In this document: positions 1-30,682 of the stretch, piece by piece
How positions within the stretch are numbered: the stretch's first letter is position 1
Layout of the letters: each line of letters opens with the position of its first letter
IMG/VR virus record: IMGVR_UViG_2526164662_000036
Reading direction: 5' to 3' (one strand)
Length of the DNA stretch: 30,682 bases
DNA from: a virus
Taxonomy: Duplodnaviria; Heunggongvirae; Uroviricota; Caudoviricetes
Translations under genes and position numbers: made by a program
Notes under the pieces: model-generated
The model's input: the letters and a program-made list of their open reading frames with translations, nothing else
What the model was told of the DNA's origin: nothing
The model's database searches: none

Positions 1-1284
1 TTACAGACTTCTGGAAGGTTGCGCAGCTCTTACAACACGCGGTTGATCTTCCGCAGCGTCTTCCAGCGCACTTAAATCACGGTCTTTCACCTCTGGCATT
101 TTCAGCGCAGAGATTAAACCAATTACTGAATATGCCATGATCATAATGGCGATCGGATACCAGGATTCCGTCATGGTGCAGAAAATACCCGCCAGGATAG
201 GACCAAAACCGGAAGCGATAAGACCACCAATTTCTTTAGAAATAGCCATCCGGGTAAAGCGGTTTTTACAGCCGAACATTTCTGCCATGGTAATGTTTTC
301 CAGAGCAAATAATCCCAGCACCGCACAGTTATGAATCACAATCAGTGCAACCATAATGGTGCTCGGGGCATAGCTTTTATCTACAATGATAGAAAGCATT
401 GGCCATGCCAGCACAATCGCGGAGGTATTCATAATAATATACGGGATCCGGCGACCAATTTTATCGGATAACCAACCAAGGAACGGAATGGTCATAAAGC
501 CGAGAATCGAACTAATCATCAATGCATCTGTTGGAATTGCTTTGTTAAACAATAACGTCTGCACTAAATAGCCTGCAAGGAAAGTCTGAATTAACCCGGA
601 GTTACCCGCCTGACCAAAACGCAGCCCTGTTGCCAGCCAGAAGGATTTGCTCTGGAACATGCTACCAGCAGGTGCAGGTTTTGCTGTGGGTTGGTTGCTG
701 TCGTTAACCTTCTCAAAGACCGGGCTTTCTTTCAGATTCATACGCAACCAGATAGCAAAGACCATCACGACAACGCTCGCCAGGAACGGTATACGCCATC
801 CCCACGCAAGCAGTTCCTCTTTACTGAGAATGAAGAACATAAAGGCCCAGATTGCCGTTGCGCTCAAGGTTCCGCAGTTAGTTCCCATAGCTACAAATGA
901 GGAGATAATTCCGCGCTTACCTTTTGGCGCATATTCCGCCAGCATCGTACCGGCACCGGAAATTTCCGCACCTGCACCCAACCCCTGAATAATACGCAGC
1001 GTCACCAGCAAGATGGGGGCAAAAACACCAATCTGTGCATAGGTCGGTAACACACCAATTAAGGTGGTACAGATCCCCATCATGGTGATGGTAATAAAGA
1101 GCACTTTTTTACGCCCTATTCTGTCGCCCATTTTGCCGAAAATAAATGCTCCGACAATACGCGCCACATAACCTGCACCGTAGGTTCCCATTGCCAAAAT
1201 TAACGCCATTGCCGTTGATGATTCAGGAAAAAATATTTCATGAAACACTAACGCTGCGCCGAGCGAATATAACTGGAAATCCAT
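1..1284 (-). CDS. ydfJ: MFS transporter (metabolite:H+ symporter family), YdfJ-like; apparently lacks the N-terminal ~25-40 residues and part of TM1
   Basis: 427-aa ORF, hydrophobic throughout, MFS motif GKMGDRIGRKK between predicted TM2 and TM3; compared with ProP/KgtP-type paralogs the ORF starts inside the conserved EWFDFxVYG segment of TM1, and an in-frame stop lies 2 codons upstream of the ATG. Confidence 0.75.
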   Translation of the reverse strand: MDFQLYSLGAALVFHEIFFPESSTAMALILAMGTYGAGYVARIVGAFIFGKMGDRIGRKKVLFITITMMGICTTLIGVLPTYAQIGVFAPILLVTLRIIQGLGAGAEISGAGTMLAEYAPKGKRGIISSFVAMGTNCGTLSATAIWAFMFFILSKEELLAWGWRIPFLASVVVMVFAIWLRMNLKESPVFEKVNDSNQPTAKPAPAGSMFQSKSFWLATGLRFGQAGNSGLIQTFLAGYLVQTLLFNKAIPTDALMISSILGFMTIPFLGWLSDKIGRRIPYIIMNTSAIVLAWPMLSIIVDKSYAPSTIMVALIVIHNCAVLGLFALENITMAEMFGCKNRFTRMAISKEIGGLIASGFGPILAGIFCTMTESWYPIAIMIMAYSVIGLISALKMPEVKDRDLSALEDAAEDQPRVVRAAQPSRSL

Positions 1285-1876
1285 AATTCACAGGTGTTTT
1301 TTCCCATCCTGTGGTTTCCTTGGCGTTTTCTAGGTTTTTTCAGATAGTTGCATTTTTTAAAAAGCATCCTAAGTTCGATCTCAGTGTCTATCTGGGGCCT
1401 ATTCCTGTCCCATATATGCCCCAAAAAACTCCCCAACAGATAAGTAGTTTTTTCATGGATTTACGCGTAAAATCAATAACGGCTGGAAATCATTCAATAC
1501 TCGCACTATCGAAAAATTTACCAGCCAACCGCAGCACGTTCTTGCATAAGGCGTGTCTGCGGTTTTTCAACTATTCAGATACATCACTCCCATCACATTC
1601 ATTCCTCCGCATCATAGGCTATCACCTTGATATTTTTCTTCTTCAGATAAAAACTGTTATCTATGTATACTTTTAAACCCAATCCGTGTAGAGTCTCTGC
1701 ATAAGATAGTTTGCAGTTGCCGCTTCAGCTTGCGCCATAAACCGCCTGATTTTTGCTGCCACCTGTTAGCATTCCTGTATACCTGAAACGACAATGTTTA
1801 TCTACGAACTTTAAGAACACCCAAGATAAAAATTGTCAACTATATCATATATAACACATTACTAATTCGAGGCTAT

Positions 1877-1990
1877 ATGAACAGCATTCTGATAATCACT
1901 TCTCTCCTTATCATATTCAGCATTTTTAGTCATGCCCTAATAAAATTAGGGATTGGCATATCCAATAACCCAGACAAAACCGATGTATAA
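1877..1990 (+). CDS. candidate small hydrophobic membrane protein (37 aa, [37 protein letters not shown])
   Basis: ATG preceded by GAGG about 5 nt upstream; one predicted TM helix followed by a short polar tail; below the 60-aa cutoff of the ORF track; no homology check possible. Confidence 0.3.
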
Positions 1991-2058
1991 GTCAACATAT
2001 CCTGAATCAGACATACAATATCGCAATGAAAATCAATAATATTTTAAGGAACATCTTC

Positions 2059-2292
2059 ATGAAATCAAAAGACACCCTAAAGTGGTTCCCTGCGCAGCTT
2101 CCTGAAGTAAGAATTATCCTAGGGGATGCTGTAGTGGAAGTAGCAAAACAGGGAAGACCTATCAATACCAGAACATTGCTTGATTACATTGAAGGAAACA
2201 TAAAGAAAAAATCATGGCTGGATAACAAAGAATTATTACAAACAGCGATATCAGTTCTTAAAGACAACCAAAATTTAAATGGTAAAATGTAA
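2059..2292 (+). CDS. ydfK: YdfK/YnaE-family small prophage protein (cold-shock-associated in K-12)
   Basis: ORF 2026..2292; the internal ATG at 2059 has an AGGA Shine-Dalgarno about 8 nt upstream, whereas the 2026 ATG has none; product MKSKDTLKWFPAQLPEVRIILGD... matches my recollection of YdfK/YnaE (77 aa). Confidence 0.55.
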   Translation: MKSKDTLKWFPAQLPEVRIILGDAVVEVAKQGRPINTRTLLDYIEGNIKKKSWLDNKELLQTAISVLKDNQNLNGKM

Positions 2293-2608
2293 TATAATAA
2301 ACTTACTTTTTTATCATTTTTCCACTTTAACAACATTTTGCTCCACTTTTCCACGACCAAACAACTTGAAATCTGGTTAAAATAACACGCAACACTATTC
2401 TTCTTCCTTGAGTCCGCCCGGAACTCGAAAAACAAACCGAGTTAAAGCCATTTTTCACAAAATCGATTTTGGGTCTCACCAAAATTACGGGGTTGCATAC
2501 GCATTCGTTTATTTTCGAACGTGTACATACAAATATGCACAAAAATAATCATAATTATTTTCTGAGATGCATTATGATATGAATACCAATTTCGTATAGA
2601 GTCTCACT

Positions 2609-3199
2609 ATGTCTCGAATTTTTGCTTACTGTCGGATATCAACGCTGGATCAGACCACCGAAAATCAACGCCGGGAAATCGAAAGTGCAGGTTTTAAAAT
2701 CAAACCTCAGCAAATAATCGAAGAACACATTAGCGGCTCAGCAGCAACCAGTGAGCGTCCTGGTTTTAACCGGTTGCTTGCTCGCCTGAAATGTGGTGAT
2801 CAATTGATTGTGACAAAACTGGATCGCCTTGGTTGTAATGCAATGGATATCAGGAAAACAGTGGAACAACTGACCGAAACAGGTATCAGAGTGCATTGCT
2901 TAGCATTGGGGGGCATTGACCTGACCAGTCCAACAGGAAAAATGATGATGCACGTAATTTCAGCAGTCGCTGAATTTGAACGAGACCTTTTACTTGAACG
3001 CACTCATTCCGGGATAGTAAGAGCCCGCGGCGCAGGGAAACGTTTTGGTCGACCACCTGTGTTAAATGAAGAACAGAAACAGGTGGTATTCGAACGAATT
3101 AAGTCAGGTGTAAGTATAAGTGCCATTGCCCGGGAATTCAAAACCTCACGGCAAACCATTTTAAGAGCCAAAGCAAAACTTCAGACACCTGACATATAA
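2609..3199 (+). CDS. pinQ: serine recombinase of the resolvase/invertase family, PinQ/PinR-like (196 aa)
   Basis: N-terminal catalytic motif [10 protein letters not shown] (Ser nucleophile), resolvase core, C-terminal helix-turn-helix ([11 protein letters not shown]); length and sequence fit the PinQ/PinR paralogs of K-12 cryptic prophages. Confidence 0.85.
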
Positions 3200-3296
3200 A
3201 AAATAATCTCGGTGTGAGATGCTTTACGTCTTCCAAGCCCCCTTCCTTGCCGTAAATGGAAAGATACATCTAATTATAGAATTTATATGTTTTACC

Positions 3297-3872
3297 CTAC
3301 GGCAGTGCTGGCCATTCAATATCCTGTGCAGTTGACGTATCAACACGGTTCAGCAACACCCGATACTTTTTCCAGGCTTCCAGCAATGAGGTTTCTTCCT
3401 CCGTTGCGATTTCCAGAGCTACAGCATCCTGAAGTGGCGCAATATGCTCACTGGCTACCTGCATCAGGCTGTTTTTTGTTTCTTCCGCCTCTCGGATCCG
3501 GAACAGTTTTTCTGCTTCTGCATCTTTCACCCAGGCTGTGCCGTTCCACTTCTGAAACTCCCCTTCCGGCGATAACCAGGTAACATTTTCCGGTAACGGA
3601 CCGAGTTCAGAAATAAATAACGCGTCCCCTGACGCTACGTCATAAACCGTTTTACCCCGATGGTCTTCAACGAGATGCCACGATGCCTTATCACTGTTGA
3701 AAACAGCCACAAAGCCAGCAGGAATATCTGGTGGTGCAATATCGGTACTGTTTGCTGGCAGACCTGTATGAGGCGGAATATATGCGTCACCTTCACCAAT
3801 AAATTCATTAGTTCCGGCCAGCAGATTATAAATTTTTATGGTCCGTGGTTGTTCACTCATTCTGAATACCAT
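3297..3872 (-). CDS. tfa: tail fibre assembly protein Tfa
   Basis: 191-aa ORF immediately downstream of stf with ATGA start/stop overlap; sequence resembles lambdoid Tfa chaperones. Confidence 0.8.
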
Positions 3873-6832
3873 TATGCAAGCCTCACAATATAGTTAAATG
3901 CGATGTTTTTGACGGTGTTTTCCGCGTTACCAGCAGCGTTAACGGTGATGGTGTGTCCATGTGAACCAATCGCAACGGAGTGCGTATGAGCACCAATACC
4001 GACAGTATGCGCGTGTGCACCTGCAGATGCTGCTGTGCCGGACAGTGAGTGGCTATGATTACCATCTGTACTGGTATTCGCTAACCACCCCGTAGACATA
4101 CCTACTGAGCCTTGTACACCCCAGGTATTTTGACCTGAGCTTGTATAACCATATTGATAAGTATCTTTAAAAACACTGGGGTTAAATCGACGGCCATCTC
4201 TATGGCTGTGATTACCAGCTGCATTCGTGCTGCCACTTAAACTATGGGTATGCGCACCAGTGTTATTCGTGGATTTAGTGCCGTAATCAAACGACGATGT
4301 GGTTTTCGTCCCCAAATCCGTACTGGATGCGCTGGCGCTGTGGGTATGCGATTTAATGCCGTCCTGTTCCTGAGACAATACGGCCCGACCACTGGCAGGT
4401 TTGCCCTTAATCGTCCAGCCACGCATATCAGGGATCACGCCTGACGGATAAGCCGCTGCAAGTTTCGGGTATGCAGATTTGTCAAAAGCCTGCCCCTGCA
4501 TCAGGGCATAACCAGACGGAACGGTATCTGATGGCCACGGGATTGGTGCGCCAGGCGGATAAAACTGCTCTGATGGCGTATAGAGTGAATAAACTGTACC
4601 GTCCGTTAACCCTTCCGGCTTATTAGCAGAATATGCTGGTGACGTATGAATAGTCACGCTGGCATTACTGGTATAATCCCATTGAATATTTACACCAGTC
4701 GCATAATTTCCGATTGCAACGTAAATATCGTAAGTATCACCAGATGTATTGACCCAGGCAAAATTTGTAAACCCTGTCGATGTGCGCTGCCATAAAGCAC
4801 CAGTAATCCCCTTCGGATTACCATTACCTGCACGCAAAACAAGTTCAGATATACCTGCCTGTTGAGGTGACCCCACGTTAAATCCCGCGCCACCAATCAA
4901 CGTAATTGAAACAACAGAACTCGCCTGTGGCATGGTTACCGTTGCTAATTTGAACCAACCAGCACCACCGCTGAATGACATTGTTGTTGAGTTAAGCGTA
5001 CCAATATCTTTCGGCGTCAGTGTTATATCCGCTGAAAGCGCCTTACCATTCACCTTACGGGCAGAAGGTACCCGACCATTCGCATTATCATTAGCTGCTT
5101 TCACTGCTTTCGGTGTCGCGGCAAGCGTTTCAGATGCGCTGTTGGTTGCACTACTGAGCTGGACAATTCCTTTTTGTGCTGTCGTAGCGTCCTGAGCGGT
5201 ATATTTCCCGTTAGCAAGGTCATAGGCTGCCTTTACCGACTTTGGCGTTGCCGCCAGCATTTCAGATGTGCTGTTGGTCGCGCTGCTGAGCTGAACTATC
5301 CCTTTCTGTGCTGTCGTTGCATCCTGTGCGGTGTATTTCCCGTTAGCCAGGTCATACGCGGCCTTAACGGCTTTTGGCGTTGCCGCCAGTGACTCGGAAG
5401 TGCTGTTAGTCGCACTGCTTAGCTGGACTATCCCCTTTTTCGTCGTGCTCGCATCCTCAAGCGCCACGGCGGATGCAATATCCTCTGCCCGTTTAGCTGC
5501 TGTCTCGGCGCGCGTTGCCGCGGATTCCGCCGTACTTTTGCTCTGAGCTGCCGCCGTCGCACTGCCAGCTGCCTCTGTCGCCTTCGTGGATGCCGTCGTG
5601 GCGCTGCTCTTCGCTGCTGACGCCTGTCTGGTCGCCTCATCTTTTGAAGCAGACGCCGATGATGCCGATGACGCCGCCGAACTGGCTGACGATGCGGCAG
5701 CCGTTTTTGAGGATTCTGCGCTGGTTTCCGACGCTTTCGCGTTCGTTTCGGATGTCTTCGCTGCGGATGCAGACCTCGCTGCTGCGCTGGCCTGTTCCGC
5801 GGCTTCGCCAGCCTTCGTTGTGGCTGTTGAAGCGGACGATGCAGCGCTTTCTGCCGATTTTCCGGCGGCGCTAGCACTGGCTGAGGCCTGCCCCGCACTT
5901 GTTGACGCTGCACTGGCAGACGACGCAGCCGCTGTTTTTGAGTCTGCTGCTGCGGAGGCACTCTGTTCCGCTGCCGTTTCAGAAGACTTAGCGTTCGTCT
6001 CGGACGTTTTTGCCGCCTTCGCGGAATTTCCTGCCGCCGTTGCCGAGGAAGCTGCGCTGCTGGCGCTCGAGGCTGCGTTCGTTTCTGATGATTTTGCCGC
6101 CTCTTTTGAAGCCGACGCATCCCGGGCTGAGGTGGCAGCTTCTGACGCTTTCGTGGTCGCGGTGGATGCAGAAGTGGCTGCTGATTGTTGTGACGCTGCC
6201 GCATTCGTTTCTGACGTTTTCGCCGCACCGGCACTGGTGGCCGCCGCGCTTTTTGAGGACTCTGCAGCGGCAGCACTTTTTGATGCCTCAGAGGCTTTTG
6301 CTGATGCCGTTCCTGCGCTGGAAAAAGCCTCCTGAGCCGACGAAGCGGCCTGTCCGGCTGACGTGCTGGCTGCGCGTGCTGAGCCTGCAGCATCAGTCGC
6401 ATGGGTTGCCGCCTCACGGGCTGATGTGCTGGCATCGCTGGCTGACTTCTTCGCGGCTGCCGTGTTCTGTGCCACCGCGGACGCGTTACGCGCCACCTCT
6501 TCCACCATCAGTTCAAAACGGCGCAGTGCCTCCGGCCGGACGTCATCCTCCGACATGGCACCGAGAAAATCATTCAGCGTACCGGGTTGAGAATCTTCAT
6601 ACACGGTGATGGTCCCGGCATGTGACGGCGGGAAGCCCTCCACCAACAGAATAACGCTGTACTGACCGTACTCAACGTCCATGCTGTAACGCCCGGCTTC
6701 ATCCGGATTTTCTGAGGCCAGCGTGTTCACCACCACCGTGGTACTGTTACGTTTTGCTTTCAGCTGGATTGTGCAGTTCTGTACCGGTTTTCCTGTGCCG
6801 TCTTTCAGTACACCTGAAATCTTTACTGCCAT
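3872..6832 (-). CDS. stf: side tail fibre protein Stf
   Basis: N-terminus [26 protein letters not shown] matches lambda Stf; long Ala/Ser/Thr-rich low-complexity tract; three tandem 44-aa repeats; His-rich C-terminal domain with repeated HxH motifs (GAHTHS, GNHSHS, GSHGHT). The track ORF starts at a GTG at 6838; the ATG at 6832 is the more likely start. Confidence 0.9.
5055..5445 (-). repeat. three tandem 132-bp (44-codon) in-frame repeats inside stf (third copy partial)
   Basis: Near-identical units beginning at about 5156, 5288 and 5420 on the plus strand, encoding [15 protein letters not shown](S/M)LAATPK(A/S)[21 protein letters not shown]. Confidence 0.85.
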
Positions 6833-6842
6833 ATTCACCCCA

Positions 6843-6869
6843 CAAAAAAGCCCGCCTGAACCGGCGGGC
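6843..6869 (-). terminator. rho-independent terminator downstream of lom
   Basis: Perfect 7-bp GC stem GCCCGCC/GGCGGGC (6850-6856 / 6863-6869) followed on the minus strand by a U6 run (plus-strand A6 at 6844-6849). Confidence 0.7.
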
Positions 6870-6896
6870 TGTCATAACACTGTGTTACCTGGCTAA

Positions 6897-7496
6897 TCAG
6901 AATTTATAACCGACACCCACGATGAAACCGTCAGTGCGCCAGTCGCCACTGCCGGAGCCTTCATAAGCAATATCAATGGCCACGGATTCGGTCGGGTTAA
7001 ACTGCACGCCAGCTCCCCACGCCAGAGACGTGTTGCTGTGGCGACCGTCATCACTTCCGGTCAGCACGTCGTGCGTTTTCCCCTTGTTGTCAGTTACGCG
7101 GAGATAATCCCCGGAGAAAGTCGACACACGGCTGTAAGACACACCCGCCATCGCATACGCGCTGAACCATTCATTCACGCGCACAGACGGCCCCGCCATC
7201 ACGCTGAACCAGCGGTTACGCACGGAATCTTCATGCCAGCGGATATCGCTGTAACGGGTAAGCTGGCGATTCTTGTCTCCTGCATAGCTGAATGACGTCA
7301 CCAGCCCCAGTGTGTCCGTAAACTCATAACGGTATTTCACGTTAATCCCGTTCAGATCATCGCTGCCGGGAACGTTCGTCGAGGCATGAAGATACCCCGC
7401 GCTCAGCGTGGACTGATGTTCAGATGCCCATGCAGACGCACCGGATACGGCCAGACAAATAGCTGCGGACAAAATGGCTGCATAAAGTTTACGCAT
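6897..7496 (-). CDS. lom: Lom outer membrane protein (Ail/Lom/PagC family beta-barrel)
   Basis: Signal peptide [25 protein letters not shown]-terminus ...[24 protein letters not shown] is the lambda Lom C-terminus; sits between J and stf as in lambda. Confidence 0.9.
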
Positions 7497-7518
7497 AATT
7501 ACCTCTCGCTTTTCTGCA

Positions 7519-7546
7519 ATAAAAAAGGCGTCATTCCTGACGCCCT
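7519..7546 (-). terminator. rho-independent terminator downstream of J (hairpin could function in both directions)
   Basis: Stem GGCGTCA/TGACGCC with a TTCC loop (7527-7544), flanked by A6 on the plus strand (U-run on the minus strand) and CTTTATT on the other side. Confidence 0.6.
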
Positions 7547-7566
7547 TTATTGGGGTTATAAATATT

Positions 7567-10500
7567 TCAACGAATACTGATACCGGAAGCCGCTTTTTTG
7601 GTCACAATCACCGTACAGTCGGTGATATTCCCTGCCCCCTGATTGCCTTTCTGGAAAATCTTAAACTCCAGAGTGACGCTACCACCACCACTAGGCATAT
7701 CAATAACTGCACTGTAACTACCGGGAATGGCCCCTTTAGTTTCTCTGGATGCGATTAATACACCGTTTTTGCGAACTTCAAAACCATAACCCGTGTATCT
7801 TGTACCTCCCGGGTTATTTCCGCTCCCCGGATCGTCATACGCTATACCGTTAAAAATAATGGGCGGAATAATAATCTGGCGGTCAAAGTTATGATCATCG
7901 CTGATGGTGACTGTAACCGTACCGTCTGGTGTTTCCGTGTTACCCCACGTACCGACTTTTTTCGGGAAGGCTTTTGATACAGCTTTAACGAAATCCCCTC
8001 TGACCTGGGTCGCCTCCAGCATGCCCTTAATCGTACAGTTCTGGTTAATCGTGACATTGTTGAGCGTTCCTGAGTTCGCATTCACACTGCCACTGATATC
8101 CGCATTTTTAGCGGTCAGCTTTCCGTCTGATGTCAGGGAAAATACCGGAGGACTGCCACCACTGGTAATGGTGGGGGCCGTCAGGCGCTTCAGGAACACG
8201 TCGTTCATGAATATCTGATTGCCCTGCGCCACAAACATCGGCGTTTCATTCCCGTTTGCCGGGTCAATAAACGCGATACGGTTAGCGGCAACCAGAAACT
8301 GGCTCAGCTTGCCTTCCTCCGTGTCCTCCATGCTGAGGCCAATACCCGCGACATAATGTTTGCCGTCTTTGGTCTGCTCAATTTTGACGCCCCACATGGC
8401 ATTCCATTTATCGTTAGCGTCCTTCCACTCTTTCGAAAACTCATCCAGTCTGCTGGCGTTATCCTCCGTCAGATCAACTTTTTCCAGCAGCTCCTTGCCG
8501 AGATGGGATTCGGTTATCTTGCCTTTGAAAAAATCCAGGTAACCTTCCGCATCATCGCTCGCCCGACCGACGGCCTCCACGAATGCCGATTTGCCAACGG
8601 TGTTCACACTGCGGATATAAAAGTAATAATCATGGCCCGGTTTGATATTGATACTGGCGGCTATCCAGTACAGCCCCGTGCCAAGGTAGCGGGCTGTGGT
8701 TTCAACCTGCCTGATATCGGTAATCCGCGTTTCCGAGAACCAGAACTCAAACTGTACCGTCGGATCATAAACCGCAAGATGCGGCGTGGCAGTTATCTGA
8801 AAATAGCCCGGCGTCAGCTCAATCCGCGACGGCGCTGCCGGGGCGGCAATCCGGAACGATACCGACGCCGGATCGCCCTGCTGTCCCCGGGCATTTACTG
8901 CCCGGACCGTCAGCGTGTAACGCCCCAGCGCCAGCTGCCTGAAGCGGTAAGTGGTTTCCGTCGTCCGGGCCGTGCTGACCAGCCGCTCACTGCCGTCATC
9001 GGCGGCCACGGTCAGGCGAAGCATAAAGCTCACACCCTTCACTACCTTCGGCGTGTCCCAGCGCGCCAGCACCTGATACTCCCCACTGTCTGCGGTGACT
9101 TCTGCGGTCAGGTGCTGCACCGCTGGCGGCGTGACACCATTCACCGTGCCGCTCTGGTCGCCGTCAAAGTGCGCTCCGTTATCCACGATGGCCTCTTTTT
9201 CCGGCACATGCTGCACGGCAGTGATGGCATACATGCCGTCGTCGTTCTCACGGATACTCACACAGCGGAACAGGCGCTGGCGCAGCGTCGGCAGCTTCAG
9301 CCCCCACACGCTGTATCCGGCAACGCCGTCAGGAACACGGCTCACTTTCACCTTCACGCCGTCGGTGACGGACTGAACCTCCACGCTGACCGGATTGCCA
9401 CTTCCGTCAACCAGGCTTATCAGCGTGGTACCGGAGGATGGCAGCGTGATTTCACGGTCGAGCGTCAGCGTCCGGGTCTGGCTGTTCACCGCCAGCACAC
9501 GCCCGCCGGTGCTGATCCACGCATAGTCATCATCACAGATTTCAATGACATCGCCCGGTACATGGCGAAGCCCTTCTGCGCCCACGCTGAAGTCCACGGT
9601 CTGCGTCTCCAGCAGCTCCGTTTTAATCAGCCACAGCCCGGCGCGGTGTGCCTCGCCCCGACTGGTACAGCCAAAGGCATCCATCTTCGTGACGTTACGA
9701 CCGTAACGGACAATGGCCTGCGTATCCTCCACAAGCTCTGTCGCCGTCTCCCAGCCGTTATTCGGGTCAATCCAGTTCACCTCAACGGCATTATGACGGT
9801 CCTTCAGGGCGCTGAAGCTGTAGCGGAACGGCGCGCCATCATCCGGCATCACCACATTACTGCGGTTATAGGTCCACACCTTATCCGATGGCCGGTCCTG
9901 CACGAACGTCAGCGTCTGCCCGTTCCATACCGGCATACAGCGCATCGCCGAGCAGAAATCACTGAGCACATCCCACGCCTTGCGCTGCGTGGTCAGGTAC
10001 GCATTACAGGTGATACGCGGTTCCGTGCCACCAAAGCCATCCGGCACCGACTGGTCGCAATTCTGGCCGATGACATACAGCGCCCATTTATCCACATCCG
10101 CCGCACCAAGACGTTTCCCCATGCCGTAGCGCGGATGGGTCAGCATATCCCACAGACACCAGGCCATGTTGTTGCTGTATGCCGGTTTTAACGTTCCGTC
10201 CCAGATACCGCTGTATTGTCGCGTCTGCGGGTTATAGTTCGACGGCACCTGCAGAATGCGCCCGCGAAGATGATAATTACGACTCACCTGCTGGCTGCCG
10301 AACTGCTCCGAATCCACCTGTACGCCGACCAGTGCCGTGTTCGGGTAGCACTGTTTCACATCGATGATTTCGGTGTATGACGACCAGAGCGTTTTGTTCT
10401 GCAGCTGGTCTGTGGTGCTGTCCGGCGTCATCCTGCGCATCCGGATATTAAACGGGCGCGGCGGCAGGTTATCCACCACCACCGAGGCCAGATACTGCGA

Positions 10501-20487: not shown

Positions 20488-20901
20488 TTAATTCGTGTAC
20501 GTGATCTGGTACGTGATTTCCGCCATCGCCCAGGTGGCCATCTCATTATCACGTTGATAGTTAAAACCGAGTGGGATCAGGGTGTCGATGAGTCCGGAAA
20601 GTGCTGGTACATCATTCAGGGCCGGGAAAATGGTGCTCTCCATCCACATATCCAGCTCTGAATCCGGTGCCTGTGCCCGGATGAAGACAGCAATATGCAG
20701 AACAGCCTGCCAGTCATCTTCATCCGTCATTTTTCCGGTGTACTGAGCATCACTCAGCCACACCGCCACGGCAGGCAGTTCCTGCGCATCAACAAATGCC
20801 GGAAGCCCGTCAAAAAACGTGGCGCTGTCTCCACACTGTTCCCGAAGGCGTGCCAGTACGACCTGGCGGATTTGTGTATGTCGGTTCATCGGGTCAGCCA
20901 T
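20488..20901 (-). CDS. U: tail terminator protein U
   Basis: 137 aa; motifs ATFFDG..PAVAV...AEYTG...LH.EVF..AQ.PDSELD.WMES shared with lambda gpU. Confidence 0.85.
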   Translation of the reverse strand: MADPMNRHTQIRQVVLARLREQCGDSATFFDGLPAFVDAQELPAVAVWLSDAQYTGKMTDEDDWQAVLHIAVFIRAQAPDSELDMWMESTIFPALNDVPALSGLIDTLIPLGFNYQRDNEMATWAMAEITYQITYTN

Positions 20902-21464
20902 AACCTCAGTTGTTGTTTCAGTGCATACCCCAGCTGTTTCGGCATTTCCGCAGCAATGATGCGGTCGCGGGCATCTTCAAATGCCTGTGTCAGCGGTCCG
21001 GACAGCGGGATTTTCACCACATCAATGGGGTAACGATTTTTGCCATCAATACGCCGCATCACATGCCAGCGACCATTCGCCAGTTGCTGAATAAACGCAT
21101 CCCGGAAAAGATATTTACCCACCTTCAGCACACTGCCACGGTACTGCAGTTTTCCACCACGCCGGGCCAGTCTGACCCGGGCTGTCCCCAGCTTAATGGC
21201 AGGCAGATTGCCCCGGTTAACGCGGATCCTGGCCGTCATTTTTCCTGACGGACTGGCTTTAAACACCCGGACACGCTGACGTACCAGTTTCAGGGGGATC
21301 CCTTTCACCTGGTTATCTCCCGCAACGGTATTCCCGGCAACCTGCCGGGTGGCAACCGAGACCGCTTTCTGTGCCACACGGTTTATCGCCCATGCGCTGG
21401 CCTGTGGCACCATACGGGTATCAAGGCTGTTCAGATTGCGGATGGCATTCTCAAGCCCCTTCAT
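20886..21464 (-). CDS. Z: tail completion protein Z
   Basis: 192 aa, the lambda gpZ length, at the position upstream of U. Confidence 0.8.
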   Translation of the reverse strand: MKGLENAIRNLNSLDTRMVPQASAWAINRVAQKAVSVATRQVAGNTVAGDNQVKGIPLKLVRQRVRVFKASPSGKMTARIRVNRGNLPAIKLGTARVRLARRGGKLQYRGSVLKVGKYLFRDAFIQQLANGRWHVMRRIDGKNRYPIDVVKIPLSGPLTQAFEDARDRIIAAEMPKQLGYALKQQLRLWLTR

Positions 21465-21475
21465 CCCACACCTCT

Positions 21476-21751
21476 TTACTCAATAAAGATCATTGGCTTA
21501 CCGTTAAAGCGTTCATGCCGTGTGACCGTCCATTGTTGTCCGTCATAAACAACGCGATCCCCGCGCCGTGGGCGGTATCCCGAAGAAAACACCACCAGAG
21601 AGACCGCAGGTCCGGACAGAGCATTCAGCTCTGCCAGTGTTTCTCCCGGGATCACAGTCATATCGACATCATTAATCGAGGCTGTCTTTCCCATCTTTCT
21701 GACCGTGATAGCATCCATACGCGCTGCCAGCCGGGAAAAGGGATCAGACAT
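21476..21751 (-). CDS. head-tail joining protein (FII-like position)
   Basis: 91-aa ORF between the head proteins and Z; assigned from synteny only. Confidence 0.45.
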   Translation of the reverse strand: MSDPFSRLAARMDAITVRKMGKTASINDVDMTVIPGETLAELNALSGPAVSLVVFSSGYRPRRGDRVVYDGQQWTVTRHERFNGKPMIFIE

Positions 21752-22067
21752 TGAGTTTTACCGGCACTTCTTCTGCACTGGTTCCGGCATCTGCCCAGAC
21801 AACCCCGACCAGCGGATCAGAGCCGCTGTTAGTCAGCTGAACTTTTCCGGACTTCAGATAAACCTTCTTACCCGTTTTCATGTCATCCGTTTTCAGCTTA
21901 GGCAGCATAAACACACCTTCGGTCATGCCGTCGCCTGTTTCACCCTGTGGAATATCGGTCAGCGCCACCGCAAAAACATCGCCCACCTGCACCAGATCTC
22001 CGCTGCTGATGGCTGCACTGGCAACAATCGCCACCGTTTTTCCTTCTTCTACAAAATTCTTTGCCAT
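21744..22067 (-). CDS. small head protein (DUF2190-like; possible decoration or head-stabilisation protein)
   Basis: ATG at 22067 with a GGAG Shine-Dalgarno 7 nt upstream (MAKNFVEEGKTVAIV...); directly downstream of the capsid gene; the track ORF extends to 22112. Confidence 0.55.
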   Translation of the reverse strand: MAKNFVEEGKTVAIVASAAISSGDLVQVGDVFAVALTDIPQGETGDGMTEGVFMLPKLKTDDMKTGKKVYLKSGKVQLTNSGSDPLVGVVWADAGTSAEEVPVKLNV

Positions 22068-22107
22068 AACTGTCTCCGCACAGCCCCGTTCAGGGGCTGA
22101 TTTCAGG

Positions 22108-22131
22108 TACAAAAAAAGCCCTTACGGGCCA
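22108..22131 (-). terminator. candidate attenuator/terminator downstream of the capsid gene
   Basis: Short GC hairpin GCCC-TTAC-GGGC followed on the minus strand by U7 (plus-strand A7 at 22111-22117); a second 7-bp hairpin CAGCCCC/GGGGCTG lies at 22081-22099. Confidence 0.45.
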
Positions 22132-22153
22132 TCAGAGTTGTTGTCTGCGACGT

Positions 22154-24112
22154 TTACGCCGTACATTTCACCAGACCGCGGTGATCAACTGGCGCGACAC
22201 CGGCGTCAATACGCACTTTCGTTGTCACGCCATCCACACTGAAGCCCTCCATCTGATCAATATATGGCGTATCCACACCGTTGAGATAAGCCACTTCAAT
22301 CGTATCGGAGCCTTTTGACGCAGCCAGGTAGAAGGTGGTCTGGCTGTTATCATCAAGACGAGGCTCTGCAATAACGGTCGCAAAATCTTTCACCGGGTTA
22401 ATAATACCGGCGTTAATGTCAGCCCCCTTGACACTTGAGGAGCGAATGACCTGGTTAGCAACAGACTCCATCGCCGTCGGTACCAGTACGAACGCAGGAC
22501 GAATATTCAGATGACGCTCCCCCTCTTTCTGAACGCGCATCACCTGGCGGGCTTTATCCAGCGATGCCACGTCCATTGCAGCGCTCTCCAGTACGTTTGC
22601 ATGTTTCGCTTTATCGAACAGACTTACATTATCTGTGGAGATTTTCGGGTTAGACGTCAGAATGGCATAAACCAGATCGGCAATAGTGGATTTCGCCGCA
22701 CGGCCCAGTTTCATCGGGACATCGGTCAGCATATTCAGATCATCATTGATAATGGCCTGACGGGTGATACTGAACAGCTCGCCATAGGTCGCCAGTGCAA
22801 TAGTGGCCTGTTTATCTCCGGTGGTGACGTATTTATATTCCGCCCCTTCACGCACCTGACGCAGAGCACTGAAGCCCCCCATACCCACACGATGGGCAAT
22901 TTTAAAATCAGACAACTGACCTTTCCGCGTCCACTGTTCATAGGTTTCAGGGGCATCTTCCCAGCCCTGCAGAATGGCTTTGTTCGCAACATCCAGCAGA
23001 ATATTACCGAAGTCAGACGTACTGTGTGTGAACGCCGCACCGACCATCTGCATCGGGTTATAACCGGAAACCCCAATACCCCGTTCAGTTAGTGACATAC
23101 GGGCATATTCACGCAGGGTCATCCCGTTGTAGACATTATCACGTTCGGTTTTTTCAAATCCGGCACGCGCCATCAGCGCCTGGCGAATCCCGTCCCCCAC
23201 AAAATTACCGTTACCGGCATAAATATGAGCCGGGGTATTTTTATTGGATGGCGTGGACTCGCGCCCCATCTCGTTCAACAGCTTTTCACGGGCCTGCTCC
23301 AGCGAACATTCAGGATCGGCAAGACACTGAGCCTGCAGCGTCTGATAACGCCCGCCAAACATGGCAAACAGATCATTAATACCGTTTACACGCGCTTTTT
23401 GCTCTGCCAGTACCTGCGCACGGATGCTGTTTTCATCCACCACGGGTGCTGCTGCCTGCACTGGCGTCCAGGAGGCTTCAGATTCATTATCCTGTACGCG
23501 TGGAGCACTGTTGCGTGGCGGAGTAATCATGTTTCGAATGGATTCCGGCATCTTTTTAAATTCCTCTGTACGTTTTGACTGAATACATGCCATTGCCTTA
23601 ACGGCTGGCGTTACCTGATCAGCAAATCCATGTGCCAGACATTCGGCACCGGACATCCAGGTCTCATCCGCCAGCATGGCAGCAATTTCATCGGTGGTTT
23701 TCCCGGTTTTCTGTGCATAAGCGGGTAACAGAACCGCCTCAACTTTATCGAGCAGGTCGGCATAGGTGCGCATGTCCTCCGCATCACCGCCCGTAAAGCC
23801 AAATGGTTTATGAATCATCATGAAGGTGTTTTCCGGCATAATGACCGGGTTTCCTACCATCGCAATGACCGACGCCATTGACGCCGCCACACCGTCGACA
23901 TAAACGGTAATGGACGCACCATGTGTTTTCAGCGCATTAAAAATGGCGATGCCTTCAAAGACATCGCCACCCGGTGAATTAATATGGAGATTAATGTGGG
24001 TGATATCGCCCAGTGCATTCAGATCACTGATAAACTGCTTCGCTGTAACACCCCAGAAACCAATCTCGTCATAAATATAAATATCCGCGTCACTCTGGTG
24101 ACCAGCCTGCAT
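22154..24112 (-). CDS. prohead protease (ClpP/S14-like) fused to scaffold/major capsid protein
   Basis: About 652 aa from the ATG at 24112, 13 nt downstream of the portal stop; N-terminal ClpP-like region (IYIYDEIGFWG...INSPGGDVFEG...), long C-terminal region consistent with an HK97-fold capsid; the track ORF reads on to 24373 through the portal 3' end. Confidence 0.7.
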   Translation of the reverse strand: MQAGHQSDADIYIYDEIGFWGVTAKQFISDLNALGDITHINLHINSPGGDVFEGIAIFNALKTHGASITVYVDGVAASMASVIAMVGNPVIMPENTFMMIHKPFGFTGGDAEDMRTYADLLDKVEAVLLPAYAQKTGKTTDEIAAMLADETWMSGAECLAHGFADQVTPAVKAMACIQSKRTEEFKKMPESIRNMITPPRNSAPRVQDNESEASWTPVQAAAPVVDENSIRAQVLAEQKARVNGINDLFAMFGGRYQTLQAQCLADPECSLEQAREKLLNEMGRESTPSNKNTPAHIYAGNGNFVGDGIRQALMARAGFEKTERDNVYNGMTLREYARMSLTERGIGVSGYNPMQMVGAAFTHSTSDFGNILLDVANKAILQGWEDAPETYEQWTRKGQLSDFKIAHRVGMGGFSALRQVREGAEYKYVTTGDKQATIALATYGELFSITRQAIINDDLNMLTDVPMKLGRAAKSTIADLVYAILTSNPKISTDNVSLFDKAKHANVLESAAMDVASLDKARQVMRVQKEGERHLNIRPAFVLVPTAMESVANQVIRSSSVKGADINAGIINPVKDFATVIAEPRLDDNSQTTFYLAASKGSDTIEVAYLNGVDTPYIDQMEGFSVDGVTTKVRIDAGVAPVDHRGLVKCTA

Positions 24113-24125
24113 CCTGAACCAGGAA

Positions 24126-25634
24126 TTATTCTTCGGACTGGTCGTCGGTGTGCTGCGGCTCCTGTCGTTTCGTTGCGGCACTACTGCCTCCTTTATCACT
24201 GGCCGGATCGGTATCAAATACCAGATCCAGCTTGCGGTTTTCATCAATTTCGGCCTTGCGCCGACGTTTGACATCATCCGGATTACGACCACCAGCACGT
24301 ACCCAGTCTGATTCTGTCGCCGCTCCACCACGAATCTGGATTTTCCAGGCCTCAGCCTCCTTAACAGGGTCAATCCACGGCATCACTGGTCCGGAATACA
24401 CCGCGGTATACAGTGAAGAACGGTCAAGATCGCGGGGTAGCCTGATAACACCGGATGCCACAGCCTGTTTCAGCCATGCACGATACATCGGGCGGGTGAC
24501 GGCACCAATAAACCAGTCCTGCAGGATCAGGTAGCCATCAGTGGATTCAACCAGCTCCTGACGCTGGGCGCTGTAAGTGCCGTTATAGTTGCGCGCTGTA
24601 CTGGAAAAACTCAGACGACTGCCCGCCGCCACGGCACGCAACTGACCATTACGAAAAGTTTCAAGGTTAGGATTGGGGCGATCCGACTTCACCATTCCGA
24701 TTTCTTCGCCGGGTTTCAGATCGTCGTAAATAATGCCCGGCTGAATGGTAAGCTCACGTTCATTCTCCTTTCTGCCATTACCATCCGGTTCATAGCTCTG
24801 CCCGTCGCCTTTCCGGATGTACATCCCCAGAGCAGCGGCGATCCTTGCTGCAGTCAGCTCAGAATCTTCATATTCTTTCAGGGCACTGAGGCGGATCAGC
24901 ACACCGGACAACAAAGACGTCCCGCGCATCTGGTGCAGACGGCGAACAAATTTAAGATGCAGCATTCGCTCTGCATCCACTTCTTTGGTTTCCATCTGCC
25001 GTCCGGATACGGGACGGCTTTTATACACCAGATATTTTTCGGGACGCCCCCAGTCATCAACAAACACGCCCTGATTCAGCCTGTTGCTCTCATCACTAGT
25101 CATGGGAATAAAGTCCGGCTCGAGCGCCTCCAGCCAGAAATGAACACCGGCAGAAGGCGCCAGGCTGTTTATGCGCCCGGAAACCATCTGGGCAAACACC
25201 TCACCATCGCGCAGCCAGGTACGAAGCATCAGACGTTCCAGCATCGGACGGGTAAACTGCCCGGTGACTTCCGGGCTGACAGACCATTCACTCCATCGGG
25301 TGCGAATCTCCGCAGCCAGGTCACGGGCAATGGCCCCATTGCGTAATACCGGATGTGGCTCGACAATAATCCCGTTTTTCCCCACCACCCGTTCTTCCAG
25401 CTTGTCAAATACACCAATAACCAGATCGTGGTTGTTATCAAGGTAACGGGCCTGCTCACGTAACGACACGGCCCCGTACTGGCTTAACTGGTCGGCAGTT
25501 CGGTTCTCCCGTCGGGCTTTGTGTGTCCGCGTCGTTTTTACGGCCTCATAAGCCTGGATCACCGCACGGGAACGCAGCCTTGCCACTTTCCATCCTGGTG
25601 AAAAAACGCCAATCACATCATCAAGAATTGCCAT
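24126..25634 (-). CDS. B: portal protein (lambda gpB-like)
   Basis: 503 aa from the ATG at 25634, which overlaps the W stop (ATGA); position and size as lambda B. Confidence 0.85.
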   Translation of the reverse strand: MAILDDVIGVFSPGWKVARLRSRAVIQAYEAVKTTRTHKARRENRTADQLSQYGAVSLREQARYLDNNHDLVIGVFDKLEERVVGKNGIIVEPHPVLRNGAIARDLAAEIRTRWSEWSVSPEVTGQFTRPMLERLMLRTWLRDGEVFAQMVSGRINSLAPSAGVHFWLEALEPDFIPMTSDESNRLNQGVFVDDWGRPEKYLVYKSRPVSGRQMETKEVDAERMLHLKFVRRLHQMRGTSLLSGVLIRLSALKEYEDSELTAARIAAALGMYIRKGDGQSYEPDGNGRKENERELTIQPGIIYDDLKPGEEIGMVKSDRPNPNLETFRNGQLRAVAAGSRLSFSSTARNYNGTYSAQRQELVESTDGYLILQDWFIGAVTRPMYRAWLKQAVASGVIRLPRDLDRSSLYTAVYSGPVMPWIDPVKEAEAWKIQIRGGAATESDWVRAGGRNPDDVKRRRKAEIDENRKLDLVFDTDPASDKGGSSAATKRQEPQHTDDQSEE

Positions 25635-25852
25635 CAGAACCTCGCCAGCCGGTACCCGGGATGCCCCCGTCGTCGTGTAATCAGAGCCGCAAGGCGGCGC
25701 TCCCACTCCTGCCGTCCCTGCCGGATCTCAGATAAGTTTTCCATGGTCATCTGCTGACCATTAAAGGTGACGGATTTTCCGTCCAGCACCGCCATTTCAG
25801 CTTCCGTATAACGCTGAATCATGGCTTCGATATCATTCTGGTTCATAACCAT
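25634..25852 (-). CDS. W: head-tail joining protein W-like
   Basis: 72 aa with a C-terminal ...RRRGHPGY motif resembling lambda gpW (...RRRGPAGFYV); between terminase and portal. Confidence 0.7.
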   Translation of the reverse strand: MVMNQNDIEAMIQRYTEAEMAVLDGKSVTFNGQQMTMENLSEIRQGRQEWERRLAALITRRRGHPGYRLARF

Positions 25853-27942
25853 CCTCCGGAAGTCAGCCAGGGGTTAACATCGTCAGTTACTGTTTTCTTC
25901 CGTTTTTGTTTTTTAACAGGCGTGGATACCGGTTCCGGTGAGGATGACGGTTCGGTACTGTCCTGGACACACTCCAGCCAGGTCTCCCGGCTCGCCCACT
26001 CCGGTGCATCCGGCCAGCGGATCTTTTCGTATCCATGCAGAATGACCAGAGCCTCGGCATACACCATCAGGTCAAAAGCTTCGTTGGCACCGCGACCCGG
26101 CTTACTCCATTTCCCGTCACTGCTCCGCTCTTCATACGTCAGTTCGTCGTAAAACCAGCTCCCCAGCCAGTCAGGGAAATGCACATAGCCTGGACCTGGC
26201 GAGTCACGCCATAACGCGTTATTCACCCGGTCTTTCAGGGCATCCGTCTGAAGAAGCCAGAGCGGCACATCACCTGCGGCCTGCGCCCGGCGGCCCGTTC
26301 GTCCGGTGTTATCAGGGAATGTACGGCTGATCAGTTTTGCGCGCCGGATGCTGTCACCCTTAAACAGGTAAATACGTTTACCAAGGCCATCACGACGGCA
26401 ACGACGCCAGAATTTATAGGCATTATCAGTGACCCCGTCTTCACCGCCGGAGTCCACCGCCATTGCCATCAGTCGCATTTGTTGAGAAGGATCGGAGGCC
26501 AGCGGCCAGCTTTTATGAAAAACATCCGTCAGCAGGACATCCCAGTCTTCCGGATAGCTGGCCGGATCAATTCGCTGGCTCTCCCCGTCGCAGTCACTGC
26601 GCAATGACTGCGTGATGTTGTAACGATCAATAATCCAGCGTTCGCCACGACTGCCATAGCCCGTTACCTGAACCACAAAACGGCGATGACGTCCCGCCTG
26701 CACATCCACTGTCGCCACAAGGAAATTAACGCCATCCGGCACACTGCGGGAAGGAACTGGCTCTGCCCGCTGCTCAAGCAGTTCACTTTTTCGTTGCTCC
26801 ATGCTGGCACGAGGAAGATAAGGCAATCCCCAGTCGGTGTTGATAACCGCCCTGAGTGTTTCTTCGCTTCCTGTCGCTTCATACTCCTGTTCTGCAGTCA
26901 GTAATTTGTAAACCAGTTGCGCCCAGGTCTGATACGCAGCAGCTGGCCCTTCCATCCAGAAACTGGCGATACGGGAGCGGCGCGGTTCACCGGAAACGTT
27001 GCCGTTACGATCAATGACCTGACCTTCACGCAACCAGACTCCTGCACTATTGAGCTCACGCTTTTTCTCCGCAGTGATAATGCCGCTGCAGTGCGGGCAA
27101 AGTAGATACGCCGCCTCACTGGCTTTAAAGGGATCCGGTTCATTACGGTAGCCGGTCATGGCATCCATGGCTGGCTGAAAATATTCACCGCAGTGCGGAC
27201 ATGACCAGTACCAGCGGCGGCGGTCACCACGATTGTAAAGGGAAAGAATACCAGTCGTCGGTGGCGCTTCATGAGGCGACTTACGTCGCCATTTGCTGTC
27301 GCAGATGTCACGTCCCGGCGAGCTCTCCACCAGAGTCATCCCAGCGGACATAAATGTGGTGGTACGTTTTGAGGCCAGGGAGAAACCATCACCCTCGCTG
27401 TCGATATTCTCCGGAAAACGGTCGTAATCGGTTAAGGCGACAAACCGGTAATCCGACGACGACATAATGTTGACCGAGGGCCAACCAATTTTAAGGAACG
27501 AGCCATCTCTGAACGTCTTATCATGGACATTATTGTCGTTACGACGTGGACTCATTCTTTTCTTTACCGCCGCACTGCTTCTGAACGTTCTGTCGAGGCG
27601 CTTTTTAGAATGCTCGCGGGCCTTATCTTCGGTCATCTGCACAACGAGCATGTCCGAAGGATCGCAAACGATGGTATAGACAATCCATCCATCGATCAGA
27701 CCAATGGTCTTCCCTGTTCGCGCAGGACCAACAAAAATCACCGCATCGTATTCACGCGATGCCAGGCAGTTCATGGGCTCAATGATGTAGGGTGTCAGTT
27801 CAGGATCCCATGGCACCGAGTTACCAGCCCCCTTGGGAACACGCATGAATTTTTTAACAGCCTCCGAAATCGGCATGCGACGTGGTGGGGAAAATCCTGC
27901 CGATATGTCCCTTCCCAAATTTCGGGCTGATGAAAAACCCAT
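25843..27942 (-). CDS. A: terminase large subunit (lambda gpA-like)
   Basis: 699 aa; ATG at 27942 with an AGGAGG Shine-Dalgarno; Walker-A-like GPARTGKT; size and position as lambda A. Confidence 0.9.
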   Translation of the reverse strand: MGFSSARNLGRDISAGFSPPRRMPISEAVKKFMRVPKGAGNSVPWDPELTPYIIEPMNCLASREYDAVIFVGPARTGKTIGLIDGWIVYTIVCDPSDMLVVQMTEDKAREHSKKRLDRTFRSSAAVKKRMSPRRNDNNVHDKTFRDGSFLKIGWPSVNIMSSSDYRFVALTDYDRFPENIDSEGDGFSLASKRTTTFMSAGMTLVESSPGRDICDSKWRRKSPHEAPPTTGILSLYNRGDRRRWYWSCPHCGEYFQPAMDAMTGYRNEPDPFKASEAAYLLCPHCSGIITAEKKRELNSAGVWLREGQVIDRNGNVSGEPRRSRIASFWMEGPAAAYQTWAQLVYKLLTAEQEYEATGSEETLRAVINTDWGLPYLPRASMEQRKSELLEQRAEPVPSRSVPDGVNFLVATVDVQAGRHRRFVVQVTGYGSRGERWIIDRYNITQSLRSDCDGESQRIDPASYPEDWDVLLTDVFHKSWPLASDPSQQMRLMAMAVDSGGEDGVTDNAYKFWRRCRRDGLGKRIYLFKGDSIRRAKLISRTFPDNTGRTGRRAQAAGDVPLWLLQTDALKDRVNNALWRDSPGPGYVHFPDWLGSWFYDELTYEERSSDGKWSKPGRGANEAFDLMVYAEALVILHGYEKIRWPDAPEWASRETWLECVQDSTEPSSSPEPVSTPVKKQKRKKTVTDDVNPWLTSGGWL

Positions 27943-27950
27943 TATTCCTC

Positions 27951-28478
27951 CTAGAGACTCTCTCCTTCCTCATCAGGAATTAATTCAGCAGCACAAGCCT
28001 CGTAGGATTTTTCCTGAAGAGTGTATCGCAGGTCATCAATGGCCTGCTGTACAACGCCGACGGCCTGAGGAGTCAGGGCGCAATCGCGTTCAAGAACATC
28101 CGGAATTGTCTCCAGAACCTGGACGACAGCCTTTCTCATGGACGAATAGACGATGACTACTTCATCAACGGGGATGAGTTTTCGCTGCTCCTTTTCCAGC
28201 TTGATCCTTTCATTTTCAGATTGGTACCAGTCCTTTCTCTCTTTCGGCTCCATACGGGATGGATCATGAACAGAGTCTGCTGCCTCATGCTTCACACTAA
28301 ACAGGGCTGGCCCGACATGCTGCAGGGCGTAAACGGGGTTCCCCCTGACAGTCGCAGCCACAGGAGTGTTAGCCGCGAGGAGCCGTTTTTTTACTGTGTC
28401 CCGGTGAAGCCCAAAGGCCTCAGCGATTTTAAAAACACTCCAGTAATAAGCATCACCGATCCCGCTCACATTTGACAT
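27951..28478 (-). CDS. nu1: terminase small subunit (Nu1-like)
   Basis: 175 aa from the ATG at 28478 (GGAG Shine-Dalgarno 8 nt upstream); ends 8 nt before the large-subunit start; lies directly beside the cos-like site. Confidence 0.75.
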   Translation of the reverse strand: MSNVSGIGDAYYWSVFKIAEAFGLHRDTVKKRLLAANTPVAATVRGNPVYALQHVGPALFSVKHEAADSVHDPSRMEPKERKDWYQSENERIKLEKEQRKLIPVDEVVIVYSSMRKAVVQVLETIPDVLERDCALTPQAVGVVQQAIDDLRYTLQEKSYEACAAELIPDEEGESL

Positions 28479-28639
28479 AAGCAACTCCATCTGGCAGGTG
28501 AAAATCATGTTTATTTATATATTTCAATTAATTGCAAACTGGTCTAATGACAGGGAGAAAGAAATATTGTACAGGTGAAAAGAGAAATAACTTTTAATTA
28601 TCAATAAATTACCAAACATGCTGCCGCCGCCATGGAAAT

Positions 28640-28700
28640 GCAAAAACTAGCCTTTTTCCGCGACGCTCCCGCCCCGTGGCAGGGGCCCCCACCGGGAGGA
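28640..28700 (-). other. candidate cohesive-end site (cosN core at about 28659-28676) with adjacent cosB-like repeats toward the terminase gene
   Basis: Minus strand reads ...GGTCCTCCCGGTGGGGGCCCCTGCCACG GGGCGGGAGCGT CGCGGAAAAAGGC..., close to the lambda junction ...GGTCCTTTCCGGTGATCCGACAGGTTACG GGGCGGCGACCT CGCGGGTTTTCGC... as I recall it. Confidence 0.6.
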
Positions 28701-28703
28701 CCC

Positions 28704-28727
28704 GACAGCCTGACAGCCTGACAGCCG
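28704..28727. repeat. three tandem copies of the octamer GACAGCC(T/G) on the cosQ side of cos
   Basis: GACAGCCT GACAGCCT GACAGCCG at 28704-28727. Confidence 0.8.
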
Positions 28728-29050
28728 TGATGAGCATCTGATACAGCGCTTTACATAATGGCATAGGAATAATTCAGAAGGACATCACAGCATGCCCACA
28801 CAAATTAGTGTGAGTGTCCTGTTTCTTCCTACGCACAGGACTGACGAGCATGAGGGGAAAATATGCGAACCATAAATGCCTCATCTTCAGCAATGCAACC
28901 GGCATCCGAACAGGACGATATTGTAAATTCACCTAATTACGAGGACATTGCAGTAGTTGAATTGCAGCTCTGTATTAGCCTGACAGTGACAGAATGCGAT
29001 ATTGACTCTGTCACAGGTGAAATAGTTTGAATGATTAGCAGTTATGGTGC

Positions 29051-29257
29051 TCAGTCAACCACCAGGGAATAATCCTTCGAATTCTTATCGTGCTTCACCA
29101 ACGCTGCCTCAATTGCCCTGAATGCTTCCAGAGACACCTGATGTTCTATACATGCAATTACAACATCCGGGTAACTCATAGAAATGGTGCTATTAAGCAT
29201 ATTTTTTACACGAATCAGATCCAACGAGACTTCATCAGCAGATTGTTCTTTATTCAT
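29051..29257 (-). CDS. hypothetical small prophage protein (68 aa, mildly acidic)
   Basis: ORF with a GGAG motif about 9 nt upstream of the ATG; in K-12 Qin this position is occupied by ynfO, but I cannot confirm identity from sequence. Confidence 0.5.
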
Positions 29258-29557
29258 TTTGTCGCTCCATGCGTTTGCTCGTCATCTAGCGGTTAAAATA
29301 TTACTTCAAATCTTACTGCATAAAAGAGGAAAAGTATGAAAGTTTGAGTACATCGACCTTACATACATCTGTCGGTTGCATATCCCTCCTGGATGCCAGC
29401 AAGGCTCAATTTTGTTACGCAATCAACACTATTCATTAAAAACAGGCTTAATATTTGACATAAATCATCAACAAAACACAAAGAGGTCAGACCAGATTGA
29501 AACAATAAACACGATAATGCTAACTACGCGCCATCGTATCACATGGAAGGTTTACCA

Positions 29558-29968
29558 ATGGCTCAGGCTGCCATTTTTAAAGAAATATTCGATCAAGTGC
29601 GTAAAGATTTAAACTGTGAATTATTTTATTCTGAGCTAAAACGTCACAATGTCTCACTTTATATTTACTATTTAGCCACAGATAATATTCACATTGTGTT
29701 AGAAAACGACAACATAGTGTTAGTAAAAGGACTCAAAAAGGTTGTAAATGTTAAATTCTCCAGAAACAAACATCTTATAGAGACCTCCTATAATAAGTTG
29801 AAATCAAAAGAAATCACATTTCAACAATACAGGGAAAATCTTGCTAAAGCAGGAGTTTTCCGATGGGTTACAAATATCCAGGAACACCAAAGATATTACT
29901 ATGCCTTTGATAACTCATTACTATTTACTGAAAGCATCCAGAAAACTACACAGATCTTACCACGCTAA
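29558..29968 (+). CDS. ydfO: YdfO/YbcV-family (DUF1398) prophage protein
   Basis: 136 aa from the ATG at 29558 ([19 protein letters not shown]...); GGAAGG about 8 nt upstream; the track ORF starts 5 codons earlier at 29543. Confidence 0.65.
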
Positions 29969-30119
29969 ACCATAACGTCCGGCTTCTCTCACTCCTGAGC
30001 CGGACTGCATTGGTTTAATAAAAACCATCAACAATTGTGATTTAGATATTCGGAACCATTCAAATATAACAAAACCCCGAAAAAACGAGGTTTATGGATA
30101 AATTTTATTATTGAATACA

Positions 30120-30295
30120 TCAGATTAAATTAATCTTGACATCATAGCTTTCAAGACCCGTCATTTTTTCCCGTGCGGTAAACTGAATACTGGTAACTTC
30201 TTTCCCGGTCTTTTTCTTAAGTTCAATAATTTTTTTGTTATATATTCAGAAATATCTGCTTCTGCTTTTGTTTTTAAGTTTTCAATATTCATCAT
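30120..30295 (-). pseudogene. gnsB: gnsB/gnsA-family gene interrupted by a frameshift in a homopolymeric A7 (plus-strand T7) tract
   Basis: Frame 0 gives MMNIENLKTKAEADISEYITKK then nonsense and an early stop; the adjacent frame after the A7 run at 30230-30236 gives IIELKKKTGKEVTSIQFTAREKMTGLESYDVKINLI, the conserved Gns C-terminus; AGAGGAA Shine-Dalgarno before the ATG ATG. Confidence 0.7.
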
Positions 30296-30463
30296 TTCCT
30301 CTTTTAGTCTGTTATGACTTTCCAGTTACACAGTAAGTCGATTATATGGTGCAAACGTGTAAAAGATAAGATGAAACATCGCAATAATCAACATACGATA
30401 GTCTAAATTTTACACAAACAGACAAAGAGAATTTTCCTGAATTATCAATACAATAGCATCAAA

Positions 30464-30682
30464 TCAACTCAAGAGCCTTATTGCTGCTTCCAGAATTTCT
30501 TCTGAAGTAACATGTCGATCCGCGGCTACATAAATGACTTTATGATCTCCGGTCAGAGATGGAAACCCTGCGGCCATTACAGTAAGGTGTGTTTTTTCGC
30601 CATTTGGATATTCACGCATGATGGTGTTAACTCCAGTCATCGCTGGCACTACCACTGCTGGTTCAGAGTTAAAAAAAACTAT
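30464..30682 (-). CDS. 3' end of an unidentified gene whose 5' part lies beyond the window edge
   Basis: The frame is open from the window end (…IVFFNSEPAVVVPAMTGVNTIMREYPNGEKTHLTVMAAGFPSLTGDHKVIYVAADRHVTSEEILEAAIRLLS); the track's 63-aa ORF begins at an internal GTG. Confidence 0.4.
   Translation of the reverse strand: MVFFNSEPAVVVPAMTGVNTIMREYPNGEKTHLTVMAAGFPSLTGDHKVIYVAADRHVTSEEILEAAIRLLS

Follow-up and report, generated by a model that had tools for sequence, protein, structure and literature searches.

The ydfJ gene at the start of the DNA analyzed here has lost its 28 N-terminal codons to the integration of a lambda-like (Qin-type) prophage inside the gene, and the best explanation of the whole region, of which we are very nearly certain, is that it crosses attR of a Qin-type lambdoid prophage of ~51.4 kb integrated in ydfJ. 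In reverse complement, this stretch of 30,682 nucleotides (hereafter the window) matches the Escherichia coli B1_2 chromosome (NZ_CP074764.1) with 100% identity, window position x corresponding to record position 4975382-x. The events that produced it can be outlined as follows. A lambda-like tyrosine integrase recombined attP, CTTGAAATCCATAATTCA, with a 19-bp attB, CTGGAAATCCATAAATTCA, which spans ydfJ codons 27-33, and the exchange took place inside the shared GAAATCCATAA. The gene was thereby split, such that codons 29-455 remained beside ydfI with a phage-derived TGA two codons upstream of Met29, whereas codons 1-28, along with rspA-rspB upstream of them, were moved ~51 kb away, beside int and xis, where these codons form a 36-aa ynfP-like ORF. 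The window begins in host ydfJ and crosses the right-hand junction (attR) of the prophage. The features to which the text refers are listed below.

1-1284, minus strand: 5'-truncated ydfJ, encoding an MHS-family MFS transporter; codons 29-455 of the ancestral 455-aa gene, with the ORF start at internal Met29
1276-1286: common core of attR, GAAATCCATAA, 11 bp, the same in attP, attB, attL and attR according to a four-way and a three-way alignment
1273-1290: extended att similarity of 18 bp, reading CTGGAAATCCATAATTCA here, with imperfect flanks counted; includes the phage-derived TGA at 1288-1290
1287-1550: phage arm of attR (P arm in the lambda convention), non-coding; without a counterpart at the empty site, and kept among different ydfJ prophages and free phages
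1406-1422: invariant block TGTCCCATATATGCCCC within the arm, unchanged in all four aligned prophages; candidate arm-type Int site
1877-1990, plus strand: ynfT, a gene for a 37-aa small protein of the prophage end, annotated in B1_2 and K-12
2059-2292, plus strand: ydfK, which encodes a cold-shock protein of the prophage (longest ORF from 2026)
1287-30682: prophage body in the window, ~29.4 kb of ~51.4 kb; pinQ, tfaQ and a 988-aa tail fibre, then large minus-strand ORFs

The truncation is no statistical inference but follows directly from comparing occupied sites with empty ones. The ORF list gives a 427-aa product for positions 1-1284 of the minus strand, with the N-terminus MDFQLYSLGAALVF (MDFQLY), and the minus strand reads ...CTG TGA ATT ATG into the gene, the ATG being at 1284-1282 and the TGA at 1290-1288, two codons upstream of the ORF start, just where an earlier model reading of the letters (the first-pass annotation) had noticed a stop. 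In B1_2 the gene is labeled by PGAP as 'MHS family MFS transporter YdfJ, incomplete, missing N-terminus'. At the prophage-free site of strain 2-331, ydfJ is 1368 nt long (455 aa) and rspB lies directly upstream, with 57 nt between the rspB stop codon and the ydfJ start; the 2-331 protein begins MTIEKHERSTKDLVKAAVSGWLGTALEF-MDFQLY..., in which MTIEKHERSTKDLVKAAVSGWLGTALEF corresponds to the 28 codons absent from the window ORF. As the prophage-free gene starts 28 codons earlier and encodes 455 aa, the window ORF is without its 28 N-terminal codons, a loss that falls within the 25-40 codons proposed from the letters alone.

Protein profiles placed the truncation at the same point. The TIGR00883 MHS profile was covered from position 7 to 400 by the window protein and from 1 to 400 by the intact 455-aa allele, so that coverage from profile position 1, which marks a full-length MHS N-terminus, was found in the intact allele only. 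The match to the ShiA model started at position 37 for the window protein versus 12 for the intact allele, and that to the ProP model at 40 versus 22. In ProP, position 40 is occupied by the D of the EWFDF motif, and the earlier alignment of the ORF start to this motif is therefore sound; the profile starts agree with it and place MDF opposite FDF. The earlier placement of the ORF start halfway through TM1 is plausible; when intact YdfJ was searched against PDB sequences for TM1 boundaries, no match was returned at E<=1e-5.

It might instead be supposed that the MDFQLY methionine is the natural start of ydfJ and that positions 1285-2025 are ordinary host intergenic DNA with no junction, as RefSeq lists a 427-aa YdfJ CDS for K-12 and the 427-aa product of the window still scores above the curated TIGR00883 cutoff (453.5 versus 443.45). 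We give this reading practically no credence. The first-pass annotation had itself named intact orthologues that begin at MDFQLY behind the same upstream sequence as the observation that would speak against a truncation, but the genomes with an empty site encode 455 aa and have a different sequence upstream; moreover, the 28 missing codons adjoin the integrase at the other end of the prophage, and positions 1287-1600 are found in free phage genomes beside int. The empty sites, the orphan fragment and the attP alignment thus refute a natural start at MDFQLY, and integration inside ydfJ is the reading followed below.

The missing part of the gene was recovered from the far end of the prophage, where the first-pass annotation had proposed to look for it next to an integrase. 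The 84 nt absent from the window lie ~51.4 kb off in the same genome, between rspB and an intact site-specific tyrosine integrase with its excisionase. Reading from rspB in B1_2, a 57-nt spacer leads to the first 84 nt of ydfJ, which run into the core; the stop codon of a 426-aa integrase comes after a further 37 nt of phage DNA, and the excisionase gene is next. The two copies of the core are 51,406 bp apart (B1_2 record 4922690 and 4974096). The ydfJ ORF that remains in the window is separated both from the co-oriented rspA-rspB and from its own start codon. The insertion lies between ydfJ codons 28 and 29 at the att core, with the orphan fragment and rspB beside the integrase. The integrase contains the PF00589 Phage_integrase (5.7e-18) and PF12167 Arm-DNA-bind_2 (1.6e-23) domains, a combination that identifies it as a lambda-type heterobivalent tyrosine recombinase.

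The orphan 5' fragment translates as MTIEKHERSTKDLVKAAVSGWLGTALEFMDFKSHVC* and forms a ynfP-like ORF of 36 aa (positions 7609-7719 of the far-end locus, L004; B1_2 record 4922608-4922718), which consists of 31 YdfJ residues followed by five prophage codons, KSHVC in B1_2 and KSHAC in K-12. Its K-12 counterpart is ynfP (1652728..1652838), whose protein, MTIEKHERSTKDLVKAAVSGWLGTALEFMDFKSHAC, was detected in K-12 by VanOrsdel et al. 2018 (PMC6001520 Table 1). The start codon of host ydfJ still drives translation of this fusion stub, given the detection of YnfP in K-12 (PMC6001520).

The exchange point was defined by aligning the attP of the free phage HannyBb, attL, attR of the window and the empty attB, which read as follows.

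attP (HannyBb): ...CATGACTCT T GAAATCCATAA TTCACAGGTG...
attL: ...CATGACTCT T GAAATCCATAA ATTCAAGCGC...
attR (window): ...AATATAACT G GAAATCCATAA TTCACAGGTG...
attB: ...AATATAACT G GAAATCCATAA ATTCAAGCGC...

The HannyBb attP equals the left half of attL joined to the right half of attR, and attL and attR together restore attB exactly, with no host bases lost. Because the core is identical in attP, attB, attL and attR, strand exchange must fall inside the 11-bp GAAATCCATAA, and the alignment shows the classical POP' x BOB' reciprocal exchange. In its extended form the similarity covers 18 bp of attP and attR and 19 bp of attB (window 1273-1290). The window matches the empty site through 1286, or as far as 1290 if one nucleotide is gapped within an A run, and is unrelated to it beyond, so the junction that had been expected near 1285 is placed at 1276-1286, or up to 1290 if the gap is allowed; the alignment to genomes with an uninterrupted ydfJ, which had been suggested as a check, gave the junction at 1276-1290 and defined the att core. 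The attR core also includes the CAT at 1282-1284 that forms the ATG of Met29, and since this codon is within the core, the same 427-aa ORF is left at every occupied site.

From the right edge of the core onward, the sequence belongs entirely to the prophage. Positions 1287-1600 match internal parts of four free phage genomes (HannyBb, Tritos, PhiR42_1 and mEp460_ev081) at 98-99% identity, and in HannyBb the matching region lies directly downstream of xis and int, such that int and the arm on its side run without a break through the core into the window-side arm. The free-phage attP therefore joins both arms across the core, and the 84-nt ydfJ fragment is present at the int-proximal end. As positions 1291-2025 have no counterpart at empty sites but occur beside int in free phages, they are prophage-terminal DNA, which agrees with the earlier suggestion that 1285-2025 is not host intergenic sequence.

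A truncation by deletion, by an IS event or by homologous recombination between prophages, rather than by site-specific integration, could be imagined, since IS elements occur frequently within and around such prophages and inversions between the ydfJ and ompW prophages have been reported (PMC8112680). Nevertheless, we hold it to be very improbable: no host bases are missing, attL and attR add up to attB exactly, the same breakpoint is common to unrelated prophages, and the four-way att alignment bears the mark of an exchange that was reciprocal and conservative, within a short core identical at all four sites. Neither host bases missing or duplicated at the junctions nor breakpoints varying between strains were seen. 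No observation speaks against the integration model.

The phage arm next to the core (1287-1550) is conserved in K-12 Qin, CUVET20 and O157 Z1816, and is 98-99% identical in HannyBb, Tritos, PhiR42_1 and mEp460_ev081. The O157 copy of the arm differs at many positions outside the block at 1406-1422. The conserved blocks of the arm are putative binding sites for Int, Xis or IHF, judged from sequence conservation. The motif TGCCCCA occurs as two tandem copies in the int-proximal arm and as one copy, located in the invariant block, in the window-side arm, which also has an inverted near-copy at 1393-1400; the motif is short and shows no enrichment window-wide. These arm blocks and motifs are candidate arm-type Int sites. 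An inverted repeat, CACAGG-N12-CCTGTG (1289-1313), adjoins the core on the phage side; the attP of the free phage has it as well, and it could serve Int as a core-type site or bind an accessory protein.

Other sequences have entered or resemble parts of this arm. In O157:H7 Z1816 (L007 ~4416-4658; equivalent to ~window 1430), a dinI-like gene of ~200 nt is inserted in the middle of the arm and is followed by the nleC effector gene; in this O157 ydfJ prophage the att arm tolerates insertion of cargo between its conserved blocks. A 43-nt piece of the arm (1469-1511) has a 93% match to a 238-kb E. coli plasmid (NZ_AP027638.1), with no annotated feature beneath it.

The distribution of the insertion was investigated with a 300-nt probe that spans the empty site, run against 5426 complete E. 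coli genomes. The attB probe was contiguous in 2009 of these, and 63% of complete E. coli genomes, K-12 included, had no contiguous attB. Among the examples listed of interrupted genomes, the probe was split with its ends overlapping at probe positions 133/136 to 151, which correspond to window 1273/1276-1290 and represent the same 16-19 bp. About 1985 genomes matched all of window 1-2600 (a Qin-type end with ynfT and ydfK), and K-12-lineage records had 98.7% identity over this range. In CUVET20 and O157 the match stops at ~1548-1562, with different cargo beyond, and in TOE17 it stops at 1334, where an IS5-family element has been inserted.

Both the truncation and the integration were fully anticipated, having been annotated and described before in K-12 and in numerous further strains. 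The 28-codon truncation of ydfJ with loss of its promoter has been described (PMC6379469 Fig 4E), and ydfJ was given as a Qin/lambda-like insertion site in the strain W and SE11 genome papers (PMC3032704, PMC2608844). Nakamura et al. 2021 demonstrated attP of a ydfJ prophage by PCR, with an att of 18 or 19 bp (PMC8112680 S7 Fig), the amplicon being that of the O26 PPydfJ, thus from a strain other than B1_2 (PMC8112680). The statement in the first-pass annotation that K-12 ydfJ is interrupted by Qin is also correct: the feature 'cryptic prophage Qin' of NC_000913.3 begins 9 nt inside ydfJ.

Comparison with K-12 Qin (NC_000913.3 1632277..1652745) showed that both elements use attB in ydfJ with the core at the same position (window 1276 = 1632277), leave the same 427-aa remnant, have the terminal gene order ynfT-ydfK-pinQ-tfaQ-stf, and carry the orphan fragment (ynfP) beside the integrase end. 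However, K-12 Qin is a remnant of 20.5 kb in which intQ is a pseudogene and no head or major tail genes are annotated, whereas the B1_2 element has ~51.4 kb, intact int and xis, a 988-aa tail fibre of full length with large ORFs behind it at the expected place of tail and head genes, and IS3 and IS66 elements in its early region. The PPydfJ prophages of STEC and EPEC (PMC8112680) are likewise lambda-like, integrated in ydfJ and provided with an att of 18/19 bp, and the arm is conserved in the O157:H7 example; they differ in carrying T3SS effector loci (e.g., nleC) and the dinI-like arm insert and in often forming tandem clusters, none of which is present in the window. The temperate phages HannyBb, Tritos, PhiR42_1 and mEp460_ev081 share the arm but are free, with genomes that are not integrated, and HannyBb provides attP. 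With the lambda Int system the prophage shares a heterobivalent integrase with an adjacent excisionase, a short identical core between phage arms, and an int end near the core; unlike the insertion in ydfJ, lambda attB is intergenic, with no gene damaged. Rac in ttcA, another prophage at the 5' end of an E. coli gene, changes the N-terminus of TtcA without removing it (PMC6379469), whereas the N-terminus of ydfJ has no replacement.

What the truncated gene still does is a separate question, and a retained function is the sole reading that would have any novelty. With the junction as described, the 427-aa remnant could be an expressed and functional transporter that starts at Met29 and is driven by prophage or read-through transcription, a proposal that we consider unlikely. 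In its favor, the ORF is intact and free of internal stops in each of the six interrupted strains compared (that of the window plus five more), the TIGR00883 profile is shortened by only 6 positions, and the K-12 RefSeq annotation keeps the CDS. Nearly all allele differences are synonymous in the comparisons of the window ORF with loci L001, L002, L005, L006 and L007, which include the uninterrupted 2-331 (L001); between the window and the truncated K-12 ORF there are 10 synonymous and 0 non-synonymous differences. Pairwise dN/dS was 0.00-0.09 wherever synonymous differences exist, in a comparison that cannot separate selection before the insertion from selection after it, as interrupted and intact strains share identical alleles. 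In particular, the interrupted K-12 allele equals the uninterrupted 2-331 allele over 1284 nt, so that gain and loss of the prophage are recent relative to allelic divergence; since this divergence largely predates the insertion or is decoupled from it, dN/dS says little about post-insertion selection.

Further evidence against a functional product comes from the sequence ahead of the gene. No Shine-Dalgarno-like sequence precedes the ATG (ACACCTGTGAATTATG), no promoter-like site on the minus strand was seen within ~750 nt upstream, and the neighboring prophage genes (ynfT, ydfK, pinQ) are oriented away from it; the protein has also lost the conserved beginning of the MHS profile. A scan of positions 1150-2700 gave 7 promoter-like sites versus 5.0 +/- 2.3 expected, none of them placed to drive the truncated ydfJ, and found no terminators in the same range. 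Because a Shine-Dalgarno sequence and a nearby promoter are absent and the prophage genes are divergent, the ORF is read as a remnant, and we infer that truncated ydfJ is non-functional or poorly expressed. On the other hand, as the ORF is intact in six strains with mostly synonymous differences and is retained as a CDS in K-12, a 'dead remnant' is not proven. The annotations themselves conflict, since RefSeq treats K-12 b1543 ydfJ as an ordinary 427-aa CDS with a 9-nt overlap with Qin, whereas PGAP calls the identical ORF a pseudogene missing its N-terminus (L002, L003, L006 and L007).

A more specific and slightly less probable proposal is that the remnant is kept by selection in the occupied majority of E. 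coli, acting either from Met29 alone or with trans-complementation by the separately translated 36-aa YnfP, in which the missing N-terminal segment is found. If so, the effect of prophage occupancy on the rspAB-ydfJI sugar-acid locus would be a rewiring and not a destruction. A literature search for an L-gulonate pathway assignment of rspA, rspB and ydfI gave nothing usable, and no claim about a substrate is made.

With regard to annotation, the 427-aa 'YdfJ' in databases is a prophage-truncated product of a true protein of 455 aa, and 'YnfP' is the orphan N-terminus of YdfJ fused to five phage codons. As the insertion splits ydfJ-ydfI from rspA-rspB in 63% of genomes, work on the function of this locus calls for a strain whose site is empty. 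Together, the exact att core and the free-phage attP provide clean boundaries for delimiting a very variable prophage hotspot.

Concerning the prophage itself, the end of its body in the window is near the lysis and cold-shock gene region. The K-12 counterpart of the protein encoded at 1877-1990 has been detected experimentally, under the name ynfQ (PMC6001520 Table 1). By position, the large minus-strand ORFs that follow the tail fibre should be tail, head and terminase genes. Beyond the window, the early/replication region (L004 14943-22393; B1_2 record ~4929942-4937392) contains one IS3-family and two IS66-family elements and several fragmented genes; because of these IS3 and IS66 insertions, the B1_2 prophage may no longer excise and is probably defective, despite its intact int and xis and full-length tail-fibre genes. 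A Pin-type invertible segment beside pinQ was considered and rejected, as an inverted-repeat search of 1200-7000 gave only weak pairs with 73-87% complementarity. An Rfam scan of the whole window detected no RNA family in 1-2025, and its sole match in the window was IS009 (RF02111; 3331-3529, minus strand, 219 bits, full length), which lies wholly inside tfaQ (3297-3872, minus strand) and may merely track the conserved coding sequence of that gene. The tail-fibre ORF (3872-6838, minus strand, 988 aa) has a long low-complexity middle rich in Ala, Ser and Thr, with three near-identical repeats of 30 residues, whereas stfQ at the equivalent position of K-12 Qin is a far shorter ORF of 963 nt.

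Follow-up and report, generated by a model that had tools for sequence, protein, structure and literature searches.

The closest described relatives of the gene considered here are ynaM and ynfT of Escherichia coli K-12, located in the Rac and Qin prophages, respectively. Both lie directly upstream of ynaE/ydfK and a pin invertase gene at the prophage end, and both encode the same 37-residue protein as the gene considered here. In a study based on chromosomal SPA tagging and immunoblots in K-12, this sequence appears twice among the detected small proteins, once as ynaM, between ynaE and ttcC (Rac), and once as the ydfJ/ydfK small open reading frame (sORF) at K-12 positions 1632890 to 1633003, and both copies were positive in tetracycline ribosome profiling (VanOrsdel 2018, PMC6001520). 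The ydfJ/ydfK sORF was named ynfQ in that study and is now ynfT. The level of YnaM-SPA exceeded that of most newly detected small proteins in a second study, in which YnaM had no ribosome peak at its start codon with either retapamulin or Onc112 (Weaver 2019, bioRxiv 511675). Across these two studies, the tagged proteins (YnaM-SPA and the Qin copy) were readily detected in ordinary unstressed LB cultures, and detection of YnfT was at 37°C in LB.

In published expression data, ydfK and ynaE increase in parallel with csp genes, and ynfT is up 5.7-fold alongside deaD and rhlE; cold induction of YnfT itself is not reported in the published studies covered. YnfR and the YmcF-like proteins by cspI are also very small and are encoded beside a cold-shock gene in the same prophage, Qin, where they occupy the equivalent genome region, but their sequences are unrelated to that of YnfT. 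YnfR-SPA is strongly cold-induced (VanOrsdel 2018, PMC6001520). The name and annotation of ynfT date from 2018-2019, and a 2024 y-ome paper includes it (from 1632890) among the uncharacterized genes of Qin. We found no functional study of ynfT or ynaM in the literature.

The ynfT gene of a Qin-type prophage

The window, i.e., the whole 30,682-nt stretch of viral DNA that was analyzed, carries a Qin-type lambdoid prophage with a complete tail/head module, a fuller Qin-like element than the remnant in K-12. The small gene of interest lies at the left end of this prophage, which is inserted in ydfJ, and is flanked by an N-terminally truncated ydfJ (1-1284, minus strand) on one side and by ydfK, pinQ, tfaQ, and a tail-fiber gene on the other. 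The truncated ydfJ is the Qin integration site, which the window copy adjoins just as ynfT does in K-12 Qin. The features of the locus are as follows.

1850-1855, plus strand: −10-like hexamer TATAAC, a candidate promoter element of the cassette
1869-1872, plus strand: Shine-Dalgarno sequence GAGG, with a 4-nt spacer to the ATG
1877-1990, plus strand: ynfT coding sequence, small protein of the YnaM/YnfT family; 37 codons plus TAA, with a RefSeq CDS at identical coordinates
1886-1942, plus strand: predicted single transmembrane helix, codons 4-22, from hydrophobicity
1943-1987, plus strand: conserved polar tail, codons 23-37, predicted to be cytoplasmic
1991-2058, plus strand: ynfT-ydfK spacer, 68 nt, AT-rich and unstructured (folding z-score, +0.73)
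2059-2292, plus strand: ydfK, encoding cold shock protein YdfK (PF27475, YnaE family; RefSeq annotation), the partner gene

The ORF opens with ATG at 1877-1879 on the plus strand, continues for 37 sense codons, and closes with TAA at 1988-1990. In the best-matching genome, RefSeq CDS WP_120795384.1 (ynfT, YnaM/YnfT family protein) corresponds base for base to window positions 1877-1990. A megablast search with window positions 1700-2300 matched 2,808 of 5,426 complete E. coli genomes, and the matched region is annotated there as ynfT (or ynaM), a YnaM/YnfT family protein, with ydfK, cold shock protein YdfK, after it. The protein also matches family models in three databases at full length: Pfam PF23676 (YnaM) at 96.2 bits against a cutoff of 27, covering residues 1-37 of 37; NCBIfam NF041477 (YnaM_YnfT_fam) at 63.9 bits against a cutoff of 35; and PHROG 35882 (E = 3e-20), for which PHROG gives no known function. 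It shows the features of the family throughout: its length is about 37 residues, it has a hydrophobic helix at the N-terminal end and a GIGISNNPD[KR]TD tail after it, and its gene immediately precedes ydfK/ynaE in a lambdoid prophage. We are practically certain both that the ORF is protein coding and that it represents ynfT, the copy of the YnaM/YnfT family typical of the Qin prophage. In RefSeq, the name ynfQ now denotes a YmcF-like small cold-shock gene next to cspI (L229:28213-28401) and not the gene at window positions 1877-1990, which conflicts with the earlier use of that name.

The original prediction, made from the DNA letters, had described a 37-codon ORF with an ATG start, a GAGG Shine-Dalgarno sequence, a hydrophobic helix, and a polar tail, upstream of a ydfK-like gene. 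The sequence and hydrophobicity checks place every one of these elements where it had put them, the helix remaining a predicted one, and the downstream gene is indeed ydfK. That prediction had also called the ORF unannotated and possibly overlooked, and neither description holds: the gene is already known, having a name, a RefSeq annotation at exactly these coordinates, membership in Pfam, NCBIfam, and PHROG families, a place in the y-ome literature, and experimental detection. The SPA-tag detection applies to the identical protein in a K-12 strain, which is not the strain of the window.

Ribosome profiling, which the original prediction had proposed as a check, gives a mixed result in the published data, with a positive tetracycline screen and no start-codon peak in the retapamulin or Onc112 data. 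In a K-12-like chromosome, the Rac and Qin copies share 98.9% identity across 2.56 kb and do not differ near the start codon, and so the missing initiation peak of YnaM may plausibly be explained by the loss of multimapping reads.

Two further observations concern the surrounding DNA. Positions 1443-1589, in the spacer between ydfJ and ynfT, are 83 to 91% similar to DNA at or next to DinI-like genes of many other E. coli prophages, and this segment may be what is left of a dinI-type gene like those that precede ynfT in other phages (for example, in contig L242). Farther downstream, Rfam family IS009 (RF02111) is matched over its full length at 3331-3529 on the minus strand (219 bits), inside the tail-fiber assembly gene tfaQ (3297-3872, minus strand).

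Selection on the YnfT peptide and its clades

Several further ORFs of 30 to 46 amino acids are present on both strands of the same AT-rich spacer, and the length of ynfT alone is not beyond chance; the case for YnfT therefore rests on conservation. Two anchors were used to collect loci, YdfK in one search and a degenerate DNA pattern of the YnfT tail in the other. Genomes, phages, and viral contigs contributed 228 loci in all, from which we obtained 194 complete ynfT-ydfK segments and a set of 48 different DNA alleles. The first scan of viral contigs had produced 80 loci with identical YdfK, after which diversity was sought with the Salmonella variant and the degenerate tail pattern. A tblastn search of YnfT against phages matched only the 15-residue tail, the hydrophobic part having been masked as low complexity, and returned nothing beyond the DNA search. 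The scan of genome contigs returned only Escherichia/Shigella and mislabeled metagenome-assembled genome (MAG) bins. The MAGs labeled Caldithrix, Alistipes, and Draconibacterium (L004, L006, and L009) carry a YdfK that is 99 to 100% identical to that of E. coli on short or terminal contigs, and these copies are almost certainly E. coli prophage contamination of the bins.

Of the 48 alleles, 47 retain an intact 37-codon frame, the exception being locus L012, and the numbers of variable sites at codon positions 1, 2, and 3 are 8, 4, and 18, respectively. Between the E. coli and Salmonella types, the Nei-Gojobori dN/dS ratio is 0.08 to 0.09 for ynfT and 0.08 to 0.10 for ydfK, and the values for ynfT within and between these two types span 0.04 to 0.19. 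The deficit of nonsynonymous changes relative to neutrality is pronounced in the three comparisons involving the E. coli type (binomial P, 1.6e-5 to 1.2e-7). In comparisons with the third clade, which has a 39-residue protein, synonymous sites are near saturation, and yet the protein is still 70 to 76% identical; the closer pairs of Salmonella type and clade 3 give weaker results (dN/dS, 0.24 to 0.39; P, 0.004 to 0.10). All five alternative frames carry stops in every clade. Furthermore, the Rac and Qin copies of ynfT within one genome differ at three sites, all of which are synonymous.

These patterns support strong purifying selection on the YnfT peptide and not just on the RNA. Conservation of the frame with a synonymous bias had been proposed as a check, and intact frames with a dN/dS ratio of about 0.08 were found in place of the frameshifts and stops in homologous DNA that would speak against a gene. 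The gene is therefore real, as the original prediction had suspected, which agrees with the immunoblots published for the SPA-tagged protein of K-12, whose sequence is identical. Locus L012, with a YdfK that is 68% identical, was discarded as evidence of decay, as its assembly is ridden with indels and both ynfT and ydfK are broken in it.

The distribution of substitutions along the peptide is uneven. For residues 4-22, the most hydrophobic 19-residue stretch of YnfT, the Kyte-Doolittle values average 2.52 and the Hessa scores add up to −1.8 kcal/mol, and in the alignment the substitutions between clades in this helix exchange one hydrophobic residue for another. In contrast, the 12-residue motif GIGISNNPD[KR]TD in the tail does not vary among the E. 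coli, Salmonella, and 39-residue clades. Basic residues (K/R23 and K/R34) occur only C-terminal to the helix, and the N terminus of three to five residues has either acidic residues or no charge. By the positive-inside rule, this predicts an N-out/C-in topology, in which a very short N terminus would be periplasmic and the tail would lie in the cytoplasm.

Putative signals for expression are also retained across clades. A purine-rich Shine-Dalgarno sequence (GAGG, AAGGA, or GGAG) is present at the equivalent position in the other clades despite differing flanks, and the E. coli, Salmonella, and 39-residue clades all have a −10-like hexamer (TATAAC, CATAAT, or TTTAAC) at the same distance, about 21 nt, from the start codon.

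The third clade is represented by ORFs at L240:691-810 and L242:1202-1321, which precede YdfK variants that are 72% and 67% identical. Relative to the other clades, it has an in-frame insertion of two codons and K-to-R changes in the otherwise invariant tail, and only 27 to 32 nt separate it from the ydfK homologue. In L242, a dinI gene is found upstream and an IS3-type transposase gene downstream. A more divergent 39-residue ORF, MNFPGWIAIVLMIAFAGAGIVALVKIASQVSNNNDEKEP, occurs in metagenomic contigs (L238:1805-1924 and L239:688-807), 76 nt upstream of a YdfK homologue of 60% identity. Its architecture is YnfT-like, its tail is identical at 7 of 17 positions (pairwise E = 3e-4), and it keeps the S-N-N-x-D motif; its score is under the Pfam YnaM threshold. 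This peptide is a possible, as yet unproven, distant member of the YnaM/YnfT family that has so far gone unrecognized. Overall, the family comprises at least three YnfT clades and one possible distant relative.

The ynfT-ydfK cassette

Linkage between ynfT and ydfK is tight in both directions of search. The YnfT tail motif was found upstream in all 92 of the ydfK-anchored loci with enough upstream DNA, and ydfK was found downstream in 104 of the 107 testable loci identified by the tail pattern, with a truncated ydfK in one. The DNA similarity between E. coli and Salmonella loci is confined to a segment that starts just 50 nt or so before the ynfT start codon and ends at the ydfK stop codon. 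Beyond these limits the flanks vary: the pin invertase gene follows in E. coli, tail-fiber assembly genes follow directly in Salmonella phage 118970_sal3, and the upstream neighbor may be an integrase gene, dinI, or another gene. The pair is present in active phages, among them mEp460, 2H10, Tritos, and Salmonella phage 118970_sal3. The constancy of the pair amid differing flanks therefore marks ynfT-ydfK, at the level of sequence comparison, as a discrete two-gene accessory (“moron”) cassette of lambdoid phages and prophages in Escherichia, Shigella, and Salmonella. The two genes are probably cotranscribed, since they lie close together on one strand and no terminator intervenes.

The linkage has exceptions on both sides. 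Two related viral contigs, L191 (minus strand, ~5373) and L212 (~10413), have lost ydfK by deletion and keep an intact Salmonella-type ynfT (tail ending in KTDD), directly followed by a tail-fiber assembly region. Conversely, no small hydrophobic ORF was found upstream of distant YdfK homologues (the Enterobacter/E. coli type of 62 to 64% identity and that of Limnobaculum), which indicates that YdfK does not need YnfT. Taken together, these loci do not imply an obligate YnfT-YdfK complex.

Several published observations were considered for this locus. A predicted 17.1-bit Fur-box cluster “+8 from (old) ydfK start” was reported by Chen et al. 2007, in which ynaE and ydfK are cited as Fur activated. 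In the window, this cluster maps to about 2026-2045 on the plus strand, within the ynfT-ydfK spacer, and it is not conserved in the shortened spacer of the 39-residue clade. The ydfK promoter from RpoD SELEX (Shimada 2014; TTCCCA-16-GATAAT) was rejected as a ynfT promoter, as its position, 882-909, falls within ydfJ, some 1 kb farther upstream. The ydfK “mutations” described in phage-resistant K-12 (PMC12844343) were likewise set aside as functional evidence, as they look like cross-mapping between the Rac and Qin paralogues.

Possible roles of YnfT

Small membrane proteins of the AcrZ, MgrB, MgtS, and KdpF types act by binding larger membrane proteins. YnfT resembles them in its size class, its single hydrophobic helix, its short conserved soluble tail, and its stability in growing cells; unlike them, it is phage borne and limited to (pro)phages of Escherichia, Shigella, and Salmonella rather than part of the core genome, and the sequences are unrelated. 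A helix that tolerates hydrophobic exchanges, joined to an invariant tail, is what would be expected of a membrane-anchored binding peptide of the AcrZ, MgrB, and MgtS kind. A small membrane regulator, one of the two classes raised in the original prediction, is the most plausible generic class for YnfT.

The explanation that we favor, and that we consider likely as a whole, is that ynfT encodes a translated, 37-residue, predicted single-pass inner membrane protein, is the first gene of the ynfT-ydfK cassette, and serves as a binding modulator and not as a type I toxin. The binding-modulator mechanism, taken by itself, is put forward tentatively. The cassette is situated between the tail-fiber/invertase genes and the attachment-site end and is expressed from the resident prophage in uninduced cells. 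Under this mechanism, YnfT would insert into the membrane with its short N terminus in the periplasm and its invariant tail in the cytoplasm. There it may bind and modulate a larger partner, as AcrZ, MgrB, and MgtS do. The obvious candidate partners would be the coencoded AriR-like YdfK or a host envelope protein, and the action of YnfT would probably fall within the low-temperature/RNA-stress regulon to which ydfK belongs; the published increases of ydfK and ynaE with csp genes, and of ynfT with deaD and rhlE, tie the cassette to this group.

A more specific version of the binding mechanism centers on YdfK. No solved structure was found among the sequence relatives of YdfK (PF27475). An AlphaFold2 model built from a 17-sequence alignment (pLDDT, 77.6) is a bundle of four helices, and its only convincing match in the PDB is YmgB/AriR (2OXL), with a TM score of 0.83 (normalized to the target), a root mean square deviation of 1.7 Å over 59 columns, a probability of 1.00, and an E value of 0.26. 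A weak NCBIfam YcgZ hit for YdfK (E = 0.012) agrees with this match. As a lead, then, the model suggests that YdfK may be related to the connector proteins YcgZ, YmgA, and AriR and represent a version of them carried by phages. YnfT and YdfK could accordingly be imagined as a two-part module in which the YnfT tail would recruit or regulate the AriR/YmgB-like YdfK at the inner membrane, coupling the cassette to host envelope or two-component signaling at low temperature, as YcgZ, YmgA, and AriR do for Rcs; in a variant, YnfT alone would exclude superinfecting phage at the membrane. We consider such a module doubtful.

Cold-shock mRNAs typically have long regulatory leaders, and ydfK is a cold-shock-type transcript with ynfT directly before it on the same strand and in the same orientation, separated by a short gap with no terminator. 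The ynfT stretch might thus be nothing other than a long 5′ leader of ydfK, in which the act of translation alone would matter (for example, by shielding the RNA against Rho or RNase E) and the peptide would have no function. RNAs designated “5′ UTR-ydfK” and “ttcC-ynaE” coimmunoprecipitate with Hfq (Bilusic 2014, PMC4152368), and the same RNAs are given there as being among the riboswitch-like elements proposed by Raghavan 2011. The “5′ UTR-ydfK” RNA is the ynfT message. However, it is the amino acid sequence that is constrained, as seen in the low dN/dS ratio, the conservative K-to-R exchanges, the tolerance of an in-frame indel, and the invariant 12-residue tail, whereas conservation is lowest in the spacer (47% of its columns vary), which is unstructured (z = +0.73) and ranges in length from 27 to 32 nt in the 39-residue clade through 68 nt in the window to 76 nt in L238. 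Furthermore, ynfT is intact in the two contigs that lack ydfK, and the protein accumulates stably. A variable, unstructured spacer beside a constrained peptide therefore makes a purely cis-acting role unlikely. Nor does the region bear the marks of an attenuator: no terminator and no stable or conserved RNA structure were found between ynfT and ydfK, and the peptide is not free to vary. Translation of ynfT may still have an added regulatory effect on ydfK besides the function of the peptide. A perfect 7-bp hairpin at 1935-1951 on the plus strand (CCCTAAT-AAA-ATTAGGG; codons 20-25) is not preserved in the allele of the Salmonella type; we rejected a function for it at the RNA level, and it is probably incidental.

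The other class raised in the original prediction was that of the type I toxins; as such a toxin, YnfT would be a membrane-depolarizing peptide silenced by a cis-encoded antisense RNA. Like Hok, Ldr, Ibs, TisB, ShoB, DinQ, and PepG1, YnfT is small, has a single hydrophobic helix, and is found in prophages, where such toxins are frequent. Its hydrophobicity is in the range of TisB, Ibs, DinQ, and Hok, but in the same comparison hydrophobicity does not separate toxins from benign small membrane proteins. The best match to a toxin family, NCBIfam PepG1, is faint (E = 0.055; 13.1 bits against a cutoff of 70), and PADLOC gave no hit for YnfT. The tail of YnfT is net neutral or acidic rather than basic, and the ready detection of tagged YnaM/YnfT in unstressed LB cells is atypical of type I toxins.

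On the RNA side of the toxin proposal, the single promoter-like site on the minus strand (2068 to 2041, 9 of 12 matches) could in principle drive an antisense transcript, but promoter-like sites occur at chance level (7 found versus 4.5 ± 2.3 expected), and this one overlaps the ribosome-binding site and first codons of ydfK, with a spacing that is lost between clades where the spacer is 27 to 32 nt. No terminator-like sites were found around ynfT on either strand, and the Rfam search placed no antitoxin or small RNA family at ynfT, the only hit in the window being IS009 inside tfaQ. The antisense strand folds no better than shuffled sequences (z = +0.76), and the sense RNA from 1850 to 2075 is not unusually structured or stable (z = −1.18), unlike mRNAs of the hok/ldr type. 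The antisense small RNA that the original prediction had suggested looking for thus left no signal in the DNA, although a transcript may exist without one. Overall, YnfT differs from type I toxins in family assignment, RNA features, detectability, and tail charge, and we regard a toxin role as very unlikely. Finally, a chance ORF of AT-rich prophage spacer DNA with no coding function, an idea to which the abundance of 30- to 46-codon ORFs on both strands of the spacer and the lack of an initiation peak with retapamulin or Onc112 (Weaver 2019, bioRxiv 511675) might lend some color, is effectively refuted already by the conservation and selection tests, the curated family models, and the published immunoblot detection.

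The binding-modulator reading is our tentatively preferred one for a y-ome gene that, as ynfT/ynaM, is present in about half of E. coli genomes. To its earlier annotation and detection, the present analysis adds selection at the level of the peptide, a cassette with ydfK in active lambdoid phages, a set of clades, and an AriR/YmgB-like model of YdfK, which together narrow the route to function.

Follow-up and report, generated by a model that had tools for sequence, protein, structure and literature searches.

The serine recombinase gene pinQ, which is generally taken for a DNA invertase gene, is probably the tnpR gene (cointegrate resolvase gene) of a truncated ISSba14-like transposon of the Tn3 family, which has decayed since. 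The gene is located in a stretch of 30,682 nucleotides (hereafter the window), which makes up the right end of a lambdoid prophage of the Qin type in Escherichia coli. The block from about position 2496 to 3242 is the right end of such a transposon and comprises a relic of the resolution site res, the tnpR gene, and the right terminal inverted repeat (Table 1). The block is a transposon fragment and not a complete transposon. Judged from its sequence, PinQ is probably an orphan transposon resolvase which is catalytically weak and has no cognate site in cis.

Table 1. Features of the window around pinQ and in the neighboring prophage genes
Feature	Position	Strand	Remarks
ydfJ, truncated	1–1284	−	
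ynfT			between ydfJ and ydfK in the gene order
ydfK (cold-shock protein)	2059–2292	+	annotation of identical DNA in K-12 and SCU-115; left of the relic, same strand as pinQ
res subsite I relic (crossover site)	2496–2521	+	9+8+9; left half CATACGCAT, right half TTTCGAACG; in register with eight intact elements
res subsite II relic	2536–2567	+	9+14+9; halves TGCACAAAA and TTTCTGAGA; from the alignment
tnpR promoter −10 relic and res subsite III relic	2573–2598	+	−10 at 2573–2578; subsite III at 2580–2598
pinQ, probable tnpR of a truncated transposon	2609–3199	+	196 aa; intact; Resolvase and HTH_7 domains
Codon 76, TGT (Cys), in the LDRLG-R motif	2834–2836	+	equivalent of Arg71 of Tn3/gamma-delta resolvase
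Right terminal inverted repeat relic	3208–3242	+	alignment downstream of tnpR; blastn match ends at 3238; left inverted repeat matches the same stretch in reverse
tfaQ, tail-fibre assembly gene	3297–3872	−	Pfam Caudo_TAP; single copy; neighbor of the relic, not a substrate
stf, side tail-fibre gene	3872–6838	−	988 aa, intact; Pfam phage_tail_N, Phage_fiber_2, Collar; single copy, no alternative 3′ end
lom, J, then further large ORFs	beyond stf		

The PinQ protein matches the Pfam families Resolvase (E 3.6e-36) and HTH_7 (E 3.8e-11) and differs from PinR of K-12 by one residue and from PinQ of K-12 by three. At position 115 (codon at 2951–2953) PinQ of the window has His, and Gln is found in K-12 PinQ, in K-12 PinR, and in the protein of phage Tritos; His also occupies this alignment column in Gin and PinE. 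We take this position to be the site of the hyperactive H106/H107 invertase mutants. Among the strains of our E. coli collection the best matches to the window are partial and 97.9–99.7% identical. Strain SCU-115 (L057, NZ_CP054368.1, 742814–745287) is 100% identical to the window, but over positions 1285–4300 only. In its Qin copy the portal gene abuts tfaQ and the head–tail genes are deleted, and this deletion is different from that of the window. The side tail-fibre gene of the window is overlapped by long open reading frames in other frames and on both strands (5428–6435 on the minus strand, 5586–6335 and 6010–6609 on the plus strand), which arise from the repetitive, Ala/Ser-rich central part of stf and do not represent genes.

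The original prediction for this locus had started from the premise that the gene encodes an invertase as in Mu, P1, and e14, and this premise does not hold. PinQ shares with PinE of e14 and with Gin, Hin, and Cin the character of a small serine recombinase, the HTH_7 domain, and a place beside phage tail-fibre genes. However, its identity to PinE is only 38% by BLASTP and 40% in the multiple alignment, in which Gin reaches 39%. Members of the Hin/Gin/Cin/Pin group are roughly 60–80% identical to each other. On the contrary, TnpR proteins that are linked to transposons are 77–84% identical to PinQ (for example, 82.7%, 78.1%, and 77.3%) and carry the identical recognition helix RQTILR, which is different from that of the invertases. 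Among solved structures Gin is the best sequence match (109 bits), ahead of the gamma-delta resolvase with 82 bits. The Tn3/gamma-delta resolvases (1gdt, 1zr4, 5cy1) have the same fold family and domain order as PinQ and their res is of the same kind, comprising a site I of 28 bp and two accessory sites, II and III, between tnpA and tnpR genes of divergent orientation, but they match PinQ far more weakly than the transposon-linked TnpR proteins do. The residues Y6, R8, S10, and R68 (Tn3 numbering) are conserved in PinQ, and D36 is Glu in PinQ as well as in the transposon TnpR proteins.

Beyond the PinQ/PinR cluster of 98–99% identity, a database search gave a large number of next relatives with 70–84% identity; some 1650 plasmids from Klebsiella, Escherichia, Enterobacter, Shewanella, and other genera carry them. 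A divergent tnpA gene (994 aa; DUF4158 and DDE_Tnp_Tn3) lies ∼160 bp upstream of the pinQ homologue in four of the loci (L005, L006, L007, L017), of which L007 is annotated as “Tn3-like element ISSba14”, and a remnant of tnpA is present in L019. For the proteins P0014 and P0100 a divergent tnpA accompanies the homologue in 17 of the 18 places examined (9/10 for P0014, and 8/8 for P0100 with tnpA full or truncated). With only 29% identity between their TnpA and the transposase of Tn3, these elements form a distant subgroup. From this architecture the ISSba14-type TnpR is predicted to be a resolvase. The complete element, which has the order tnpA–res–tnpR, measures 3815 bp and is bounded by inverted repeats of more than 50 nt that begin with GGGGTCCGCTTGGAAAACGG; the repeat pair of the intact elements reads GGGGTCCGCTTGGAAAACGGAAAATATCCCACGCTAAG and onwards. 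When this element is compared from inverted repeat to inverted repeat with the window by blastn, a single region matches, namely 2529–3238 with 82.6% identity over 712 bp, and phage Tritos carries the same homologous block. The relic of the inverted repeat is ∼83% identical to that of the transposon (counted manually from the alignment, a 3-bp gap excluded), and the homology ends with it, 55 bp from the stop codon of tfa. In the window we detected neither a remnant of tnpA or other TnpA-like coding sequence nor the left inverted repeat. Since the phage block includes both res and an inverted repeat, the direction of the transfer is fixed, from the transposon to the phage.

Given this origin, the vicinity of pinQ to stf and tfa would be an accident of insertion, and there would never have been an invertible tail-fibre segment. 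In agreement with the original prediction, which had seen a single tfa–stf pair convergent with the recombinase gene and no invertible segment, searches of the whole window by tblastn with TfaQ, Stf, TfaE, and TfaP revealed one tfa and one stf and no second copy or fragment of either, also not in inverse orientation. The absence of a Hin/Gin-type crossover site, too, was confirmed and extended to all 30.7 kb. A search for inverted repeats of the pix type between 1300 and 7600 gave weak pairs only, the longest having 28 nt at 71% complementarity, with exact matches of at most 12–13 nt, and the core AAACC..GGTTT was absent from every pair in this region. The pattern AAACCNNGGTTT with up to two mismatches occurs 8 times in the window (13.7 expected from shuffled sequence, as are the following expectations) and nowhere near pinQ. 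The e14 half-site TTCTCCCAAACC with up to two mismatches occurs once, at 16712 (2.7 expected), and a 20-nt invertase pattern with up to three mismatches once, at 8717 (1.2 expected). The same procedures succeeded on e14 (L001), where the inverted-repeat search recovers the pix pair (21 nt, 95%) and the 20-nt pattern matches both pix sites with zero and one mismatch (0.34 expected). The octamer AAACCGAG at 2437–2444 appears gix-like by eye and was rejected, as an 8-mer is expected about once per 30 kb and this one has no partner and lies outside the transposon block. Genome H2, annotated with two tfa genes, in reality has one tfa which is split by IS3.

The comparison with e14 also shows where a crossover site ought to be sought. 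The gene order of e14 is stfP+ tfaP+ tfaE− stfE− pinE+, so that pin diverges from the segment, and pix is located ∼60 bp upstream of pin. Thus the 3′ spacer of a convergent gene is not the expected place for such a site. The spacer from 3200 to 3296, for which the absence of a crossover site had been noted, is indeed without one; it is not featureless, though, as it contains the inverted repeat relic. Moreover, the pin locus is collinear in all 12 loci with a PinQ of at least 98% identity and in the 2036 genomes that cover at least 80% of window positions 1285–4300. It could still be argued, from the name of the gene, its position beside stf and tfa, and the match to Gin among the solved structures, that PinQ is an invertase of the Gin/Hin/Pin type whose invertible segment and crossover sites were deleted. 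We consider this extremely improbable: besides the low identity to PinE and Gin, the gene is flanked by transposon relics on both sides, its orientation relative to the fibre genes is opposite to that in the invertase systems, there are neither inverted 26-bp sites nor alternative fibre cassettes or tfa/stf fragments in inverse orientation, and the fibre modules beside pin are interchangeable (see below). Of the options that had been considered for the gene, that of an orphan enzyme agrees with our reading, that of a resolvase-type enzyme with another role was a reasonable one, and that of action in trans corresponds to a published claim (see below).

The upstream region of pinQ retains the anatomy of res. 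An alignment of thirteen upstream regions (MAFFT) is free of gaps over the length of res. In the intact elements subsite I has the organization 9+8+9 and subsite II 9+14+9, subsite III lies beside a TATAAT box, and the half-sites follow the consensus TGT(C/A)CGAAA. The three subsites of the window are in register with these elements and most of their half-sites are degraded. To score them we used a position weight matrix built from eight transposon-type (non-PinQ) elements, five of them with full or remnant tnpA detected, in which each of the five scored half-sites reaches 10.8–15.8 bits and the element means are 13–15 bits. The half-sites of the window score −0.1 (I-left), 8.2 (I-right), 5.5 (II-left), 3.4 (II-right), and 13.1 bits (III-right) with a mean of 6.0. 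Thus four of five are degraded, one of these, I-right, moderately so. The homology of the left half of subsite I, which agrees with the consensus at 5/9 positions, is uncertain, and the left junction of the relic might coincide with the crossover point. In subsite II, neither half (TGCACAAAA and TTTCTGAGA) has kept the CG of the core, and the right half of subsite III, TTTCGTATA, is the only well-kept half-site. The −10 relic reads TATGAT in the window versus TATAAT in most transposon copies. From the biology of Tn3 and gamma-delta, subsite III can be read as a putative autoregulatory operator. The internal consistency of the half-sites is 4.9/9 in the window compared to 6.8–8.0/9 in the eight transposon-type elements, which gives no sign of a co-evolved new specificity. 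A scan for dimer sites found none in the window and none at the e14 locus, and it did find subsites I and II in the control elements L005 and L007.

The protein has changed as well. In the HMMER alignment to 1gdt, C76 of PinQ falls on R71. This column is Arg in 112 of 120 homologues and also in PinE and Gin; Cys is found only in the PinQ/PinR clusters and in the phage-borne protein P0009. On the DNA level codon 76 is TGT in 14 of 14 PinQ/PinR alleles checked, among them K-12 PinQ, K-12 PinR, and phage Tritos, as well as in the gene of P0009 (L034), whereas the transposon copies have CGT. R71 of Tn3 resolvase is one of six residues whose mutants show no detectable recombination and a cleavage that is reduced ∼1000-fold or more; the R71 mutants were described as “not inert”, and Cys was not among the substitutions assayed (PMC2794168). 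Cys76 is stable across two phage lineages which differ at 31 residues. This stability is more in keeping with a state that is tolerated or useful than with recent damage.

The second of these lineages, P0009, is 84% identical to PinQ and is likewise encoded next to tfa and stf. As it shares the left junction, the inverted repeat relic, and Cys76 with PinQ, a single capture appears to underlie both lineages, with the change from Arg to Cys preceding their split. We suggest that, in an ancestor of the lambdoid phages of the Rac/Qin/mEp460 type, an ISSba14-like transposon entered the accessory region that separates attP from the tail-fibre genes, at a point directly downstream of tfa. Of this transposon only ∼750 bp at the right end would have survived, with res, tnpR, and the terminal repeat, whereas tnpA and the left end would have been lost. 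After the capture the module has decayed in three ways: in the half-sites of res, by the change from CGT to TGT at the catalytic arginine, and by relaxed purifying selection. An intermediate, that is, a lambdoid phage with the complete transposon, was not found in 50,697 phage records, in which the best TnpA matches are 54–56% identical and lie on plasmid-prophages of the P1/SJ46 type.

In contrast to the plasmid-borne elements the captured module resides between tfa and ydfK on the attP-proximal side of a lambdoid phage. In the viable phage Tritos the order is recE–xis–int–[attP side]–ydfK–pin, all on one strand, and beyond pin there is a tail-fibre module of another kind. Tritos and L008 retain only the last 36 codons of tfa beside pin, with a different fibre module beyond. 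As pin is linked to ydfK on the int/attP side and the fibre modules vary, pin belongs to the attP-proximal accessory region rather than to the fibre module. Together with the spacer, the final ∼36 codons of tfa stay joined to pin and the inverted repeat relic (3242–3416 in the window, 7692–7799 in L003, and 6692–6799 in L008). The constancy of the tfa end next to an otherwise variable fibre module places a recombination boundary inside tfa.

Purifying selection on the phage-borne gene is relaxed about four-fold, but not absent. A comparison of the two phage-borne lineages gives a dN/dS ratio of 0.36, whereas transposon copies compared with each other give 0.08 and pinQ compared with transposon copies gives 0.15–0.17. 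Nine PinQ/PinR alleles segregate at 5 synonymous and 6 non-synonymous sites. Since 0.36 is still below 1, some function has been retained, which counts against a pure relic. The same is true for the occurrence of an intact open reading frame in viable phages and in 2751 of 5426 complete E. coli genomes, about half of them and including K-12.

The proteins P0003 and P0005–P0008 are graded chimeras with a transposon-type N-terminal part, including Arg76, and a PinQ-type C-terminal part, which suggests gene conversion between plasmid-borne tnpR genes and the prophage relic. Several of these proteins derive from short contigs of metagenomes and could be artefacts of assembly; P0008 is encoded on a genome contig of 5.4 Mb. 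On a contig of Erwinia oleae (L021, 1280–2649) two resolvase genes of the PinQ family (72% and 78% identical to PinQ) stand back to back at a distance of 204 bp, with half-site motifs on both sides. They look like two res–tnpR modules joined at or near res.

A retained function could in principle be resolution in cis. PinQ and the res relic would then be a working system of the phage which resolves dimers of the circular genome or tandem prophages, similar to multimer resolution of plasmids. The gene is intact in viable phages, the three subsites have kept their spacing, and there is a phage in which such a module still looks functional, judging by its site and its catalytic column. Erwinia phage LS-2018a (CP013974.1; L004, 7880–8606) carries a recombinase of the same clade (59–61% identical), also without tnpA. 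However, unlike the window, it has an intact and self-consistent res (7.8/9) built on a half-site of its own, TGTACTAAA, its catalytic column is occupied by Arg, and the module is situated between the terminase and portal genes. It represents an independent capture by a phage. In the PinQ group, on the other hand, all but one of the five scored half-sites are degraded, the sites lack self-consistency, no dimer site is detectable, the catalytic arginine is replaced, and dN/dS is four-fold above that of the transposon copies. A working cis resolution system is therefore very improbable for PinQ.

A different function has been proposed recently. According to the main text of Kirigo et al. (NAR 2025; PMC12529663), PinQ has no substrate of its own nearby and acts in trans on e14, where it inverts the P segment of 1797 bp; this inversion yields StfE2, which blocks the adsorption of T2. 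PinQ would thus be an active DNA invertase which recognizes the pix sites of e14. The experiments described there are as follows: T2 survivors with pCA24N-pinQ had the P segment inverted, the inversion determined by qPCR was 30% in the wild type and 88% upon over-production of PinQ and was lower in a pinQ deletion, and the effect was gone when stfP, stfE, or e14 was deleted. In addition, precedents of cross-action are cited, Fin on hix and Pin on gix (PMC12529663). PinE and PinQ are both reported to affect the same P segment. The same main text also states that no inversions were found in Qin or Rac by BLAST and that the P segment is locked when pinE is deleted, although pinQ and pinR are still present (PMC12529663). 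In view of this lock, catalysis of the inversion by PinQ itself counts as unproven. An assay of PinQ in a pinE-null strain, a catalytic mutant, or an in vitro assay does not appear in the main text, which also makes no mention of Tn3 or of the catalytic residues of PinQ (PMC12529663).

Our analysis is in tension with this claim, as far as sequences can speak to an activity. PinQ has Cys at the position of R71, and its recognition helix is that of the enzymes whose half-sites are TGT(C/A)CGAAA; the half-site matrix matches neither of the two pix sites and finds no dimer site in e14. A value of 88% inverted segments exceeds the equilibrium of about 50:50 that is expected for a simple invertase, which suggests selection or an indirect effect. 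The distribution of the two loci differs as well. The e14 P segment together with pinE is collinear (at least 80% cover) in 170 E. coli genomes, compared to the 2751 with the relic; in 274 records it is present at an identity of at least 99%. Strain SCU-115, whose relic is identical to ours, has an empty icd site (L056, icd 1082632–1083882) and no e14. As the relic is far more common than the P segment and exists in a strain without e14, inversion in e14 cannot be its general role. Taken together, the lock in the absence of PinE, Cys76, the resolvase ancestry, a helix matched to TGT(C/A)CGAAA, and the 88% make direct catalysis on the P segment both unproven and mechanistically unexpected, and we regard an active trans-acting invertase as unlikely.

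We rather suggest that present-day PinQ acts mainly as a DNA-binding protein with little or no recombination activity and without a usable site in cis. It would bind the remnant of its own operator, subsite III by the −10 box, and it could bind the res of related plasmid-borne transposons. Tentatively, and as one possibility only, PinQ and PinR may be naturally disabled resolvases kept by lambdoid phages as sequence-specific DNA-binding proteins. Their effect on the P segment of e14 would then be indirect and dependent on PinE, and their natural targets in trans would be ISSba14-like transposons that arrive on plasmids, at whose res sites they might repress expression of the transposase or poison the resolution of cointegrates.

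The orphan status of PinQ as such has been published, as the main text of the e14 study shows (PMC12529663), whereas its transposon origin and the change at Cys76 appear to be unreported; our literature search found no paper that links PinQ or PinR to a tnpR of the Tn3 family. Several papers on Klebsiella plasmids mention “pinR” together with Tn3-family elements and appear to use this label for such tnpR genes. This suggests that automated annotation has carried the name of the Rac gene over to its parent family, the true transposon resolvases. In fact many automated annotations bear the name “DNA invertase from lambdoid prophage Rac”, including those of true transposon resolvases on Klebsiella plasmids. 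The origin from a truncated tnpR explains the lack of an invertible segment beside pinQ and rectifies the view of which way the annotation has travelled. A transposon relic is an ordinary kind of finding; what makes this one worth noting is that it corrects a widespread annotation and poses a testable challenge to a recent mechanistic claim. That claim of 2025 is the first of a “recombinase-activated phage defence”, and the key question is whether PinQ with Cys76 inverts anything without PinE. If PinQ is catalytically dead and yet under selection, it would be an example of a recombinase that has been domesticated as a DNA-binding factor.

Follow-up and report, generated by a model that had tools for sequence, protein, structure and literature searches.

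The DNA analysed here, called the window, is a stretch of 30,682 nucleotides from a Caudoviricetes record (IMG/VR IMGVR_UViG_2526164662_000036). Relative to the standard lambda orientation it is reversed: on its minus strand, late-region DNA leads into the segment studied here and then into the head genes, namely terS, terL, a small ORF at the position of W, a portal gene and a fused protease-capsid gene. The segment sits where the late (lysis) region meets the head genes, immediately upstream of terS, which is followed by a terL of the gpA family; on its late-region side, one stretch is 86% identical to lambda 47,996-48,090. Positions are numbered from bp 1, the first G of GGGCGGGAGCGT, the window position being 28675 minus bp.

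The anatomy of the segment and its gene context can be read directly from the DNA. On the minus strand, GGGTCCT (28703-28697) is followed by 20 bp, by GGGCGGGAGCGT with CG on either side, by an AT-rich stretch of about 185 bp and then by terS. The string at its upstream end reads GGCTGTCA GGCTGTCA GGCTGTC GGGTCCT CCCGGTGGGGGCCCCTGCCACG / GGGCGGGAGCGT / CGCGGAAAAAGGCTAGTTTTTGC. The features are the following, from the late-region side to the head genes:

28704-28727, minus strand: octamer array, GGCTGTCA three times on the minus strand (GACAGCCT/G on the plus strand), adjoining cos but outside it
28697-28703, minus strand: cosQ, GGGTCCT, bp -29 to -23
28661-28676, minus strand: cosN, GGGCGGGAGCGT between two CG, with a predicted 12-nt 5' cohesive end from 28674 to 28663
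28640-28662, minus strand: conserved cosN-proximal spacer CGCGGAAAAAGGCTAGTTTTTGC (A5-N6-T5), bp 13-35
28612-28639, minus strand: type-specific block at the position of lambda R3, bp 36-63, with core CATGGCGGCGGCAGCATG at bp 41-58
28599-28611, plus strand: IHF consensus TATCAATAAATTA (WATCAANNNNTTR), bp 64-76
28571-28587, minus strand: repeat R-a, TTTCTCTTTTCACCTGT, bp 88-104, containing the 10-mer TTTTCACCTG
28550-28564, minus strand: repeat R-b, TTTCTTTCTCCCTGT, bp 111-125
28495-28504, minus strand: R-c, second exact TTTTCACCTG, bp 171-180, shortly before the terS ribosome-binding site
27951-28478, minus strand: terS, 175 aa, DUF1441 / PHROG 141 small terminase (PF07278, phrog_141)
25843-27942, minus strand: terL, 699 aa, large terminase of the lambda gpA family, ATPase and endonuclease (PF05876, PF20454)

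The terS product matches PF07278 (E 1.6e-44) and phrog_141, 'terminase small subunit' (E 8e-65), and is 100% identical to the proteins of phages cdtI and Tritos. The ATG of the longest ORF, at 28508, is not its start, because cdtI and Tritos read CCTG there; translation begins either at bp 197 (28478, MSNVSG) or at bp 185 (ATG at 28490, MELLMSN). A search of genome contigs with terS retrieved two loci, and Trabulsiella served as outgroup. With the Nu1 family (PF07471), terS gave no Pfam match at E<=10 and a BLASTP E value of 4.6, and a search of the sequences of solved structures returned nothing meaningful. When the DUF1441 profile was aligned to Nu1 with hhalign, residues 13-57 fell on Nu1 residues 3-48, a winged helix-turn-helix, with an E value of 8e-4 and a probability of only 24%; FG...T... 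and RGN.VY (versus KGNEVLY) are in register in this alignment. The small terminase very likely works like Nu1, yet stands outside the Nu1 family. As for terL, it carries the gpA domains PF05876 and PF20454 and aligns from end to end with lambda gpA at 24% identity (E 3e-22).

A promoter and terminator scan of 28300-29100 found none within cos. A 51-aa ORF at 28609-28764 of the minus strand crosses cosN and is almost certainly spurious; in the HannyBb record (locus L007, 835-1067), several CDSs are annotated as 'hypothetical protein' over the cos region.

The cohesive end and cosQ

The 12-mer GGGCGGGAGCGT is found at 28663-28674 on the minus strand, as its sole exact copy in the window, and is by itself statistically unremarkable. 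Its first six positions and both flanking CG dinucleotides are those of lambda, the differences being confined to bp 7, 8, 9 and 11, and the two CG stand exactly 12 bp apart, as they do in lambda. Partial two-fold symmetry is visible around it, with 8 of 16 and 12 of 22 positions rotationally symmetric (10 of 16 in lambda).

The preliminary description had seen here a cos site with a divergent cohesive end, on the grounds of its likeness to lambda. Taken as a pairwise alignment, this likeness is marginal: the score of the core against lambda cos is reached by 26 of 2000 shuffles, and another place in the window scores equally. Pairwise alignment was replaced as the test by comparative data and by a composite positional pattern set a priori from lambda, GGGTCCT-N19-23-CGGGGCGG-N6-CGCGG. 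The window has a single match to this pattern, and 100 shuffles have none. The marginal alignment and its equal elsewhere could speak for a chance GC-rich resemblance in a phage that packages by a headful (pac) mechanism. We give this explanation hardly any credit in view of the composite pattern, the gpA-family terL and a core conserved across many phages, whose records start there.

Two independent phage records, those of cdtI (47,021 bp) and Tritos (46,360 bp), start exactly with GGGCGGGAGCGT and end with ...CTGCCACG (...CCACG). The Tritos paper, which reports that this phage forms plaques and virions, does not give the method by which the record start was chosen (PMC9928086). These starts are strong, though indirect, evidence for reading the segment as the cos site of a lambdoid prophage with a divergent end. 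A literature search with the 12-mer, its reverse complement and related 12-mers returned only unrelated primer matches and the LLS/mEp213 paper.

By homology with lambda, the nicks would fall between 28675 and 28674 on the minus strand and between 28663 and 28662 on the plus strand, leaving a 12-nt 5' overhang. We regard a 12-nt end lying exactly at GGGCGGGAGCGT as probable. The overhang length is not fixed in the clade, since relatives have spacings of 9, 10 or 11 nt between the flanking dinucleotides (PMC9303873 and sequence comparison). Phage Cr-LKS3, whose small terminase belongs to the same family as that of the window (38% identity across 81% of the query), reportedly has 5' cohesive ends of 9 nt beginning with GGGC and with the same flanking bases (PMC9303873). 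Among O157-type prophages, VT1-Sakai reads CACG-GGGCGGGCGGG-CGCGG (locus L016, about 301-371), with 11 nt between the CG flanks, and CP-1639 reads CACG-GGGCGGGCGG-CGCGG (locus L017, about 301-376), with 10 nt; these sequences suggest that cohesive-end length varies within their clade. Displaced nicks, giving the window a shorter or shifted end of, for example, 9-11 nt, would find precedent in these three cases. Such a displacement is nevertheless unlikely here, as the window keeps the lambda spacing of 12 and the cdtI and Tritos records begin at the first G.

In lambda-like phages, cosN bp 7-12 are reported to be naturally variable and tolerant to mutation, with cosQ and the CG flanks conserved (Feiss and colleagues, PMC4669245). 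By analogy, the variant bases of the window in bp 7-12 would matter mainly for annealing with heterologous ends, and not for recognition.

The cosQ heptamer GGGTCCT, whose role is taken from work on lambda (PMC4669245), is identical in the two phages and sits 1 bp closer to cosN in the window (bp -29 to -23, versus -30 to -24 in lambda). It occurs once in the window, where it directly abuts the octamer array. Among the 121 IMG/VR loci sharing the window's cosN, it is intact in 114, preceded by at least six unrelated upstream sequences, and BLAST breakpoints in E. coli genomes fall exactly at the heptamer (query position 98).

Three tandem octamers had been reported at 28704-28727, and they are present: Tandem Repeats Finder delimits 28704-28726, period 8, 2.9 copies, 100% matches, unit GACAGCCT. 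The function proposed for them, that of a packaging element on the cosQ side, is not supported. In the same 121 loci the octamer is found in no copy in 33, one copy in 1, two copies in 78 and three copies in 9, and it is absent from the inducible phage cdtI, which has unrelated DNA upstream of GGGTCCT. Because the array varies from 0 to 3 copies in relatives and is missing from cdtI, it is variable DNA upstream of cos and no packaging element. The cosQ itself, at 28697-28703, had gone unmentioned.

cosB and packaging specificity

Comparison of the loci shows directly what is conserved and where the modules end. The cosQ-cosN core of the window and its spacer precede at least four cosB sequences, each with its own type of DUF1441 terS: type A in the window, cdtI and Tritos, type B in mEp460-like and type C in PhiR40_1-like loci, and type D in a single locus. 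The small terminases of types B and C are about 41% identical to that of type A. Since a single cosN stands before at least four cosB/terS types, it is cosB, not the end sequence, that sets specificity. The idea that the divergent cohesive end does so is not supported; bp 7-12 are reported to be functionally tolerant (PMC4669245). The same division is known for lambda and phage 21, which have cosQ and cosN in common and their specificity in cosB and terS (PMC4669245). From the sequences compared, packaging specificity would thus reside in cosB and terS, travelling together as one module. Of 5426 complete E. coli genomes, 2112 match the region in some form and 657 over at least 80% of its length. 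Throughout this large group of E. coli prophages, the cosQ-cosN core is a shared module, to which an exchangeable cosB-terS cassette adds the specificity.

The spacer, which reads CGCGGAAAAAGGCTAGTTTTTG over bp 13-34 as shared by the types, is common to all four and recognisable in relatives from Providencia, Trabulsiella and Gifsy-2; from about bp 34 on, the cosB types split. Compared with lambda in register, 17 of 33 positions match over bp 13-45, and past bp 45 cosB is unrelated to the lambda sequence (47 of 155 positions). Within type A, bp 41-59 are nearly invariant in 44 loci and partly conserved in the Providencia and Trabulsiella relatives. In lambda, the critical R3 site occupies bp 50-65 (PMC9026076). 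By its position, the block at bp 36-63 with its core CATGGCGGCGGCAGCATG is the best candidate for the primary TerS site, the bases contacted by TerS being predicted here by homology.

Next to it, the IHF consensus WATCAANNNNTTR at 28599-28611 is the sole match on both strands of the 30.7-kb window. This predicted site is invariant in the 44 type-A loci, and types B, C and D, like the Providencia and Trabulsiella relatives, have an ATTGA(T/A) core equally far from cosN. It is a candidate equivalent of the lambda I1 site, and its use by IHF is proposed by analogy with lambda.

The two T-rich direct repeats noticed earlier on the terS side are there, R-a at 28571-28587 and R-b at 28550-28564 of the minus strand. 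They align only with two gaps, for a score of 21. The best direct self-match in the 161-bp cosB scores 22, which 13 of 300 dinucleotide shuffles reach (mean 16.3, sd 2.5), so that the pair is not above chance by itself; statistics of repeats within cosB, direct and inverted, were likewise not significant. Both repeats are polymorphic. Among 44-45 type-A loci, R-a has C100G in 11, C98T in 4 and T102A in a single one; C120T is found in R-b in 7 of 44 loci, and the T-run of R-b differs by 1-2 bases in cdtI and Tritos. Lying at about bp 88-125, downstream of the IHF site, they could at best be R2 or R1, not R3 (bp 50-65). The 10-mer TTTTCACCTG occurs twice, and only the copy beside terS, R-c, is invariant in intact type-A loci. 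R-c lies outside the segment delimited in the preliminary description; Providencia phage PSTCR8lys, which has a 56% identical terS, retains it as TTTTCACCTGACAGA. An inverted repeat at 28506-28523 / 28603-28620 was also considered and rejected, being AT-rich and with a CATG arm that is not conserved in cdtI or Tritos.

That the octamer array and the two T-rich repeats together determine specificity, as a cosQ-side element and R sites, could be argued from the contact of the array with cosQ and from the resemblance of the repeats, within cosB, to the T-rich R sequences of lambda. The variable copy number of the array, its absence from inducible cdtI, the chance-level match of R-a and R-b, their substitutions (C100G in 11 loci, C120T in 7) and their place downstream of the IHF site, away from the R3 position (PMC9026076), make this very improbable. 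We retain the view that cosB, with its terS, carries the specificity.

The type-A repeats are direct, not inverted, and no clear lambda-style triplet of R3, inverted R2 and R1 can be named among them; Gifsy-1, Gifsy-2 and types B and C show this triplet plainly, by reading of the sequences. The cosB served by the DUF1441 small terminase of the window may be organised around an IHF site, with a GC-rich quasi-palindrome (CATG-N10-CATG, bp 41-58) and direct TTTTCACCTG repeats on its flanks, in place of the lambda plan R3/IHF/inverted R2/R1, a tentative proposal that we weigh together with the satellite reading discussed below.

A substitution in terS, R26W, at the start of the predicted recognition helix, is found in three loci (L075, L089 and L133), all of them among the 11 with C100G; three more C100G loci, IMG/VR loci of type A, have a frameshifted terS. 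We rejected this co-occurrence as proof, since C100G is also found with wild-type terS. It may reflect simple linkage or give a hint of co-variation.

PICI-like islands carrying the type-A cos

A natural transplant delimits the site. An island of about 10 kb, resembling phage-inducible chromosomal islands (PICI), carries bp -29 to +204 (28703 to 28471 of the window), 233 bp at 91-93% identity, and has no other similarity to the phage flanks; the cos segment is bracketed by terminator-like hairpins. It follows that cos begins with the first G of cosQ and stops at the start codon of terS. Two copies of the island are as follows:

locus L080, 1010-10856: PICI-like island, cos at 7610-7842
locus L143, 6161-16041: PICI-like island of E. 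coli 266917_2, between cspD and clpS

The island is also present in loci L024, L113 and L139. Its gene order is integrase, regulator, Icd-like gene, DUF4222, D5-type primase, SSB, cos, ClpP-protease/major-capsid fusion and DUF1441 small terminase. The protease-capsid fusion is 57% identical to that of the window, and the helix-turn-helix of its small terminase is of the type B/C kind, not type A. The SSB-cos-capsid junction is covered to at least 80% in 138 of the 5426 complete E. coli genomes.

In two IMG/VR loci, L024 (836-1774 and 1975 onward) and L139 (9171-9305 and 13696-13938), the island appears to interrupt the terL of a type-B phage, with residues 20-332 encoded upstream of it and residues 325-405 resuming downstream; in L080, it adjoins a fragment of a lambda-family portal gene. 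These could be cases of a satellite integrating into prophage head genes, or simply rearranged defective prophages.

A complete cos module appears to have been captured by an island that has its own capsid gene and a type B/C small terminase, which hints at a satellite exploiting helpers of two packaging specificities. Taken jointly with the non-lambda plan of cosB proposed above, this remains speculative and, in our estimate, rather doubtful.

The cos site of the window among those of known phages

We consider it highly probable that a lambda-like prophage has its cos site, ordered cosQ - cosN - cosB, at 28471-28703 of the minus strand. By analogy with lambda (PMC4669245, PMC9026076), the DUF1441 small terminase would bind the AT-rich cosB, about bp 36-196, and IHF would bend the DNA at bp 64-76 and so aid this binding. 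Once at cosB, terS would anchor the gpA-type terL for staggered nicks, at bp -1/1 on one strand and bp 12/13 on the other. These nicks, at GGGCGGGAGCGT between its two CG, would yield virion DNA with 12-nt 5' cohesive ends, and GGGTCCT, 29 bp upstream, would direct the cut that terminates the packaging of each genome. Locating cos in this way fixes the physical ends and the standard orientation of the prophage genome and points to the helper or satellite DNAs that its terminase would be able to package.

The site could be a genuine cos by descent and yet an inactive relic in a defective, non-packaging prophage. Precedents exist: the prophage of E. coli E2865 (NZ_AP018808, locus L140) has a cos 100% identical over 321 bp with terL and the protease-capsid gene frameshifted according to PGAP (6859-8948 and 10610-12321), and several IMG/VR loci with the window's cos have a truncated terS. 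An identical cos does not, as E2865 illustrates, imply an active phage. The reading frames of terS, terL, the portal gene and the protease-capsid fusion are uninterrupted in the window. Few differences separate it from plaque-forming Tritos between bp -60 and +260; the two share cosQ, cosN, the IHF site and R-c without change, as well as a 100% identical terS. We judge a relic to be improbable, slightly more so than displaced nicks, and keep to the reading of a functional cos.

The closest systems are cdtI (AB285204 / NC_009514) and Tritos (OV696610), which have the same 12-mer, the same cosQ heptamer at the same spacing and the same cosB type with few substitutions; cdtI differs in the DNA upstream of GGGTCCT, which is unrelated and devoid of octamers. 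With lambda, the window shares GGGTCCT, a CG-flanked 12-bp cosN, an A/T-tract spacer, an IHF site in cosB (PMC9026076) and a gpA-family terL, and the distance from bp 1 to the terS start is similar, about 200 bp (bp 197 in the window, 191 in lambda). It differs from lambda by a terL only 24% identical, by a small terminase of the DUF1441 and not the Nu1 family, and by the recognisable R3 / inverted R2 / R1 of the latter.

Gifsy-1 has the same cosQ heptamer, and its record shows at the equivalent position GGGCGGCAGCGT, which differs from the 12-mer of the window only at bp 7. This fits the natural variation reported for Gifsy-1 cosN, which differs from lambda at bp 8, 9 and 11 (PMC4669245). Gifsy-1 is nonetheless distinct by its Nu1-family terS and, by reading of the sequence, its plain lambda-style R3 / inverted R2 / R1.

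Lambdoid phages of the mEp460, PhiR40_1 and mEp213/LLS types resemble the window in their DUF1441 terS family and fused protease-capsid heads. The cosQ-cosN-spacer core of mEp460_ev081 and PhiR40_1 is identical to that of the window, mEp460 differs only at bp 12, and mEp213 and LLS have GGGCGGCGCGCT in place of the 12-mer (PMC12315714). The mEp460_ev081 record (LR597641, locus L008, about 1140-1370) contains a tract of about 107 bp within cosB that is duplicated in tandem and begins over again at GGCTAGTTTTTGAAATTTCATCC; this is probably an artefact of assembly or of end joining at the ends of the genome. In these lambdoid phages, cosB departs from that of the window at about bp 34, and the identity of terS is only about 41%; presumably, their packaging specificities differ from that of the window. 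Natural variation of cosN bp 7-12 and modular cosB specificity are already established for lambda-like phages. Among them, the window holds an ordinary cos site, correctly spotted from the start, whose 12-mer is a common natural variant already marking the ends of two deposited phage genomes.

Follow-up and report, generated by a model that had tools for sequence, protein, structure and literature searches.

A single-base contraction of an A8 run as the probable cause of gnsB loss in a Qin-like prophage

Introduction

Is a small prophage gene whose reading frame breaks at a run of seven A's switched on and off, rescued during expression, misread by the sequencer, or simply inactivated? The gene is gnsB, and it lies near one end of the 30,682-nt stretch of viral DNA that we analyzed here (IMG/VR record IMGVR_UViG_2526164662_000036), which we call the window. 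A first-pass annotation, made from the DNA letters and their open reading frames, had described a gnsB-like gene disrupted at an A7 homopolymer and had raised the possibility of phase-variable or slippage-dependent expression. According to sources that cite Sugai et al. (2001), overexpression of GnsA or GnsB raises the level of unsaturated fatty acids, and these sources also describe suppression of the fabA6(Ts) and secG-null cold-sensitive phenotypes by overexpressed GnsA or GnsB. In the literature, GnsA is also listed as a toxin that forms a pair with ymcE (ymcE-gnsA).

We compared the locus with its counterparts in other genomes, surveyed the length of the run in complete Escherichia coli genomes, and weighed the ways in which the broken gene might still be expressed. 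We put the probability at roughly 70% that the window carries a loss-of-function (pseudogene) allele of prophage gnsB that arose when a genuine slippage mutation removed one A from an A8 run.

Results

A one-nucleotide shift separates the two halves of gnsB

The minus strand of the window reads ATG ATG AAT ATT at the start of gnsB and ATA ACA AAA AAA TTA TTG at the break, and the A run is exactly seven nucleotides long. In the normal gene, the tract is made up of the codons ACA AAA AAA ATT, which encode Thr-Lys-Lys-Ile. When we aligned the window base by base with E. coli O26:H11 strain 11368, A7 versus A8 was the sole difference in 202 columns. The 88-nt sequence around the tract is also the same in K-12 MG1655 except that the run is A8, and K-12 and O26 11368 encode the same GnsB protein (WP_001019606.1). 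Adding one A to the window yields a protein identical to the K-12 and O26 GnsB. The conserved Gns C terminus, KKIIELKKKTGKEVTSIQFTAREKMTGLESYDVKINLI, becomes readable after a one-nucleotide insertion at the run and ends at the native stop codon. The 44-aa ORF that is actually encoded lacks the conserved FTAREKMTGLESYDVKI core. Therefore, the 22 native codons and the conserved C terminus are indeed in frames that differ by one nucleotide at the A7 run, as the first-pass annotation had it, and its gene identity, exact break site, and A8 repair were all correct, as judged by the O26 11368 alignment and by the family match described below. It had further predicted an intact 58-aa protein from an A8 tract. 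The repair holds, but that length was counted from the first ATG; RefSeq begins the protein at the second one (30292) and gives it 57 aa. The features of the locus are listed in Table 1.

Table 1. Coordinates of gnsB and of the features around it in the window
Feature	Position	Strand	Description
gnsB (ydfY) with 1-nt frameshift	30120..30295	-	Small protein gene of the GnsA/GnsB family (PF08178) in a Qin-like lambdoid prophage
gnsB start and stop codons	First ATG 30295-30293; RefSeq-type ATG 30292-30290; native-frame stop TGA 30122-30120	-	
A7 homopolymer	30230..30236	-	Plus-strand T7; deletion site, one nucleotide shorter than the normal A8
Truncated ORF as encoded, 44 aa	30161..30295	-	MMNIENLKTKAEADISEYITKK (22 native residues) followed by LLNLRKRPGKKLPVFSLPHGKK (22 out-of-frame residues) and a stop
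Shine-Dalgarno-like AGAGGA	30297..30302	-	Just 5' of ATG ATG; read from the sequence
Intrinsic-terminator-like hairpin	30062..30093	-	8-bp stem, 6-nt loop, and T-rich tail, 27 nt 3' of the gnsB stop; stem-loop at 30093-30072
ynfN	30464..30682	-	Upstream neighbor, cut by the window end; from the annotation of equivalent loci
DUF1398 (ydfO-like)	29558..29968	+	Downstream convergent neighbor; from the ORF list and equivalent loci

The repaired 57-aa protein matched the PF08178 profile over its full length (positions 1 to 54 of 54, 120.3 bits, E = 3.1e-35). The protein as encoded matched only profile positions 1 to 32, with 50 bits, and is thus a truncated member whose core can be read only in the other frame. 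Because the frame breaks at A7, we filed this gnsB copy as a pseudogene allele of the PF08178 family. It is the ortholog of K-12 gnsB, since the DNA is identical apart from the tract and the gene order is the same. The paralog GnsA (yccL; crystal structures 4XO1 and 4XO2) also belongs to PF08178, and the repaired GnsB aligns with it over residues 1 to 56 (E = 5e-20). The two proteins share, according to the sources that cite the overexpression work, the effect on unsaturated fatty acids. However, gnsA lies at another chromosomal site, is 63 to 65% identical to gnsB in E. coli, Shigella, and E. albertii, and has A6 rather than A8 at the equivalent position (CAA AAA ATC).

Intact gnsB is under purifying selection across species, with dN/dS values of 0.04 to 0.23. 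The frameshift would exchange the conserved C-terminal two-thirds of the 57-aa protein for 22 unrelated residues. Because this conserved part is replaced, Gns activity is expected to be lost in the A7 allele, and judging from the predicted product, the protein would presumably be nonfunctional. The translation start signals of gnsB are intact. A terminator scan found one site, against 0.3 expected in shuffled sequences. A promoter scan of the interval between ynfN and gnsB found no sigma-70-like site, and an Rfam search gave no match at the gnsB locus.

The gene lies in a prophage that is itself decaying

The gene order cspI-ynfQ-ynfR-ynfN-gnsB-DUF1398/ydfO, followed by packaging and tail genes, is conserved among equivalent loci. 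In the window, the Qin-type cold-shock gene cluster is represented by ynfN, and cspI-ynfQ-ynfR lie beyond its end. The gnsB gene of the K-12 Qin prophage (b1550) has the same synteny and nucleotide sequence except for the tract, which is A8 in K-12, whereas the ORF in the window is broken after codon 22. The surrounding prophages also differ: the window holds a more complete element of the O26/4012 type, and K-12 holds a remnant.

A 2,532-bp IS66-family element (ISEc23-like) sits inside the phage tape-measure gene at positions 14771 to 17302. It is 99.8% identical to copies in strains 4012 and MEI2B-1023, is flanked by an 8-bp target-site duplication (CAGCATTT), and has imperfect terminal inverted repeats that begin with GTAAGCGT. 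Because of this insertion in the tape-measure gene, we regard the prophage as defective or decaying. The nearest relatives of the whole prophage, in strains 4012, MEI2B-1023, and E110019, have an intact gnsB with A8. Matches with 100% coverage to 4012, the MEI strains, and E110019 were only apparent, as an ISEc23 copy located elsewhere in their prophage had been joined in, and we discarded them.

Two side observations concern other parts of this prophage. In E. coli E110019, 21 bp of the DUF1398 gene (TTACTGAAAGCATCCAGAAAA) are tandemly duplicated relative to the window at about position 29925, which adds 7 aa to the protein. Near the ydfK/pinQ end of the prophage, positions 3331 to 3529 on the minus strand gave a full-length Rfam match to the candidate small RNA IS009 (RF02111; 219 bits, E = 8e-54).

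One-base length variants recur on many haplotypes

We surveyed 5,426 complete E. coli genomes with tract-centered queries of 87 to 89 nt and counted exact matches; with queries of this length, a single indel drops a match below the ≥99% identity band. The locus was carried by 2,139 records. Exact matches to A8 came from 1,425 records, including K-12 MG1655, and those to A7 and A9 came from 41 and from four or five records, respectively. Among the exact matches, A8 thus accounts for about 97%, A7 for 2.8%, and A9 for 0.3%. The comparison of A8 with A7 in homologs that had been proposed at the outset therefore identified A8 as the norm.

The A7 form was found on at least seven to eight different flank haplotypes when 1.66 kb of flanking sequence was compared. 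On the K-12-type haplotype, all three lengths occur with zero substitutions in the flanks: A8 in MG1655, A9 in FORC 064, and A7 in ER1709, RM10042, two DEC drafts, and one JGI metagenome. On the O26-type haplotype, A7 (the window and strain 01_3327) and A8 (O26 11368) likewise occur with zero flank substitutions. Because the variants are spread over many haplotypes and because flanks without a single difference carry mixed lengths, we conclude that the length changes are young, recurrent, and independent, a pattern that marks homopolymer slippage. Replication slippage had been listed as a possible origin of the break, and the recurrence of one-base changes in both directions supports it. The truncated products of 43 or 44 aa were encoded on at least 1,000 contigs from NCBI, ENA, JGI, and Logan read assemblies.

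One complete genome matches the window perfectly around gnsB, that of E. coli 01_3327 (NZ_CP074961.1), in which KIL96_RS15125 is the same allele; over 461 nt, A7 included, identity is 100%. However, the rest of that prophage differs from the window by 97 mismatches in 13.4 kb, is 97.5% identical in the tail region, and lacks the ISEc23 insertion.

Most A7 calls are probably real

Undercalling of homopolymers is a known sequencing error mode, and the source DNA of the window might truly be A8, with one A dropped by the sequencing platform or the consensus caller. Sequencing or assembly error was rightly named as a possible origin by the first-pass annotation, and the public data contain cases that look like it. 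In UTAK-1, gnsB and rzpQ have both gone from A8 to A7 within 5 kb (locus coordinates 2542 and 819). In E300082, gnsB and the T8 run upstream of cspI are both contracted within 5 kb (locus coordinates 2542 and 1547). These double contractions suggest systematic homopolymer undercalling in the two assemblies. Since such a second 8-to-7 contraction turned up in two of eight sampled complete genomes with A7, part of the 2.8% is probably artifactual. Some public assemblies of the gnsB locus are riddled with indels, and the nearest relatives of the window are without exception A8.

To set the A7 fraction against other runs, we expressed the shortened fraction of a tract as exact n-1 records versus exact n records. 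For the gnsB A8 run, this fraction was 2.80% (41 versus 1,425). It was 0.44% (16 versus 3,624) for an A8 run in the core gene ybiO, where even a core gene thus yields some A7 calls, and 0.72% (3 versus 411) for an A8 run in rzpQ of the same prophage. The A7 form of gnsB is therefore about 4 to 6 times commoner than the shortened form at the control A8 tracts. Fisher's exact test gave an odds ratio of 6.5 (P = 1e-11) against ybiO and 3.9 (P = 0.01) against rzpQ, P values that are optimistic and overstate the significance because genome records are not phylogenetically independent. The ybiO fraction bounds the error baseline, so most of the gnsB A7 calls are probably real.

The window itself bears few marks of a faulty assembly. 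Compared with strains 4012 and MEI2B-1023, the gnsB tract is its only indel across 13.4 kb at 99.3% identity, so no further homopolymer indel separates it from these close relatives. The adjacent run, a plus-strand A8 at 30671 to 30678, has its usual length. Many independent assemblies share the allele, among them JGI metagenomes and Logan contigs built from reads. Together with the excess over the control tracts, these observations argue against a dropped base, and we consider that explanation unlikely for the window. We infer that the base is truly missing from the source DNA, with replication slippage as the cause.

A third candidate for a neutral control, the T8 run near the start of ynfN, was dropped. 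T7 was found there in 417 records versus T8 in 1,043 (28.6%). Polymorphism is thus common at this run, but the figure gives no rate, as the K-12 lineage, from which many records come, is fixed for T7. The start region of ynfN, ATG AAA AAA ATC ATA GTT TTT TTT AAC, is length polymorphic, and T8 keeps a 76-aa ORF open. The plus-strand A8 at 30671 to 30678 in the window corresponds to this T8 in the 5' end of the annotated ynfN. In K-12 MG1655, ynfN has T7 and is marked "frameshifted" by PGAP. The T run upstream of cspI also varies among loci (T7, T8, or T9).

The run does not behave as a contingency tract

The length of the run toggles the reading frame, with A8 in frame and A7 and A9 out of frame, and both shifted variants exist. 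It is therefore natural to ask whether the A8 run is a contingency tract that switches the GnsB "toxin" or lipid modulator off and on, or whether recurrent inactivation is positively selected. The events recur on many haplotypes, and A7 is enriched 4- to 6-fold over matched A8 tracts. A8 has also been kept in E. coli, E. ruysiae, and five Citrobacter species, even though synonymous divergence is saturated.

However, the two states are not both common: 1,425 records carry A8, against 41 with A7 plus four or five with A9, so the OFF state amounts to only 2.8% plus 0.3%. A run of eight A's is on the short side for a classical contingency tract. Where one study contributed several related assemblies (three SW0716xx assemblies, CX08/CX12, and MLI108K1/K2), these were uniformly A7, and none of the sets was mixed. 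In a contig collection with one genome per species, which we used for the cross-species comparison of the tract, three of the eight Citrobacter lineages encode Thr by the synonymous ACC or ACT, which leaves an A7 that stays in frame, and gnsA has A6. AAA is simply the dominant Lys codon of the gene, accounting for 64 to 91% of its Lys codons, and the tract is not kept beyond what the amino acid sequence needs. The enrichment of A7 is equally explained by relaxed selection, and the T8/T7 polymorphism near ynfN is far commoner (28.6%) without need of a switching role.

Against this evidence, a contingency tract or selected inactivation is very improbable. We regard the A8 run as a moderately mutable by-product of encoding Thr-Lys-Lys-Ile in a gene that prefers AAA. 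The suggestion of phase-variable expression was thus not borne out, with A8 at about 97%, assemblies from the same study uniform, and the run not preserved across species.

Frameshifting or slippage would restore at most traces of GnsB

The broken gene might still make a meaningful amount of native GnsB, through -1 ribosomal frameshifting or through insertion of an A by RNA polymerase. The mutant mRNA reads ACA_AAA_AAA_UUA and holds A_AAA_AAA, a perfect -1 slippery heptamer (X_XXY_YYZ) in the productive frame. A -1 shift on it reads AUU AUU GAA and leads into exactly the wild-type sequence ...ITKKIIELK.... This route had not been among the options listed by the first-pass annotation. In E. coli, A_AAA_AAA is one of the heptamers whose unstimulated frameshifting exceeds 0.10%; the background is about 0.055%, and the ratios are 2 to 10 (Sharma et al., PMC4066793). 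C-AAA-AAA gave 25 to 60% frameshifting in pDEST17, a T7 overexpression vector (Belfield et al., PMC1851650).

The programmed -1 sites of dnaX and of the IS1/IS3 family (A_AAA_AAG or A_AAA_AAA) likewise place a slippery heptamer of this type in the productive frame. However, the gnsB A7 site has neither a downstream hairpin or pseudoknot nor an upstream Shine-Dalgarno-like stimulator, and its split arrangement is not conserved. The minimum free energy of the downstream RNA was -13.4 kcal/mol versus a shuffled mean of -13.9 (z = 0.19), and no structure was predicted within about 17 nt of the heptamer. Inspection of the letters upstream of the heptamer revealed no GGAGG-like element. About 97% of the E. 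coli alleles and every ortholog in other species form a single ORF, and a cross-species scan found broken copies only in indel-ridden E. coli or Shigella assemblies. Because the fold is no better than shuffled and no Shine-Dalgarno-like element lies upstream, only unstimulated trace frameshifting is expected. Judging from published reporters, spontaneous -1 frameshifting would yield at most trace amounts of native GnsB, on the order of 0.1 to 0.5%.

Rescue by transcriptional slippage, as at 9A/9T sites (Baranov et al. 2005) or in Citrobacter rodentium tssM (PMC4256274), likewise involves an A run at the frame break, and as in those genes, one extra A in the gnsB mRNA would restore the ORF. However, the gnsB run is only 7 nt long. 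For E. coli RNA polymerase, no rescue was detectable for runs of fewer than seven T's or fewer than eight A's (Koscielniak et al., PMC6260861), and the run length relevant for slippage is about 9 nt, or 8 in some genomes (Baranov et al. 2005, PMC1088944). The run was described at the outset as long enough for slippage by RNA polymerase, but at 7 nt it falls below the published threshold. Since frameshifting would give only traces and A7 is below the slippage threshold of RNA polymerase, the allele is best regarded as near-null. With neither a frameshift stimulator nor polymerase slippage below eight A's (PMC6260861), slippage-dependent expression of gnsB finds no support. Given a two-frame arrangement that is not conserved, an RNA free of stimulators, and a run too short for the polymerase, meaningful native GnsB from the A7 allele is highly unlikely.

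Databases annotate the same allele in different ways

PGAP labels the identical allele "frameshifted" in NZ_CP074961.1, ER1709, RM10042, AZ155, and GZ04-0086, and it also marks A9 alleles as "frameshifted" pseudogenes. In newer PGAP runs, the A7 allele instead appears as a CDS of 41 aa (WP_349812768.1; locus coordinates 2532 to 2657) that is named "GnsA/GnsB family addiction module toxin." We considered whether this CDS is a sign of real expression of the C-terminal frame and rejected the idea, since it starts at an ATA directly after an in-frame TGA. We regard WP_349812768.1 as an annotation artifact. PGAP thus handles one allele inconsistently, as a pseudogene in some records and as a 41-aa CDS in others.

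Genes identical or nearly identical to E. coli gnsB or gnsA also appear in records labeled Veillonella, Mucilaginibacter, Lysinibacillus, and Bacteroides thetaiotaomicron. The Veillonella parvula and Mucilaginibacter sp. records are metagenome-assembled genomes. Contamination or misbinning in public assemblies is the most likely source of gnsB and gnsA under such foreign species labels.

Discussion

The broken gnsB of the window is best explained by the loss of one A from the A8 run through strand slippage, most likely during DNA replication. Since gnsB is accessory and dispensable, one-base variants of the run would keep arising and be retained in a few percent of strains. The excess of A7 at gnsB is in line with relaxed selection on a prophage gene that is dispensable, and no special mechanism is required. 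The allele is already known, as RefSeq flags the identical allele as a pseudogene, and it is an ordinary gene-inactivating mutation. Nothing indicates a purpose-built genetic switch.

It is conceivable, though quite improbable, that the A8 run is a recurrent inactivation hot spot perhaps favored by selection, with A7 attenuated rather than null because spontaneous -1 frameshifting on A_AAA_AAA would restore a little native GnsB. If this were true, tract length would in effect let lineages adjust how much they make of a membrane-lipid modulator or toxin linked to cold shock. Under the slippage-mutation reading that we prefer, the allele carries little biological weight, as another homopolymer frameshift that hits a dispensable gene in a prophage already in decay. 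The wider use of the locus is as a measure of such changes. Length polymorphism and assembly error are both common at the 8-nt A/T runs of this region (in gnsB, at the 5' end of ynfN, upstream of cspI, and in rzpQ), and the fractions of 2.8%, 0.44%, and 0.72% provide a small calibrated comparison of tract shortening in accessory versus core genes.
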